Below, one piece after another: positions 1 through 64,000 of a DNA stretch of 64,000 bases. The notes beneath the pieces are model-generated. The model saw only the letters and a list, made by a program, of their open reading frames with translations, made no database searches and was not told the DNA's origin. This DNA is from an uncultured Spirochaetota bacterium (GTDB lineage Bacteria > Spirochaetota > UBA4802 > UBA5550): assembly GCA_963827275.1 (NCBI GenBank), contig CAWHAA010000010.1:256001-320000 (forward strand), given 5' to 3'. Position numbers and translations under genes: made by a program. Position 1 is the first letter of the stretch. Each line of letters starts with the position of its first letter.

Positions 1-1
1 C

Positions 2-412
2 CTCCGGCTCAGGGAAAACCCTGTCGAGATATTCCAGATGAAAAAGGACCTGTACATGAACTATTCGGTCACCAGGATTGATCCCGAGCACTCGGTGAGG
101 ATAGAAGATTTGCAGAAAAAGATCCAGCCGTGCGGCCTGGCGGTAGCGATGGACGCGAACCGGGAAATGTTCTACAGCATCACCCTGCCCGACGGGAAGC
201 AGTCGGAGCCCTTCTCCAAGCACAGCGTCGTTCAGTTCGTGAAAAAACTCAACGGGGTCCTCGATTCGAAGGACTACCGGCCGTTCGTGACCGCCGTCGA
301 CCTGACACGCCTCCAGCACAAGTATTTCCGCTTCTATTCGTCATATTCCTTCTACGAGAAGATGCGCGCCGAGCTCATGCTCGAGGGCGCGCAGGCGCAG
401 GCGAATAAATAA
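2..412 (+). CDS. Hypothetical protein, probably 5'-truncated by the window edge
   Basis: ORF 38..412; the same frame is open back to position 2 (LRLRENPVEIFQ-M). No family recognised. Confidence 0.6.
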   Translation, partial: LRLRENPVEIFQMKKDLYMNYSVTRIDPEHSVRIEDLQKKIQPCGLAVAMDANREMFYSITLPDGKQSEPFSKHSVVQFVKKLNGVLDSKDYRPFVTAVDLTRLQHKYFRFYSSYSFYEKMRAELMLEGAQAQANK

Positions 413-420
413 CGCCCGCC

Positions 421-840
421 TCAACTCCCCCCCCTCGTCCCCCGCAGGGGGGCACGCGGGATCAAATCATCCATCTCTCAGCGCAATTTCATGCATGATC
501 ATGTCAACGCCCCCCTGTCCCCCGTGGGGGGCACGTGAGATCAAATCATCCATCTCTCAGCGCAATTTCATGCATGATCATGTCAACGCCCCCCTGTCCC
601 CCGTGGGGGGCACGTGACATCAAACCTTTTTTGATAACTCTCTCTTAATCGCATCAAGAACTGAATTAATCTCTTTCATGATTTCATCATTGTCAAATCG
701 TATTGTTTTTAGCCCGAAAGTTTCCATGAAATCATCGCAGTATTCATCATAGTCTGTTCTTACTTTATGTCAATCAGCCCCTTGATTCGTGCCCCCTTCG
801 GGGGACAGGGGGAAATTCATTCATGCCCCCTACGGGGGTC
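421..840. repeat. REP-like cassette 1: three forward palindromic repeats, a DUF559 remnant, and inverted repeats
   Basis: Copies of TCAAC(G/T)CCCCCCTGTCCCCCGN(A/G)GGGGGCACGNG(G/A)GATCA at ~421-464, 504-543 and 583-622. Inverted copy at 783-814, partial at 824-840. Exact 79-bp tandem duplication 460-538/539-617. Confidence 0.9.
620..769 (-). pseudogene. C-terminal remnant of a DUF559 endonuclease paralog
   Basis: Translates as HKVRTDYDEYCDDFMETFGLKTIRFDNDEIMKEINSVLDAIKRELSKKV*. By hand count it is 30/49 identical to the C-terminus of 1529..1891. No start codon. Confidence 0.85.
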
Positions 841-848
841 AAAGTGGA

Positions 849-1472
849 TTACCGGTAGTACCTCTTCTGCTCCCTCACCGTTGATTTCGGGAACCTCCCG
901 TAATGGTGCCCCGGCCATATCACCGTATCGTCCGGCAACACGAGGATTTTATGGAGGATGGAGTGCATGATCTTCTCCATCGACCCGTCACCGAGATCGG
1001 TGCGCCCCATCCCCTCGGTGAACAGGGTGTCGCCGGTGAATATGTGGCCCGGCGCGTACAGGCACACGCTCCCCTCGGAATGGCCCGGCGTATGTATTAT
1101 TTTTAGAGAGCAGCCGCCGAACGTGATGACGTCGCCCTCCTTTACGGTCATTTGCGGCGGGGGCGAGGTCTTGCCTCCCATGGTGCGGGAGAGGAACCTG
1201 CTCGTGAGGCTCCCGAGCTTGCGGACGTCGGTCTCGTGCAGGAGAAGCGGCGCACCGGTCTTTTTCATCCAGTAGTCGTTGCCCGACGTGTGGTCGAAAT
1301 GCCCGTGGGTATTGATGATATATTTTACCGTGACATTGTGCTTCTTTATGGCGCTCTCGATAAGCTGGTGGTCCCCTGCGGGATCGATGAGCACCGCCTC
1401 CCTGGTCGACTCGTCCGCCACCAGGTAGCAGAACACGGCCATCTGCGTTACAAGTATCTGTTCGATTATCAT
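849..1472 (-). CDS. MBL-fold metallo-hydrolase (glyoxalase II-like)
   Basis: THGHFDH, HTPGHS, FTGDTLF, GRTDL and PGH motifs. Confidence 0.9.
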   Translation of the reverse strand: MIIEQILVTQMAVFCYLVADESTREAVLIDPAGDHQLIESAIKKHNVTVKYIINTHGHFDHTSGNDYWMKKTGAPLLLHETDVRKLGSLTSRFLSRTMGGKTSPPPQMTVKEGDVITFGGCSLKIIHTPGHSEGSVCLYAPGHIFTGDTLFTEGMGRTDLGDGSMEKIMHSILHKILVLPDDTVIWPGHHYGRFPKSTVREQKRYYR

Positions 1473-1491
1473 ACTTCAAACCTCTTCATGG

Positions 1492-1991
1492 TCAACTCCC
1501 CCCTGTCCCCCGTAGGGGGCACGCGGGATCACGACTTTTCTAATAACTTGTGCTTGATTGCAACAAGAACTGAATCAATATTTTTCATGATTTTATCATT
1601 ATCAAATCGCATTGTTTGTATCCCGAGACTTTTCAAAAAATCATCGCGGTATTCATCGTAGTCTTTTCTTTCTTTATGGACGTTTCCATCCACCTCAATC
1701 GCCAGGAGCTTTTCATCACAATAAAAATCAAGTATATAGCGATATATCGGATGCTGGCATCTGAATTTATATCCCTCAAGCTGCTTGCTCTTCAACCGCT
1801 CCCATAATAAACGCTCACCGGGAGTTAAATTATTGCGCATATCTCTCGCCAGTTGAATAACATAGTCAGGTGTTTTAATGCCTTGATTCATATTCTTGTT
1901 ACAATCAGCATCCTGATTCGTGCCCCCTGCGGCGATCAGGGGGGAATTCAGCCCCTTGATCCGTGCCCCCTATGGGGGACAGGGGGAAATT
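1492..1991. mobile_element. REP-like cassette 2: intact DUF559 gene bracketed by inverted palindromic repeats (putative autonomous element)
   Basis: Forward repeat 1492-1531, whose GATCA end supplies the gene's TGA stop. Inverted repeats at 1914-1950 and 1957-1991. Mobility is inferred, not shown. Confidence 0.6.
1529..1891 (-). CDS. DUF559 / Vsr-like endonuclease domain protein
   Basis: ARDMRNNLTPGERLLWERLK..LEGYKFRCQHPIYRYILDFYC..KLLAIEVDGNVH..D..RD..L...G..TMRFDN is the typical DUF559 pattern. AT-rich relative to flanking genes. Confidence 0.9.
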   Translation of the reverse strand: MNQGIKTPDYVIQLARDMRNNLTPGERLLWERLKSKQLEGYKFRCQHPIYRYILDFYCDEKLLAIEVDGNVHKERKDYDEYRDDFLKSLGIQTMRFDNDKIMKNIDSVLVAIKHKLLEKS

Positions 1992-2013
1992 AAGGTGAGC
2001 GGGATACAGGCGC

Positions 2014-3033
2014 TCAGCCCACTTCATATATCATGAGCCGCTCTTCCACCCCCGGCCAGGACGGTATCCTCCGTGAGCATATCATCCGCAGCGACTCCAG
2101 CTCCCGGAAAAAATCTTCGTCCGCCGTCGATCCCATGGCGCCGACGAAAACAAGCGTCCTGCCGCCGGCCTCCCGGTAGCGGCGCAGTGCATTTACCGCC
2201 ATCGGGTCATATATCGGGGGCCAGCAGAGGAAGAGCGCCCGTTCCGGGTAGCGTCCTGCCATCGACTCGTCGCCCTCGTGGACCACGGACCAGGTGTCTT
2301 CGAACCACCGGTTTGCCTCCTGCCACTCCCACGGCCGCTCGTCGCCGGGCGGCCGGTTGTCGTAAGCGATGATGTCGGCGCCGGCGTCGCGGAGGCACAT
2401 GGCCCAGTACCCGTTCCCGGCGCCGATCTCCACCAGCGGCGAGCGGCCCGCTATCTCCTCAACCACCTGTATCGTGGGGACAGAAAACGCGTACCTGCAG
2501 ATTAACTCGGCCCTCCTCTCGTTGAGGAGGGCGCCCGGCACGCCGCCGTCCCGCCCTGCGTTCGCGGCAATGAGGGCGAGCACCTCTTCAAGGTACGGGT
2601 TCCTGATGCGCCATTCCCCGTCGGGCGGGACGTACCCCGTTATATCGGTTTCATTATCGGCTCCGGGCGTTGCGCTGCCGGTTTCATGCTGCGCAATCCC
2701 GTAGTCATCGCCGTAGCGGCCCCTGACCATCCCGGCGAGCAGACCCGGGTCCGCGACGATGGCGTCCTTTTCCTTCCTGGTCAGCCCCTGGATGAGGCGC
2801 TCGACCCGCAGCGCATCGCCCCTTCCCCCGGAAAGCCTCCAGCAGCGGGCCATCCGGACCGGCTTGAAGCTCCTGGTGTACCTGGCGCCTGCCGCGCCGC
2901 TCCGGTGCTCTTCATACCGCCGCGCAGGGTCGTCGGTCGAGCCGGTGTAATACGACCCGTTTTCGCATTCGAGCATGTACACGTACAGGTGCCGGGGATG
3001 TATGTTATCGCGGTTCTGGCTCATTGCCGGCAA
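2014..3033 (-). CDS. GIY-YIG (UPF0213-like) nuclease domain fused to a class I SAM-methyltransferase-like domain
   Basis: N-term YVYMLECENGSYYTGST..PARRYEEH..G.GARYTR; C-term LVEIGAGNGYWA..IIAYD..LFLCWPP. Confidence 0.75.
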   Translation of the reverse strand: MPAMSQNRDNIHPRHLYVYMLECENGSYYTGSTDDPARRYEEHRSGAAGARYTRSFKPVRMARCWRLSGGRGDALRVERLIQGLTRKEKDAIVADPGLLAGMVRGRYGDDYGIAQHETGSATPGADNETDITGYVPPDGEWRIRNPYLEEVLALIAANAGRDGGVPGALLNERRAELICRYAFSVPTIQVVEEIAGRSPLVEIGAGNGYWAMCLRDAGADIIAYDNRPPGDERPWEWQEANRWFEDTWSVVHEGDESMAGRYPERALFLCWPPIYDPMAVNALRRYREAGGRTLVFVGAMGSTADEDFFRELESLRMICSRRIPSWPGVEERLMIYEVG

Positions 3034-3051
3034 TCGGGACGAAACCGGGTT

Positions 3052-3915
3052 TCATTTTTTATTCTTTAGCGCATGCATGCTTTCGAAGAGCCAGCGCGGG
3101 TACGTGATCTCCGCATCCGCCGTCTTCTGCGCAAGCAGGAAGATATTGCTCCCGCGGTTCCGGCTGGTCAATAACTGTATGAGTCCCCGATAGCGCTTGA
3201 CGGAAAATCCTTCGATGTTGATCGATCCGGTCACCTTCGTATAGAGCTTCACCACGCGGAACCCCAGGCTCTCGACCAGGTCACGCAGCTCGGCCGGAGT
3301 GTACTCGCGGTTATGGCGCCCGTACGCGCCGTACCCGGAATAATGGTCATGCACGTTCCTGCCGAGGACCAGCTTGAGCACGTTCTCGTAACGGAGCACG
3401 TTGGGGGTGGTGATGATCATGTACCCTCCTTTGTCGAGGAGGCGGTTTATCTGTACAAGTGGATGGACCGGGTCGACCGTAAGGTGCTCGATGATCTCGC
3501 AGAAAAGGACCAGGTCAAAGGACTTCGGCTTGAAGGGAAACTCCTCCTTTTCGACGTTGAAGTGCCTGAAGGAAATGTCATGCCGCACGCCGTATTTCTC
3601 GCTCTGAAGGACTTCATGTGTTGCCACCTTCGCCGTATCCCCGAAATAGTTGGCCATCTCCAGGGCGCAATTGTAATATTTTTTTATAAGCAGACTCATG
3701 AAATAGGGGCTTGCCCCCAGCTCCAGGACCCTGCTTTTTTCGTTTATATTATCAGGGAAAAGCTCCAGGGTTTTCAAAAAACGGTCCAGGGAGAAATTCA
3801 GGTAATTGTTTTGTTCCTCGGGATTGAGCCCGGGCAGCCTGAAGCTCGCCAGGTACTCCATGATCGATCCAACCTTCGCTTTGTCATACTTAACGCCCAC
3901 GCAGTTTGCCTCCAT
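3052..3915 (-). CDS. Class I SAM-dependent methyltransferase
   Basis: VLELGA motif I; FDLVLFCEIIEHL; GGYMIITTPN; H.REYT..EL. Confidence 0.85.
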   Translation of the reverse strand: MEANCVGVKYDKAKVGSIMEYLASFRLPGLNPEEQNNYLNFSLDRFLKTLELFPDNINEKSRVLELGASPYFMSLLIKKYYNCALEMANYFGDTAKVATHEVLQSEKYGVRHDISFRHFNVEKEEFPFKPKSFDLVLFCEIIEHLTVDPVHPLVQINRLLDKGGYMIITTPNVLRYENVLKLVLGRNVHDHYSGYGAYGRHNREYTPAELRDLVESLGFRVVKLYTKVTGSINIEGFSVKRYRGLIQLLTSRNRGSNIFLLAQKTADAEITYPRWLFESMHALKNKK

Positions 3916-4061
3916 GGTGACGCAGGGTCACCCCGTTCTCGAATATAAATCAATACGGAATTGAAAAGGAAAATTTGCAAGTTATTTTCACACTCCCGGG
4001 GAGAGAGGAGGCCTATGTAGTAACCCAACCGGCTAATTTTTACCCGCCGGCTGAAAAACAA

Positions 4062-4090
4062 TTGACGCCATGCAAAAATAACATTATATT
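4062..4090 (+). promoter_or_regulatory. Putative sigma70 promoter
   Basis: TTGACG-N17-TATATT in an AT-rich gap upstream of the GGAGG RBS and the TTG at 4134. Confidence 0.5.
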
Positions 4091-4133
4091 TTAGTAACTA
4101 TTAAATTTATAAATTATAAGGGAGGATACAGCT

Positions 4134-4865
4134 TTGAAATACCTGGTATATATCGCAGCACTCCTGGCCCTCGCCCTTCCCCTCCAGGCAGGGCCCTTCA
4201 TGGACATGGAAGCCGGGCCGGTGTTCACGGGTAGCAACGATGCGCGGATTTCGGGCAAGTTTGGCACGAGGTTTTCACTCCCGGGGACCCTGGGAAACCG
4301 GACCTCTCCTTACATACGAGCTCGCGCCGGGTGGACAATCAAGGACCGTCACACCATCTCGTTCCTCGCCGCGCCGCTGAACGTGGAATACTACGGCACC
4401 TCATCACGGTTCCTTGTATTCAGAAACAGGTTGATCGTTCCGCATGCCCCGGTACAGGCGAATTTCAAATTCAACTCGTGGCGCCTGACCTACCGGTACG
4501 ATATCGTAAAAAATGACACTATCGAATTCGGCCTCGGCCTCACCGGGAAGATACGCGACGCCTATATACGGCTCGACAGCATGGGCGTACGGACCACCCG
4601 GCCGGACCTGGGATTTGTGCCCCTGATCAACATACGGCTGCAATGGATGTTCACGCCGGGCTTCAGCTTTTTGCTGGATGCCGACTGGCTGGCGGCCCCG
4701 CAGGGAAGGGCCGAGGACATTCTCGTGGCCCTGCAGCACCATGTCGGCGACCACGCGGTCTTCAGGGTGGGGTACCGCATCCTCGAGGGAGGGGCGGACA
4801 ACAAAAGCGTGTTCACCTTCTCGCTGTTTCACTACGCGGTCTTCGGTGCAACCATGAAGTTCTGA
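4134..4865 (+). CDS. Secreted protein, probable outer-membrane beta-barrel
   Basis: Signal peptide, alternating amphipathic strands, C-terminal Phe (GATMKF); GGAGG RBS. Confidence 0.65.
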   Translation: MKYLVYIAALLALALPLQAGPFMDMEAGPVFTGSNDARISGKFGTRFSLPGTLGNRTSPYIRARAGWTIKDRHTISFLAAPLNVEYYGTSSRFLVFRNRLIVPHAPVQANFKFNSWRLTYRYDIVKNDTIEFGLGLTGKIRDAYIRLDSMGVRTTRPDLGFVPLINIRLQWMFTPGFSFLLDADWLAAPQGRAEDILVALQHHVGDHAVFRVGYRILEGGADNKSVFTFSLFHYAVFGATMKF

Positions 4866-4893
4866 CAAAGGGGTTGGCGGCTGTGGGAGGTTG

Positions 4894-5280
4894 TCACCTG
4901 CCGCGGCCGCGGTAGCCCCCCTTGATCAGTTCCCGCGCCGCACCGTACAATTCACTCTCTTCGAGGGCCAGGGCCCTGTCGATGCACTGCAGGGCGAGCT
5001 TGTAATCGCCGTTCTTGTAGGCGTATTTCGCCATCAGGTACTGGAGACGATCGAACGCCGGGTCCATGCGCGCGGCCTTCCCGAGGGCCTGGATGGCGTC
5101 CGAAAACTTTTTCTGCCTGGCATACACCCGGGCAAGCGCGATGTAGGCATATATGAAGTGCGGGTTCAGGTCGATGGCCCTGTTCAGGTACGCGAGCGCC
5201 TTGTCGTAATTTCCGAGCTGTACCCACTCCACGCCCATGTCAAAGGAATCATCCGCCTCGATGTCGTCATAGTGCTTCAT
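4894..5280 (-). CDS. Tetratricopeptide repeat protein
   Basis: TPR pattern (LGNYDKALAYLNRAIDLNP...). Start moved to ATG 5280 (GGAG RBS) because the longer ORF runs into repeat DNA. Confidence 0.85.
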   Translation of the reverse strand: MKHYDDIEADDSFDMGVEWVQLGNYDKALAYLNRAIDLNPHFIYAYIALARVYARQKKFSDAIQALGKAARMDPAFDRLQYLMAKYAYKNGDYKLALQCIDRALALEESELYGAARELIKGGYRGRGR

Positions 5281-5320
5281 GGACTTTTCTCCCGTGCGAT
5301 ACACTGCCGCCCTTTTCGTC

Positions 5321-5678
5321 CTCCCCCCTGTCCCCCGTATCAACGCCCCCCTGACCCCCGCAGGGGGCACGAGGGATCAAATCATCCATCTCATAACGTA
5401 ATTGCTCACATCATCATATCAACGCCCCCCTGTCCCCCGCAGGGGACACGAGGGATCATGCTTATACTGATAATTCTTTCTTGATTGCATCAATAACTAA
5501 ATTAATATTATTCATGATTTCATCATTGTCAAATCGCATTGTTTGTATCCCGAGACTTTTCAAAAAATCATCGCGGTATTCATCGTAGTCTTTTCTTTCT
5601 TTATGGACGTTTCCATCCACCTCAATCGCCAGGAGCTTTTCATCACAATAAAATCAAATATATAGGGACAGGGGGGAG
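5321..5678. repeat. REP-like cassette 3: forward repeats, a DUF559 remnant, and a partial inverted repeat
   Basis: Partial copy 5321-5339, full copies 5340-5379 and 5419-5458 separated by a diverged version of the cassette-1 spacer (AATCATCCATCTC...), inverted half GGGACAGGGGGGAG at 5665-5678. Confidence 0.88.
5462..5663 (-). pseudogene. 5'-truncated DUF559 remnant
   Basis: 5529-5653 is identical to 1602-1726 of the intact gene (125 bp). The 3' end differs (DEIMNNINLVIDAIKKELSV*). There is a 1-nt deletion in an A-run and no start. Confidence 0.9.
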
Positions 5679-5782
5679 TATCCCCCATTTCATTATAAAG
5701 GTCAAATGTTTTACTCTGATTTGTATTGACCATCCGTCATCCGTATCACATACTGATCATTAAGACACAGGGAGGGTCGATC

Positions 5783-7282
5783 GTGTTACATCAATACTGG
5801 CACCCGCGCATATGCGCCGTCATCTTTTTTGTCCTCTTCATTTCCGGCTGCGGCCACAGGCCCGAAGACATTGACATTTCGTTCGGGCCTGAAAAGAAGG
5901 CCGCCGATCCCGGTACCGCGCTCATGAAGGGCATTGCACCGGAGAATATCGGATACTTGCTCTACGACCTGGAATCAGGCGAGGCGGTGCGGAGCCACAA
6001 CCGCTCCCGCGCCTTCATCCCCGCCTCCACCACGAAGATCGCCTCCACCGTGGCCGCCCTTGACGTACTGGGCCCCGATTTCCGGTTTACCACCCGCCTC
6101 TGCTACGAGGGATCCGTCAGCAAAGGGGTCCTGAAAGGCGACCTCTATCTCAAGGGCAGCGGGGACCCGCTCCTCACGGTCTCGGACCTGATGGAGATGA
6201 CGGACCGCATGAAGGACAAGGGCATACGTTCTGTCTCAGGGCGCTTCATCTATGACGACGGAGACCTGGGCGGCGCGGAGTGCATCGACAGCGGCATGGA
6301 GCCCGACATGTCGTTCAACCCCGGCGTAAGCGCGCTTTCCCTTGAATACAACGCGGTCACTGCCCAGTGGAAAAGGGACCGGCAGACTCATTCTATCGGG
6401 ATATACTTGACGCCGAGCCTGCCCATAAACAGCGCGTCGCTTTCGGTGGAAAAGCTCGGCGAGAATACCAGGTTCGCGTACCGCGATGACGGAGGCGTGG
6501 AAACCTGGCTCCTGACGCCGGACGAGGACCGGGACGGGAGCGAGCGCCTGCCGGTCAGGAAGCCGTCGCGTTTCACCGCGCACGTGTTCGCGCGCCTGTG
6601 CGCCATCCGGGGCATCACCCTCCCCCGGCCCGTCCCCGGCACGATGCCCAGGAGCGCGGACGAAATCGCCGTGCACCGCGGCCCGGCGCTCACGGAGATC
6701 GCGGACATCACCCTCACCTTCAGCGTCAACCTGGCGGCGGAGCTGATCATGCTCAGGACCGCGAAAGAGCTCACCGGGGCGGTCATGAAACCGATAGAGG
6801 CGGCAGGGCACGTGTCCCGCTACCTTTCAGGCCGCCTGGAAAATGTACCGTGGAAAAATTTTTTCATGGTAAACGGCTCCGGGCTCACGGTGCGCAACCG
6901 GGTGACCCCGGAGCAGATGACCGCCCTCCTGATCTATGCTGACGCACAGAGATACAACGGCATGAGGTACCGGACGCTCATGCCCTCTTCCGGGATCGAG
7001 TGGTCGCTCGTGAACCGGCTCAGCGATCCCCACGCGGCGATGCGCGTGTGGGCGAAGACCGGCACCATCAACTACGCCATCGCCCTGGCGGGGTACCTCT
7101 TCACGGAATCGGGGCGCACCATGGCCTTCGCGATCTTCATCAATGATATGACGGAGCGGGAGCGGTATGATGCCGACCCCGACCGCAGGAGCAGGGAATC
7201 GTCGCGGAGGGTGACCGCGTGGCTCAACAATGCGAAGAACGTCATGGACGCCATCGTCGCTTCATGGATCAGGGAGCTGTAG
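5783..7282 (+). CDS. dacB: D-alanyl-D-alanine carboxypeptidase/endopeptidase (peptidase S13, PBP4-like), probable lipoprotein
   Basis: PASTTK (SxxK), SVN and KTGT motifs; GDLYLKGSGDP; NGSGL; lipobox ISGC; GTG start with GGAGG RBS. Confidence 0.88.
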   Translation: MLHQYWHPRICAVIFFVLFISGCGHRPEDIDISFGPEKKAADPGTALMKGIAPENIGYLLYDLESGEAVRSHNRSRAFIPASTTKIASTVAALDVLGPDFRFTTRLCYEGSVSKGVLKGDLYLKGSGDPLLTVSDLMEMTDRMKDKGIRSVSGRFIYDDGDLGGAECIDSGMEPDMSFNPGVSALSLEYNAVTAQWKRDRQTHSIGIYLTPSLPINSASLSVEKLGENTRFAYRDDGGVETWLLTPDEDRDGSERLPVRKPSRFTAHVFARLCAIRGITLPRPVPGTMPRSADEIAVHRGPALTEIADITLTFSVNLAAELIMLRTAKELTGAVMKPIEAAGHVSRYLSGRLENVPWKNFFMVNGSGLTVRNRVTPEQMTALLIYADAQRYNGMRYRTLMPSSGIEWSLVNRLSDPHAAMRVWAKTGTINYAIALAGYLFTESGRTMAFAIFINDMTERERYDADPDRRSRESSRRVTAWLNNAKNVMDAIVASWIREL

Positions 7283-7313
7283 CGCAGGCCGGACCGGCCT
7301 AGTGGCTGATGCC

Positions 7314-7520
7314 TCAGCCGCCGCCGGCGCCGTGGGAGCATCGGGAGGCGGAAGCGCACCCGGGGGCCGTACCGGAGGATATGGATGAAAACGAGGAGAT
7401 GAGCTTCCTGGTCTTCGTGGAGCCGCACTGCTGGCACGTGACCTGCTGATCGTCCCCCATGCGGCGTATCTCGGAAAATTTCCCGCCGCACTCGTCGCAT
7501 TTGAATTCATATATAGGCAT
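7314..7520 (-). CDS. FmdB-family zinc ribbon protein
   Basis: MPIYEFKCDECG..F...CQQCGS..TRKLIS. Confidence 0.88.
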   Translation of the reverse strand: MPIYEFKCDECGGKFSEIRRMGDDQQVTCQQCGSTKTRKLISSFSSISSGTAPGCASASRCSHGAGGG

Positions 7521-7639
7521 TGAGTGACCTCAATTATTAAGTTATATCTAAAGTACTGAAACCTCTATAAAATGTCAAGGCCATGTGGGAAATCTTTTAT
7601 CAACTTTCCCCTGTTCCCAAAACCATGAGCATGATCACA

Positions 7640-7806
7640 TCAGCTCCCCCCTGTCCCCCGGAGGGGGCACGTGAGATCAAACTTTTTCTAAAAACTCTCT
7701 CTTGCCAGTTTAACAATAAAGTCAGATGTTTTAATGCCTTTGTACATGTGCGCCTGCCATCAGTTCCTCTGACTCGTGCCCCCTCCCGGGGCCAGGGGGG
7801 AATTCA
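7640..7806. mobile_element. REP-like cassette 4: MITE-like, internally deleted DUF559 element
   Basis: Forward repeat 7640-7679, inverted repeat 7770-7806. Between them (minus strand, 7677-7747) a DUF559 N-terminus MYKGIKTSDFIVKLARE is joined out of frame to a C-terminus KREFLEKV*. Confidence 0.75.
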
Positions 7807-7914
7807 ACTCATTGGCCCGCGCCCACTCCGATGTCCTGATGGCATGTTAGCAGAGGGTCAGAGCAAAGTCAGACCGATAGTTATCGGTACTATTGCGGAC
7901 GTGATGGCAGGTGC

Positions 7915-10062
7915 TTATTTCTTAAGCACCACCAGCGCGTCCACCGCGACCGGCTCGGCCCCCTCTATTATGATCGGGTTGATGTCGATCTCCGCCACCC
8001 CGGGATGGGCGAGCGGCACGAGGCTCAGCCGGTGGAGGGCCCGCGCCAGCGAGCTGACATTGACCGCCGGCATCCCCCGGAACGGGCCCAGGAGCGCGCG
8101 CGCGCGTATATCGAACAGCATCTCCGCCGCATCGTCCTCGCTGATAGGCGCCGGCCTGAAGACCGCGTCACCCAGGGCCTCGGTGAAGATGCCCCCCAGG
8201 CCGAACATCACCGACGGCACGAACCCGGGGGCGCGCACCAGGCCGGCGACGAACTCCCGGTCTCCCCTGACCATGCGGTAGGCGATGACCGGGACGTTCC
8301 TCCCGGCAGCCTCCTGTATCTTGCGGAACGATGCGACCGCCTCGTCCTTCGATTTCAGGTTGAGATAGATGAGCCCCTTCCCGGTCTTGTGGAGGATATC
8401 TCCCGCGCTCGCCTTCATGACGAGGGGAAAGCCGGCCTTTTCCGCTGCGGCGGCCGCTTCGTCTTCCGTATTCGCGACGATCTCGCGGGTGACCGGGACC
8501 CCCCACGCGTCCAGGAAGAGCTTCGAGCCATGCTCGTCCAGGTTCGCCTCTCCCCTTGCGCGGCACTCTTCCAGCAGGCGCGCCGCTTCACCCGGCGCCG
8601 TGACCGGCGCGGGCTTCGCCCAGGGCGCGCGCTCCCGCACCTCCCTGTGGCGCAGCATCATCAGCATGCCGCCGGCGGCCTTCTCCGGAGAATCGAATAC
8701 CGGCACGCCGTGGTCGTGGTAGGACGTGGTATAATTGTCTTCCCTGTCAAAAAAGCTCGATATGGAAACCGGCTTGTTATACACGGGAATGTAATCCGCG
8801 GCGGTGGATGATTTGTCATTGAAGCCTGCGATCAGCCCCTCGAGGGAGACGTCCTTCATCACCGCGCTGAAATGTGGAAAGACGGCCTTTATCCAGCCGG
8901 TCCCCATGACACCGTGTATCACAAGCCCGTCAACCTCCCCGCTTTTCAATATGATCTCGGGTATTTTATTCGCAAGGTTCTCGATCTCCATGCTGAAGGT
9001 CATGTCGATCGGGTTCCCGCAGGGGGCGTGGGGCGGCACGAGGGGCCGCACCAGCTCCCGGACCTCCTTTGAAAACTCCGGCACCTCGAGCCCCCCCTTC
9101 TCAAGGGTGTTGGCGATCGCGGAGCCCGGGCCGCCCGAATTGGTGAGGATGCCGATCCGCTTCCCGTTCAACCGGGGCTGGTTGGCGAGCATGTTCCCGT
9201 AGTGGTACAGGTCCTCGATGCTGTGCACCCTGATGATGCCCGCCTGGCGGAACAGGCCGTCGTAGAGATGGTCCGGCGCGGCCATGGAGCCGGTATGGCT
9301 CAGGCTCGACCGGGCGCCGGCGCTTGAGCCGCCCACGTACTGGGCCAGCACCGGCTTGCGCGGCGTGATGGCCCTCGCGACATCGATGAAGCGCGGAATG
9401 TCGCTGATCCCCTCGATGTAGAGCGCTATGGCCTTCGTGTGCTCGTCCTCACCCAGGTACTCGAGCGCGTCTATGATGTTGATGTTCGCGCTGTTGCCCA
9501 CGCTGATCGCCTTGCTGAAGCGGATCCCGTTCTGTACGAGATAGGGGATCGACTGCGTGACATAGGTGCCGCTCTGCGACGCGAACCCCAGCGAACCGGG
9601 CGCGATCGTATAAGGCATGACCGTGGTATTCAGCGCTATCTGGCTGTTGATGATCCCCATGCAGTTGGGCCCGAGAAAACGGATACCGTACCGGTCCGAC
9701 AGCTCGATCAGGCGCTCCTGCATCCGCCGCCCTTCATCGTTCATCTCGCCGAAGCCGGCGGTTATGATGATGGCGCTCTTCGTCCCCTTCCTGCCGAATT
9801 CTTCGATGATCCTGACGACCTCGACGGAGGGGACGACGATAAAAGCGAGGTCCGGAACGTCCGGTATATCCGCGATCGAACGGTATGCAGTGAGGCCGAG
9901 CACCGTTTCCTGCAGCGGGTGGACAGGATAGATTTTTCCTTTATACCCGTCGTTGATAATGCTCAGGGCGTGCATGGTGCCCATCTTTAAAATATTGTTC
10001 CCGGCCCCGACTGTGGCTATCGACCCGGGGTTCATCAGGCGGTGAAGGGGATTTTCGCTCAT
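7915..10062 (-). CDS. ADP-forming acyl-CoA synthetase (acetate-CoA ligase family), fused alpha+beta
   Basis: CoA-binding domain, GPNCMG, SQSG, SHTGS phospho-His, NPID; C-terminal ATP-grasp (HKT, EIDINP). Confidence 0.9.
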   Translation of the reverse strand: MSENPLHRLMNPGSIATVGAGNNILKMGTMHALSIINDGYKGKIYPVHPLQETVLGLTAYRSIADIPDVPDLAFIVVPSVEVVRIIEEFGRKGTKSAIIITAGFGEMNDEGRRMQERLIELSDRYGIRFLGPNCMGIINSQIALNTTVMPYTIAPGSLGFASQSGTYVTQSIPYLVQNGIRFSKAISVGNSANINIIDALEYLGEDEHTKAIALYIEGISDIPRFIDVARAITPRKPVLAQYVGGSSAGARSSLSHTGSMAAPDHLYDGLFRQAGIIRVHSIEDLYHYGNMLANQPRLNGKRIGILTNSGGPGSAIANTLEKGGLEVPEFSKEVRELVRPLVPPHAPCGNPIDMTFSMEIENLANKIPEIILKSGEVDGLVIHGVMGTGWIKAVFPHFSAVMKDVSLEGLIAGFNDKSSTAADYIPVYNKPVSISSFFDREDNYTTSYHDHGVPVFDSPEKAAGGMLMMLRHREVRERAPWAKPAPVTAPGEAARLLEECRARGEANLDEHGSKLFLDAWGVPVTREIVANTEDEAAAAAEKAGFPLVMKASAGDILHKTGKGLIYLNLKSKDEAVASFRKIQEAAGRNVPVIAYRMVRGDREFVAGLVRAPGFVPSVMFGLGGIFTEALGDAVFRPAPISEDDAAEMLFDIRARALLGPFRGMPAVNVSSLARALHRLSLVPLAHPGVAEIDINPIIIEGAEPVAVDALVVLKK

Positions 10063-10186
10063 TTCGTACCTCGTCAGAAGATCAGCATAACGGCGCGGTC
10101 GGCATCAAACTGGCACAGATGCACACAAACGCACTGGTTTTGTGCACATTTTTTTACCGGTTGGAAAAAAGTCAAGAGGTAAAAGG

Positions 10187-10849
10187 TCACTGTATCCCCA
10201 CGTTAAAACTGCCGTCGCGGATCTGCATGACAGTGCTCCCATCAGCAGACTTCAACTCTCCTGAAAAGGTCCCCCGCGCCCTCCCGCCAGCGCCGCCCCA
10301 TTCATCAATGGTGAGCGAGAAGGGATGGGCATAGTCAAGCGTATAGAGGACGCCGCTTTCAGAGCCGAAGAACTGTATAATAAAGGGGGTGGATTTTTCA
10401 GAATAGGTCCCCGGGGTCACATCCGAGGGGAGCATCATTGACAAGACATGGCGGTAGGTGGATTGGTTCGATACGGTGATCCCGCTCATATCAGCGGCAA
10501 AATTCACGAGGTATCCCGTTAATTCGGAAGACACGGAAATTTTTGTGAAATTCGCAACCGACGTATAGGTATTGGTACCCGACTCTCCCTGTATCCTGAA
10601 GCTGGCGGTATTTTCCACGGCCTGCATCGCTTCGTCGCCGGCATTCTTCGCGGGGTCAGCGCCCTCGCCGTCATCATTCCAGCTTTCTTCTTCATACGTG
10701 GTTGTCCCGCCTGAGCGGGCCGTGTCGCCCGATATTGATTCAGACAGGAGGGCCGTCCCCGGCGCCGGCTCCTCGTCGTTGCTCCCGCAGATGAAATAGA
10801 TCAGTACTACCGCGCCGATCAAAAGAGAAATGATGATGTTTTTTTTCAT
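10187..10849 (-). CDS. Hypothetical exported protein
   Basis: N-terminal hydrophobic segment, acidic linker, beta-rich C-terminus. Confidence 0.65.
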   Translation of the reverse strand: MKKNIIISLLIGAVVLIYFICGSNDEEPAPGTALLSESISGDTARSGGTTTYEEESWNDDGEGADPAKNAGDEAMQAVENTASFRIQGESGTNTYTSVANFTKISVSSELTGYLVNFAADMSGITVSNQSTYRHVLSMMLPSDVTPGTYSEKSTPFIIQFFGSESGVLYTLDYAHPFSLTIDEWGGAGGRARGTFSGELKSADGSTVMQIRDGSFNVGIQ

Positions 10850-11034
10850 GGGTGCCCGCTCCGCGATCGTTGATAGAGACTGATTACCTGATGAGTGGAA
10901 AATGTCAAAATAAATTTATCCTCACGTTCCACATTATCCTATGAATGATCTTCAGCGGTACAGTTACAAAAATATATTGACATACCCGCCGATCGGCCCC
11001 AGGAATAGGGCATTACACCGGGAGGGGGTACTTC

Positions 11035-11958
11035 ATGAAAATATTCATCACCGGCGGACTCGGATTTGTCGGATCGAAGCTTACGGCCGCCCTCACGGCA
11101 GGGGGCCACGGGGTCACCATTGTCGAGCGCAATCCCGGCAACAAGCCGGCACCGCCGAAGGGCGTGTCGGTCATAACGGGCGATGCCTCCAAACCCGGCC
11201 CATGGCAGGACGCTATCGCCGGCCACGACGCGGTAATCAACCTCGCCGGGGTTTCCATCTTCAGCCGGTGGAGCAAGGAGAGGAAAAAGGAGATCTACAA
11301 TAGCAGGGTGCTCATCACCCGCAACGTCGCTGACGCGCTGAAAAAGATCAAGGGCAAAAAGCCCGACCTCCTGTCAGCCTCGGCCGTGGGCTACTACGGC
11401 TTCCACGGCGACGAAATGCTTTCTGAAAACGACGTCCCCGGGGAGGACTTTCTGGCCCTGGTCTGCCGCGACTGGGAAGCGGAGGCAATGAAGGCGGCGG
11501 ATGCCGGCTCCCGCGTCGTCATCACGCGCTTCGGCGTGATCCTTGACGACAGCGGCGGCGCGCTCGACCTGCTCGCGAAGATTTTCCGCTGGAGGCTGGG
11601 GAACCGGCTCGGTTCCGGCCGGCAGTGGTTTTCGTGGGTCCACGCGGACGACCTTGTCGCGGCCTTCCTCTTTCTCCTGGAAAAAAAGACGATCCGCGGG
11701 CCGGTCAACATCACCGCTCCGGTGCCGGTGACCAACCGCGAGCTCACCAGGGCACTGAACAGGGCGCTGGGCACGTTCCCCCTCGTGCCGCCGGCGCCCG
11801 GGCTGCTCCTGCGGCTGGCGCTGGGAGAGTTCGGCAGCTTCCTCCTGCGGGGACAGCGGGCGGTGCCCCGCCGGCTCCTCGACCTCTGGTTCGAATTCAG
11901 GTATCCCGATATCGACGCGGCCCTTGCCGGGATCTTCGGAAACGGCCGCGCCCGGTGA
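11035..11958 (+). CDS. TIGR01777-family NAD-dependent epimerase/oxidoreductase (YfcH-like)
   Basis: ITGGLGFVG, INLAG, SASAVGYYG, LGSGRQWFSWVH. Confidence 0.9.
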   Translation: MKIFITGGLGFVGSKLTAALTAGGHGVTIVERNPGNKPAPPKGVSVITGDASKPGPWQDAIAGHDAVINLAGVSIFSRWSKERKKEIYNSRVLITRNVADALKKIKGKKPDLLSASAVGYYGFHGDEMLSENDVPGEDFLALVCRDWEAEAMKAADAGSRVVITRFGVILDDSGGALDLLAKIFRWRLGNRLGSGRQWFSWVHADDLVAAFLFLLEKKTIRGPVNITAPVPVTNRELTRALNRALGTFPLVPPAPGLLLRLALGEFGSFLLRGQRAVPRRLLDLWFEFRYPDIDAALAGIFGNGRAR

Positions 11959-13331
11959 CAGGCGGCGCGTCATCCATGCGCGGCGAAATCTTTACCAGGC
12001 GCACCCGGTTCCCCGTATCAGCCGGCGAGCTGTTCGCATGGCACCGCGCGCCAGGGGCGCTCGAACGGCTCACGCCCCCGTGGGAATCAATCACCATAAT
12101 AGAGCAGCAACCGATCGCAGAAGGGTCGAGGACCGTCTTCAGACTCAAAACCTGGCCCCTCTCTTTCAGGTGGGTCGCGAAGCATGTCGATTTCACCGAA
12201 AACAGCTGTTTCACCGACGTGCAGGTGAAAGGCCCCTTCTCCTCATGGCGCCACACCCACCGCTTCATACCCGAAACCGGGACAACCTGCGTCCTTGAAG
12301 ACAGCATCGAGTACCGGCTGAAATTCCATTCCCTGGCCATGCCAATCGCGGGGCGCCTCGTAAAAAAAAGGCTGGAACGGATGTTCGAGTACCGCCACCG
12401 CATCACCCTCGAGGACACCGCGCGGGTGAAGCAGGGGAAGCCGCTCGACATCCTGATCACCGGCGCGCGCGGCCTTGTAGGCTCCAGCCTGGTCCCCTAC
12501 CTCTCGACCCGCGGGCACAGGATAACCCGCCTGGCGCGCGACAGCGCGGGAGGCGGCGCATACTGGGACCCCGTGCGGGGCATCATCCGCTGTTCATTCG
12601 ACCGTACCGACGCGGTGATACACCTCGCCGGGGAGCCGATTGGCGATGGCGTCTGGACCCGCGCCAAGATGCGCGCCATCATGCAGAGCCGCGTTGCCGG
12701 GACCAGGCTCCTCGCAGAAACGCTGTCGTCGCTTGAACGGCCCCCCGCGCTCCTCGTCTGCGCCTCCGCGGTCGGCTACTACGGCGACAGGGGCGACGCG
12801 CTCCTTTCGGAGGACGACGCGCCGGGGACCGGTTTCATCGCCGACGTATGCCGGGAATGGGAACGGGCGGCGCGGCCGGCAGTCGACCGGGGCATCCGCG
12901 TCGTGTTCCTTCGCATCGGCGTGGCGCTCCATCCCGGCGGCGGGGCACTGCGGCGTCTCCTCGCGCCGGCCCGGCTGGGGCTCGGCGGCTTCCTGGGAGA
13001 CGGCGGCCAGTACACGAGCTGGATTTCAATGGAGGACCTCGTCGGCGCCATCGAGCATATCCTGCTGCGCCCCGGCCTTCGCGGGCCGGTGAACATCGTG
13101 GCCCCGGGACCGGCACGGAACAGGGACCTGGTCCGGACGCTTGCCCGGGTCCTCGGGCGGCCCGCGCTCTTCGGCCTGCCCGCATGGGCGGTGCGGCTGG
13201 CCTTCGGCAGGATGGGGCGCGAAGTCCTGCTCGCAAGCGCCAGGGTTTCGTCCCGGAAGCTCGAGGAATCCGGGTACCGGTTCCGGCACCGGGACCTTGA
13301 ATCGGCCCTTCGCTACCTGTTGGGGAAATAA
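11955..13331 (+). CDS. SRPBCC domain + TIGR01777-family oxidoreductase
   Basis: WHRAPGALERLTPPWE..FTDVQVKGPF..WRHTHRF, then ITGARGLVG..ASAVGYYG. Start is GTG 11955 (GTGA overlap) or ATG 11976. Confidence 0.88.
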   Translation: MTGGASSMRGEIFTRRTRFPVSAGELFAWHRAPGALERLTPPWESITIIEQQPIAEGSRTVFRLKTWPLSFRWVAKHVDFTENSCFTDVQVKGPFSSWRHTHRFIPETGTTCVLEDSIEYRLKFHSLAMPIAGRLVKKRLERMFEYRHRITLEDTARVKQGKPLDILITGARGLVGSSLVPYLSTRGHRITRLARDSAGGGAYWDPVRGIIRCSFDRTDAVIHLAGEPIGDGVWTRAKMRAIMQSRVAGTRLLAETLSSLERPPALLVCASAVGYYGDRGDALLSEDDAPGTGFIADVCREWERAARPAVDRGIRVVFLRIGVALHPGGGALRRLLAPARLGLGGFLGDGGQYTSWISMEDLVGAIEHILLRPGLRGPVNIVAPGPARNRDLVRTLARVLGRPALFGLPAWAVRLAFGRMGREVLLASARVSSRKLEESGYRFRHRDLESALRYLLGK

Positions 13332-13337
13332 ATGCGG

Positions 13338-13421
13338 CCCCTCCCCTTTGACGGGGGAGGTCGGGTGGGGGCGAAGACCGGTTTAATCACCCTCCCCTGT
13401 CCCCTCCCATCAAGGGAGGGG
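13338..13421. repeat. Inverted pair of C/G-run palindromic REP-like repeats
   Basis: CCCCTCCCCTTTGACGGGGGAGG..GGGTGGGGG (13338-13371) faces CACCCTCCCCTGTCCCCTCCCATCAAGGGAGGGG (13388-13421). Confidence 0.7.
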
Positions 13422-13442
13422 AATACTATACTGGATAATAAA

Positions 13443-14534
13443 ATGAACACACTGACAAAAGCAACCATGGCCCTGACAATGACCACGGCCCTCATGTTCG
13501 GCTTCCTGCACCTGTTCATCCCCGGCCATAACTTTGAGCGGCTCCATATATTCCTTTTCAATCTCTGCGGGGGCGGCACCCTGCTGCTCGTCCATACCGA
13601 GGGAAAAAGATCGCTCTCGGCCAGGACAGGGGCGTTCTATATTTTGTCCCTCCTCTACGCGGTCGCGGCGTTCACTTCCTTCTACCTTTACGCGATCGCC
13701 ATTGCCATTGTCCTGGCGCTGCTGGTGGAAACGGTCCGCGTCCGCAGGTTCTCCCTCTTCCCTGTGGATTTTTTCCGCTGGCGTGCGCCCGTGCACGAGA
13801 AATTCCACCAGGCGGCCCTCCTCTGCCTGTCCGCCGGGCTGCTCATATCCTCGCTGGTGATCGCCAATCATGAGTACTGGAGGTACCCGGTCTCTCCCAA
13901 GCTGACGCTCGACATCTTCTTCCTCGGCTTTTCCTTCCCCGCTTCGCTCATAACCATGTCGGTCATGTTCGGCATGATGGAAAAGCGCGGCGGGCTGCCC
14001 GCGCGTATCCTCAGGGAATACGCCTTCTGGGCGGTGAACCTCGGCGTGATCATATTCTTCCTGTTCATCCTCCTGCAGATGCCCATGGCTGAGCTGGCCG
14101 TCGCCCTCTCGCTCTTCATCGCCGTGATGATGATATTTTTCCTGTACCTGAAGCTTGGCGCGGTAATCCAGCCGAAGGCATTTCTTACCTCCGGGGTCGT
14201 TTTCCTGATCATGACCGCCGTGACCGGCATTCTCTACATATTGCTGCATGTTTTTATCCCGGAACCGCCGGGCGGAAAGCTTCTTTTGAAGCTCCATGCG
14301 CTCATCTCTCTTTACGGATGGAACCTCACTGGGCTGGCGGTGCTCTGCCGGTATAATGATTTCCCGATCCGCCTCCATTCCGGGCGGACCATCCTGTTTC
14401 ACTGGGTCATCGTCACGGTGGTTGCGCCCCTCGGATTTTATTTCCCCGTCTTTTCCGTTCTCGCTGTCATCGCGTACGGGACCTTCCTCTGCATCCTCCT
14501 CTTTACCGGTGATACGGCATCCGGTCATGGATGA
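13443..14534 (+). CDS. Multi-pass membrane protein of unknown function
   Basis: Many hydrophobic segments with several His residues (FERLHIFLFNL). Start set at ATG 13443, after the repeat. Confidence 0.75.
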   Translation: MNTLTKATMALTMTTALMFGFLHLFIPGHNFERLHIFLFNLCGGGTLLLVHTEGKRSLSARTGAFYILSLLYAVAAFTSFYLYAIAIAIVLALLVETVRVRRFSLFPVDFFRWRAPVHEKFHQAALLCLSAGLLISSLVIANHEYWRYPVSPKLTLDIFFLGFSFPASLITMSVMFGMMEKRGGLPARILREYAFWAVNLGVIIFFLFILLQMPMAELAVALSLFIAVMMIFFLYLKLGAVIQPKAFLTSGVVFLIMTAVTGILYILLHVFIPEPPGGKLLLKLHALISLYGWNLTGLAVLCRYNDFPIRLHSGRTILFHWVIVTVVAPLGFYFPVFSVLAVIAYGTFLCILLFTGDTASGHG

Positions 14535-14692
14535 GTGAATTGTTTCTTCACGCGCCATTTTTTCATGCAAAAACCAGGTAGTGTGCCCTTCTTAACCGGG
14601 TCGGGCACGATCCCATGCGTCCCTGTCGGCGGTGCGTTCCCTGAAGACATCGTGCAGGTCCTGAAAAACATTTTTTGGACCAAGCAATACAC

Positions 14693-14721
14693 TTGACATA
14701 TACATCATCATGCGATAGACT
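14693..14721 (+). promoter_or_regulatory. Putative sigma70 promoter
   Basis: TTGACA-N17-TAGACT immediately upstream of the kinase start. Confidence 0.5.
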
Positions 14722-14729
14722 ACGTGCAT

Positions 14730-17225
14730 ATGGATATGCTTGGCTCAATCACTTCTTTTTTCCTCAAGAATTACGCGGACAAGGATGTCATTATTCAGAA
14801 AAAAGCCCGCATACTTTTCTGGATCGTCTCCGCCATAGCTATCCTGATCGTGCCCATGTATATCGCGTTTTCAATAGTATATGATTGGCGCCTGAACCTC
14901 CAGGTACTCCTGATCTTCATGGCCGCGATGCTTTTCCTGACGCTGGCCATCCTGTACGCGGGGCACTTCATCCTGTCGTCGCACCTGTTCCTGGTCCTCT
15001 GCTTTGCCGCCATATGGTCGTTTTTTTTTATTGACCTCGACGCCACGAACTACATCGACCGGATGTCCTCACTGGTGCTTCTTCTCGCGGTTCTCAACTT
15101 TATCCCGCTTATCATCGTCCGCAGGAAGCACATCATCATTGCCTATTATACGTTAAACACGGCAATCCTCTGCGCTTTTTTTTATACAGTCTGGTCGACA
15201 TCATCCATACCGCAGGCCACGATGGCCTCCTATTCCATCGATGCCGTTGTCGCTTTTTTAATGAGCGGAATCGTTTCTTACCAGCTCATCAGCGTAAACC
15301 TCCTGGCCGCGGACCGCGCCAAGACCGCGGAGGCCGAGATCCGCAAGAGCGAGGAGCTGTTCCGGGGGATGGTCGAGGAATCGCCCCAGTTCACGATCAT
15401 CATCAACCAGGACGGCACTCTTGATTTCCCGGACAGCGTGAAGTCGCTCCCGTTCGGGCTCAAGCGGGAGGAAATCCCCACCCTCGAGCGACTGTGGGAA
15501 ACGGCATACCCGGACGAGGGCTACCGCCGCCTGATCAAGGCTGAATTCAGCATCATCATGAGGGAAGTCGCTGAAGGCCACCCGGTAAAATCCATCGAAA
15601 CGAAGGTGATGTCCCGCGACGGGTCCTACAGTGACGCCATGATCCGCTACTCCCCCCTGGGCCAGAGCGGGAGGGGGCTCATGCTCTTTGACGACATCAC
15701 GAACAGGAAGATCATAGAGCGCTCCCTCCAGGCCTCTGAGCGGCGGTACCGCAAGCTCTACGACAGCATGCTGGACGGATTCGTCAGCCTCGACATGGAC
15801 GGCACAATACTCGAATTCAATACGGCCTACCTGAAAATGACGGGGCACACCGCCGCGGAACTCTACGGGATGACCGTGTGGGACCTCACCCCGCACCGGT
15901 ACCACGATATGCAGAAAAAGATCATGCAGGAGCAGGTCCTCGCCCGGGGCCATTCCGACCTTTTCGAGAAGGAATACATACGAAAAGACGGCTCTATAGT
16001 GCCGGTGGAGCTGCGGATATATCTCGTGCAGAATGACGAAGGCGTCAACACGGGCACGTGGTCGATTGTCCACGACATCACAAAACGGAAACAGACGGAA
16101 AACGAGCTCCTGAGGACGAGCAAGATAGAGTCCCTCGGGGTGTTCGCCGGCGGTATCGCGCACGACTTTAACAACCTCCTCACCGCCATCATGGGCAACA
16201 TATCCATCGCGAAGCTCGACCTTCCGCGCAATTCGAAAAACAAGGAGATTTTAAACGAGGCCGAGAAGGCCTCAGAGCGGGCAAAAGACCTGACGATGCA
16301 GCTCCTGACATTTTCCAAGGGGGGCGCGCCGATAAAAAAAATAGCGTCGATACGCGACCTCCTCGTTGACACGGTGGAATTCGTCCTCAGGGGCTCACAG
16401 ATAAAGACCAGCTTTTCCATCCCGGACAAGCTGTGGAACGCGGAAATAGATGTCGGTCAGATCAGCCAGGTACTGCACAACCTCGCCCTCAACGCGCGCG
16501 AGGCCATGCCGGGAGGGGGCTATCTCTCCGTAGCGGCCGAAAACAGGACGGTGGCGGGCAAGGACAACCTCCCCATAGAGCCCGGCAACTACATCACGCT
16601 GCGGATCAGCGACACCGGCTACGGGATACCGAAAAAGCACATCCACAAGATATTCGACCCCTTTTTTACGACAAAAGACAAGGGCACCGGCCTGGGACTC
16701 TCCGTCACCTACTCCATTATAAAGAAGCACAGCGGGCATATTACCGTTGAATCAACCGAACGCCACGGGACAACCTTCACTCTCTGGCTGCCGGCGACAG
16801 AAGAAAAGATCGCCGCCGCCATGAACCATGTTTCGGAAAAGACGCTGACCAGCGGCAGGGTCCTCCTCATGGACGACGAGGAGATGGTGCTCGTGGTCGG
16901 GCAGAAAATACTGCAGCGGCTGGGGTTTGCCACCGAGGTGGCGCATGACGGAAAAGAGGCCATCGAGCTGTACCGCCGCGCGAAGCTGTCGGGGAAGAAA
17001 TTCGACTACGTGATCATGGACCTCACGGTCCCCGGGGGGATGGGCGGCAAGGAGACCATCAAGCTGCTGAAGGAGTTCGATCCGTCAATCAAGGCGATTG
17101 TATCGAGCGGCTATTCCAACGACCCGGTCATGGCCTCGTACCGGGACTACGGCTTCTGCGGCGTCGTTGCCAAGCCGTATACCGTTGAAGACATCCAGGA
17201 AGTGATCATCAGCCTCCAGAACTGA
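14730..17225 (+). CDS. Membrane-bound PAS hybrid sensor histidine kinase/response regulator
   Basis: TM N-terminus, PAS/PAC, GGIAHDFNNLL H-box, DPFFTTK and GTGLGL boxes, C-terminal receiver (MDDE, MDLT, KPY). Start codon uncertain (14724-14736). Confidence 0.92.
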   Translation: MDMLGSITSFFLKNYADKDVIIQKKARILFWIVSAIAILIVPMYIAFSIVYDWRLNLQVLLIFMAAMLFLTLAILYAGHFILSSHLFLVLCFAAIWSFFFIDLDATNYIDRMSSLVLLLAVLNFIPLIIVRRKHIIIAYYTLNTAILCAFFYTVWSTSSIPQATMASYSIDAVVAFLMSGIVSYQLISVNLLAADRAKTAEAEIRKSEELFRGMVEESPQFTIIINQDGTLDFPDSVKSLPFGLKREEIPTLERLWETAYPDEGYRRLIKAEFSIIMREVAEGHPVKSIETKVMSRDGSYSDAMIRYSPLGQSGRGLMLFDDITNRKIIERSLQASERRYRKLYDSMLDGFVSLDMDGTILEFNTAYLKMTGHTAAELYGMTVWDLTPHRYHDMQKKIMQEQVLARGHSDLFEKEYIRKDGSIVPVELRIYLVQNDEGVNTGTWSIVHDITKRKQTENELLRTSKIESLGVFAGGIAHDFNNLLTAIMGNISIAKLDLPRNSKNKEILNEAEKASERAKDLTMQLLTFSKGGAPIKKIASIRDLLVDTVEFVLRGSQIKTSFSIPDKLWNAEIDVGQISQVLHNLALNAREAMPGGGYLSVAAENRTVAGKDNLPIEPGNYITLRISDTGYGIPKKHIHKIFDPFFTTKDKGTGLGLSVTYSIIKKHSGHITVESTERHGTTFTLWLPATEEKIAAAMNHVSEKTLTSGRVLLMDDEEMVLVVGQKILQRLGFATEVAHDGKEAIELYRRAKLSGKKFDYVIMDLTVPGGMGGKETIKLLKEFDPSIKAIVSSGYSNDPVMASYRDYGFCGVVAKPYTVEDIQEVIISLQN

Positions 17226-17239
17226 CCGGGACCCGCCGG

Positions 17240-17578
17240 TCACGCCAGGTATGCGGATTTAAAATCGGCTTCCGACACGATTTCAAACATGCTTGCCAGC
17301 TTGGACACGTCAAAGAGTGTGGAAATGTGGTCGGTGATATTCATGAAAACCAGCCTGGTCTCGGTTTTCTCCGCTTCCTTTTTGAACTTGATAAACAGGC
17401 CCAGGCCGGAAGAATCGAGGGTGATGAGACTTTTACAGTTCAGCCCTATTACGCGCGGCTTCGCCGCAATTTTTTCCATAAAGAGCTTTTCCGCATCTTC
17501 CAATTCATTAAACAGAAGGTCGCCTTTTATGGATATGACAAATACGTCCTTGTGTTCGGTGCAATCGACTGTCAGCAC
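17240..17578 (-). CDS. STAS-domain anti-sigma factor antagonist
   Basis: LDSSGLG phospho-Ser motif, 112 aa. Confidence 0.88.
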   Translation of the reverse strand: MLTVDCTEHKDVFVISIKGDLLFNELEDAEKLFMEKIAAKPRVIGLNCKSLITLDSSGLGLFIKFKKEAEKTETRLVFMNITDHISTLFDVSKLASMFEIVSEADFKSAYLA

Positions 17579-17662
17579 AGGCCCATACCCCCACTATTGT
17601 TGTCTGTTCCCGGTCGGGAGCAATGCCGGCATGCGGGCCTTGCTCCTGGTGACCGCCGCTTT

Positions 17663-18142
17663 TTATTCTATACCGGTCATGTCAATTTTCAGCGACAGGC
17701 CGTCCAGCGTCAAGGGGAACCTCCGTTTCCTGCCGTTGATCAGGGCGTCACACCAGACGGTCGTATCGCCCTTTTTATACTCAGTGAACGACCTGATCTC
17801 GTAGGTCCTGAGCATCCGGTCCGGGTTCATGCGCTGTACCCTCCCGAACTCGCTGACGAAGAGCTCCTCGTCGCTCATGGCCCGCTGTGCGGGTGACAGC
17901 TTCTGCATCCGCAGGCTCTGGATAAAGGCGGGGTGGGTCAGCCGGTACAGCGCCCGCCAGTCCCTGTTTTTCCACGCCTCCAGGAACTCCCGCGCGACAT
18001 GGTCAGGATTGATCCGCTCAAGACGCTCGTCCGTCCTGCCGCACGAGGCGCTGCCGGCGGCTATCATGACCGCGAGCGAGATAACGGCGCCGCGCACGAG
18101 GCGCCGCGCAATCAGAAGGATAGTTGTTTCGCGTCGCCCCAT
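17663..18142 (-). CDS. Hypothetical lipoprotein
   Basis: Hydrophobic stretch ending SASC; last genes of the proA-nadD-rsfS run. Confidence 0.6.
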   Translation of the reverse strand: MGRRETTILLIARRLVRGAVISLAVMIAAGSASCGRTDERLERINPDHVAREFLEAWKNRDWRALYRLTHPAFIQSLRMQKLSPAQRAMSDEELFVSEFGRVQRMNPDRMLRTYEIRSFTEYKKGDTTVWCDALINGRKRRFPLTLDGLSLKIDMTGIE

Positions 18143-18474
18143 AGTTTTTCCAGCTGGTAATACTCCCGCGTCTCCTGGGTAAATATGTGCACGATCAGCT
18201 CATTTAAGTCAAGGATTATCCATCCGGAATCGTAATCGGGCTTCATGCGGCCCCGCAGCCCCCGCTCAAGGGCAAAGCGCTCCAGCTCGCGCGCCATCGA
18301 GCGGCAGTGTATACGCGAGTTCCCGGTGGCTATCAGGAAATAATCGAGGTAGCTGTTCACCCCGCGCAGGTCCATCATGACGATGTCCGTCCCCTTCTTG
18401 TCGGTGAGGAAGCGCGCGCATTCCCTGAATGCTTCGACCATTTCCTCTTCGGTGAATCTCTTCTTTTCCGTCAC
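18112..18474 (-). CDS. rsfS: Ribosome silencing factor
   Basis: DKKGTDI..DL..DYFLIATG..WIILD..VHIF..REYYQLEKLW. Confidence 0.93.
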   Translation of the reverse strand: MTEKKRFTEEEMVEAFRECARFLTDKKGTDIVMMDLRGVNSYLDYFLIATGNSRIHCRSMARELERFALERGLRGRMKPDYDSGWIILDLNELIVHIFTQETREYYQLEKLWGDAKQLSF

Positions 18475-19583
18475 TTTGCCATGTCCTCGCCGATGATGAT
18501 CAATATATTGTGCAGCTGCGTATTGTCAATGTTATGATAGACGTTCTGGATACCGGTAAGCTCGGCGACCCTGTTGACGGCGGTGATATTTGCCCGCTTG
18601 TTGATGATGATCGACCGGTTCATCGTGTGGTACGGCGAGGTCCCGAACTCCATGACGTTGAGGCCCTCGCGGATCAGCCGCTCGCGCATCTTCCTGGCAA
18701 GGCCGGGGACATCGGTGCCGTTCACGATCTTTATCTTGATCGAAGCGTCGATTTCCTTCTCGCTTTTGTCCACGATAAGCTGCGCGAGAAACTCCTTTTC
18801 GTATATCCTGAAGGTGATATCGTCCATCGTGTAATAGCCGTCCTTGAAAAAACCGGGCAGGACCGTCGCCATCACATCGCCGTTCTTGAAAATGATCTCG
18901 CCGATCCGGAGCATCTCTTGAGGAAGCATGTTGGTTTTCATGGATTTCATGAGCTCGGTGACAAAAGCCAGTGCATTGAAGCGCTCCAGGCGCTCCCGGT
19001 CGCTGTAGAGCGTCATCAGGACGTCAAGGATGCGGTCGTACTTCAGGTATATTGAATTCTCCTCGACCTCGTTGATATACCGCATGACCTTCCGCCCGTC
19101 GAAGTAGTTGACTCCGTGGCTCCTGGCGGGCCCGTCCCCGGCCTGGTCGAGGACAAACAGGTCCACCCCCTCCAGCATATTGACGATCCGCTCGACGTCG
19201 GCCGCGTACACCTCGGCGTAAAACGGGATGGTAAGCTTGAGGTCCCGCTGGAGCGAATACCGGAGGCTGTTGAAATTGAAGACCACCATCTCGTCGATGC
19301 GGGCGGTGTTGTCGCCGTCCTCGTCAAGGCGGATCCTGAATTCCGGGGGGATGAAGGTGATCCCGATCCGGTGGTTGTCCGGGTTGATGCTCACAATGGA
19401 GAAAAACTTGTGCTTGTGGTCCTTCAGAACGTTGCTGCCCGCCACCAGTATATTGATGATCTTTTTCTTCTGTATCAGCTCTTCAACGGCGTTCCTGGTG
19501 CGCATCCCGTGGCAGTAATAGATGAAAGCTGATACGAGGGCCAGGAGGAGAAAGGAACCGATAATCAGTACTTTGCGCTTCAA
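18471..19583 (-). CDS. LCP/LytR C-terminal domain protein
   Basis: N-terminal TM, LCP-like middle, C-terminal IKIVNGTDVPGLA..IIIGED. Confidence 0.8.
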   Translation of the reverse strand: MKRKVLIIGSFLLLALVSAFIYYCHGMRTRNAVEELIQKKKIINILVAGSNVLKDHKHKFFSIVSINPDNHRIGITFIPPEFRIRLDEDGDNTARIDEMVVFNFNSLRYSLQRDLKLTIPFYAEVYAADVERIVNMLEGVDLFVLDQAGDGPARSHGVNYFDGRKVMRYINEVEENSIYLKYDRILDVLMTLYSDRERLERFNALAFVTELMKSMKTNMLPQEMLRIGEIIFKNGDVMATVLPGFFKDGYYTMDDITFRIYEKEFLAQLIVDKSEKEIDASIKIKIVNGTDVPGLARKMRERLIREGLNVMEFGTSPYHTMNRSIIINKRANITAVNRVAELTGIQNVYHNIDNTQLHNILIIIGEDMAK

Positions 19584-20161
19584 TGTTCGTACAACCCCTT
19601 TTTCTTTATGTAATCAATCACCGCGTCGGGAAGAAGGAACCGCACCGACCTTCCGCCGCGCAGCCGCTCCCGTATGCACGTTGAGCTTATGTCGATGAGC
19701 GGGTTCTCCGCGTAGCTGATCCTGAAACCCTCGCCGCCCGCCGCGCCCGGTACGTCCTCCCCGGGACGCCGCATGACAATGAGGGACACGAGCTCCTTGA
19801 GCCTATCCGGCTCCCGCCATGTCCCGATTGTATTCAGCGTATCCGACCCGATGATCAGGCTCAGCTCGCTGCCCGGGTAACACCCGAGCAGTTCATGCAC
19901 GGTGGTTATTGTATATGAAGGCCCGTTCCTGTCAATTTCAATCCGGGAAACCTCGAATTCGGCGGCGCCCGCCACGGCGATGACCGCCATGGCGTAACGC
20001 TCCTCCGCCGGCGTTTCGCCGTCGAGCCGCTTGTGGACCGGATATTTCGCCGGCACCAGCACCACGCGGTCCAGGTTGAAGTCCGACCTGATTATTTCAG
20101 CATTGACAAGATGGCCGTAATGGATCGGATTGAAGGTACCGCCGAATATGCCCAGCTTCAC
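19580..20161 (-). CDS. nadD: Nicotinate-nucleotide adenylyltransferase
   Basis: GIFGGTFNPIHYGH, SYTITT, IIGSD, ISSTCIR, YI...LY. Confidence 0.95.
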   Translation of the reverse strand: MKLGIFGGTFNPIHYGHLVNAEIIRSDFNLDRVVLVPAKYPVHKRLDGETPAEERYAMAVIAVAGAAEFEVSRIEIDRNGPSYTITTVHELLGCYPGSELSLIIGSDTLNTIGTWREPDRLKELVSLIVMRRPGEDVPGAAGGEGFRISYAENPLIDISSTCIRERLRGGRSVRFLLPDAVIDYIKKKGLYEH

Positions 20162-20164
20162 AGC

Positions 20165-21415
20165 TTACCGAACCTCACCCTTGCCGTAAACGACATATTT
20201 AAGGGTCGTGAGTCCCTCGACCCCCATCGCGCCGCGCGCGTGGAGCTTCTGGGTGGAAATCCCCACCTCCGCGCCAAGGCCGAACTCGCCGCCGTCGTGG
20301 AAGCGCGTCGACGCGTTTGCGAACACCGCGGCCGAATCGACCTCTGTCATGAAGCGCTCGACGTTCAGGTAGTCGTTTGAGACGATGGCCTCGGAGTGGC
20401 CCGATCCGTACCGGGCGATATGTTCCATCGCCTCGTCGAGCGAGCCGACGATCTTTACCGCGAGGACCAGGTCGAGAAACTCGCGGCCCCAGTCGTCCGC
20501 AGCCGCAGGCTTGATTTTCCCCGGCAGCAGCGCGGCGGTCTTCTCGCACCCGCGGATCTCGACATCGCGGTCAAGGAGGCTCTTCAGGAGCGATTCCTTG
20601 TGACCGTACCGTTCATGTATCAGCATGGCCTCCATGGCATTGCACACCCCGGGCCGCTGGACCTTCGCGTTCACCGCGATCCGGTTCGCCATCTCCTCCC
20701 CGGCGCTCTCGTCGATAAAAATATGGCATACTCCCTTGTCATGCTTGATGACGGGGACCGTCGATTCCTCGGTGACCGCCCGGATGAGGGCCTCGCCCCC
20801 CCGGGGGATCACTATGTCGATGTAGCGGTTCATCTTCAGGAGAACGGGCACCAGGCCGCGGTCGGTCCTGTCTATGAAGGTCACGGCGCTCCCGGGGCAG
20901 CCGAGCTCCGCGAGCGCGCCCCGCACTACCGCGTGGAGCGCCCGGTTCGAGTTGATCGCCTCTTTCCCGCCCCGGAGTATCGCGGCGTTGCCCGATTTGA
21001 TGCAGAGCGCGGCGATGTCCGTGGTGACATTGGGCCGGGCCTCGTATATGACCGCAACGACGCCGAGGGGGACCCGCATCTGGCCCACCCGTATCCCGGA
21101 GGGCCGCACCGTCATTTTCTCGATCCTGCCCACGGGATCAGGCAGATCGGCGATCTCATCGATGGACTTCGCCATCCCCTCTATCCGTTCTTTGTTCAGA
21201 AGCAGCCGGTCGTAGAGGGCGGAGCTTACGCCGTCCTTCTTCGCCTCAGCCAGGTCCTTCTGGTTCTCCGAAATGATGAAATCGGCCTTTTTCCTCAGGT
21301 CAATGGCGATTTTCCGGAGCAGGTTGTTCTTGCGGACCGTCGAATACGTGGCGATGGCGCGTGACGCCGCCCTTGCTTCACGGCACAGTCCCTCGATATA
21401 TTCCCTGTCTTCCAT
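20165..21415 (-). CDS. proA: Gamma-glutamyl phosphate reductase
   Basis: VPLGV..IYEARPNVT, PGVCNAME, NASTRFHDGGEFGLGAEVGISTQKLHARG. Confidence 0.96.
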   Translation of the reverse strand: MEDREYIEGLCREARAASRAIATYSTVRKNNLLRKIAIDLRKKADFIISENQKDLAEAKKDGVSSALYDRLLLNKERIEGMAKSIDEIADLPDPVGRIEKMTVRPSGIRVGQMRVPLGVVAVIYEARPNVTTDIAALCIKSGNAAILRGGKEAINSNRALHAVVRGALAELGCPGSAVTFIDRTDRGLVPVLLKMNRYIDIVIPRGGEALIRAVTEESTVPVIKHDKGVCHIFIDESAGEEMANRIAVNAKVQRPGVCNAMEAMLIHERYGHKESLLKSLLDRDVEIRGCEKTAALLPGKIKPAAADDWGREFLDLVLAVKIVGSLDEAMEHIARYGSGHSEAIVSNDYLNVERFMTEVDSAAVFANASTRFHDGGEFGLGAEVGISTQKLHARGAMGVEGLTTLKYVVYGKGEVR

Positions 21416-21491
21416 AATACATACTCCGCTGAACTAGTCATTATATAGTGAATTCACGGCAAGAAGAATCGTGTCCCTGCCGGCGCAACCG

Positions 21492-22037
21492 TCAAAACCG
21501 CACATCGCTGTCGAACTCGCGGCCCTCGTACGGCAGGAGGCCGGCGCCAACCCTGTTCTCCTTGATGAATTTCAGGTAAAAGTCATTGCTGACGCGCCTC
21601 ATGAGCTCCAGGATCCGCCTTTTTTCCTGGTGGCTGCTTTCCGGAAAAACAGAGGCATAAAGCCGCAGCACGCCATCGGTGTCACCTGAACCTGCGGCAA
21701 TCCACGCGATGGCCCCGCGAACGGCGGGCTCTTTCTCAAGGCGGAACCGCTCGGCCAGGAATTCCAGGTTGATCATCCCGTTATCGGCGAGCCCGTAGTA
21801 CCCGCCCAGGCGGCTGTACGGGTTCCCGCTGTGTATCAGGGCGTGCACATCGTAAAACCGGTTGACCGGCCTTGAGAGGAGGAGCGGAAACCGCGCCTGG
21901 TCCAGAAGGAGGACCTCCATGAACCGGCCCCCCAGCCCGCGGCCGGCGAAGTACCCGCATGCCGCGAGTATGATACAGGCCCCGGTAAGGGCGGCGATGG
22001 CTCTTGTTACACGCATTGTCGCATCCATCAGATTCAA
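21492..22037 (-). CDS. Hypothetical protein
   Basis: ORF upstream of proA with an N-terminal hydrophobic segment; start uncertain. Confidence 0.55.
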   Translation of the reverse strand: MNLMDATMRVTRAIAALTGACIILAACGYFAGRGLGGRFMEVLLLDQARFPLLLSRPVNRFYDVHALIHSGNPYSRLGGYYGLADNGMINLEFLAERFRLEKEPAVRGAIAWIAAGSGDTDGVLRLYASVFPESSHQEKRRILELMRRVSNDFYLKFIKENRVGAGLLPYEGREFDSDVRF

Positions 22038-22211
22038 TATGTATTATTATTAACCGAATAATCCTGTCAATTTATTATTTTAGGGGCGGCGGCATCACGA
22101 AAAAGCGGCACACCACCCGGGCAAAATAATGTGCCCGCCCTGCCGGTCAAAGTATCATTTTTCTTGACAAAATATGATAGTACCGGGCATTTACAGACAT
22201 TGGAGTTTTTT

Positions 22212-23099
22212 ATGGAACCTTTGATAAACATCAAGCTGCCGGGCGTTAAAAAAAGATACAGCGGCAAGGTCCGCGACCTTTACACCGTCGACAAGGAACA
22301 CCTCCTGATCGTTTCAACGGACCGGATATCAGCTTTTGACCACGTATTTCCCACGGGCATACCCGGGAAGGGAATAATATTGAATAAAATATCGAACCTG
22401 TGGTTCAAGAACATAAAGGTGATAAAAAACCATATCGTTGAAGACAACTTCAACAATTTTCCAAAGCCCTTCTGCAACTTCCCGGAGATGCTGAAAGACC
22501 GCGCGGTGATTGTCCGGAAAACCGAGCGTATCGACTTCGAGTGCATCGCGCGCGGCTACCTGATCGGGACCGGGTGGAAGGACTACAGGGAAACCGGCGC
22601 CGTATGCGGCATCACCCTGCCGCCCGATCTGAAGCTCGCCCAGAAGCTGGACGCCCCGCTCTTCACTCCGGCGACGAAGGAAGACTCCGGCCACGACCTC
22701 AATGTGCCGATGGACGTGATGCGGGCCCGCCTGGGGGAGGAACTCTCCTACCGCCTGGGCGAAAGCACCCTGCGCATCTACGAGTACGCCCGCGACCTGG
22801 TTGACCGCCAGGGGATCATCCTTGCGGACACCAAATTCGAGTTCGGGTTCGCCGATAACGAGATTATCCTGATCGACGAGGTCCTGACACCGGACAGTTC
22901 CCGTTTCTGGGACAAGGAGTCATACCGCGTCGGGACTTCGCCGGTGAGCTTTGACAAGCAATACATTCGCGACTATCTCGAGACGACCCCCTGGGACAAA
23001 AACTCTCCGCCGCCGCCCCTGCCGGAAGAGATTGTCTTTAAAACCATGGAAAAATACGAGGAAATCCTCAGCCGCATCGAAGCCATCTTCACGCGGTAG
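22212..23099 (+). CDS. purC: SAICAR synthase
   Basis: SGKVRDLY, TDRISAFD, ADTKFEFG, DEVLTPDSSRFW, DKQYIRD; ATG with GGAG RBS. Confidence 0.96.
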   Translation: MEPLINIKLPGVKKRYSGKVRDLYTVDKEHLLIVSTDRISAFDHVFPTGIPGKGIILNKISNLWFKNIKVIKNHIVEDNFNNFPKPFCNFPEMLKDRAVIVRKTERIDFECIARGYLIGTGWKDYRETGAVCGITLPPDLKLAQKLDAPLFTPATKEDSGHDLNVPMDVMRARLGEELSYRLGESTLRIYEYARDLVDRQGIILADTKFEFGFADNEIILIDEVLTPDSSRFWDKESYRVGTSPVSFDKQYIRDYLETTPWDKNSPPPPLPEEIVFKTMEKYEEILSRIEAIFTR

Positions 23100-23384
23100 C
23101 CGCTGAACCCGGAACCTCCTTCTCAGACCGGGCCGACATGCCCCGGCCGCAGCCCCCGGCGGGGCGCCCTGCGTGATTTTTTATAGCGCCGGATTTGTCA
23201 GGACCGCGGATTTTTAGTATATTATTGCTGCAGGGACGCGCGTAGCGTATAATTAATAATTCAGAATCTGGATCATTAATACGATAATTACACTGGATGC
23301 ACTATGCTTCAATGACGTTATACCAGCGCTCGTTTCGGGAAGGGCATTTGCCGGGCCCTGCAACACTAACATCCGGGGGAATTG

Positions 23385-23819
23385 ATGGCACTGCCTGAGA
23401 AAAATCCTTTCAATGAATACAAGAAAACCCAGATCGCCACTGCGAACCAGGGCAAGCTGATCGTCATGCTGTATGACGGCGCGATCAAGTTTCTGAACAT
23501 CGCCATAGACAACATGAACCCGAAGACCTACGATATCGTCAACAACAACATCATCAAGGCCCAGGACATCATAACCGAGCTCCTCCTTTCGCTCAACATG
23601 AAGGACGGCGGCGAAATTTCGCAGAACCTTTTCAACCTCTACCTCTATTTCAAAAAGGCCCTGCTGGAAGCCAACATAAAGAAGGACGCGGCCCTGATAC
23701 AGGGCGTCATCAAGCTGTTAAAAGAGCTCCGCGACGCGTGGGACAAGATATCGGCCAACGAAACGGCTTCCGACAAGAGAAACATCGGGGCGAAGGGCAA
23801 CTTCAGCATTGAGGGATGA
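23385..23819 (+). CDS. fliS: Flagellar export chaperone FliS
   Basis: YKKTQIATA..KLIVMLYDGAI..KAQDII.EL..L..GGEI..NL..LY..ELRDAW. Confidence 0.93.
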   Translation: MALPEKNPFNEYKKTQIATANQGKLIVMLYDGAIKFLNIAIDNMNPKTYDIVNNNIIKAQDIITELLLSLNMKDGGEISQNLFNLYLYFKKALLEANIKKDAALIQGVIKLLKELRDAWDKISANETASDKRNIGAKGNFSIEG

Positions 23820-24273
23820 CGCACGCTCCATCGTCGCCGATCTCTCCCGCGCCTACGGGAAAAAGATCGAGCTGCTGCGCACCCTCCTCGCGAGCGAAAC
23901 CGACAAGCTCTACTACGAAAAATCCGGGAACCTCGACAGGGTCATCGAAATCATCCGTGACGACGCGCGGGTGATAGAAGAGGTTGACCTTGTCAATTAT
24001 GACATCGCTGAATCCGAAGGGGCCCTTTCTGCGCTTATCGGCGTAGCGCCGGGCGGGTTGTACGGCATGCTGGCCGGCTCCGTCGAGGCCCGCGACCTCC
24101 TCTCCCTGCGGAGCGAGTCGCGCAACGCGGTGGACCGCCTCGTCAGGGAGCGCACGGCCCTCATCGCGAGGCTGGAAGCGGCGTCACGGGGCGTGCACAC
24201 AAGCATCGACGAGCTGTCCCGCATCGGCAGGCTGAAGCGCGACGAGAACGGCGACCTGCCGCCGCTCGGGTGA
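23809..24273 (+). CDS. Helical protein downstream of fliS, possibly FlgN/FliT-like chaperone
   Basis: Overlaps the fliS end; coiled-coil character. Family inferred from context only. Confidence 0.5.
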   Translation: MRDDARSIVADLSRAYGKKIELLRTLLASETDKLYYEKSGNLDRVIEIIRDDARVIEEVDLVNYDIAESEGALSALIGVAPGGLYGMLAGSVEARDLLSLRSESRNAVDRLVRERTALIARLEAASRGVHTSIDELSRIGRLKRDENGDLPPLG

Positions 24274-24278
24274 CCCCG

Positions 24279-25178
24279 CTACAGGTCGACGATACTCTTT
24301 GACTTCAGAATTGTATCCCGCCGCCTGACCATCTCATCGTAATCAATCCGGTACCGTTTGTTCTTGTAATACCTGTTATAGGTCGAAAGGTATTTCTTTG
24401 AATGGAAATATTTACGCATCCGCTCCGAAACGTAAAAGACCTGCTCGGAGGGCGCGTAGGCCTGCGGCTGGTTCTTGTATTCCTCTATGATGGTCTGTGT
24501 AATGATGCCCCAGGAGATGTCGGCCAGCGAAAACTTCGCGAGGTCGCGCATGATCGCCCGCAAGATCCCCTCGTGCACCGGATTGAAAAACTTGAATTTC
24601 TTCGAATACATGAGCGCCCCGTGCATGTGATCGGGGATGTCCAGGAACCCGTCCTTGATGATCTCGCGCGCGACGACATGCATCATCTCGAAGCAGTAAT
24701 TCAGCGCCCCGAGCCCCGGCTTCTTCTGACCCGGCAGCTGGGGCTTGCCGCTCTCAAAGTCGTGCTGCGGGTTCTGGGCGGAGAGCCATTCGATGACGAT
24801 CATGTCATACGCCTGGTACGACGCGTCCTCGAAGAAGCTCCTGTCCGGCATGAAGCGCGATTCGCTCAGCCGCAGGTCGAGCAGCATGCTCTCCGGGCGT
24901 ACCTCGCGCGTATAGAGCTTCATGTAATGGACGTATGATTCGTCAACGTCGATCTCGACCTTCATGTCACGAAATCCCATTGACTCCAGGTGGCCGATCA
25001 GCCCTACCCGCCGCATGATGTCATGGAGGTCGGCGGCGGAAAAATTTCTGAGGAACAGCTTCTGCCTCCGCCCGGCCTGGTCGGGAATCGCCAGGTTGAA
25101 ATCGAACGAGCCCATCTCCTTTTCGAGCGCGGTGCTGAAATCCATGGGCTGGAGGAACTTTGACATCTTGTTTTTCAC
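24279..25178 (-). CDS. Hypothetical protein
   Basis: 299-aa ORF containing IEWLSAQNP..PQLPGQKKPGLG; function unassigned. Confidence 0.7.
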   Translation of the reverse strand: MKNKMSKFLQPMDFSTALEKEMGSFDFNLAIPDQAGRRQKLFLRNFSAADLHDIMRRVGLIGHLESMGFRDMKVEIDVDESYVHYMKLYTREVRPESMLLDLRLSESRFMPDRSFFEDASYQAYDMIVIEWLSAQNPQHDFESGKPQLPGQKKPGLGALNYCFEMMHVVAREIIKDGFLDIPDHMHGALMYSKKFKFFNPVHEGILRAIMRDLAKFSLADISWGIITQTIIEEYKNQPQAYAPSEQVFYVSERMRKYFHSKKYLSTYNRYYKNKRYRIDYDEMVRRRDTILKSKSIVDL

Positions 25179-25246
25179 GCGTATACTCCAGGGGTTGTAG
25201 TGCGCGTTATGCGATTCACGCGCCAGGACGGCGATGTGTCCGGCAC

Positions 25247-26113
25247 TTACTGCCAGCGCTCGTTGTTGTACACAAGCCGGACCTGGTAAAAAAAGTCGTG
25301 TATGCTGCTATGGTCGATCGACGGCACCACGAGAAGCCGCACGAACCTGTCATAGTTGCGCACCTGGAGCAGCGCGCGCTTGTAGAAGTCATCCAGCTTT
25401 TCCCCGATAATGATCAGCCGGGCGTTCGACCTGATGTACTCCTCGAGGAGCATCCCCGGCTCGGTCACCGACACCACGTCCTCGGTCGGTATGAAATCAG
25501 GCGCGATAATATTGCCCGGCTCCTGGCTGCGGGCCACGATCAGCGAAATGAGGTCGGTGTTGATCTTGAACCGCTCGATATATTCCTTCTGCCGCGCCAC
25601 CTTGAGGTCCACGAATATGATGATGGCCACCTCTGAATTCCGGTAGCGGAACACCTGGTTCCTGTCGAATTCCCTCTTGAGATTGTTCCATTTCTTGAAA
25701 TCGAGCGGCTCGTTGTGGCGGAGCAGGATGATGCGCTTTCCGAGCTTCGGGTCCACGCCGTATACTTCGCCCACCATCCTGACATAGCGCTTCCGCTTCG
25801 ACTGGGCGCTCGCGTCGCGCAGCTCCTCGAGGAGCTTGTCCATCTCGCTCATCCGGCCGCCGCCGTAGGGCTTCCTGAACTCAACCGGGAATTCCTTCGA
25901 GAGGAGCTCGTACAGGGAGGGGGTGCAGAAGACCTCGATCTCCTTCAGCTCGTTTTCCTCGAGCTTCGGCAGGTGGGCCGGGAGGACCAGGTCGGTTGAG
26001 AGATAGCAGTTCCCATTGATGAGGATGTCGTCGAAATACTTGATTTCGATGCCGTCACCATGCTTTTCAAATAGATGAGATAATTGCTGCAGTGTCAGCT
26101 TCATATCAATCAC
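25247..26113 (-). CDS. Hypothetical protein
   Basis: 288-aa ORF directly downstream of prfB. Confidence 0.7.
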   Translation of the reverse strand: MIDMKLTLQQLSHLFEKHGDGIEIKYFDDILINGNCYLSTDLVLPAHLPKLEENELKEIEVFCTPSLYELLSKEFPVEFRKPYGGGRMSEMDKLLEELRDASAQSKRKRYVRMVGEVYGVDPKLGKRIILLRHNEPLDFKKWNNLKREFDRNQVFRYRNSEVAIIIFVDLKVARQKEYIERFKINTDLISLIVARSQEPGNIIAPDFIPTEDVVSVTEPGMLLEEYIRSNARLIIIGEKLDDFYKRALLQVRNYDRFVRLLVVPSIDHSSIHDFFYQVRLVYNNERWQ

Positions 26114-26126
26114 TTGCCCCGGTGCG

Positions 26127-27260
26127 TCAGAGCTGCGTTGTCTCCTGCTCGCCTGTCCGCTTGCCCCTTAAAAAGGCGTAGATAAAACGGTCGATGTCAC
26201 CCCCGAAGACATAGTCGATGCTCCCCGTCTCTTCACCCGTCCGGTGGTCCTTCACCAGGGTGTACGGCTGGAAGACATACGACCTGATCTGGTGGCCCCA
26301 GGAGATGTCCTTTTTCTGCCCGATCTTTTCCTGCTGCTTCTCCTCGAATTCCCGCTTCCTCAATTCGTAAAGCCGCGACTTGAGCACCTTCATCGCGAAC
26401 GATTTATTTTTATGCTGTGAGCGCTCGTTCTGGCACTGGGTAACGATACCGGTCGGGAGGTGGGTTATCCGCACGGCCGAATCTGTCTTGTTGACATGCT
26501 GGCCGCCCGCGCCTGAAGAACGGTACGTGTCGATACGGAGGTCGGATTCCTTTATCCCGATGTCGATGTCCTCCGCAACTTCAGGGGCGACCTCCACCGA
26601 CGCGAACGACGTATGCCGCCTCTTGTTCGCGTCAAACGGCGATATCCGTACCAGCCGGTGTATCCCCCTCTCGCACTTCAGCAGGCCGAACGCGTAGTCG
26701 CCCTTGACGAGCATGGTGGCGCTCTTGATTCCCGCCTCCTCGCCCGGGGTGTAATCGACGACACTCACTTCGAACCCCTTCTGCTCTCCCCAGCGGAAAT
26801 ACATGCGAAACAGCATGTTGGCCCAGTCCTGGGATTCGGTGCCTCCCGCCCCCGGGTGAATCGTGACGAAGGCGTTGTTCGCGTCATCCTCTCCCGAGAG
26901 CAGCTCGAGGGTTTCAAGGGATTCGAACTTTTTCCTGAAATCGTCGATCTTGCCCGATAGCTCGTCCAGCACGCCGGTGTCCCTGTCCTGGAGGGCCATC
27001 TCGAAGAGCTCGTCAGCCTCCTGCACCGTGCTCATCAGGCTGTCAAACGGCTCGATGCGCCTCTTGAGATTGCTGATCTCCCTGTTCGTCCTGGTAAAAA
27101 GCTCCTTGTCCTGCCAGAACTCTTCTTTCTGGGTCTGTTCCTGCAGCTCGGCGGCTTTTTTCTTCAGCGCGTCGATATTGACCGAAGCATAGAGCTCCTG
27201 AAGCATCCCGGCGACATGCTTCAGTTCCCGCTGGTATTCCCGATAATCTTTCTCTTCCAA
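26127..27260 (-). CDS. prfB: Peptide chain release factor 2
   Basis: GGTESQDW, SPF tripeptide (RISPFD), GAGGQHVNKTDSAVR. Probable TTG start at 27260 with GGAG RBS. Single continuous frame. Confidence 0.96.
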   Translation of the reverse strand: MEEKDYREYQRELKHVAGMLQELYASVNIDALKKKAAELQEQTQKEEFWQDKELFTRTNREISNLKRRIEPFDSLMSTVQEADELFEMALQDRDTGVLDELSGKIDDFRKKFESLETLELLSGEDDANNAFVTIHPGAGGTESQDWANMLFRMYFRWGEQKGFEVSVVDYTPGEEAGIKSATMLVKGDYAFGLLKCERGIHRLVRISPFDANKRRHTSFASVEVAPEVAEDIDIGIKESDLRIDTYRSSGAGGQHVNKTDSAVRITHLPTGIVTQCQNERSQHKNKSFAMKVLKSRLYELRKREFEEKQQEKIGQKKDISWGHQIRSYVFQPYTLVKDHRTGEETGSIDYVFGGDIDRFIYAFLRGKRTGEQETTQL

Positions 27261-27437
27261 AACAATCAAACTCCACCATACAGACGGGCGCACCTTAACA
27301 TTCCGTTGGTTCACACAGGCACAGCACGCGTGATACGGCAGTTTCACCCCGATTCTTTATAATTATCTGCTATATAAATACAATTCGGTCAACAAAATAA
27401 AAATTCTTGATAAATTATTTTTAACAGTATGGCGTTC

Positions 27438-28545
27438 TCAGCGGAGGAATTCCCCGCCGAGATGTTCGGCAAAGGCCCGCTCGAGGTCATCGGAGGAATG
27501 ATATTCGACATTGAACACCTCTTTCCATACGTCTTCAGTCTCCATGCAGAGGTACACGAAGGGCCGGGCGGAATATGACCTGATGCGGCCGAGAATCGCG
27601 CGATAGGCCGCGGTCCTGTTTTTTTTCTGGTAGCGGAACTTGCCGTCCGGGCCGGGAAACATCTCCGCTGCCGTGAGGGCCTGCCCCGGGAACACTTCGC
27701 GGATGATCTCCCTGAACCCGGGGCTGTACCTGAAGCACCCCAGGGATATCCAGGCGACGCGGCCGGGATCGACAGCGCCGAACAGGCGATCGACAATGCC
27801 GAGGTAATCATCGATCCACCCGTCGCTCATTATTATCGGGTCGAAATGAAACGCCGTCAGGTACCCCGCCCGGCACGCTTCCGCCGCTGCGGCGATCCGC
27901 CGGTCAAGGTCGGCCGCGCCCTCCTCATAGAGGACGATATTCCGGGGTGTGTTCAGGCTCCACGCGAGGACCGCGTTTCCCTTCTCCCTGATGTCCAGCA
28001 GGTGCCCCACGCTGCATGATTTTGTCTTGAGCTCCAGGAAAAGCGAGCGGTGGCGCGAGGCTTCGGCAATCAGGGACGCGCCGAGCCCGGTCACCTCGTC
28101 GACGCATCAGCGAGTCCGTATATTCGCCGGTCCCCACCCTGATGACGTCTGCGCCGGCCGGGCTCAACTTCGCCAGGTCCTGGAATGATATTTCAATGTT
28201 AATGAATTGCGTGATGCCGAATGAATTGAGATAATAATTCAGGTAGCAGTAGGTGCAGTTATAGAGGCAGTTGAAGCCGGTGTTGAGAAGGAGATAATTG
28301 CAGCAGATCATGCCGGGCGAGCCGGGACATTTCTGGGACAACCGCCCCAGGAACCGCTTCAGGATAACGACTTCTTTTGAAGCAAGGCCGCGGTTTTTCA
28401 ACGATTCAACCGCGCGGTCCATCTCATCTTCAGTGCCGCATGCAACGGCGTCCTTCCCGCCAAGGCCCAGGAACCTCCGGACCATGGGGTTGTCCCGGTC
28501 CGACGCGAGATAGACGATAGCCTTGATGTCATCGATGGTCTTCAC
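27438..28545 (-). pseudogene. Spore photoproduct lyase (SplB)-like radical SAM protein with a frameshift at ~28103
   Basis: 5' frame has CPGS..CC and CLYNCTYC (CxxxCxxC) up to GTGEYTDSLM. The 3' frame continues DEVTG..ELKTKS..WSLN..FHFDPI..YLCME. One extra base separates them. Confidence 0.8.
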
Positions 28546-28755
28546 CGGGCGACAGTAGCGCGGCGCCGGGGCGGGTGTCAATACTTATAACTTAACTCGG
28601 GGGAGGAGGTGGGTTTTCTCCCGGCATAATTGGGGCATTCAACCATGAAAAGCGTATTCTGCGATAATTCAAGAGCAGGGAGCGGAGTATCTCACCGGTC
28701 GATGTATTGACCAACTCTCTCGAGCCAAAGAGGTTCACATGGGGGTTGTAACTCC

Positions 28756-28820
28756 GGGACCGATAGTTATCGGTGATCCCGCGGGGTCAGAGCAAATTAA
28801 GGACCGATAGTTATCGTTAG
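28756..28820. repeat. GGGTCAGAGCAAA / ACCGATAGTTATCGGT repeat cluster
   Basis: Near-palindrome at 28759-28774 and 28803-28818; GGGGTCAGAGCAAA at 28783-28796; same composite at 7855-7888. Confidence 0.7.
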
Positions 28821-29030
28821 GTCCAAGGAGACAGAGTAACCCGTCGCCGGACACGACGTCCGGCGGTGCGAGGATGGCCCAGGATGGGCCTTCCGGAGCG
28901 AAAGCCGAGTGTTCCTTATGACATTCTTAGCAGGCATTCAGATGATAACCTGATACAAAATGCACGCCTTACGAAAATCAATAACCGACGCAGGCATGCC
29001 CCCGCCGGCAGGCGGCGCGAGGAGGGGGTC

Positions 29031-29068
29031 TAAGGGGGAGGATGGCCGCGGTGCCATCCTCCCCCTTA
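29031..29068. repeat. Perfect 16-bp inverted repeat
   Basis: TAAGGGGGAGGATGGC-CGCGGT-GCCATCCTCCCCCTTA. Confidence 0.75.
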
Positions 29069-29195
29069 TATAATTGCCTGACCCGGCACACGGGTCATCT
29101 GTTGCAAATTAGATACTTGACTTTTATCATTTTCCCGTTTCCAATGTGTCCATTCCCGGCATACCACCGGAAAAACACAATCACTGGAGACTGCC

Positions 29196-29543
29196 ATGGG
29201 CTGTCTGTTCTGCAACATCATCAAGGGAGAAATACCGTCAAAGAAGGTCTACGAAAACGACAGGGTCTATGCCTTTGAGGACATCAACCCGCAGGCGCCG
29301 GTCCATGTGCTGGTGATACACAAGGACCATATCGACAGGATCGAGGACCTTAACGCCGGCAACAGCTCGATCATGGCGGACCTCTTCCTCGCGGTAAAGG
29401 AGATCGCACGGATCACCGGCATCGATGAAAAAGGCTTCCGGGTAATCATCAACAACGGCGCCGCGGGCGGCCAGGTGATCTGGCACCTGCATGTCCACGT
29501 GATGGGCGGCAGGGACGACATGGGCCCTATGGTTGTTCGCTGA
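29196..29543 (+). CDS. Histidine triad (HIT/Hint) nucleotide-binding protein
   Basis: CLFC..GEIP..DINPQAPVH..GQVIWHLHVHVMGGR. Confidence 0.93.
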   Translation: MGCLFCNIIKGEIPSKKVYENDRVYAFEDINPQAPVHVLVIHKDHIDRIEDLNAGNSSIMADLFLAVKEIARITGIDEKGFRVIINNGAAGGQVIWHLHVHVMGGRDDMGPMVVR

Positions 29544-30807
29544 CCTTTTTTGCCTTCCGCTTCTGGACGATGACCTTTTCCACGGACCTCTCGGTGGCCT
29601 CGTCGATGATAAAGGTATACCTGTCGTAGTGGAACCGGTCGCCCTTTCGCGGTATCTTCCCCATCCGGTACGCCACGAAGCCCGCCAGGGTCTCAAAGTC
29701 CTTTTTCTCGATGGCGAGCTTGAAGCGTTTCATAAAAAATTCGATGTCCATCCTGCCGCTCACCGCGAACCGGTTCCTCCCCAGCTCGGTCAGCAGCTCC
29801 TCTTCCGACTGGTCGCGCGTCTGGATCTCCCCCACCACCTCTTCGGCGATGTCCTCGTGGGTGACCATGCCGATCACCCCGCCATGCTCGTTCACGACGA
29901 ATACCATGGGGATGAGGTTCTCCACCATCTCGGAATAGATCTCGACTATCCGTTTCGTCGCGGGCACGTAATAGGCCCTGTTCATGACATCGGCGATCTT
30001 TTTAGCGTTACGGTTCTTCAAAATCTCGCGGTAAAAGACATAGCCGACGATGTTGTCCACGCGTTTTTCATACACGGGCACCCTCGAAAACCTGTTCTTC
30101 ACGATCACATCGGTGAGCTCTTTCACGCCCTGGTCCAGCTCCACCGAAACGATATCAATGGTCGGCGTCATGATCTCTCTCGCGGTAATGCCCTTGAACG
30201 AGAGGATTTCCGAGACATACACGTGGTGCTCCTCGTCGATGACGCCCTCCTCCTTGCCCATCCTGAACAGGATGTCGATCTCTTCCCGCGACCGCACGCC
30301 CCGCCGCTCCGGCGCGGTGATACCGAGGAGCGATTTCAGTGCGCCGGAAAAAAGAAGCGCCACCTTCACCGCCGGCTTCATGACCGCCATCAGGGCCAGG
30401 AGCGGATAGGAACAGACCATCAGGAATGTCTCGGCGCGGGCCCGCGCAACGACCTTCGGCGTCACCTCGCAGAGTATCAGGAACAGGACGGTCTGTACCG
30501 CGGTCACCGCGAGCAGTCCGGGCTCGTCCAGTAAAAACGCGCTTGTCGCTATGTAGGTAATGAAGGCGGCCGAGGCAATGTTGACGATATTGTTGCCGAT
30601 GAGGATCATGCTTACAACGTCCTCGACATTATCGAGGACCTGGAGCGAACGCGCGGCGTTGCGGTTCCCCGCATCGGAAAGGGCCTCGAGCTCAAACCTC
30701 CGCGACGTGAGGATGGCGGTCTCCGACCCCGAGAAGAAGAAGGAAAGGAGCATCATCACGAATATCAGGAAGAGGTAGAGCTGGAACTGTAAAACCATCA
30801 TTATCAT
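29527..30807 (-). CDS. CNNM/CorC (hemolysin-like) CBS-domain membrane protein
   Basis: FFSGSETA, ILIGNNIVN, EVTPK, SRVPVY, VNEHGG, EEVVGEI, CorC C-terminal domain. Confidence 0.9.
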   Translation of the reverse strand: MIMMVLQFQLYLFLIFVMMLLSFFFSGSETAILTSRRFELEALSDAGNRNAARSLQVLDNVEDVVSMILIGNNIVNIASAAFITYIATSAFLLDEPGLLAVTAVQTVLFLILCEVTPKVVARARAETFLMVCSYPLLALMAVMKPAVKVALLFSGALKSLLGITAPERRGVRSREEIDILFRMGKEEGVIDEEHHVYVSEILSFKGITAREIMTPTIDIVSVELDQGVKELTDVIVKNRFSRVPVYEKRVDNIVGYVFYREILKNRNAKKIADVMNRAYYVPATKRIVEIYSEMVENLIPMVFVVNEHGGVIGMVTHEDIAEEVVGEIQTRDQSEEELLTELGRNRFAVSGRMDIEFFMKRFKLAIEKKDFETLAGFVAYRMGKIPRKGDRFHYDRYTFIIDEATERSVEKVIVQKRKAKKVSEQP

Positions 30808-32075
30808 TTTTCCGCGCCCTCCCCGCCCGCTGCCGGCACCACTTCCACGGTCTCGATCTTGTTTTTCCTGATGTACCGGACCCTGAGGATATACTGGCCT
30901 GCGGCGAGCTCCTGGCCGCGCTTCGGGATGTACGACAGGCGCTCTATGATATAACCGCCGATGGTGTCCGCGTTCTGGCTCTCGAGGCGCTCGCCGAAGA
31001 GATGGTTGAAGTCCTCGATTTGCATCTCGCCGGATATGACGCGGACGTTCCCGTCGATAAAGCGTATATCGTGCTTCGAGTCATCCTCCCATTTTGTCAT
31101 GTCCCGGCCCATCAGCTCGGAGAGCAGCTTGTTGAGGGTCACCACGCCCGCGGTGCCGCCGTATTCGTCCACGACCACGGCGATCTGTATCCCTTCAGAG
31201 AGAAAATCATTCAAAAGATCGTGGAGCTCCCGCGAGGCGGGAAAAAACGTGATCTCCCGGATAAAGCGGTTGATGTTCTTCGCCTTTTTCTGCCCCAGGA
31301 AGCAGGGGATCATGTCGCGCGAGTCGATGACGCCTATCACGTGGTCGAAATCATCACGGTATACCGGGGCCCTGATGACCCCCGACTCGAGAAACACCTT
31401 CATCGCCTCGGGAACCGTCGCCCCGTACGGGATGAACACCGCACTGCTGCGGGGGAACATGATATTGGACGCGTCCTTCTTTGAAAACCTGAGCACGTTG
31501 GTTATGAATGTCCCCTCGCTCTTGCCGATCACGCCGTGCAGTTCCCCCATTTTAACGGCATGCCTGAGCTCGTCCTTCGTGATCTCCGAATGGCCCAGGT
31601 CCAGATGAAAGACGCGCATCATCAGGTTGGTATACAGGAGCAGAAAGGCCCTGACCGGGGCAAGCAGGACATGGAAAAACCTGACCAGCGGCAGGACCTT
31701 CCGCGAAAATGATTCAGACGAGGTCATCGCAATGATCTTGGGGGATATCTCGCAGAATATGATGACCAGGGGCGTTACAATGGCGATCGAGATGAAATGG
31801 CCCCAGTCATGCCATACGCTCAGGAGGTACTTGGTGGACAGCATCGACACGGTCAGGTTGACGAAGAGGTTCCCGGTCAGGATGGTGATGAGCACCTTCT
31901 GCGGCTCCCGCATGAGGGCAGCCAGGGACTTTTCGCTCCATTCCTTTGAATGTGAATACCGGTGAAGGTCGGATTTTTTCAGTGAAAAAAAGGCGCTCTC
32001 CGTACCCGAGAAAAAAGCGGACAACACGACGCAGACCCCGAGGATCACGATTTCCAGATAGAACGGGTCCATCAC
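30804..32075 (-). CDS. CNNM/CorC (hemolysin-like) CBS-domain membrane protein
   Basis: FFSGTESA, TILTGNLFVN, EISPK, VVDEYGGTAG. Confidence 0.9.
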   Translation of the reverse strand: MMDPFYLEIVILGVCVVLSAFFSGTESAFFSLKKSDLHRYSHSKEWSEKSLAALMREPQKVLITILTGNLFVNLTVSMLSTKYLLSVWHDWGHFISIAIVTPLVIIFCEISPKIIAMTSSESFSRKVLPLVRFFHVLLAPVRAFLLLYTNLMMRVFHLDLGHSEITKDELRHAVKMGELHGVIGKSEGTFITNVLRFSKKDASNIMFPRSSAVFIPYGATVPEAMKVFLESGVIRAPVYRDDFDHVIGVIDSRDMIPCFLGQKKAKNINRFIREITFFPASRELHDLLNDFLSEGIQIAVVVDEYGGTAGVVTLNKLLSELMGRDMTKWEDDSKHDIRFIDGNVRVISGEMQIEDFNHLFGERLESQNADTIGGYIIERLSYIPKRGQELAAGQYILRVRYIRKNKIETVEVVPAAGGEGAEK

Positions 32076-32938
32076 TCGTTGTTCATGTCCAGCTTGACGT
32101 TGAAAAAATATTCCCGGCCGGCCTGGTTCCCGGCGAAATCGGACGCGGTGACCTTGAGGATGTTCTCTCCCTCGACGTAAGTCATCCCTTCCAGCTTGTA
32201 ATAGCCCTTGCCGTCAAACAGCTCATCGAACCCCTTGCCCCCCACGGTCAGCCTGCCGCCCGCGAAGGAGATGCCGCTGAACTCTTTCATGAGGACCGTC
32301 TTCCCGTTGAAGGCTGCCTCCAGGCGGTAGATCCCGAGGTTCTGGCGGCCTTCCATGGAATCGGTGATCTTCACGAGGAGCGGGTAATGCCTGGTGAGCC
32401 TGATATTCGACCTGTCCCGGACGATTATTAAGGCATCCCCGATGTGGAAGGCGATGTCCGAAATCACCGGCGCGCTCGTGTCTTTAAGCGGCGGCAGCAC
32501 GATGAGGGGGTTCATTGATCTCCGCTTCGCCGGTTCAAGAAGGTTAAAGTGGAGGTGCCGCTGGACCGAATGGCCCGTGTTGCCCATGATCCCCAGCAGC
32601 TCGCCGGGCGCGTACTTCTTCTTCGCGGTGAGCCCGTTTTCCAGGTGCATGTAAATCGAATAGATCCCGTTCCGGTGCTCAAGGATCTTGTAATTCCCGC
32701 CTCCCGGGTAATTGTCCAATGGGAATATCGCCTTGTCCCAGTAAAACACCAGCGACCCGGCATCAACGGGAAAGACCGCCCCGTCGGCGGATATCATGTC
32801 CATCCCGTCGTGGAAATGGTCCCAGCGGGACTCGCCGTATGTCGAGGTAACGGTGCCGCCGGTGAGCGGCCACCGGAATGAGACGAATGAGGCGGCCATG
32901 AAAAGCAATGAAATATACACGATGATTTTCTGGTTCAT
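32072..32938 (-). CDS. M23-family metallopeptidase
   Basis: FHDGMD (HxxxD), YMHL, GNTGHS..HLHF. Confidence 0.88.
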   Translation of the reverse strand: MNQKIIVYISLLFMAASFVSFRWPLTGGTVTSTYGESRWDHFHDGMDMISADGAVFPVDAGSLVFYWDKAIFPLDNYPGGGNYKILEHRNGIYSIYMHLENGLTAKKKYAPGELLGIMGNTGHSVQRHLHFNLLEPAKRRSMNPLIVLPPLKDTSAPVISDIAFHIGDALIIVRDRSNIRLTRHYPLLVKITDSMEGRQNLGIYRLEAAFNGKTVLMKEFSGISFAGGRLTVGGKGFDELFDGKGYYKLEGMTYVEGENILKVTASDFAGNQAGREYFFNVKLDMNNE

Positions 32939-35244
32939 TTTTTCCTGTCCTTGGCTTCATCTTGCTCTTCGGCATCCTGCTGCCGGTCCCTGCCGGCGTG
33001 GAGATGGCAATACTCGCCCGGCTCTGTGCCGGAGTAATAGAGGACGTCGCGCGCGACCCGGGGGCATTCCCCGTTTCTTCCCGCGACCTCGCCTGAATCG
33101 AGGCAGATTGTCTCCAGCGACAGCCCCTGCTCAGGCCTGATGAAGTCAGCCGGCCTGCTCCCCCGGTATATCCCCGATACGTACTCGACCCATACCGGCG
33201 CCGCGACCGTGCTGCCAGACCTTCCCCATCCGAGGGAGATGGCCCCTTCTTTGTTCCCGATCCAGACGGCCGTGACCAGGTCCGAGGTGTAACCGACAAA
33301 CCACGCGTCGATATAATTAGAGGTGCTTCCGGTCTTCCCCGCGACCTGGAAGTCGATCGAGCTCCCCCTGGAGGCGCCGTAGGCGGTTCCCCCCTCCTCG
33401 AACACGCCCCGGAGCATTGACACGGTTATGGCGCAGGCCGCCGGATCGATGATCGTCCCCGCGTCCCGCCTCCGCTCATCCAGGAGCTTGCGGACCTCCT
33501 CCTCGTTGTCCCAGACGACATTGTCATTGTAGTCCCTGACCTGCCTGATGCCGTAGGGGAGCAGGTACTGCCCGCCGTTGACGAGTACGGAATGAAGGAC
33601 GCAGTTCTCGAGCGGGGACACCTCGTAGCTGCCCAGGGCGAGCGAAAGGGTCCGGCCGAACCGCTCCTTGAGCTCCGAGTCACCCAGGGCGAGGCCTTTT
33701 TTCAGTATCCTGAAGACGCCGTCATAGCCGGTCATATCAAGCACCTTGACCGCGACAACGTTGATCGATTTCTTCAGCGCCTCGCGCACGATCACCGGGC
33801 CGGCGTACGCGCCGTCATAGTTCCGCGGGACGTATCCGTCGGCGAAGGTGGTCTGCTCGTCGGTGAACACGGTCGACGGGGTGATGTCCTTCGCCTCCAC
33901 CGCCGCCGCGTATACCAGCGGCTTGAAGGAAGAGCCGGGCTGGCGCCGTATCTGCGCCGCGTGGTCATTCTGGTTTTTTGGCGAAAATTCGTACCCGCCG
34001 ACATACGCGAGTATCTCTCCGGTAACCGGATCGAGCGACACGAGGGCTCCCTCGATGTTCTGCGCCTTGCCCATCTCCCGCTCGGCCTTGAGCCTGTTCT
34101 TCATCCTGCCCGCGAGCGCCGCGTGGTAGTCGCGCTGGCGGCCGATCCCGGCCTTCATCGCCCGGGTCGCCGCCTCCTGCTTTTCCGCGTCGATGGTCGT
34201 GTACACCTTCAGCCCGCCCCTCTTGACCGCGTCCTCGCCGAACTTTTCCACGAGCACCCGGCGGATGTTCTCATTAAAGAACGGCGCGAGGTTGACCCGG
34301 TACGTGCTGAAGACGAAATTGCCGACAAGCGACGATGCGGCCCTGCCGCTCTCGTCGTACACAACCTCCCACTTCCTGAGGAAGCCGGCGTTGAGGCGCC
34401 CGGGGTCGTCCTTCTTTAAAAAGCCGGCGTCGGCGAGCGATTCGAGTATGCGCAGCGTCTTGCGGAGCGACGCGTCCAGGTCGGAGAGGGGGGAATAGAT
34501 CTTCGGGTTCGATATGGTGGCCACGACCATTGCGCATTCCGCGGTTGACAGCTCCTTCACCGACGTGCCGAAAAACATCTTCGAAGCGGATTCTACGCCA
34601 TACGCACCGTTGCCGAAATAGATCAGGTTGAGGTACATCGAGAGGATGTCCTGCTTGTCGTACCGGTTTTCGATCTCGCGCGCGCAGAAGGTCTCGTATA
34701 TCTTTCTCTTGAGATTGCGCTCCATGTCGGTGAAGAGCACCTTGGCCAGCTGCTGGGTGATGGTGCTGCCGCCCTGCACCACCCCGAAGTGGGCCACGTT
34801 GACGAGGAACGCCCGCACGATGCCCCGGTAGTTGATACCCCGGTGGCTGTAAAACTCGCGGTCCTCGCTGGCTATGACCGCCTTCACGAGCCACTGGGGG
34901 ATATGATCATACGGCACGATCTCCCGCTTCTGCTCGAAGAACTCGCCGATGATGGCATCGTTCCGGTCATAGATCCGCGTGGGGATGTCGACCACCTTGG
35001 CGGAAAGGTCGATATCGCTGTAGCTGTATCCCTTTTTAAGCTCCTCGGTGCGGTCGATGAGCTGCTTGTACCTGACCAGTTTTTTGATGGCCCCGTCGCG
35101 GTCGCGCTGCCACATGAAGAATATGACGGTTATGTACACGGCCAGCACGCACAGCGCGCCGGCGGGGACGTACAGGAAGACGACCTTTTTGTGGCCGCCT
35201 ATCCACCTGAAAATGCTGCGCACTGCCTCTGCGACCCTGTCCAT
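32935..35244 (-). CDS. Class A penicillin-binding protein (PBP1A family)
   Basis: EDREFYSH and QGGSTITQQLAK transglycosylase motifs; GSSFK, SIN and KTG transpeptidase motifs. Confidence 0.93.
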   Translation of the reverse strand: MDRVAEAVRSIFRWIGGHKKVVFLYVPAGALCVLAVYITVIFFMWQRDRDGAIKKLVRYKQLIDRTEELKKGYSYSDIDLSAKVVDIPTRIYDRNDAIIGEFFEQKREIVPYDHIPQWLVKAVIASEDREFYSHRGINYRGIVRAFLVNVAHFGVVQGGSTITQQLAKVLFTDMERNLKRKIYETFCAREIENRYDKQDILSMYLNLIYFGNGAYGVESASKMFFGTSVKELSTAECAMVVATISNPKIYSPLSDLDASLRKTLRILESLADAGFLKKDDPGRLNAGFLRKWEVVYDESGRAASSLVGNFVFSTYRVNLAPFFNENIRRVLVEKFGEDAVKRGGLKVYTTIDAEKQEAATRAMKAGIGRQRDYHAALAGRMKNRLKAEREMGKAQNIEGALVSLDPVTGEILAYVGGYEFSPKNQNDHAAQIRRQPGSSFKPLVYAAAVEAKDITPSTVFTDEQTTFADGYVPRNYDGAYAGPVIVREALKKSINVVAVKVLDMTGYDGVFRILKKGLALGDSELKERFGRTLSLALGSYEVSPLENCVLHSVLVNGGQYLLPYGIRQVRDYNDNVVWDNEEEVRKLLDERRRDAGTIIDPAACAITVSMLRGVFEEGGTAYGASRGSSIDFQVAGKTGSTSNYIDAWFVGYTSDLVTAVWIGNKEGAISLGWGRSGSTVAAPVWVEYVSGIYRGSRPADFIRPEQGLSLETICLDSGEVAGRNGECPRVARDVLYYSGTEPGEYCHLHAGRDRQQDAEEQDEAKDRKK

Positions 35245-35458
35245 CTCTGTTTCCTCGTTACCATGGCCCTTCCCCGCCTCCCCCGCAAACGAAAGGGGCG
35301 GCCGAAGGCAGGAGGGGGCGGCCCATGCAACAGGAGCGACCCCTTATTTGATTAAAAAACAACGCCGTTAAAAGTCAAATACAAATACGAAGGAATATTC
35401 TTCATAGTATATCGGCAGCACTCTTTTCAGCGGGTCGGGAGCCATCCCGGCCCGCCAA

Positions 35459-36535
35459 TTACATCTGCCCGGTATGACACCCGTCGCAGCCGGAATACTT
35501 TTTCCCCGAGAGCTGGCCGCACGCGCCGGAAATGTCCCGCCCGAAGCTCTTGCGCACGGTGATCGGCACATTCATGATCTCGAGGTCCTTGATGAAGCGC
35601 GCCACCTCTTCTTCAGACGGCGGCAGGTAGCCGTGGCTCCCCTCGTTCAGGGGGATGAGGTTCAGCTTGACCCTGTTGTACCTGAACATCTTCTTCAGCC
35701 GCCTGGCGTCATCGTGCGAGATATTGTCCTGGCGCATCACGTACGCGACGGTGAGCCGGTTGCGGGACGCGGGGAACTTGCGGTCCAGAAGCGATGAAAT
35801 CTCCGCGAAGGGGTTGGAGCGCTCGACGGGCATGAGCTTCTCGCGTTTTTCCGGGAGGGTGTCGTTGAGCGAGATGGCCAGGTTGTAGGGGCGCCGCTCG
35901 TCAATGAACCGCTCTATGCCCGCCCGCACCCCCGAGGTGGAAACGGTGATTTTCCTGACGGACACGTGGAAGCCGAAAGAATAGTTCATGATATCGGCGG
36001 CGCGGAGAACGGCGTCATAATTCATGAAGGGCTCGCCCATGCCCATGAACACGACATTGTTGTTCCTCTGGCCGGAGATCCTCCGCGCCAGGCAGAGCTG
36101 GTCCAGTATCTCGGCGGTCTCCAGGTTGCGGATGAAGCCGAGCTTCGCCGTTTCGCAGAAGCGGCAGCCCATGGCGCACCCCGCCTGCGTTGAAACGCAC
36201 ACGGTGAGCCTGCCATCATCGCCCCCCTCGTTCCTGATCAGGACCGTCTCTATATACTGCCCGTCGCGCGTCCGGAACAGGAACTTGACGGTGCCGTCCA
36301 TCGCGGAAACCTGGCGCTCGGCCAGCTCGAGGGCGTCCACCGAAAACCCGGCCTCCAGGCGGGCCCGGAGGTCCCGTGAAAAATCAGTCATGTCCTGGAA
36401 CGACCCGACGTTTTTCTCGTAGAGCCAGTTCATGAGCTGCTTCGCCCGGTACCCCTTTTCCCCGATCGAGGCGAAATATTCCGTGAGCCCTTCAATGGTG
36501 AAATTCTTTATGAGCTGTTTTTCCATTACCGACAC
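35459..36535 (-). CDS. rlmN: 23S rRNA m2A2503 methyltransferase
   Basis: CVSTQAGCAMGCRFC, MGMGEP, ACGQL. Confidence 0.94.
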   Translation of the reverse strand: MSVMEKQLIKNFTIEGLTEYFASIGEKGYRAKQLMNWLYEKNVGSFQDMTDFSRDLRARLEAGFSVDALELAERQVSAMDGTVKFLFRTRDGQYIETVLIRNEGGDDGRLTVCVSTQAGCAMGCRFCETAKLGFIRNLETAEILDQLCLARRISGQRNNNVVFMGMGEPFMNYDAVLRAADIMNYSFGFHVSVRKITVSTSGVRAGIERFIDERRPYNLAISLNDTLPEKREKLMPVERSNPFAEISSLLDRKFPASRNRLTVAYVMRQDNISHDDARRLKKMFRYNRVKLNLIPLNEGSHGYLPPSEEEVARFIKDLEIMNVPITVRKSFGRDISGACGQLSGKKYSGCDGCHTGQM

Positions 36536-36675
36536 GATAGCGGGGAAATACCCTCCAGTGCAAGAAAATTATATAAAACATATCTTTTCATGCACAAGGC
36601 AGGCCCCCTCGCCCTCCGGGGGAGGCGCGGCTGAACACATTCTCATATACATTGCCGGGGGTCCCGGCGGCACGG

Positions 36676-37869
36676 CTAAAGCCGGATCCTCGCCTCTGAT
36701 TTCTTCAGGATCGGCAGGAACGCCGTCCGCCTTTTTTCGACGAGCTCAACGGCCGACCGGTTGCACTGGTGCACGCACTGACCGCACCCTATGCATCTCC
36801 CCGCGTCGATTGACGCTTTTTTATCGGTAACGGTAATCGCCGCGGTAGGGCAGTATTTTTCGCATTTTTTGCACCCCGTGCATTTTTCGCTGTCCGCGAT
36901 CTTCGCCAGGTAATAACTGTTATACCGCAGGGGCAGCGCCCCCATGTTGTAGGAGCGGAGTATTTCGCAGCAGTCCCAGCAGCAGTTGCATATGCCGATT
37001 TGCGGGAGCCGGGTATCATCCTTTTCGTGAAAGACGGAGTGGACCGCGCCGCTGTCCCGTACTTTCTGGACTATGTCAAACGCCTCCTCCATGCTTATCT
37101 GGCGTGCGTGCCCGTACTTGATGTAGGGCCGTATGCTGTCGCCCAGGCCGATACATCCGCCGTCTTCCGGCATGTGGAGCCTGCAGGGGTCGTCAATGTT
37201 CATGGTGACGCGCCGGCACATGCAGGGGAACTGGCCGAGGACGCTTTTTGTCCCGTATTCCCGCAGCATGTCGATGACAGAGCTTGTGGGATAGATATTC
37301 GAATCAGGCACGTCGAGAGACTGGTTGATGTTTATGATGGATTTTCCCTTCGCGTCCTTGACCGACATGACGGTACCGACGCTCTGATTCGACACGCGCG
37401 CGTTCCTGGACATGCTGTTCATGATGTTGCGGAGGGGAAAAAAATTGTAGCCCCGGAAGGTCGTTATGAATCTCATCCATCTCCGGGAGAATTCCTTTTC
37501 TTCAGGCTTTCCGATCAGGTACGGGACATGCGCCTCAAACCAGCCGACGATAAAGGGGTGGAGCGTGTAACGCTCTTCGCCCGTTTCGGAATATTTTATC
37601 CCGATATATCCTTTCCGTATAACAGACTCCAAAATACGGCCGAACGCGGCCGCGTCCAGGCCGCTTGCCGCCGCGGCCTGTTCGTATGAATATCGCTCTG
37701 TGCCGAGGCGCAGGAGAAGCCGGAGCTCGTCGTCAGCAAGCATGTAATCGATTGATTCAAGCATCGCCCTGACAGGAGGGAAAAACCTCCTGTTCTGCCT
37801 GTTCATCAGCATGACGAGCTTTTTGAGATCACTCTTTTTCTTCTGCAGGGCGACCTTTTCTTCTTTCAT
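36676..37869 (-). CDS. 4Fe-4S dicluster domain protein
   Basis: CMCR, ICNCCWDCC, CTGCKKC..CP, CIGCGQC..C; ATG 37869 with GGAGG RBS. Confidence 0.85.
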   Translation of the reverse strand: MKEEKVALQKKKSDLKKLVMLMNRQNRRFFPPVRAMLESIDYMLADDELRLLLRLGTERYSYEQAAAASGLDAAAFGRILESVIRKGYIGIKYSETGEERYTLHPFIVGWFEAHVPYLIGKPEEKEFSRRWMRFITTFRGYNFFPLRNIMNSMSRNARVSNQSVGTVMSVKDAKGKSIININQSLDVPDSNIYPTSSVIDMLREYGTKSVLGQFPCMCRRVTMNIDDPCRLHMPEDGGCIGLGDSIRPYIKYGHARQISMEEAFDIVQKVRDSGAVHSVFHEKDDTRLPQIGICNCCWDCCEILRSYNMGALPLRYNSYYLAKIADSEKCTGCKKCEKYCPTAAITVTDKKASIDAGRCIGCGQCVHQCNRSAVELVEKRRTAFLPILKKSEARIRL

Positions 37870-38087
37870 AATAACCTCCGCAATGGTGATACGGGTCAGG
37901 CGAACAGCCGGGGAAGAGCAGGGAACAGGGGCACGCGTCAAGAAAAACCGGCGATCGGATACATTGATATGCACCTATAATATAGACGCGCAGCGGCTCC
38001 CCGTCAATAAAATATTCGCCACAGTCAGGCGGGTCCATTCCTGGTAAATGCCCCGCGAACAACCACCGGCGCCGGCCCCCCGTAACC

Positions 38088-38945
38088 CTATCCCGATATA
38101 AGCTTGATAACCATTCCCAGCGCGAGCGATAGGGCGACGACGGCCACGGTGATCGACATCACCTCGAACAGCGCCGTCCGGTACCGCAGGCCTTTGACCA
38201 CGGACATGAAAAAGGTGAACACCGAGACAATAACGATGACGGCGCAGAGCGCCACCGCGAGGGCCGCGTAGTGGCTCTTGAAGATAAAATAGGGGCTCAC
38301 GATCGCCGCCACGACGAACACGTACACGATCCCGGTATAGAGCGCCGCTCGGAACGCCTCGCCCGCGTCACCCGCCTCCGCTTTCTGCGAAAGGTATTCG
38401 GACGCGACCATGGCGAGCGTCGCCGCCATGCCGCTGATGAGGGCGGTCTTCGCCACGAGGAGGGAGCTCGCGAGGGCGAAGGTAAGCCCCACGACGATGC
38501 CCGTGATCTCCTGGATGGAATTGTTGATGGCGAGCACCATCGACCCGAGGTGCGTTATCACGCCCTCCTCGACCTCTGCCATAAGGGACTCCTCATGCTT
38601 CACTTCCTCGCCGATGATCTTCCGTATCCCCGGGACCATGCCCTCCACCTCGGCGTAATCATGTCCGGCCTGGTCCTCGCCGTTGCCCATCATCTTCATG
38701 GTGAAGGTTATGCCGAAAAGCCTGGATACGAGCCGGTAAAAATAGATCTTCACGTAGCTGGGCCGCACGTCCCTGCCCGTGATCTTCCTGAAGAAATGAT
38801 AGTGCCGCAGCTCGTCCGCGGATATCTTCCGCAGTATCTCCCTGTTTTTACCCTTGAGCCTCTTTGCCAGGGCGCCGTAGAGAATATGCTCGGTTATCTC
38901 GTTCCTCTGGTATCCGAGTATTCTGGAAAGGGTCTCTTCTTTCAT
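38088..38945 (-). CDS. Rubrerythrin-like + VIT1/CCC1-family membrane protein
   Basis: QRNEITEH..Y, DELRH and EEVKHE diiron-type motifs followed by TM segments with ASEYLSQK. Confidence 0.82.
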   Translation of the reverse strand: MKEETLSRILGYQRNEITEHILYGALAKRLKGKNREILRKISADELRHYHFFRKITGRDVRPSYVKIYFYRLVSRLFGITFTMKMMGNGEDQAGHDYAEVEGMVPGIRKIIGEEVKHEESLMAEVEEGVITHLGSMVLAINNSIQEITGIVVGLTFALASSLLVAKTALISGMAATLAMVASEYLSQKAEAGDAGEAFRAALYTGIVYVFVVAAIVSPYFIFKSHYAALAVALCAVIVIVSVFTFFMSVVKGLRYRTALFEVMSITVAVVALSLALGMVIKLISG

Positions 38946-39004
38946 GGGACATGCTCCGCCGCAGATTGTATTGATTGGCCGGGCGCCGGCCCTGACGCGC
39001 GCAG

Positions 39005-39032
39005 AGCCTATCAGGCCAGCGGCTTCTGTCAA
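39005..39032 (-). promoter_or_regulatory. Putative sigma70 promoter for the VIT1-like gene
   Basis: TTGACA-N16-TAGGCT with TG extension on the minus strand. Confidence 0.4.
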
Positions 39033-39159
39033 GGTGGTTTTATATCCGATCATCACCGCCGTTAAAGCGCGCCCCATCTGACCGGGCCCTCTGTCCGTCG
39101 CGGCGCATGTGGTACCCCGCGATGAGAAGCTCGGGAGTGGTATTGATGAGATTGTCCTT

Positions 39160-39281
39160 GTTCCTGTCGGTGGCGGGCGGGACTCTTCCCCGTCACGTTT
39201 CAAGCCTCCTGCCCGGCGCTTGTCGTGCCGGAAGGGGCCTCACGTGAGAGGGTGCAGGTAACGACGCTTCGGCAGGGGGAT
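39160..39281 (+). ncRNA. Candidate structured RNA (unassigned; possibly 6S-like)
   Basis: Ends pair (TCCTGTCGG/TCGGCAGGG with G-U pairs); inner stem CCGGCGC/GTGCCGG; internal bubbles. Confidence 0.25.
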
Positions 39282-39291
39282 TGGCATGGCC

Positions 39292-41499
39292 CTATTTCTT
39301 TTCTTTCATGCTCTTGATCTCGAACATGGCCATCTTGTTGTCCGGGTCGATATTGACGACCTTTTCGAAGAACGAGACCGCTCCCGCCGTGTCCCCCTTC
39401 TTCTTGAAGGCCATGCCCTGCGCGAACAGGGCGTTCACGAAGGTGTTGTCCAGCTCGAGGGCCTTGTCGAAATTGGTGATCGCATTGTCGAAATCGCCAA
39501 GCTGGTAAAAGGCGGCGCCGGCGATGTAATATGCGTTCTTGTTCATCTTGTCGCCTTCGATGTACGTCTGGATCGTGTCGATCGCCCTGCGGAAGCTGTT
39601 CACCCTGAAATAATTTTTCGCCAGGTTGTAGCGGATCTTCTGGTTGTCGGGGAACTTGTTCAGGCCGTTTTCGAGGGCCGTGATCGCCTCATCGTACTTG
39701 TGGGCGTTGATCAGCCGCTTCGAGTTCTTGATGATGTCAACGGCCTCGTCGCGCGACAGCTCGATGATCAGGAAGGTGATGTCATCCACGAGCTGGGCGT
39801 TGCCGATGAACTGGCGCACCTCCCCGAGGATCGCGTCGGCGAACTCCTCGGCCGGCAGGGCGCGGAACTTGCGGATGACGTTCTCGAGACGCTGGTTGGA
39901 AAATTCCTGCCGCGCCTCATTGATCGCTTCCGGGATGCCGTCGGTATAGAGCACGATCCGGTCGCCGTAATCGAGCCTCGTCCTCTTCTCCTCGTATGAC
40001 TCGCGGGCGTCCTCAATGGCGCCGATAAAAAGGCCGCCGGTGTCCAGGAGCTCGATACTCCCGCCGGCGCGGAGCAGTATCGCCTTCTGGTGGCTCGCGT
40101 TGGAGTACACGACGTTGTAGTCGTCGTCGATAGAGAGCATGAAGCAGGTCATGTAATCCTGCGTTTTCACGTGGTCCAGGATGTTCTGGTTCATCTCCTG
40201 GAAGATTTTCTTGGGGGAATCGTATTTCGCGCCGGCGTTGCCGAACGACATCTTCGCCATGGTGGTGACGAGGGCCGCCGGGATGCCGTGGCCCGATACG
40301 TCAGCGATCATGATCCCGATCTTGTCGTCCTTGAGGAGGTGGACGTCGTAGAAATCACCCCCGATCTTCTCCATGGCCATGTAGCGGACGGCGAACCGCA
40401 GCTCGTTCCAGTCGTCGATTTTGCCGGGAAGGATGCTCCGCTGGATGACGCTTGCCATGTCGAGCTGTTTCTGTATCTGGTCGTCCCTGTTCCGCAGGCT
40501 CGAGAGCGCGTTCTGGAGCTCCTCGGTCCTCTTCGCCACCTTTTCTTCAATGTCGCGCCGGTACTCGTTGATTTCCCGGCCCGTCTCGACCAGCGCGAAC
40601 TCGATGGCGGAGAATTCTTTCTCGAGCGAGAGGACCTCGTATGCCGCGCTCCCGCCCGACGCGATGGCCCTGGTGACCCTGACCAGGTCATTCAGCTTTC
40701 TCGTGATCGAGCTGCTGGTGACCTGCATCAGCAGAATACTGGCGAGTATCGACATGAAAAAATAACCGGCGATGACAGGGATGCTGTATTCCTCGAGGAA
40801 CCGCACCTTTTCAAGGAGCGCCGCGAAGGTCAGAAGGGTAATGACCAGCAGCCATATAAAGAAAAAGAACTTGAGCCGGATGCCGATGAGGGCAAACGGC
40901 CGTACCGTGGCCCCGGTCTGGACGATCTTGTTGTACAGCAGGCTCCGCTCCCTGTTGGTCAGCGACTCCGTCAGGAGGTAGGTCGCCATCCCGTAGAGGA
41001 TGAGGATAAACATTATCGTGAGAACGGACACCTTAATGAGCGCCCGGATCTCGGCCGAGGTGAAGACCCCCTGGTAGTAGTATTGGTACAATGATAATGC
41101 CAGGACTATCGCCCCGCCCAGGAAGACGTGGACCGTGGCGACGATCAGGTTATACATGGGAAGGTCGGTAAAAGCGCGGTACACCCGCTTCAGGTCCTCC
41201 TCCGGCACCTCGAAGTTGTTACGGTACGCGTCATTGACCAGCCTGAGGGGGGCAAAGAGTGCCGGTATCTTCAACGGTGACAGCACGCCGAACTCGACAT
41301 AGTGCATGACGACGGGGATGGCCACCCCGATGGGGAGCCAGATGGTAAAGAAGCCAGCCAGTTTCTCATATGATATTATGACAAAGGACATGCCGAGGAA
41401 AAAGCCGAAGAGGCTGAAGACCCAGCTTGCAAACACGGTTATGAACGCTATTGCGAATGTGTAGGATATATTTTTTGCGAGAAAATGGAAAAATCTCAT
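39292..41499 (-). CDS. Membrane SpoIIE/PP2C-type phosphatase with C-terminal TPRs
   Basis: TM N-terminus, IGGDFYD, ADVSGHG, YTDGI, DDIT, then TPR repeats. Confidence 0.9.
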   Translation of the reverse strand: MRFFHFLAKNISYTFAIAFITVFASWVFSLFGFFLGMSFVIISYEKLAGFFTIWLPIGVAIPVVMHYVEFGVLSPLKIPALFAPLRLVNDAYRNNFEVPEEDLKRVYRAFTDLPMYNLIVATVHVFLGGAIVLALSLYQYYYQGVFTSAEIRALIKVSVLTIMFILILYGMATYLLTESLTNRERSLLYNKIVQTGATVRPFALIGIRLKFFFFIWLLVITLLTFAALLEKVRFLEEYSIPVIAGYFFMSILASILLMQVTSSSITRKLNDLVRVTRAIASGGSAAYEVLSLEKEFSAIEFALVETGREINEYRRDIEEKVAKRTEELQNALSSLRNRDDQIQKQLDMASVIQRSILPGKIDDWNELRFAVRYMAMEKIGGDFYDVHLLKDDKIGIMIADVSGHGIPAALVTTMAKMSFGNAGAKYDSPKKIFQEMNQNILDHVKTQDYMTCFMLSIDDDYNVVYSNASHQKAILLRAGGSIELLDTGGLFIGAIEDARESYEEKRTRLDYGDRIVLYTDGIPEAINEARQEFSNQRLENVIRKFRALPAEEFADAILGEVRQFIGNAQLVDDITFLIIELSRDEAVDIIKNSKRLINAHKYDEAITALENGLNKFPDNQKIRYNLAKNYFRVNSFRRAIDTIQTYIEGDKMNKNAYYIAGAAFYQLGDFDNAITNFDKALELDNTFVNALFAQGMAFKKKGDTAGAVSFFEKVVNIDPDNKMAMFEIKSMKEKK

Positions 41500-41588
41500 G
41501 GGTCCCTCTATATGGTATCTATCGGCCGAGAAGCACCACTAATATATAATATATTCCAGGATACGCAATACAAATTTGGGCATGACGC

Positions 41589-42842
41589 CTATTTTTCACC
41601 CTTCGCCCGCATGCCGGGGGAGATGGCAGCGGGCGACCGGCCGCGCTGATGATCAGTGCTGTCCGTCCCCTTGACGCAGCGGAACCCGGCGAGGTTGCCC
41701 GCATGAAGGCTCGGGGCGCCGCCGATATCGCGGCTGGTCGTCCTCAGCCGGTACCGCGGGTCATACCAGGAACCGCCCCTGACGACTTTATACTGCTTCC
41801 CGTAGCGCCGGTACTCCCTTCCCTTTTTCGAGGAGTTGCCCTCGTAGGGCATGTACCAGCTCGAGGTCCATTCGCGGGCGTTGCCCGCCATGTTGACCGC
41901 GCCGCAGGGTGATGCGCCCTCCGGCTCAAAGGAAGCGACCGGCAGGAGTCCCCGTGAGGCGACGCCGTACCGCATTTTTATATGCGCGCCGGTGGCGTCG
42001 TCGGCCCAGAATTCCTCGCAATTTGCCCGCTCGGGGTTGAACACGCGCCCCCAGGGATACACGAGGTTCTGTCCCCCGCTTTCGGGATCGGCCCTGCCGC
42101 TTCCCCGCGCCGCTTTTTCCCATTCCTCTTCGGTGGGCAGGCGCTTGCCCGCCCACTTCGCGTACGCGGCCGCCTCCTGGTGGGTCACCAGTACCGGCAG
42201 GTCTTTGTCCCCGTCCGGGTAGGTGTCCCCCTTCCACGAGACAGGCGGCCTGGCGTTCGTCGCCGCGATGAAGGCCTTGTAGTCTTCGTTGGAGACCTCG
42301 TACTTGTCGATATAAAAGTCGTCAAGGTAGATCGTCTGCTCGGGTGATTCGTCACGGTCCCCTTCCCCGGACCCGAACACGAACTTGCCCTCCGGCACGA
42401 GCACCATCGGCCTGCCGTCGCGCGGAGAGACGGTGCTCGTCCGGTACGCCCGCTCCTTCACGGGGATTGAATCGGGGATGTCGGTCTCCTCCTTTTTCCC
42501 GGGGGCCAGGAGCGCGATGTCTTCGCCCGCACGTATCTGCCGCGCATACATCCTGTTGGTCAGGCTATACCGTGCGGCGGCCCGGTAGCGGAACCCGCCC
42601 ATCCTGTCATATACCAGCGAAACGATTGCCACCGTGCCGAACACGGTCTCGCCATCGACGATGTAATAATTTTTTTCAGCGGGGCGCTCTTTGAAGAGGA
42701 GCGCGATATCCCCATCCTTGCCGATGGATTCGATCTTCCCCTTGATGCTGAATTCCCGCGTGCCGTCGGCCGCCTGAAGCGCGCCGGCGATCATGAACAG
42801 CATGGCGGCAATTACCGCCGTCCGGATTGTCCTGATATTCAT
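41589..42842 (-). CDS. Secreted FGE-sulfatase (SUMF1) domain protein
   Basis: Signal peptide; FYIDKYEVSN, RLPTEEEWEKAARG, MAGNAREW, RGGSW, GFRC. Confidence 0.88.
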   Translation of the reverse strand: MNIRTIRTAVIAAMLFMIAGALQAADGTREFSIKGKIESIGKDGDIALLFKERPAEKNYYIVDGETVFGTVAIVSLVYDRMGGFRYRAAARYSLTNRMYARQIRAGEDIALLAPGKKEETDIPDSIPVKERAYRTSTVSPRDGRPMVLVPEGKFVFGSGEGDRDESPEQTIYLDDFYIDKYEVSNEDYKAFIAATNARPPVSWKGDTYPDGDKDLPVLVTHQEAAAYAKWAGKRLPTEEEWEKAARGSGRADPESGGQNLVYPWGRVFNPERANCEEFWADDATGAHIKMRYGVASRGLLPVASFEPEGASPCGAVNMAGNAREWTSSWYMPYEGNSSKKGREYRRYGKQYKVVRGGSWYDPRYRLRTTSRDIGGAPSLHAGNLAGFRCVKGTDSTDHQRGRSPAAISPGMRAKGEK

Positions 42843-42936
42843 ACGTCCTTACTCCCCTGTTTCCTGCCGTCATGCGGCGCCGGGAAGCGCTCCTTCCGGC
42901 CCTGCCCGGTGCGGCGCGGCCGGCCCACGGGCGGCC

Positions 42937-43593
42937 TCATGACGTGATTATATTCCCGCCGGGCCATGAAAGACATGCCAGCGGCTTCCCGTATATCACG
43001 CCGGCATCGATCCCGATGATGTTCCTCCGCTCGTCTCGGTACGCGGGCCCGGTGCCGCTGATTGCCATGACCGGGGTATGGCCGAAAATGACCGTCTTCT
43101 CCCAGCGCTTGTCCGCGCGATAAAACTCTTCACGGATCCAGAGCAGGTCAAATTCCTCCTGCCCCTCGAGGCCGGCGGCCCCCGGGTTGAGCCCCGCGTG
43201 CACCGCGATAAAATCGTCGCCCTCGTAATAGAGGTCGAGGCTGTTAAAAAACTCCAGGTGTTGTTCCGGCAGATGAAAGCCGCCGCCGCGCAGGGTATAG
43301 CTCCTGATCGTGGCGTCGCCGCCGTTCATGATATAGGAGCCCCCGTGGTCCTCGCCGCCCAGGTATTTCAGCAGCATATCTTCATGGTTCCCCTTGAGGA
43401 AGACGCTCCTGAACGCGTTGACCCGGGAGACCTTGATCAGAAAATCAACGACATCATATGACTGGGGACCGCGGTCGATGTAGTCCCCCAGGAAAATGAT
43501 GGTATCCTCCTGCCGTATGACCCCCATCAGCGTGTCATAGAGTGCGGCAAGCTTGTTGTAATATCCGTGTATGTCGCCGATTATGTAAAACAA
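42937..43593 (-). CDS. Calcineurin-like metallophosphoesterase (PrpA/ApaH-type)
   Basis: GDIHG, GDYIDRG, GNHE, VHAG, GHTP. Confidence 0.92.
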   Translation of the reverse strand: MFYIIGDIHGYYNKLAALYDTLMGVIRQEDTIIFLGDYIDRGPQSYDVVDFLIKVSRVNAFRSVFLKGNHEDMLLKYLGGEDHGGSYIMNGGDATIRSYTLRGGGFHLPEQHLEFFNSLDLYYEGDDFIAVHAGLNPGAAGLEGQEEFDLLWIREEFYRADKRWEKTVIFGHTPVMAISGTGPAYRDERRNIIGIDAGVIYGKPLACLSWPGGNIITS

Positions 43594-43632
43594 ACCCGTC
43601 CCTCTTCAGCGCCGTCGGACAGACCGGCAGAA

Positions 43633-44577
43633 TCAGGTCTTTTCTTTTTTATCAACCCAGCGCTTTAATTCGCCGTACAGGAATATGAGCGCATTGTTCC
43701 CCTCGTCCATGGTATCGGCATCCATCACCCCGAAAATCCACTGTTTATAGTGGGAGATGACCAGATATTCCGAGCCGCTTATTATGCGTACCGCCGCCGT
43801 ATGCGTCCCGATCTTTGACAGCATGAAGGACGCGCCGCCTGCCTTCATCACCTTCTGGAATTCCTGCTCGGCGTCGAACACCGACGCCGTTTTCGCGAAG
43901 ATGACACCCTGCTTTTTCCCGCCAAGCGCGCGCCGCATGACCGAGACGTTTTTCAGCCCGGGGACCAGGTCAATCCCGTTTTTATAGTAGATAATGTCCC
44001 TGGTGGAGCGGTCGCCGGAAAAGACAAACAGCTGGTCGGGAAGGTGATCGTCGCCCGGCTGGTTTTTCAGATTGTTCGCCACTACGGAACGGAACTGCTC
44101 GGGCGCGCCGGAGTCCTGCTCATCGAGGTTCTGCCATGTTATTTTAAGGTAGTGTCTCCCCTTGCGAAAGAACAGGGACCCCTCGCGCGAATACGCGTCG
44201 TCGCCGTTGAATTGGCCCGGCTGGTCGAAGCCGCGCTCGCGGCCGTAGAGGCCGAACGAGTCGAGCGGGGAATGGAACTTTACGAGCTCCGCGCGGATGG
44301 TCCTGCCCCTGTCCGACACCCGGCAGTATTCAGCGACCGCCAGCTCCGCGGGGTCATATTCCGCATAGAAGGGGCCCGCCTGCATGATCTTCTTCAAGCT
44401 GCTCGTGCGGTACTGCCCGGTCCGCTCCCAGCCCGGGACATCGGTCTCCCGCGGCAGCTCATCGTGCAGCGTGACAATCCCCGGCACGAGGCTGCACGAC
44501 GCGATCAGGCAAATGGAGGCGAGGAGCGCCGCCCGGCAGGCGGCGCCGCCGCGCCCGATGACAGTATGTCCAGGCAT
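43633..44577 (-). CDS. Hypothetical lipoprotein
   Basis: Lipobox LIASC; S.LDSFGLY..ER and FRKGRHYLKI segments. Confidence 0.65.
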   Translation of the reverse strand: MPGHTVIGRGGAACRAALLASICLIASCSLVPGIVTLHDELPRETDVPGWERTGQYRTSSLKKIMQAGPFYAEYDPAELAVAEYCRVSDRGRTIRAELVKFHSPLDSFGLYGRERGFDQPGQFNGDDAYSREGSLFFRKGRHYLKITWQNLDEQDSGAPEQFRSVVANNLKNQPGDDHLPDQLFVFSGDRSTRDIIYYKNGIDLVPGLKNVSVMRRALGGKKQGVIFAKTASVFDAEQEFQKVMKAGGASFMLSKIGTHTAAVRIISGSEYLVISHYKQWIFGVMDADTMDEGNNALIFLYGELKRWVDKKEKT

Positions 44578-44633
44578 AGGCAGTTCCGTTTACATCCAAT
44601 ATACTCCGCGCCGGCGCGGAAAAAAAGCATTTT

Positions 44634-45611
44634 TCACCTGCCCGCAGACTTCGGGTCTATCGCTTCCTGCAGGCCCTCTCCCACCAGGTTGTAGGCCGTG
44701 ATCGTGATAAAGATCGCGAAGCCCGGGATGAAGGTCAGCCACCAGGCGAAATCCATGAAGTCCCTCGACTGCGACAGGATGTCGCCCCAGCTCGGCGTCG
44801 GCGGCTGTACCCCGAATCCGAGGAAGCTCAGGGACGATTCAATCAGGATCGTCGAGGCGATCCCGAAGGTGGCGGAGACCAGCACCGGCGCGAGTGAATT
44901 GGGCAATATATGCCGGACGATGATCCAGGCGTCCCGCGCCCCCACGGCCCGCGAAGCCGACACGAAATCCATCTCGCGCAATTTCATGAATTCGCCCCGT
45001 ACGATCCGCGCGATCCCGGGCCAGCTGGTGATGCCGATGACCACCATCACGCTCAGCAGGCTCGGCCCCCACAGGGCGAGTATCGTCAGTATCAGGAAAA
45101 ACGTGGGGAAGCACATGATGATCTCGATAAAGCGCGATATGACGATGTCGATCCACCCGCCGTAGTAGCCGGCGATGGACCCGATGAGGATGCCGATCGC
45201 CACGTAGAGCGCCACCGCGATGAAGCCGATGAAGATCGACACCCTGCTCCCGTGTATCATGCGCGCCAGCAGGTCCCTCCCCTGCTCGTCGGTCCCCAGG
45301 AGGTGCTTTTTCCCCGGACCGGTCACTATCGAATTCAGGTCGTACTCCGAGTAGGAATACCTGACCGGCGGAAATAGCTTGAAGCCCGTGAACTCGTCTT
45401 TCCGCAGGTCCTTGTCCCTCAATTCCCGGTAATCATAGAATATCGGGAAATAGACGCTGCCGTTTGTTACATAGAGATAGGGCTTATGGTTCGCCAGGAG
45501 CGGCGCGATCACGGCGACCGTGATAAGCCCGATGACCACGCACAGGCCGGCGAACGCAAGCCGGTTCTTCCTGAATTCCCGCCATACCACTGACCAGTAG
45601 CCGCGTCTCAT
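44634..45611 (-). CDS. oppC: Peptide/nickel ABC transporter permease (OppC-like)
   Basis: HLLGTDEQGRD, RHILPN, ESSLSFLGFG..PSWG. Confidence 0.9.
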   Translation of the reverse strand: MRRGYWSVVWREFRKNRLAFAGLCVVIGLITVAVIAPLLANHKPYLYVTNGSVYFPIFYDYRELRDKDLRKDEFTGFKLFPPVRYSYSEYDLNSIVTGPGKKHLLGTDEQGRDLLARMIHGSRVSIFIGFIAVALYVAIGILIGSIAGYYGGWIDIVISRFIEIIMCFPTFFLILTILALWGPSLLSVMVVIGITSWPGIARIVRGEFMKLREMDFVSASRAVGARDAWIIVRHILPNSLAPVLVSATFGIASTILIESSLSFLGFGVQPPTPSWGDILSQSRDFMDFAWWLTFIPGFAIFITITAYNLVGEGLQEAIDPKSAGR

Positions 45612-46609
45612 AGCTTCGCCTCCAGCCGGATGCGGGGGTCAACCAGGGAGTAGACCAGGTCGGCGAGAAGAATGCCGACGAGCGTGAGCACCGCCGCGAT
45701 GGTCGTTATCGCCATGATGACCGGTATGTCCCGCGAGAGGATGGCCTCGAAGGAGAGCATACCGATGCCCGGGATTGAAAAGATCGATTCGACGATGACC
45801 GTGCCCCCCAGGAGGCCCGGAAGGAGCGTCGCCATCAGCGTGACCAGGGGGATCAGGCTGTTGCGGAACGCGTGGACGAAGACCACCTTTTTTTCCGACA
45901 GGCCCTTGGCGCGGGCGGTCATGATGTACTGCTGGTTGATCACCTCGAGCATGTTCGCCCTGGTGTACCGCGACAGGAAGGCGAACTCCGCGTAGGTGAG
46001 CGTTATCACCGGGAGGACCAGGTGCCAGCAGAAATCGAGGGCCCTGAGAAGCGGGCCCGCCCCCTCGGCCCAGTCGGAATGTATCCCCCCGAGGGGGAAG
46101 AGGTTGAGATACTCCCCGCTCCCGAAATAGAGCAGGAGCAGGAGGGCGATCCAGAAATGCGGGAGCGAGTAGAGCACGAACAGTATGAGGCTCGAAAAGC
46201 GGTCATAGGCCGAGCCCTTCTTCACCGCGGAGAGTATGCCCATGGGTATCGATATGAGATAGATGATGATCATGGTGATGATGTTCAGGGTCAGCGTGAT
46301 CGGGAGCGCGTCGGCGATGCGGCGCGCGACCGGCCTGCCGTCTTTTCTCGACGTGCCGAAATCGAGCCGGACGAATTTCCAGAGCCACTCCGCGTACCCC
46401 AGCACGATGGGCCGGTCAAGGCCGTACAGCTTCTTTTCCTGCTCAAGGATCTCCCTGGAAATAGACCCTGATTTCAGCGCCCCCTCCATCCCGAGCTGGA
46501 GCTTCGTGTAGTCGCCCGGCGCGAGCCGGATCATCAGGTAGGTGATGAACGTGATGCCCAGGAGCGTCGGGATGATGAGGAGGACCCTCTTTATGATATA
46601 TTTCTTCAT
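45608..46609 (-). CDS. oppB: Peptide/nickel ABC transporter permease (OppB-like)
   Basis: LAPGD, TARAKGL..HAFRN, ESIFSIPG, DPRIR; ATGA overlap with oppA. Confidence 0.9.
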   Translation of the reverse strand: MKKYIIKRVLLIIPTLLGITFITYLMIRLAPGDYTKLQLGMEGALKSGSISREILEQEKKLYGLDRPIVLGYAEWLWKFVRLDFGTSRKDGRPVARRIADALPITLTLNIITMIIIYLISIPMGILSAVKKGSAYDRFSSLILFVLYSLPHFWIALLLLLYFGSGEYLNLFPLGGIHSDWAEGAGPLLRALDFCWHLVLPVITLTYAEFAFLSRYTRANMLEVINQQYIMTARAKGLSEKKVVFVHAFRNSLIPLVTLMATLLPGLLGGTVIVESIFSIPGIGMLSFEAILSRDIPVIMAITTIAAVLTLVGILLADLVYSLVDPRIRLEAKL

Positions 46610-48216
46610 TGCGCGCCCCGCACCCTCCACTCGACAAAATTCATCCCCTTCTTGTGCACCGTTACGTTATCGAACCTCCTGCTCACCGCCGCAAGGGCCG
46701 GCATGGTGTAGAGGAAGGTATAGGGCTGCTCGTTGTGCAATATTTCATGAAAGCGCCGGTACATCTTCACCCGCTTCGCGTCGTTGAACTCCTGGCGGGC
46801 CGCTTCGATGATGGCGTCGGCTTCAGGATTGCTGAAACCGATATAATTCGACCCGCCCCTGATCTGCGAAGAATGCCAGATCTGGTAGGGATCGTCCTGG
46901 AAATCGGGGTCCGACCAGCCGAGGCTCGTCGCGTCGAAGTTCCTGCTCTGTATCTTGTCGAGGAACACCGCCCATTCGTAGCGGTTGATCTCCATCTCGA
47001 TGCCGACCTTCGCGAAATCTTCCTTTAGAATGCTGGTCAGGCGCTCCGCGAACTTGCTCCCGGATGATATCGTGAAGGTAAAAGAAAACTTTTTCCCGTT
47101 GCGGTCAAGTATGCCGTCGCCGTCATGGTCCTCCCAGCCCGCCTCTTTCAGGAGCTGTTTCGCCCGCGCCGGGTCATAGGGCCAGGGCTTCAGGTCCCTG
47201 TTGTAGCTGTCGCCGAATATATAGAACGGGCCGGTGACGACTTCCCCCAGGCCGAAGAGGAGCTTGTCGAGGATGTCTCTCCTGTTGACAAGGTGCGTCA
47301 TGGCGAGCCGGACCCTCCTGTCGCTGAAAAAGGGCCGGGCCTGGTTCCAGCCGATATAGCTGAACGACGAGAGATAGTACTTCTTCTTGTAGAATTGCCC
47401 GTTGAACTTCTCTGAATTGGTCTGGCGCACCCATTCAATCTCGCGCACCCCCACCACGTCCAGGTCGCCCTTTTTAAGCATCTGCAGGGCAATGCTCGGC
47501 TCGGCAATAAACTTGTACACCACCCTGCGTATTTCAGGCTTTTTCCCCCGGTACCGCTCGTTCGCGACCAGCGTGATGTTTTTCCCGGTGGACCATGAAT
47601 CGAAGCGGAACGGCCCGGTCCCGACCGGGCGGCGGTTGTTCGGGTGCGTATTGAAATCGACGCCCGTATTAAAGATATGCTTTGGCACGATCGGCATGCC
47701 CCCGCAGAAAATGAGCGCGAGGTAATAGGGCCGTGAATACACGAACTCCACCGTATAGCGGTCGATTTTCATGCAGCTTTTGATGTCTATGTAATACACC
47801 TTGAGCTGGGCACAGGCCACCTTCGGGTCCTTGATCATCCGGTAGGAGTACACCACGTCGTCCGCGGTAAATTCCTTTCCGTCGCTCCAGAGAACGTTCT
47901 TTTTCAGGTAAAACCGGTACGTAAGCCTGTCGGACGACACCTCCCACCGTTGCGCGAGCTGCGGCATCACCTCGAGGGTATCGTAGTCGCGGTCAAGCAG
48001 CGTCTCATAGATGCGCAGGTTGATGGAATGGGAATAGGCGTCGGTCGCCGTTATCGGGTTGAGCGTGCCCGGCTCCGCGCCCATGTGCATGTAAATGGTA
48101 TAGGGATCCTTCGCGGGCGCGAATTTCGAACAGCCGGCAATGACCGCTCCGGCCAGCAGAAGCAGGAGTATGACCGGACAGCTCTTTTTCAATCGAAACG
48201 TCATCCCGTGATTCAC
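46606..48216 (-). CDS. oppA: Peptide ABC transporter substrate-binding lipoprotein (family 5)
   Basis: Lipobox IAGC, LNP, WSDG..FTADDV, GTGPF, YDPARA..LL.EAGW. Confidence 0.9.
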   Translation of the reverse strand: MNHGMTFRLKKSCPVILLLLLAGAVIAGCSKFAPAKDPYTIYMHMGAEPGTLNPITATDAYSHSINLRIYETLLDRDYDTLEVMPQLAQRWEVSSDRLTYRFYLKKNVLWSDGKEFTADDVVYSYRMIKDPKVACAQLKVYYIDIKSCMKIDRYTVEFVYSRPYYLALIFCGGMPIVPKHIFNTGVDFNTHPNNRRPVGTGPFRFDSWSTGKNITLVANERYRGKKPEIRRVVYKFIAEPSIALQMLKKGDLDVVGVREIEWVRQTNSEKFNGQFYKKKYYLSSFSYIGWNQARPFFSDRRVRLAMTHLVNRRDILDKLLFGLGEVVTGPFYIFGDSYNRDLKPWPYDPARAKQLLKEAGWEDHDGDGILDRNGKKFSFTFTISSGSKFAERLTSILKEDFAKVGIEMEINRYEWAVFLDKIQSRNFDATSLGWSDPDFQDDPYQIWHSSQIRGGSNYIGFSNPEADAIIEAARQEFNDAKRVKMYRRFHEILHNEQPYTFLYTMPALAAVSRRFDNVTVHKKGMNFVEWRVRGAQ

Positions 48217-48376
48217 CCGATATGGATTCCACCATGCAATAGATCGTTTTACAATGAGACATACTACAGGGAACGAAACAGACTGTCAAGAAGGATTGGG
48301 GAACGGCATGTCCAGATGAGATTCATCGTGTCCGGCGGGCTGTTCCCGGATGATCAGGAATTCCATGTATAATAAT

Positions 48377-48416
48377 CGGGCCTCACGTGAATTCGATCAT
48401 CTTCACATGAGGCCCG
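48377..48416 (-). terminator. Putative intrinsic terminator
   Basis: Minus-strand hairpin CGGGCCTCATGTGAA/TTCACGTGAGGCCCG followed by ATTATTAT, 40 bp past the stop at 48457. Confidence 0.5.
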
Positions 48417-48456
48417 TTCTGACGCGAAACGTTACCGGCCGGGGGCCGTGAATTAT

Positions 48457-49254
48457 TTACTTTCTTCCCGGCCCGTCACCCCTTCCTTCATGTTTTTCGC
48501 CGGACCGCCCCCTCTCTTCCTGCCGGCCATGCGACGGGTTCGCCGGTCCCTGTTGTTTCTGCCGCTGCAGCTGCTGTTTCTGTTCCTTCCGTTCCTGCTG
48601 CCGCAGTTTTTTCTCAGCCTGGGCCTGACGCTTCTGCCGCTGCAGCTGCAGTTTCTGCTCCTTCCGTTCCTGCAACTGACGTTTCTTCTGCTCCTGCAAC
48701 CTCAACTGCTGCCGCCGGGCCTCCTCCCGCTGATGATATTGCTTTTCCCTCTGATTTCTGAGCTTATACCGCTCGTCCTCGTGTCCGGGTCTATATCCAT
48801 CGACGTCCCAGACCCTGACCTTTTCCCAATTGCGGCCATCATACCAGATCTTCCAGTTCTGCTGGAGCCTCTGGTGAGGGATCCGCTCATACTTCCATGC
48901 GTGTCCGCGCCATTCACGTTTCTTGAAGTGCCCCCTCCACTCCGGGTCAACATCAAAATAAAATTTCGGGACACCGCCGTAACGCGCCCAGTCGCGGTCA
49001 TAATGGTATGATTTATACCAGCGGCCTTCCCACAGGCGCCACCAGAGGCCGTTCCAGAAAAAGATATCTTCAGCCAGATCGGGAACGGCATACACATCGT
49101 GGGTATCAGGGATCACGATGACTTCGGGGGGCGCATTAAATACGATCCGCGGCGGCAGGGAAATATTGACACGCACGTCCACCTCCGCCATCACCGGCAC
49201 CGCAAGCGAGATAAGCAGCCCCGCAAGGAGCGCTCCAGAGAATAAGTGTTTCAT
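48457..49254 (-). CDS. Secreted Trp-rich protein with a Q/R/K-rich low-complexity tail
   Basis: Signal peptide, PP.IVF.APP.VIVIP, FFWNGLWW..WEGRWY; repeated QERKEQK.QLQRQK; GGAG RBS. Confidence 0.75.
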   Translation of the reverse strand: MKHLFSGALLAGLLISLAVPVMAEVDVRVNISLPPRIVFNAPPEVIVIPDTHDVYAVPDLAEDIFFWNGLWWRLWEGRWYKSYHYDRDWARYGGVPKFYFDVDPEWRGHFKKREWRGHAWKYERIPHQRLQQNWKIWYDGRNWEKVRVWDVDGYRPGHEDERYKLRNQREKQYHQREEARRQQLRLQEQKKRQLQERKEQKLQLQRQKRQAQAEKKLRQQERKEQKQQLQRQKQQGPANPSHGRQEERGRSGEKHEGRGDGPGRK

Positions 49255-49646
49255 CCTGTTTCCTCCATATTATTATCTCTTAAATTAATCGTTTCCCGTA
49301 ACAGGTCATGAATTACAAGAAACCATGCCGGGCCTGTTACATATGGGGTTAGACCCTCCACGAAACAAAAAAGTACCGCATACTTGAAAAAATTTCACGC
49401 ATTGCTAAAAATACGAGAAAAAGTAGATGAATTTTTTAAACCCTTACTCCTGCCCCTTTTTGTATTGAAAAAAGCCATACAATGTCCTAAACTGGTTCAC
49501 ATGTTCCGGCACGTTCACCGGAAGTGCCCTGACGGCATTTGGTGGGGCTGTCGAACCGCAGCTCACGCAATGCTCATCGTGTCCCCGGGCTTGGTCCTGA
49601 CGAGGTTGCACAGTACTGAACAGAAAAAGGTTGCGAGGATATACTC

Positions 49647-49943
49647 ATGGAAAACAAAAATAAACTATCTAAAAGACAGTTTCTGCTCATGGCCGGTCCG
49701 GCGATCTTCCTTGCATGTGCGGCGGTAATCATGTCATGCGGCGGAGACGAGGGAGGCACCATGACCAGGGGAGCAGACATTAAATGCGCGGAATGCCCCA
49801 TGCGGGCACGCTACGACCGGGACCCGAAATCGTTACTGAGCCGCCTGTGGAAATGGCATACGAAGTGGTGCCCCGGCTGGAAATCGTACCTTGCGTCCCT
49901 GCCGGAGGACGAGCGGAAAAAGGTCATTGAGCACTACCAATAG
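49647..49943 (+). CDS. Small Cys/Trp-rich protein
   Basis: CAECPMR..YD..PKSLLSRLWKWH..WCPGW; alternative start at ATG 49761 with GGAGG RBS. Confidence 0.7.
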   Translation: MENKNKLSKRQFLLMAGPAIFLACAAVIMSCGGDEGGTMTRGADIKCAECPMRARYDRDPKSLLSRLWKWHTKWCPGWKSYLASLPEDERKKVIEHYQ

Positions 49944-49965
49944 CTCCGGACGGGGCATGGCCCTC

Positions 49966-50847
49966 TCAGGGATAATCCACGCCGGTAAGTCGCGCGCTCT
50001 TCTCCCATAGAACAGCCCCGATTTGCCGGCCGCCGCGGAGCCTCGGCTCCTTCCTTTTCATGAAGCGGAAATATCCGCCGCTTGTCCCTTCCATCTCCGG
50101 CGATGAGGCGAGGTGTATGGCAGTACGGGCCGCCCGCGAGGCGGAAGGAAAGACCCGGCCGATGACCGCGTGCGCGATCGCGGGGACGAGGCCCGGCTTG
50201 TTTGCGATATTGGTGGCCATGGGCCCGGGGTCGAGGGCGTTGACCGTGACGCCGGTCCCCCCGAGCCTGCGCGCCAGCTCCGCGTTGAAATGCAGCACGG
50301 CGAGCTTTGAGCGGCCGTAGGCCATCGAAAAGGAATATTTTTTTCCGCTCCCGTCAATATCAGCGGGATCGATTGCCGCGATCATGTGCGCGTCGGACCC
50401 CACGTTCACGACGCGGGCGGGCGCGGAGGCGATCATGCGGGGCAGCAGAAGCAGGGTGAACTGAAACATGGCGAGATAATTCACCGCGAAGGTCTCCTCT
50501 ATGCCGTCGGCGGAGAGGCCGCGGTAGCGGCACACCAGCCCCGCGTTGTTCACCAGCACATGGAGCGGCCGGTCCCACGAAAGGAACTCCGCCGCGCCTT
50601 TTTCGATCTCCTTCCGCGAGGCGAAGTCACAGGAGATGGCTTTCGGCCGCTTCCCGGTCAGGGACAGTATCCTCTCCCGCGCGGCATCGCAGTCGCCCGG
50701 CCGGGGGCCGTGGAGGACCACCTCGGCGCCCATGAGCGCGAGGGCCTCGGCCACCGCCTGTCCGTGCCCGCTCGATGAGCCGGTTATGAGGCAGGTCTTG
50801 CCCGCCATGGTCTTTTCTTCGTTCATACAACGCTCCCCGTGATCCAT
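49966..50847 (-). CDS. Short-chain dehydrogenase/reductase
   Basis: TGSSSGHG, NNAG, YGRSK (YxxxK), PG..T. Confidence 0.9.
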   Translation of the reverse strand: MDHGERCMNEEKTMAGKTCLITGSSSGHGQAVAEALALMGAEVVLHGPRPGDCDAARERILSLTGKRPKAISCDFASRKEIEKGAAEFLSWDRPLHVLVNNAGLVCRYRGLSADGIEETFAVNYLAMFQFTLLLLPRMIASAPARVVNVGSDAHMIAAIDPADIDGSGKKYSFSMAYGRSKLAVLHFNAELARRLGGTGVTVNALDPGPMATNIANKPGLVPAIAHAVIGRVFPSASRAARTAIHLASSPEMEGTSGGYFRFMKRKEPRLRGGRQIGAVLWEKSARLTGVDYP

Positions 50848-51011
50848 GATGTATCCCGCGCCGTCCGGGAACTGAATACTATTTTGACGCCTGTGTCCAG
50901 CGTATTTTATGGTATGCGTTCGTTACGTTCCGCGAATACGGACATACTGCCGGGCATGCGTTGCTAAAAAATATATTGTACTTTTTTCACCGGTCCCCCA
51001 TGCTCAGTTCC

Positions 51012-51731
51012 ATGCACGACGGAACTGCAACAGCGGGAACACCGGGTATGAGGGTGGTGGTGATCGAACCGGGAGGTCCCGTCAATGTCGGGTCGATCGC
51101 CCGGGTCATGGCCAATTTCGGCTTCAGCGACCTGGTGCTCGTGGCCCCGGCCGACATACAGGATGATGACGGCAGGGGCTCCCGTGTCGCCATGGGCGGG
51201 ACCGGAGTCTATAATGCCCGACGCGTCGTCGGCACGCTCGGGGAAGCGCTGGACGGGTGCGGCCTGGTGATCGGCGCGACAAGAAGGGCGCGAAGCGACG
51301 AAACCTGCGTCGATTTCAGGGAGGCCGCGGCCATTGCCTCCTTCAAGATGGCGACAACGAGGGTCGCCCTGCTCCTGGGCCGCGAGCGGGACGGGCTGTC
51401 CCGCGAAGAGCGGGGCCTGTGCCATGTCCTGGCCAGGATCCCCACGGTCCCGGGACCGGCCGGGTCGCTGAACATCTCCCATGCCGCGGCCCTTTTTCTG
51501 TGCGAGATCTTCAGCGGGCCGCCCGCTGCCGACGACAGGCCGGCCGCCGATACCGGCGCCCTCGCCGCCGAATTCGACAATCTCTTCACGCGAAGCGGCG
51601 TCGGGGAGGAGAACGGCAGGGCGCAGGTTATCTTCAGGGGCCTGGTGGAACGTTCAGGTATCACGGCCGCGGAAGCGCGCCTCCTGGAACGGTGCTTCAG
51701 GTTTTTCGGCTCGAGAATCAGGCAAAAATAA
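51012..51731 (+). CDS. SPOUT RNA methyltransferase (TrmJ/TrmH family)
   Basis: EP...NVGSIARVMANFG, GRERDGL..E, SLNISHA; start uncertain (51000-51048). Confidence 0.85.
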   Translation: MHDGTATAGTPGMRVVVIEPGGPVNVGSIARVMANFGFSDLVLVAPADIQDDDGRGSRVAMGGTGVYNARRVVGTLGEALDGCGLVIGATRRARSDETCVDFREAAAIASFKMATTRVALLLGRERDGLSREERGLCHVLARIPTVPGPAGSLNISHAAALFLCEIFSGPPAADDRPAADTGALAAEFDNLFTRSGVGEENGRAQVIFRGLVERSGITAAEARLLERCFRFFGSRIRQK

Positions 51732-51747
51732 ATACAGGGGGTTTGCA

Positions 51748-52317
51748 ATGAAGATACTCGGCATCATGGGAAGCCCGCGGGTCGGAGGCAACAGCGACAT
51801 CCTCCTTGATGACGCCCTGGCCGGAGCTGAAAAGGCCGGCGCGCTGGTGGAAAAAATTATCCTGGATAAAAAGAAAATCGCCGGGTGCAGGGACTGCAGG
51901 AAATGCAACGAAACCGGCCGGTGCGTCCTGAAGGACGATATGCCTGAAATCCACACGAAGATACTGGAAGCGGACGCCATCATCCACAGCGTGCCGGTCT
52001 ATTTCTGGTCCATGACCGCGCAGATGAAAGCGTACCTGGACCGGTGGTGCGCCCTCTTTGACGCGGAATGGAAATGGCACAAGGAGTACCGGCCGAGGAT
52101 GAAGGGCAAGCCGATAGGCCTGATCACGGTGTGCGGGGACACCAATGTTCACACGGCGGACCCGATAGTGCACAGCTTTAAATCAACCGTGGACATGACA
52201 GGGATGCGCTGGCTCGGGGCGGTGATGGCATCCGCAAACGGCAAGGGCGACATCCTCACCGATGAAAAGGCCAGAAAGCAGGCCCGCGAACTGGGGGAAA
52301 AGGCGGCGACGGGATGA
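51748..52317 (+). CDS. Iron-sulfur flavoprotein / flavodoxin family protein
   Basis: GSPR..GNS, CRDCRKC.....C, DDM, PVYF..MKAYLDR. Confidence 0.9.
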   Translation: MKILGIMGSPRVGGNSDILLDDALAGAEKAGALVEKIILDKKKIAGCRDCRKCNETGRCVLKDDMPEIHTKILEADAIIHSVPVYFWSMTAQMKAYLDRWCALFDAEWKWHKEYRPRMKGKPIGLITVCGDTNVHTADPIVHSFKSTVDMTGMRWLGAVMASANGKGDILTDEKARKQARELGEKAATG

Positions 52318-52385
52318 TCGGCGAGGCCGTATCGATGAGTTACGCCCGTAGCCCTTCCGGCGACTGAGGAGCGGCACGGGGGTTT

Positions 52386-52420
52386 GCATGGGGGGATTTT
52401 GCTGTTGAAATCCCCCCTGC
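52386..52420. terminator. Hairpin between convergent genes (possible bidirectional terminator or REP-like repeat)
   Basis: GGGGGGATTT-N8-AAATCCCCCC; no clear U-tract. Confidence 0.4.
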
Positions 52421-52423
52421 GCT

Positions 52424-53101
52424 TCAATTCGCGGAAGCGAGAACCACCAGCGCGTCCACCACGACGGGCTTGTTCCCGGATATGATGAGCGGGTTGATGT
52501 CGATCTCGGCGATCTCGCTGTGCTTCACGCCCAGGTTGCCGATCCCCACCAGGGCGGCGACCAGCTGCTTTTTATCGACCGCCGGGCTGCCGCGGAACTC
52601 GTCGAGGAGCTTCTTCATGCGGATCTCTTCGATCATCTCTTCCGCGTCAAGCTCGGTGAGGGGCGCCACCCGGAAGCTCACGTCTTTTATCACCTCGGTG
52701 AAAATACCGCCGATGCCGAACATCACGCAGGGGCCGAACTGCGGGTCGCGGCTCAGCCCGATCACGAACTCGCGGTCGCCCCTGACCATCTCCTGCACCA
52801 GCACGCCGTCGAGCTCGACCCCCTTGCCGGTGATCTCGTCATAGGCCTTCTGCACCTCGTCAACGCTGGAGAGCTTGAGCTTCACCAGTCCCATCTCGGT
52901 CTTGTGCGCGGCCTTGTCGGAGCAGCCCTTCAGCACGACCGGGTATCCTATCTCCCCGGCGAACTTCACCGCTTCGTCGCGCGAGCGCGCCAGCTTCTCC
53001 CGGGTGATCGTGATCCCCGCGGACCGGAGCACCAGCTTTGAATCATATTCCGACAGGGTCTTCTGGCCCCGCTCAATCGCGTTCTTAACAATCTGATCCA
53101 T
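52424..53101 (-). CDS. ADP-forming acyl-CoA synthetase beta subunit (ATP-grasp)
   Basis: LSEYDSK, GYPVVLK, HKTE, DPQFGP, EIDINPL. Confidence 0.9.
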   Translation of the reverse strand: MDQIVKNAIERGQKTLSEYDSKLVLRSAGITITREKLARSRDEAVKFAGEIGYPVVLKGCSDKAAHKTEMGLVKLKLSSVDEVQKAYDEITGKGVELDGVLVQEMVRGDREFVIGLSRDPQFGPCVMFGIGGIFTEVIKDVSFRVAPLTELDAEEMIEEIRMKKLLDEFRGSPAVDKKQLVAALVGIGNLGVKHSEIAEIDINPLIISGNKPVVVDALVVLASAN

Positions 53102-54491
53102 ACCGGGTCTCCTTTTTCCGAAGGTATCTGAACTGTTCGTAGGACACCACCAGCGCCCGCACCGCCTCCTCCATCGAATCGAACAGGGGAAGGTGGTGCT
53201 GTTTGCGGACCGAGATGATGCGCCCCACCGAATTCGGTGTGTATATGGCCGCCGGCTTGTCGTACCGTTTGCACATTTTCACGACTTCTTTGATGACGTC
53301 AATGACAAAATCGCGCCAGATGCTCGACATCAGCAGGAGGCCGTCCACTTCACCGGCGGAGAGGAGGATCTCGAAGATATCGAGGTACACCTGCGGCGGC
53401 GCGGGGCCGATGTCGACCGGGTTGTTCATGTTGAACACGCCCTTGATCTTCGACAGGCGCTCGCGGGTCTCCGGTTCGAGCCGCGGCATGCGGAGGCCCG
53501 CTTCCACCATCAGGTCGGCCGATATGCTGCCGAAGGCGCCGGAGTTGGTGAAGGCCGCTATCCGGTTCCCTCGCAGGAGGGGCATCTCGGTCAGCATCTT
53601 CGGCAATGAGTGGATCTCGCTGATTGACCGCAGCCTGATGATGCCCGCCTGGCGGCACATGCTGTCAAACACGGCGTCGTTGTTCGCCATGCCGGCGGTG
53701 TGGGACAGGGCCGCCGCCGTGCCCTCCGCGGTCCTGCCCGACTTGAATACGAGGATCGGTTTTTTCACCCGGCGGGCGACCTGCATGAGCTTTTCGCCGC
53801 GGACCACGTTCTCCAGGTACATCGCGATCACCTGCGTGTTGTCGCGGCTGAAATACTCGATCAGGTCAGCTTCATCCACGTCGGTCTTGTTGCCGATGCT
53901 CACCATCTTGTTTATGCCCTGCATGTCATCCATGAGGGACTCGATGATCAGCACGCCCACCCCGCCGCTCTGTATGACGTAGGAGACGCCGCCCGGCTTT
54001 TTGAATACCTCCATGATTTCCTGGTATGCCCCGTAAAAGCAGCAGAAGTGGGAGACATTGTCCAGCACACCCAGGCAGTTGGGTCCCATCATCCGGATCC
54101 CGAACCGTGCGGCGTATTCGTCGATCTCCCTCTGGAGCGATGTGCCGTCCATGCCCTGCTCTGAAAAACCCGCGCTTTCTATGATTATATTGTGGATGCC
54201 CTTCTCACCGCACTCCTTCACGAACCGGGGCACCACCGGGGCCGGCGTGATGATTACCGCAAGATCGACCTCCTGTGGAATATCCGTCAGCGCGGTATAC
54301 CCGGGGCAGCCGCTTACCGCTTCCCCCTTCCTGTTGATGGCATACACCGGTCCGGGAAACTTTATATATTCCTTCAAACAGGTACAGATGGTGGCCCCGA
54401 GGTTGAAGGGCGCGTTCGACGCGCCTATGACCGCGACTGATTCCGGATTAAAAAACTTATCAAGAAGAGAATCTTTAATTTTAACATCCAT
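53085..54491 (-). CDS. ADP-forming acyl-CoA synthetase alpha subunit (CoA-binding)
   Basis: FFNPESVAVIGAS, GPNCLG, QSGG, SHTAG, NPVD. Confidence 0.9.
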   Translation of the reverse strand: MDVKIKDSLLDKFFNPESVAVIGASNAPFNLGATICTCLKEYIKFPGPVYAINRKGEAVSGCPGYTALTDIPQEVDLAVIITPAPVVPRFVKECGEKGIHNIIIESAGFSEQGMDGTSLQREIDEYAARFGIRMMGPNCLGVLDNVSHFCCFYGAYQEIMEVFKKPGGVSYVIQSGGVGVLIIESLMDDMQGINKMVSIGNKTDVDEADLIEYFSRDNTQVIAMYLENVVRGEKLMQVARRVKKPILVFKSGRTAEGTAAALSHTAGMANNDAVFDSMCRQAGIIRLRSISEIHSLPKMLTEMPLLRGNRIAAFTNSGAFGSISADLMVEAGLRMPRLEPETRERLSKIKGVFNMNNPVDIGPAPPQVYLDIFEILLSAGEVDGLLLMSSIWRDFVIDVIKEVVKMCKRYDKPAAIYTPNSVGRIISVRKQHHLPLFDSMEEAVRALVVSYEQFRYLRKKETRYGSDC

Positions 54492-54514
54492 GAGGTACCG
54501 CCAGAACAAGATAT

Positions 54515-54555
54515 GTAAACAATGTTTACTTATTAAAACATTGTTTATGTGTCAA
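54515..54555 (-). promoter_or_regulatory. Tandem palindromic operator sites overlapping a promoter
   Basis: GTAAACAATGTTTAC (54515-54529) and AAACATTGTTT (54536-54546) next to a minus-strand TTGACA (54550-54555). Confidence 0.65.
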
Positions 54556-54619
54556 GTAATTTTACAAAAAAAATACACGTGTATAGAAAAACAACAATAA
54601 AGAAGCGGGACAATAATGA

Positions 54620-55240
54620 TTACTTATTTTTTGAAGCGGAATCAGTGTAAAGCCTGGCCAGATTGGCGGCGATCCTCTTCCTGTGCCTGAGAATTTCCGC
54701 ATCGCTTTTATCCGGATGGCTCCTGAAGGTGGCTATTATGCCGGTGAGCGCCGCGAAGAGGGTATGGGAGTGAAGGCGGACATTTCCCCCGATATTGAGC
54801 TTCATAAACACCCGGTCAAAGTAATCGAGCATTCTCCGCTCAAGCACGTTCAATTTATCGAAGAGGTCATGATCGACCGAGCCATCGAGGAAAAAATTCA
54901 TCATCATGCGGTAGTACTGGTCATTGCGCGTAAAATAATCGATGAACCCGTCAATCACCTCTTCGATCGACACATCCCCGGAAGCGTCGATTCTCCGGTA
55001 AATGTCGTCGAACCCCTCGCTGATCGCCCGCACGTAGGCCTCCACGAAGAGGGACTGCTGGTCGGGGAAATGACGGTAGATGAGCGCCGGCGATATGCCC
55101 GCCCGCCTGGCGATGTCCCGCATGTTCACCCGGTTAAAGGGCTTCGTCGCAAATTCCATCTCTGCCGCGTCGATGATGATTTTCCGGCGGGCATTCTTCT
55201 CGCTTTCTTTCAATTCTGAGAGGGTGATATCTTTTTTCAT
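54620..55240 (-). CDS. TetR/AcrR-family transcriptional regulator
   Basis: IIDAA..F....MRDIARRAGISPALIYRHF helix-turn-helix. Confidence 0.92.
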   Translation of the reverse strand: MKKDITLSELKESEKNARRKIIIDAAEMEFATKPFNRVNMRDIARRAGISPALIYRHFPDQQSLFVEAYVRAISEGFDDIYRRIDASGDVSIEEVIDGFIDYFTRNDQYYRMMMNFFLDGSVDHDLFDKLNVLERRMLDYFDRVFMKLNIGGNVRLHSHTLFAALTGIIATFRSHPDKSDAEILRHRKRIAANLARLYTDSASKNK

Positions 55241-55356
55241 GTGAGGGTCCGGATTTCATTCCGGTTATTGCACACCCGGCACGCCATTGTCAACAATTAT
55301 CGTGATTTACGCCGCAGCTGAAAGGTTATTTTGTTCGAGGTGATTGAATGAGCGCC

Positions 55357-57870
55357 TTATATCTTGAGCACCCGGACCAGCTCCTGCTCCAGCTCTTCCA
55401 GGCTGAACGGCTTGGCCAGCGCCCCGGAAAATCCGTGGTCGGCATACCGTACCATTGCCGGGTCATCCGCGTATCCGCTCGTAACGATAGTCCGTACCCC
55501 CGGATCGATCTCCTTCAACCCACCGATTACCCTGTCGGCGCCTGACCCGTCAGGGATGATAAGGTCAAGGACCACGACGTCGAAAGGGGCGCCCGCTTCT
55601 TTTGCTTTTTTGAACAGCTCGATCGCCTCATGGCCGTTGGACGCTGAAACGACTTCGTAACCGAGATGGGTCAGGAGCCGCACCCCCATGTCCTGGATAA
55701 TCTTCTCGTCATCCATGAGGAGTATCTTCCCGGATGCCGAAGCGGCAGGCCCCGCCGCTTCAGGGGGCCAGGCCTGGGCCGCAGCCACCGCCGGGAGCCG
55801 CACCGTGAAAACAGAGCCGGCGCCCCGCTTCGGTTCGGCGGTCAGGAGCCCGTCGTGTTTCTTCACGATAGAATATGATATTGCGAGGCCCAGCCCGCTG
55901 CCCGAATCCTTCGTCGTGAAATAGGGGTCGAAAATCCTCGGCAGGATCTCGTCGGGGATGCCGCTCCCCTGGTCCTCCACGGAAATCTTGATATAATTGC
56001 CGCTCCTGACCGGCAGGCCCGATTTCCCGTCAATGAATTCATTTTCGGCCGACAGCGTTATCAGACCGCCCTCCGGCATTGCCTGCCGGGCGTTCAGGAT
56101 TATATTATGTATCACCTGGCTTATCTGGCCCCGGTCGATTTCAGCGTCCCACAAATTATCGTCTATCCGGAATTCACATATGACATCCGAGCCGCGAAGG
56201 ACGAAATAGGCCGTATCTTCGAGAAGACTCCGTATCGGCGTGATCTTTTTTGCGGAGAACCCTCCCCGGGAAAACGCCATGAGCTGCTGCGTCAGCTCCT
56301 TTGCCATCTCGGAAGCGTTTTCAGCCTCCGACAGGATGACGAAATTCGCGTCATCCGGCCTCATCTTTACCTTCGCCAGCGATATGTTGCCGACGATGGC
56401 GGTCAGGAGGTTGTTGAAATCGTGGGCGATCCCCGCGGCCAGGATTGCCAGCGATTCGATCTTACTCTGCCGGAGCATCTCCTCTTCTATCAGCTTTCTC
56501 CTGGTTATGTCATGGGCGATGCCCCTGAACCCCATGAGGGCGCCGTAGTCATCGACCACGGGACGGCAGCGGAGCTCAACCCATATTGATGAGCCGTCCT
56601 TCCTGACGATCCTGAGCTCCTTGTCCTCGCATATCGTCTCAATCAGCCGGGCAGGAGCGCCGGGCGCGCTGTTGCCGGCCATGCGGAGGGCGGTGAGAAA
56701 CGTATCGATGTCCTCGCCATTGATGATCTCCATCAGGTTCCGTCCGATTATCTCCCTCTGGTCGTAGCCGGTGATCTTCTGGATTGCCGGGTTTGTAAAG
56801 AGGATAGTCCCTTCCGGGTCGAGGTTAAGGACGATGTCATCGATGCTGTTTACGAGGGTGCGGTACTTCTTTTCGGAGCTCTGCAGGATCGCCTCCTGCC
56901 TGTTGCGGTTCTCGATCTCCGCCTGCAGCAGCGTGTTCGCGGCGGATAGGGCCGCGGTGCGGTCAGCGACCCTGTTCTCAAGCTCGGAATGCGCTTTTTT
57001 CAGGTCATCCTCAGCCTGCACCCTGACCGTGATATCATTGATGACCGCGGTGACGTACATCGTCCTGCCGTTATCATCGTACACCGTTTTTCCCCTGATA
57101 TCGAACGACCGCCACGTGCGGTCCCTGTGGCGCATGCGGCAGAGGGCGCTGAAAACGCGGTTCTCGTGGCCCGCTGCGCGGAAGGAGCCGACTGTGCCGC
57201 CCACATCATCCGGGTGCATGTAATCGATGATGTTTTCACCGGCCATGTCCTCCGGGGCATAACCGAGTATCCGGCCGATGGACGCGCTGGAGAAGAGGAC
57301 GGTGCCGTCTGTTGCGAAGACAAAAAAGATATCGTTGGACAGCTCGACGAGGAGCTGGTAATAATCGAGGCAGCGCAGGAGCGTCTCCTGCGACTTCTTC
57401 AGATTCACCACGTCCTTGATGACGCCGAGGGTGCCGGTAAACTCCTTCTCGTCCCTGCCGAGCATGGCGCTGTATGATCCGACGGAGATGACCCGGCAGG
57501 TCGCCATGACCCCCGTCCCGCGGTCGTCCATGACCGAATAGTCTTTCGGTACGAGGCGCACCTGCAGGTCCCTTGTTATCCTCTTCCCGGTCCGCCGCTC
57601 GTCAAAAAGCTTCGGCTGGGTGCCGGCGTACTGCACATCGACGGCACTGCGTCCGATCACGGCGTCGCGCCGCACATTATCGATATCATCGGGGTGGATC
57701 AGCGTACTGAAATGCTTGTAGATGAGGTCCTCGGGCTCATACCCGAGATTGCGGATGGAATTATTGATATAGGTGAAACAACCGTCGGCATCCAGCTTGT
57801 ATATGATATCGGGGATCATATGCACGATGGCTTCATATGCTCGTGGCATCTGCTCTTCCTTTATTTTCAT
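55357..57870 (-). CDS. Cytoplasmic multi-PAS hybrid histidine kinase/response regulator
   Basis: Three PAS/PAC, AGIAHDFNNLL, DPYFTTK, GSGLGL, receiver domain. Confidence 0.92.
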   Translation of the reverse strand: MKIKEEQMPRAYEAIVHMIPDIIYKLDADGCFTYINNSIRNLGYEPEDLIYKHFSTLIHPDDIDNVRRDAVIGRSAVDVQYAGTQPKLFDERRTGKRITRDLQVRLVPKDYSVMDDRGTGVMATCRVISVGSYSAMLGRDEKEFTGTLGVIKDVVNLKKSQETLLRCLDYYQLLVELSNDIFFVFATDGTVLFSSASIGRILGYAPEDMAGENIIDYMHPDDVGGTVGSFRAAGHENRVFSALCRMRHRDRTWRSFDIRGKTVYDDNGRTMYVTAVINDITVRVQAEDDLKKAHSELENRVADRTAALSAANTLLQAEIENRNRQEAILQSSEKKYRTLVNSIDDIVLNLDPEGTILFTNPAIQKITGYDQREIIGRNLMEIINGEDIDTFLTALRMAGNSAPGAPARLIETICEDKELRIVRKDGSSIWVELRCRPVVDDYGALMGFRGIAHDITRRKLIEEEMLRQSKIESLAILAAGIAHDFNNLLTAIVGNISLAKVKMRPDDANFVILSEAENASEMAKELTQQLMAFSRGGFSAKKITPIRSLLEDTAYFVLRGSDVICEFRIDDNLWDAEIDRGQISQVIHNIILNARQAMPEGGLITLSAENEFIDGKSGLPVRSGNYIKISVEDQGSGIPDEILPRIFDPYFTTKDSGSGLGLAISYSIVKKHDGLLTAEPKRGAGSVFTVRLPAVAAAQAWPPEAAGPAASASGKILLMDDEKIIQDMGVRLLTHLGYEVVSASNGHEAIELFKKAKEAGAPFDVVVLDLIIPDGSGADRVIGGLKEIDPGVRTIVTSGYADDPAMVRYADHGFSGALAKPFSLEELEQELVRVLKI

Positions 57871-58174
57871 GTCAGCGCTCTTGATCCGGGATGAATAGAA
57901 GACCGGATGTTAAAACTGATTTCCCAGTTTTTTCAAACCTCATGAATGAAAGACAAAGCGCCCCTCCCTATGGTCCGACGCAGGCATATATTTTTTTTAC
58001 CTGCCCTGTGAAAATCACAGACAGGGCCCATATAGCACAGATAAAGGTTTTTCTTTATTCAAAAATGTCTATTCAGCTGATATAATTATATATATAAATA
58101 GAGATGATGGTCAAGAAATAATTATCACACCGCATCATTAAAACGATATTGACATTCGATATTGAAAACAACAT

Positions 58175-58252
58175 GGGGTCAGAGCAATAATTGGGATGGC
58201 AATATGTTAACACTATTATTTTTTTGTACAATTATTGCATTACTCTGACACC
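58175..58252. repeat. Short IR-bounded AT-rich element
   Basis: Left arm GGGGTCAGAGCAATAATTG; right arm reverse-complements to GGTGTCAGAGTAATGCAATAATTG. Confidence 0.6.
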
Positions 58253-58282
58253 AGATGCAGAAAGAGCTCGTCAGCACACGCA

Positions 58283-61200
58283 TCACTTAAACATATCCAG
58301 CTGCACGTCGCCGACCTGGTGCGTCTTCCCCTGCCGCCGTTTCCCTTTATCAAGCAGCCCTTCCTCCAAGCGGTCGATGAATCTGCTCCGCTCCAGGGTA
58401 AGGACGCGCCCCTTAACAGCGCGTTTTTTCGCATGGCTGAGGTAGAGGTTGTCCAGTGTCCTGGTCACCCCAACGTAAAAAAGGCGCTCCTCCTCTGCTG
58501 CCTGCTCGCCGTCCCTGGCGCCGAACAGCTCAAATGGAATGATCCCGTTTTCACATGCGGGGATAAACACGGTCCTGAACTGGAGCCCCTTGGAGGCGTG
58601 AATGGTCATCAGGGAGACCGCCTCGGCCCTGTCATCGAGGTCGTCGGCCCCCTGCCGCAGGGAGACCGCCCTGAAGAACTCATGGTATGCATTGCCGTAC
58701 CGCTCCGCGAAAGAGCCGATCCTGCGTATCGCGTCTTCCGGCGCATCGATGATGACCATCAGGAATTTGAGGACGTCCGATATGCGGTCCCCTTTTTTAA
58801 TCATGCCCCAGATATCGCTGGCGACTGCCAGCGATATCGACGCATCGGAGCCTGAATAAAACAACCTCTTCAGCGAGCGCACGGCGCTCCGGTAGGGCTC
58901 AAGGGAGAGCAGCGGCGCGCTGCCGACCACCTGGCAGGGGACGGCATGGTTTTTAAAAGCCTCGATGAGGGGATCGAACAAAAAGGCCGACCTGCACAAT
59001 ACGGCGAAATCAGAAAAGCTCGCCCCTTCGTCCTGCGCGTCGCCGTCGGCGATGCCGCTGTCCATCGAAAAGCTCCTGAGCCCGCCCATCAGCTTTTCTA
59101 TGGTGGCGGCGATCCAGTCAGCCTCGCTCAGGTCGCTCGCCGTCTCCTGTATGTGCAGCTTCATGTCGACGGCGCGGCCGGAAACCGCGCTCCTGCCTCC
59201 CAGGACCTGCGCGGCAGCGCGCATGACCGGGTCAGGGCAGCGGAAGCTCCGGTCAAGGCGGAGCACCCGCACGCCGGGATAGTCCTCCGTGATACGCGAC
59301 ATGAACCGCGCGTCCGACCCGCGGAACCCGTATATCGCCTGGTCCGGGTCGCCTATCAGGAAAAGATTGGGAGCGCCGCCGCCCGCGAGCGCCACTATAA
59401 AATCATACTGGGCCGCGTTGATGTCCTGGAACTCGTCGACGAGTATCCAGCGGTAGCGGTCCCGGTATTCCTGTAAAATTTCCGGACGCTCCCTGAAAAT
59501 CCGCAGCGGCAGCGCGATAAGGTCCGCAAGGTCGACGGCGTTGGCCTTCCGGAGCTCTTCGTTGTAGCGCTCCAGCGCCCGTTTCGTCTCAGCGTCAGCA
59601 GGCGCGCCATGCTTGGCCTTTTCTATTTCGCCGATGAGGCGTGATATTTTTTTTTCATCCTTTACGATGCCGGCCATGATCGCCGGGACGTCGTCCTCGT
59701 CGATGATGACGAAATCCTCCTTCCTGCCGACCGCACCGCAGTGCTTCCTGAGAATGCCGAGCCCGAATGCATGGAAGGTCGATATCGTCAGGCCCTCCGC
59801 GGGCATCATCGCTTCCACCCGCTCCCGCATCTCTCCGGCCGCGCGGTTCGAGAAGGTGACGGCGAGCAGCGACGCCGGCGGCACGCCCCTGTCCCTGACC
59901 AGGTGGAGGATCCTCCTGGTGAGGATCGCCGTCTTTCCCGTCCCCGGCCCCGCGATCACCATGCAGGGCCCTTCGCCGTGCTCAATGCCCGCGCGCTGGT
60001 CTCCCGTCAGCCCCTGCGCCGCTGACTTCCCGCCGGCGCCCCCCGGCAGATCGAAGAGCGCGCGCTGCGCTGACCGCGGCGGCCCCTCTTTCTCCAGCAG
60101 CCGTTTGAATTCCCCTATGTCGAACCGTATCGATGACGAGGCCGGTACCGGCGCCGGCGCGGCCGCGCCGAACAGGCCCGCGCCGGTGAAGGAGCGCGCC
60201 TCGCCCGGCCTGAAGACCTTCACCCGGCCGAACTCGCCGTCATACCCCTCCTCGATGTCGACCTCGCCCGCCCTGAGGCGCCGCACCGCTTCGGCGAGGA
60301 CCTCGCCCCCCGTCTCGAGGAGCTCCTCGCGGGGCGCCTCCAGAAGGATGTAGAATTCAGAACCGATCGCCGAAACGAGGCGGTGGTATTCCTTCATCAC
60401 CCTGCCCGACTTCCCGCTCTTCTGGTCCATCAGCTCGGCGAGCAGGTCCGGGAGCTGGGTGATCGATCGGTAGCTCGAGGGCGGCGTCCCGTCCGTCCCT
60501 TCCCGGTCGGCAAGCTCGGCCACGCGGTACATGACGCCCCTGGTGACCGGTTTGCCGCATCCGGGGCATATCCCGCGGTGGCGCATCGTTTCAAGCGGGT
60601 CCCACTTCACGCCGCACTTGCGGTGGCCGTCATAGTGGTACTTCCCCTCCTGGGGAAAAAACTCGATCGTACCGGTGAACCCCTCGCCGTCCCTCAGGGC
60701 GCGGTACATGCCCTCGTAGCCGGGCTCCGTGTCGAACAGGTTCGCCTCCCTCCCCAGCTTCTCGGGGGAATGGGCGTCTGAATTCGACACGAGCCTGAAC
60801 CTGTCGAGGAAGCCGCAGGCGCGGTTCATGGGAGGGTCGCTCGATAGCCCCGTCTCAAGGGCGAAGATGTGCCGGGTCAGGTCGTCGTAGCATTCCTCTA
60901 TCGTATCGAACCCGGACTTCGACCCGAGCACTGAAAACCACGGGGTCCATATATGGCAGGGGACAAGGAACGATTGCTCGGATGATTCCAGGACCATCTC
61001 GAGGAGGATCCTGGAATCAAGCCCGAGTATCGGCCTTCCGTCCGACCGTATGTTGCCCATCCGGTCGAGCCTCCCCTGCACCTTCTCGGCAGCGGCCATG
61101 TCGGGAAAGACGCACAGGTTGTGCACCTTGCGCACCCTGCCGTTTTTCTTGTATATGTTGCTGATCTCCCCGGTAAGCATGAAGTAGATTTCGCGGGGCT

Positions 61201-61447
61201 TGTTCTTTGCCGGCAGGCGCCGGCTCTCATCGAGCCGGTAGTGCTCCTTCAGGCGATAGAGGCCGTTGCCGGCGGGCTCCAGCTTTTCCTTTAATTCAGC
61301 GAGCCAGCCCGGATGCACGCAGTCGCCCGTGCCCACCACGTCGATTCCCTTGAGCCGGGCCCAGTACTCGAGGTGCTCCGGGACCAGGGTGCCGCTCGTG
61401 GCCACGGAAAAATGGGAGTGGATATGAAAATCGGCTATGTATTTCAC
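58283..61447 (-). CDS. PHP/endonuclease Q-like domain fused to UvrD/PcrA-type SF1 helicase
   Basis: ADFHIHSHFS, NSDAHS, GKYHYDGHRKC..CPGC; then AGPGTGKT, VTFS, DEFQD, GDPDQAIYGFRG, TIHASKGLQF, EERLFYVGVTR; GTG start with GGAGG RBS. Confidence 0.9.
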   Translation of the reverse strand: MKYIADFHIHSHFSVATSGTLVPEHLEYWARLKGIDVVGTGDCVHPGWLAELKEKLEPAGNGLYRLKEHYRLDESRRLPAKNKPREIYFMLTGEISNIYKKNGRVRKVHNLCVFPDMAAAEKVQGRLDRMGNIRSDGRPILGLDSRILLEMVLESSEQSFLVPCHIWTPWFSVLGSKSGFDTIEECYDDLTRHIFALETGLSSDPPMNRACGFLDRFRLVSNSDAHSPEKLGREANLFDTEPGYEGMYRALRDGEGFTGTIEFFPQEGKYHYDGHRKCGVKWDPLETMRHRGICPGCGKPVTRGVMYRVAELADREGTDGTPPSSYRSITQLPDLLAELMDQKSGKSGRVMKEYHRLVSAIGSEFYILLEAPREELLETGGEVLAEAVRRLRAGEVDIEEGYDGEFGRVKVFRPGEARSFTGAGLFGAAAPAPVPASSSIRFDIGEFKRLLEKEGPPRSAQRALFDLPGGAGGKSAAQGLTGDQRAGIEHGEGPCMVIAGPGTGKTAILTRRILHLVRDRGVPPASLLAVTFSNRAAGEMRERVEAMMPAEGLTISTFHAFGLGILRKHCGAVGRKEDFVIIDEDDVPAIMAGIVKDEKKISRLIGEIEKAKHGAPADAETKRALERYNEELRKANAVDLADLIALPLRIFRERPEILQEYRDRYRWILVDEFQDINAAQYDFIVALAGGGAPNLFLIGDPDQAIYGFRGSDARFMSRITEDYPGVRVLRLDRSFRCPDPVMRAAAQVLGGRSAVSGRAVDMKLHIQETASDLSEADWIAATIEKLMGGLRSFSMDSGIADGDAQDEGASFSDFAVLCRSAFLFDPLIEAFKNHAVPCQVVGSAPLLSLEPYRSAVRSLKRLFYSGSDASISLAVASDIWGMIKKGDRISDVLKFLMVIIDAPEDAIRRIGSFAERYGNAYHEFFRAVSLRQGADDLDDRAEAVSLMTIHASKGLQFRTVFIPACENGIIPFELFGARDGEQAAEEERLFYVGVTRTLDNLYLSHAKKRAVKGRVLTLERSRFIDRLEEGLLDKGKRRQGKTHQVGDVQLDMFK

Positions 61448-61608
61448 GAAAAGCCTCCCGGGAGGCATAGCGTGATCGATGGAGACGCCATTTGTCAAAT
61501 GCAATTATGCTTGAAATTCAGAAATTTATGCGGCTTGATTCAGGTTGGGCTTGAAAAAATCGGCATGCCGCTGTATGTTACAAATATGCGTTAATGCAGG
61601 AGGGTGCC

Positions 61609-62007
61609 ATGAATAGTAAACGATTCATTCTCGCGAGCATCGCGGTTTTTATCCTGATCCAGGCGATAGACTGGCTGGTCCATGGTGTAATCATGTCAGG
61701 CTGGTACGCGGAGATAGCCGGGCTGTGGCGCGCCGACATGATGGACCTCATGTGGGTTATGGTGCTGGGGTCGCTGTTTTTTTCTTTCATGTTTGTGCTT
61801 ATATTCATTAAGGGCTACGAAGGAAAGGGGATAATGGAAGGCATTCGATACGGGCTCTATGTCGGCCTCCTGATCATGGTCTCGGGCTCGCTGGGCCAGT
61901 ACGCGATGTACCCGATCCCCCTTGCAATGGCACTGACATGGTTGGCGTACGGCATCATAGAGATGATCATCGCCGGTGCGGCGGCCGCGGCGATCTACCG
62001 GAAATAA
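61609..62007 (+). CDS. Small four-TM membrane protein
   Basis: Four hydrophobic segments, EGIRYG motif; AGGAGG RBS. Confidence 0.75.
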   Translation: MNSKRFILASIAVFILIQAIDWLVHGVIMSGWYAEIAGLWRADMMDLMWVMVLGSLFFSFMFVLIFIKGYEGKGIMEGIRYGLYVGLLIMVSGSLGQYAMYPIPLAMALTWLAYGIIEMIIAGAAAAAIYRK

Positions 62008-62010
62008 TCT

Positions 62011-62046
62011 CCATGCAGGCGGGGTCACATGACCCCGCCTGCATGG
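62011..62046. repeat. Perfect 17-bp inverted repeat
   Basis: CCATGCAGGCGGGGTCA-CA-TGACCCCGCCTGCATGG right after the stop codon; no plus-strand U-tract. Confidence 0.75.
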
Positions 62047-62120
62047 GATAATAAAAAATATCTTTACAAAATACCCGCGCGGGATAATACCTCATTTCAT
62101 TCAGCAACGCGGAGCATGCC

Positions 62121-63167
62121 ATGAAAAAAGCAACCATCGTGGGGGCAACCGGGTTCGGCGGCCTCGGCCTTATCGAAATAATCCTCCGGCACCCCGGAAT
62201 GGAGATAAAACAGCTTGTCGCCCGCAAAGACGCCGGCAGGCCGGTCAGCGACGTGTACCCGCACCTGAAGGGGTTCTGCGACCTGCGGGTGGACACGCCC
62301 GAGGAGATCGACTACCACGGCATTGACATCGCGTTCTTCTCCACGCCGGACCGGGCCGGCATGACCCTCATCAATGAATTCTACCGGCGCGGCATCCCCG
62401 TCATCGACTTCAGCGGCGACTTCCGCTTCAGGAGCACCGATGACTACGGGGTCTACGCGAGGAACAAGGGGATGGAGGACACGCACCTCTCGCCGGAGCT
62501 CCTTCCCGGGACCGTGTACGGCCTTCCGGAAAAATACGCCGACCGGATCAGGAAGGCGAAGATAGTGGGAAACAGCGGCTGCTTCGCGATATGCATGACC
62601 CTGGGCCTGCTGCCCGCGGTCGAAGCGGGCATACTCGCGTCCGAGACGATCGTCTGCGACGGGAAAACCGGCGTCTCGGGCGCAGGGAAAAACTCGGGCG
62701 AGGCAAACCTGTATCCGCAGCGGCACGAGAACGTCAACACCTACCGGGAAGGGAAGCACCAGCACCTTGTCGAGGTGGAGAACATACTGAACGAGAGCGG
62801 CGGAAAGAAGGTCGCCATCCTGTTCGTGCCGCAGATCGTACCGCTGAACCGGGGTATCCTGGTCACCAGCTACATGGACGTAAAAAAAGGCCACGATACC
62901 GCCGCGCTCCTGAAGCTGTACAGGGACTATTACCGCGGGAAACCCTTCGTCGTGATCACCGACAAGTCTCCCAACACCGCCGAGGTCCGGGGCTCCAACC
63001 GCTGCCTGATACGGCCCATGGTGGACGATCGGACCGGCAAGCTCCTGGTCATATCCGCCATTGACAACCTTGTCAAGGGACAGGCGGGCAACGCGATACA
63101 GTGCGCGAACCTTATGCTCGGTTTCGAGGAGACCGCGGGCCTCAACACCCCGGCCTTCTACCCGTAA
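62121..63167 (+). CDS. argC: N-acetyl-gamma-glutamyl-phosphate reductase
   Basis: GATGFGG, DFSGDFR, VYGLPE, GC, GVSGAG, IDNLVKGQAG. Confidence 0.95.
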   Translation: MKKATIVGATGFGGLGLIEIILRHPGMEIKQLVARKDAGRPVSDVYPHLKGFCDLRVDTPEEIDYHGIDIAFFSTPDRAGMTLINEFYRRGIPVIDFSGDFRFRSTDDYGVYARNKGMEDTHLSPELLPGTVYGLPEKYADRIRKAKIVGNSGCFAICMTLGLLPAVEAGILASETIVCDGKTGVSGAGKNSGEANLYPQRHENVNTYREGKHQHLVEVENILNESGGKKVAILFVPQIVPLNRGILVTSYMDVKKGHDTAALLKLYRDYYRGKPFVVITDKSPNTAEVRGSNRCLIRPMVDDRTGKLLVISAIDNLVKGQAGNAIQCANLMLGFEETAGLNTPAFYP

Positions 63168-63276
63168 GGGACGCCGGGCGGGCGAACGGATAATAACACT
63201 TGACAAGCAGTATTAATATATAGAAAGTGAAAAACTCACCGCTGCCGGCAGCGGAAAATTTCATATCAGCACGGAA

Positions 63277-64000
63277 ATGTCGACAACCATAGAAAAGGGC
63301 ATAATAGCGTCACCGGGAATACGCATCGGCAAGGCATACGCGTACCACGGAGACGCCATAATCATCCCGAAATACCTCATCCGGGAGGACGAGGTGACCT
63401 ATGAGATCGCCCGGTTTGAACAAGCGAACGAAAAGACCAAGAACGACCTGAAGGCGATACAGGAGCAGATAGCCCGCAGCCTTTCGCACGATATGGCGGA
63501 CATCTTCACCAGCCATATCATGGTCCTCGAAGACCCGCAGATCGAGCAAAAGATACGGAACACCATCATCGAGAAGCGCAGGAACGCGGAGTGGGCCATC
63601 AACGACGTGTCACTCCAGCTGATGAACAGCTTTGCCTCCATCAAGGACGAATACCTCAGGGAACGGATCATCGACATATCCGATATCAACAAGCGGCTCA
63701 TCTCGAACCTCCAGAAAACCGAATCGACGTCACTGCAGGACATCACCGACGAGGTGATCGTGTTCGCCACCGACCTGACCCCGTCGGAAACGGCGCTGAT
63801 GAACAAGGAGCACATTCTCGCCTTCGTAACCGACCGGGGCGGCCGCACCTCGCACACCGCCATCATGGCGCGCGCGCTTGAAATACCGGCGATCGTCGGC
63901 ACGATGAACGCGACCTCCCTGGTCAAGACCGGCGACATGGTGATACTGGACGCCGTGCACGGCCGCATCATAATCGACCCGACCCCGGAAACCATCAACG
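63277..64000 (+). CDS. ptsI: Phosphoenolpyruvate-protein phosphotransferase (PTS enzyme I), 3'-truncated by the window
   Basis: Not in the ORF track. Read by hand: MSTTIEKGIIASPGIRIGKA..IFTSHIMVLEDP..DEYLRERIIDISDI..DLTPSETA..GGRTSHTAIMARALEIPA. Confidence 0.93.
   Translation, partial: MSTTIEKGIIASPGIRIGKAYAYHGDAIIIPKYLIREDEVTYEIARFEQANEKTKNDLKAIQEQIARSLSHDMADIFTSHIMVLEDPQIEQKIRNTIIEKRRNAEWAINDVSLQLMNSFASIKDEYLRERIIDISDINKRLISNLQKTESTSLQDITDEVIVFATDLTPSETALMNKEHILAFVTDRGGRTSHTAIMARALEIPAIVGTMNATSLVKTGDMVILDAVHGRIIIDPTPETIN

Follow-up and report, generated by a model that had tools for sequence, protein, structure and literature searches.

Four cassettes of one build

In the window (the 64-kb stretch of DNA analysed here), four intergenic loci carry short repeats next to sequence of a DUF559 nuclease gene, raising the question of whether gene and repeats belong together and whether they move together. 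The cassettes share one build, namely, one or several plus-strand cores of the repeat, minus-strand DUF559 sequence, and one or several minus-strand cores. Their features are as follows.

421-848, minus strand: cassette 1, deletion derivative
430-456 (degenerate), 511-535, and 590-614, plus strand: three cores of cassette 1, 79-nt period
620-769, minus strand: DUF559 fragment of cassette 1, residues 72-119
788-812, minus strand, with a partial core at 824-840: core and partial core of cassette 1
1492-1991, minus strand: cassette 2, intact, with a stop-side repeat unit, the DUF559 gene, and two start-side repeat units
1499-1523, plus strand: stop-side three-block core of cassette 2
1529-1891, minus strand: DUF559 gene P0001 (120 aa), the sole unbroken copy of nine in the genome
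1919-1943 and 1962-1986, minus strand: two tandem inverted start-side cores of cassette 2, 43-nt period
5321-5680, minus strand: cassette 3, deletion derivative
5324-5339 (half core), with plus-strand cores at 5347-5371 and 5426-5450: half core and two cores of cassette 3
5340-5671, no strand: 332-nt segment present or absent between strains (metagenome contigs)
5462-5674, minus strand: DUF559 fragment of cassette 3, residues 48-116, DNA 92% identical to cassette 2
5666-5677: truncated inverted core of cassette 3
7640-7806, minus strand: cassette 4, miniature derivative
7647-7671 (plus strand) and 7775-7799 (minus strand): cores of cassette 4

The 25-nt core CCCCCTGTCCCCCGNNGGGGGCACG had 10 matches in the window with at most three mismatches, all located between 511 and 7799, for an expectation of 0 in 100 shuffles of the sequence. 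The same search returned no further core in the remaining 56 kb, and none of the 55 ORFs scanned in the window matched a transposase or integrase family, as the first-pass annotation had reported on both counts. That annotation had also described four loci of one architecture and orientation, with 11 full and 3 partial repeat copies. Sequence and core positions agree with this description, since the 10 matches are completed by the core at 430-456, which was read from the sequence and contains one inserted base, and by the partial copies at 824-840, 5324-5339, and 5666-5677. The TGA stop codon of DUF559 was correctly placed within the ATCA at the end of the repeat unit for three cassettes, namely, cassettes 1, 2 (stop at 1529-1531), and 4. 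Cassette 3 has the same in-frame TGA, but a TAA occurs two codons before it. The interior of cassette 4 (~100 nt) consists of the first and last DUF559 codons (~17 N-terminal and a few C-terminal).

The repeat was first taken for a REP-like palindrome. It is indeed structured, although not as a plain REP palindrome: it is the three-block motif C5-TGT-C5-GNN-G5-CACG, of the BoxC/PIT/triplex class. The third block is integral to the repeat, since a third C5 block lies 2 to 4 nt away from 76 of the 98 plain C5-N3-G5 hairpins of the genome. Blocks are 5 nt long, or 6 nt in some copies, and variants with 6-nt blocks occur in relatives. Single-strand folding of individual repeat units, with a tool that models hairpins only, gave energies no better than those of shuffles (z from -1.45 to +0.32). 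The start-side and stop-side units each have their own conserved linker, which travels with the gene, and the ends of most cassettes are complete cores rather than half cores.

P0001 belongs to DUF559 and is predicted to adopt the Vsr-like PD-(D/E)XK nuclease fold. It matched Pfam PF04480 (DUF559) with 117.4 bits (cut-off, 20.6; E value, 3.6e-34) over 105 of the 109 profile positions and, through residues 20 to 116, the "endonuclease-like protein" of PDB 3HRL (E value, 5e-19). The score against NCBIfam PRK09767 (80.9 bits) was under the equivalog cut-off of 218. All 13 residues that are 100% conserved among 68 aligned sequences are present in P0001 (R19, E26, F43, Q46, I53, D55, F56, E66, G69, H72, D79, R82, and R95), and D68 is 98% conserved among 68 aligned DUF559 sequences. 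The DUF559 domain, of which E. coli YcjD is one example, has a nuclease fold, is very common, and, to our knowledge, is without an established role.

Gene and repeats in the source genome and its relatives

A genome-wide search of the source genome (G000) located 81 cores, which fall at 46 loci and on 9 of the 11 contigs, versus no match for the backwards-read control pattern. The first-pass annotation proposed local spread, which is supported by 10 neighbour gaps of less than 5 kb versus a simulated mean of 2.5 (none of 5,000 simulations reached 10). The repeat is not confined to the window. The proposed link to DUF559 extends to the whole genome: all nine DUF559 copies lie within ~50 nt of a core, and DUF559-type start or stop junctions are retained at 21 of the 46 loci, including 14 of the 19 convergent pairs. 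DUF559-derived sequence was absent, at the threshold used, from the other 25 loci, which are mostly solo cores (five are convergent pairs). One DUF559 copy is intact, three are full length with one stop codon each, and five are truncated. Stop codons or internal deletions have broken most copies but left both ends in place, a form of decay typical of selfish elements.

Relatives of the source genome have the same build at 10 of 11 DUF559 loci, and their repeats diverge along with the protein. Single genomes with different DUF559 lineages carry different repeat variants, each variant recurring with its lineage in other genomes; in this comparison, 10 of 20 loci scored above the highest control. 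Miniature forms, in which ~22 codons from the start of DUF559 and the last codons are retained, number ~85 in relative G020, where they keep only the two gene ends. Since both gene ends are present, these copies arose by internal deletion, and the thing that is copied is a repeat-plus-gene-end unit. About half of the loci in the source genome and several repeat-rich relatives are without a recognisable cognate DUF559. No cognate was found at an E value of ≤1e-5 in G001 (72 cores), G011 (55 cores), or G004 (28 cores), and the best DUF559 match of G020 (173 cores) is 57% identical and flanked by a different repeat. In these assemblies, repeats therefore persist, and may even multiply, where no intact cognate gene is present.

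Filled and empty sites

In sister species, the cassettes are missing from the orthologous sites. Site 1 measures 13 to 27 nt in G012 and G013 versus 436 nt in the source genome, site 2 measures 34 nt in G013 versus 541 nt, and site 4 measures 90 nt in G016 versus 394 nt. Site 3 is polymorphic between strains. In contigs assembled from 31-mers of metagenome runs X4 and X5, which belong to two studies, position 5339 is joined directly to 5672 with no letter between them. The depth in the X4 contig was 18.5 at this joint and 16.5 at the filled junction, for 34 to 37 in the flanks. A natural population holds both the filled and the empty alleles. X1, X7, and X8 show the filled form, and the joint did not appear in X7 or X8. 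In the empty allele, what is left is an exact solo core (C6-TGT-C5-GTA-G5) from which cassette 3 is gone, indicating that cassette 3 sits within a solo repeat, between the hairpin loop and the G block. The junctions of site 3 show no direct repeat of 1 to 8 nt; this is the single junction resolved to the base, and its inserted segment is an already truncated cassette. Comparison of orthologous sites, as suggested in the first-pass annotation, therefore provided the expected empty alleles and the presence/absence polymorphism, both between species (sites 1, 2, and 4) and between strains (site 3), but no target duplication at the resolved junction. Cassette copies of G000 and G009 are 89 to 92% identical, versus 75 to 83% for the flanking genes.

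Together, these results demonstrate that the gene and its repeats form one unit, which is inherited, lost, and copied as a whole and which comes and goes at a given site between species and between strains.

A candidate mechanism and its alternatives

The first-pass annotation proposed a REPIN/MITE-like mobile system with DUF559 as its cognate enzyme. Linkage and polymorphism support this proposal, none of the refuting outcomes named with it was observed in the sequence data, and we infer that DUF559 moves the repeats. On balance, we lean towards the cassettes being copies of a very small selfish element, made of a DUF559 gene and inverted three-block caps, with the nuclease likely to propagate both the cassette and its MITE-like derivatives. 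The repeat would be the recognition target of DUF559, perhaps extruded as a hairpin or folded into three strands, and cleavage would fall at the hairpin loop or close to it. The break could be repaired by copying another cassette with the same repeat ends, in a homing-like gene conversion, or else the cut unit might be re-joined elsewhere. By either route, solo repeats would provide the targets and repeat ends the homology, and gene-less derivatives would depend on enzyme supplied in trans. Several observations count against this selfish-cassette reading: a split 25-nt core offers very little homology for RecA-type homing, 25 of the 46 loci show no DUF559-derived sequence at the threshold used, several repeat-rich relatives have no cognate gene at an E value of ≤1e-5, single units fold no better than shuffles, and the one junction resolved to the base comes from assembled contigs and holds an already truncated cassette. 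We found no paper showing any activity of DUF559 on three-block repeats and none describing the pair.

DUF559 could instead be a free-standing homing endonuclease gene that targets a pre-existing repeat, the repeats being landing sites spread by another route. The empty allele of site 3, a complete solo core split by the cassette, fits this possibility, as do the ~20 solo cores and five convergent pairs without DUF559 trace and the several genomes that hold repeats without the cognate gene. Moreover, the Vsr/DUF559 structural group, as listed in the accessible part of one report, also includes the group I intron homing endonuclease I-Bth0305I (PDB 3R3P) (PMC3424549). We nevertheless consider homing into pre-existing repeats unlikely: complete cores bound most cassettes, the conserved linkers of both sides travel with the gene, the ~85 miniature copies per genome contain gene ends, and repeat variants co-diverge with DUF559 lineages.

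Movement of REP/REPIN-type repeats in trans by a Y1 HUH transposase (RAYT or IS200-like), with DUF559 as a trapped passenger, appears very improbable. The genome does contain six Y1_Tnp genes, the resolved junction is seamless and free of target duplication, as single-strand HUH transposition would leave it, and the inverted doublets resemble REPINs as these are presented in the available text of PMC3116915. However, neither the core nor any C/C/G three-block motif was found within 1.5 kb of any Y1_Tnp locus in the five genomes examined, 36 loci in all (6 in G000 and 30 in the repeat-rich relatives G001, G011, G015, and G020), relative G028 combines 50 cores and 8 DUF559 matches with no Y1_Tnp match, and a different repeat, GGGTCAGAG (179 copies), adjoins five of the six Y1 genes of the source genome. 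RAYT-type transposases are thus without association to the repeat, which disposes of a clustering around RAYT genes elsewhere in these genomes. Passenger status would also leave unexplained the 57 of 69 repeat-flanked DUF559 genes found across phyla. A host role is improbable too, whether DUF559 were a repair or caretaker nuclease for the non-B DNA of the repeats or a Vsr-like mismatch enzyme, the linkage then being regulatory and the polymorphism due to repeat-induced instability. In its favour, the text available of Holder et al. links triplex-motif (TM) repeats to instability of the genome in their vicinity and reports no partner function (PMC4666352), and a Caulobacter DUF559-domain protein has been put forward for very-short-patch repair in the accessible text of PMC12907096. 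Against it, eight of the nine DUF559 copies in the genome are broken, multiple paralogous copies occupy unrelated sites, copies show greater identity between species than the flanking genes do, and the empty allele is an exact core without even a 1-nt direct repeat, unlike the products of slippage.

Relation to known systems

If gene and repeats belong together, they would add a nuclease-driven counterpart to REPIN/RAYT systems and homing endonuclease genes. Similar to REPs and REPINs, as described in the available text of PMC3116915, the repeats are short, structured, and extragenic, with inverted doublets as the likely replicative unit; one small gene is flanked by its own repeats and accompanied by many gene-less copies, and population sequencing revealed excision-type variants. 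Unlike in that system, the gene encodes a Vsr-fold PD-(D/E)XK-type nuclease rather than a Y1 HUH transposase, a third block is present in the repeat, both gene ends are kept in the miniatures, and Y1 genes are not beside the repeat. The cassette resembles homing endonuclease genes in having a selfish gene that is found or missing at a given site and, perhaps, in splitting its presumed recognition site, as seen at the one junction resolved. The likeness to I-Bth0305I is membership of the same structural group, as listed in the accessible part of PMC3424549. In contrast to homing endonuclease genes, there is no intron or intein, and the cassette is capped by inverted repeats of its own, occurs at dozens of unrelated intergenic sites, and leaves MITE-like derivatives. 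MITEs and their autonomous parents likewise have terminal inverted repeats, internal-deletion derivatives sharing both ends with the gene-bearing parent, and bursts in some genomes (~85 copies in G020), but here a DDE transposase is lacking, the resolved junction shows no target-site duplication, and the parent measures only ~0.5 kb.

Among the closest known systems are the BoxC/PIT/TM (TMECO) intrastrand-triplex-motif repeats, which the accessible text of Holder et al. (2015; PMC4666352) reports from E. coli and >260 other bacteria, giving their origin, function, and partner protein as not known and no function of the flanking genes. Neither ycjD nor endonuclease had a match in that text, which names no partner protein. 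The window repeat and this class both have three consecutive blocks (pyrimidine, pyrimidine, and purine, or the complement) with short loops, lie between genes, often as inverted pairs, and occupy loci that vary between strains. The window repeat differs by homopolymer runs of 5 to 6 nt, at or below the minimum of the 6- to 15-nt search rule given in that text (PMC4666352), and misses the TMECO consensus CCCTCNCCC N3-6 GGGNGAGGG N3 GGGNGAGGG, which repeats at many DUF559 genes of other phyla meet. Flanking inverted repeats scored above the highest control at 57 of 69 DUF559 loci from many phyla, and nearly all had three blocks, most of them fitting the E. coli BoxC/PIT/TMECO type. The DUF559 nuclease is a likely candidate for the missing partner enzyme of the BoxC/"triplex-motif" repeats. 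More tentatively, and with the odds somewhat against it, DUF559 and BoxC/PIT/TM repeats might constitute pan-bacterial minimal selfish elements in which the nuclease cuts at the loop and is copied with its caps into other repeats. Such elements, mobile without transposase, intron, or intein, would account for the origin of orphan three-block repeats and for the genome instability associated with them. If gene and repeats belong together, this "instability" would be recast as element turnover, and the puzzles posed by DUF559 and by BoxC/triplex repeats both become testable by simple assays, for which the window is a good test case because it combines an intact gene beside three graded derivatives, relatives with empty sites, and a population with both alleles. 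In E. coli K-12, only 1 of the 23 TMECOs adjoins ycjD, the single DUF559 gene there: TMECO no. 9 lies ~170 nt downstream of ycjD, and a second, partial copy of the ycjD 3' end is located between the two.

Cassettes in the window

That four intergenic cassettes share a single build and orientation, as the first-pass annotation had described, was borne out by sequence reading, a repeat finder, and a pattern search. In window coordinates, the cassettes are as follows.

Cassette 1, 421-848: DUF559 fragment, residues 72-119
Cassette 2, 1492-1991: intact DUF559 gene at 1529-1891, minus strand, 120 aa (PF04480, 3.6e-34)
Cassette 3, 5321-5680: DUF559 fragment, residues 48-116
Cassette 4, 7640-7806: first ~17 and last few DUF559 codons only

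At the start of each cassette, one, two, or three copies of a 25-nt three-block core (C5-TGT-C5-GNN-G5-CACG) lie in forward orientation and are followed by minus-strand DUF559 coding sequence and then by inverted cores. The ATCA closing the stop-side repeat unit contains the DUF559 TGA stop, and the gene of cassette 2 is the only intact DUF559 gene in the window. The core has 10 matches in the window (≤3 mismatches), all within the first 7.8 kb, against 0 expected (100 shuffles); together with one degenerate and three partial copies recognized by eye, these matches reproduce the earlier tally of 11 full and 3 partial repeats. The neighbors of the cassettes are ordinary genes, encoding an MBL-fold hydrolase, a GIY-YIG protein, a methyltransferase, a TPR protein, a D-Ala-D-Ala carboxypeptidase, an FmdB-type zinc ribbon, and an ADP-forming acyl-CoA synthetase. 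None of the 55 window ORFs scanned matched a transposase or integrase family.

At 1484-1497 and at the equivalent ends of the other cassettes, the outward strand reads TTGACC or TTGACA, a -35-like motif pointing at the neighbor gene. A promoter at this position was not retained: a promoter and terminator scan of 1400-2100 returned weak consensus matches only, and the TTGACC at the cassette end overlaps the start codon of the neighbor.

Structure and distribution of the repeat

The assembly of this genome (4.13 Mb in 11 contigs; nearest named relatives, uncultured Spirochaetota MAGs) contains 81 cores (≤4 mismatches) at 46 loci. In an unbiased count, the plain C5-N3-G5 hairpin was found at 98 genomic sites, versus ~12 per strand expected from composition. 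Since 76 of these 98 hairpins have an additional C5 block 2 to 4 nt off, the third block is part of the repeat. The core blocks are constant, the loop dinucleotide being freely variable. Both cassette ends consist of the common 25-nt core, in inverted orientation, with a linker specific to each end, and tandem multiplication is possible at either end with a period of 43 to 79 nt. Core loci are clustered, with 10 neighbor gaps of <5 kb versus a mean of 2.5, a value of 10 being reached in 0 of 5,000 simulations.

Within the cores of this genome, C6 co-occurs with G23 in 13 of 14 cases and T6 with A23; this covariation would reflect either a single founder subfamily or compensatory pairing that lengthens the stem beyond a bulge. 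At two cores of the genome (C5:441309 and C10:468844) and in the region upstream of locus L008, the core loop contains a 24- to 27-nt insert starting with TTCGACA; these cores are normal in other respects and provide a second example of an insertion into the loop. An Rfam scan of positions 1-9000 (E ≤ 1) returned only a chance-level match to Prion_pknot, and the repeat therefore lies outside all curated RNA families. Single-strand folding of four repeat units was no better than that of shuffles, and folding energy alone therefore gives no support.

Association of the repeat with DUF559

All nine DUF559 matches in this genome lie within ~50 nt of a core; one is intact, three are full length but interrupted by one in-frame stop each, and five are truncated. 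Two more stubs of 17 to 18 codons each were found. In a junction test, the 45 nt behind each core were scored against the start- and stop-side junctions of near-full copies, with the threshold set at the 99th percentile of scores for 45-mers drawn at random from the genome. A DUF559-type junction is retained at 21 of the 46 core loci, including 14 of the 19 convergent pairs; the remaining 25 loci, mainly solo cores, have no such junction above this threshold.

The core (≤2 mismatches) is patchily distributed, being present in 17 of 41 related genomes, and a reversed control pattern gave 0 hits. Genomes of the genus contain between 0 and 72 copies, and G020, from a second genus, contains 173; G028, from another family, has 50 copies of a core variant. 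Ten of the 11 best DUF559 loci of these relatives have the same cassette build, and the repeat varies with the protein: it is of the type C5-TGT/TGA-C5 within the genus and C6-AAA-C6-N4-G6 around proteins that are 57 to 59% identical, with other variants beyond. At 20 further loci, separate DUF559 lineages in one genome have separate three-block variants, and a given variant accompanies the same lineage in other genomes; 10 of these loci exceed the highest control, and in 4 others the motif is visible with a lower score.

In elements of ~195 bp in G020, two cores enclose DUF559 codons 1 to 22 and C-terminal codons that have decayed; these elements are internal-deletion derivatives, multiplied to ~85 copies. 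No intact cognate DUF559 was found in the G020 assembly (98% complete), the best match being 57% identical and located between copies of a different repeat.

The protein encoded by cassette 2 matches PDB 3HRL, an "endonuclease-like protein" (5e-19). It retains every residue that is invariant across an alignment of 68 members of the family, among them D55, E66, and H72, and also D68, which is 98% conserved in this alignment. In a classification of PD-(D/E)XK enzymes, Vsr and DUF559 are placed in one group with a homing endonuclease of a group I intron (PMC3424549). A Vsr-like repair role is proposed for a DUF559-domain protein of Caulobacter in a 2026 paper (PMC12907096).

Mobility between species and strains

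The nuclease gene and its inverted three-block caps make up a 0.5-kb unit with the behavior of selfish DNA that is mobile over evolutionary time, decays to MITE-like forms, and occurs in local clusters. Synteny of the 9-kb region extends throughout the genus. The gap housing cassette 1 (site 1) is 436 nt long here and 546 nt in G009, in which it contains an intact gene, and measures 13, 27, and 94 nt in G012, G013, and G014, respectively. The gap of cassette 2 (site 2) is 541 nt long versus 34 nt in G013, and that of cassette 4 (site 4) is 394 nt long versus 90 nt in G016. These orthologous empty sites were discarded as a source of base-exact element ends, their flanks being too diverged (65 to 83% identical). 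Cassette 2, cassette 3, and the site-1 gene of G009 share 89 to 92% DNA identity, versus 75 to 83% for the flanking genes of both species, and cassette 1 and the G009 copy at the orthologous site share just 80% identity. Such identities provide evidence of copying after speciation.

At the G009 locus orthologous to 1473-2013 (L021), the DUF559 cassette retains its start-side end and half a core at the other end, the middle being replaced by ~700 nt of AT-rich DNA resembling two small genes. Two loci orthologous to 7521-7914 (L026 in G010 and L028 in G001) contain other repeat families, with CCCTCTCC/GGAGAGGG-type blocks; this site therefore gathers structured repeats that differ between species.

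Part of the stretch is present in 20 public runs from 12 studies, none of them listed as RNA, the strain evidence consisting of assembled contigs rather than reads. Runs X4 and X5, which come from two studies, each include a contig in which position 5339 is fused directly to position 5672. The 138-letter record over this joint is composed of segments of 53, 55, and 30 letters, which account for all 138 letters, so there is nothing between 5339 and 5672. The filled form of this site (site 3) was found in X1, X7, and X8. In X4, depth was 18.5 for the empty-joint contig, 16.5 for the filled left-junction contig, and 34 to 37 for the flanks, values that are rough near repeats. The empty site is an exact C6-TGT-C5-GTA-G5 core. 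The 5339/5672 junctions have no target duplication or microhomology, not even a direct repeat of 1 nt, and the absence of a junction repeat argues against both slippage and DDE-type insertion. At this one resolved site, the unit thus lies within a solo core, without target duplication.

Other joints were set aside. At site 1, 29 other letters replace 412-848 in X5, with a far side of only 26 letters, too weak to count. At site 4, 78 letters replace 7521-7927 in X1 and X4, a cassette-free form that is not a clean indel. Joints such as 812>1916, 1531>5423, and 7704>1914 are consistent with paralogous cassettes at other genomic positions and were left out. A contig of X1 omits 93 nt within 416-510, with 10 other letters between, and strains therefore differ in how many tandem stop-side units cassette 1 has.

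Candidate enzymes

REPIN/RAYT systems have a similar way of working, but the defining RAYT, a Y1 HUH transposase, is missing from the system described here. This genome does encode six Y1_Tnp proteins, and neither the core nor any C/C/G three-block motif was found within 1.5 kb of any of the six genes. The same search was negative around all 30 Y1_Tnp loci of G001, G011, G015, and G020, and G028 has the repeat and DUF559 with no Y1_Tnp match. The Y1 enzymes of this genome have a separate repeat, GGGTCAGAG, which is close to the gene at five of the six loci and whose 9-mer has 179 genomic copies versus 31.5 expected. One copy of this dispersed repeat, at 7855-7863, lies ~50 nt from cassette 4.

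We infer that DUF559 is the enzyme responsible for the mobility of the unit. It would recognize the structured repeat and cut near the loop, and the unit would spread either through repair with another cassette as the template or through re-joining of the cut unit. Against this role of DUF559, a cognate gene is not recognizable at half of the loci or in several genomes rich in the repeat. That only a single junction is resolved to the base also weighs against it.

DUF559 loci beyond spirochaetes and BoxC/PIT/TM repeats

We retrieved 80 DUF559 loci from Betaproteobacteria, Alphaproteobacteria, Bacteroidota, Planctomycetota, Acidobacteriota, Verrucomicrobiota, candidate phyla, and other groups. 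Both flanks were available at 69 loci, and at these the 250 nt upstream were aligned with the reverse-complemented 250 nt from downstream, with reversed, uncomplemented sequence as the control. Inverted flanking repeats scored above the highest control at 57 of the 69 loci (median, 62 versus 20 for the control). Nearly all of these repeats are three-block, and many match the consensus of TMECO, the BoxC/PIT/TM triplex-motif repeat of E. coli, as given by Holder et al. 2015 (PMC4666352). The window repeat resembles BoxC/PIT/TM repeats in architecture but not in consensus, and its blocks, mostly of 5 nt, reach the 6-nt minimum length used by Holder et al. 2015 in some copies only.

The main text of Holder et al. 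2015 mentions neither ycjD nor an endonuclease and states that flanking genes pointed to no function (PMC4666352). In the literature on DUF559, ycjD, mobile inverted repeats, and BoxC/REP, searched outside subscription journals, no paper ties DUF559 to these repeats. Through the association, the DUF559 domain and the BoxC/TM repeats, both orphans of long standing, gain a concrete tie that is easily testable.

Only 1 of the 23 TMECOs of E. coli K-12 adjoins ycjD, namely, TMECO no. 9, located ~170 nt downstream of this gene. At this locus (NC_000913 1351040-1351410), a second, partial ycjD 3' end lies between ycjD and TMECO no. 9, and the ycjD stop overlaps a partial block motif, an arrangement that looks like the remains of cassette ends.
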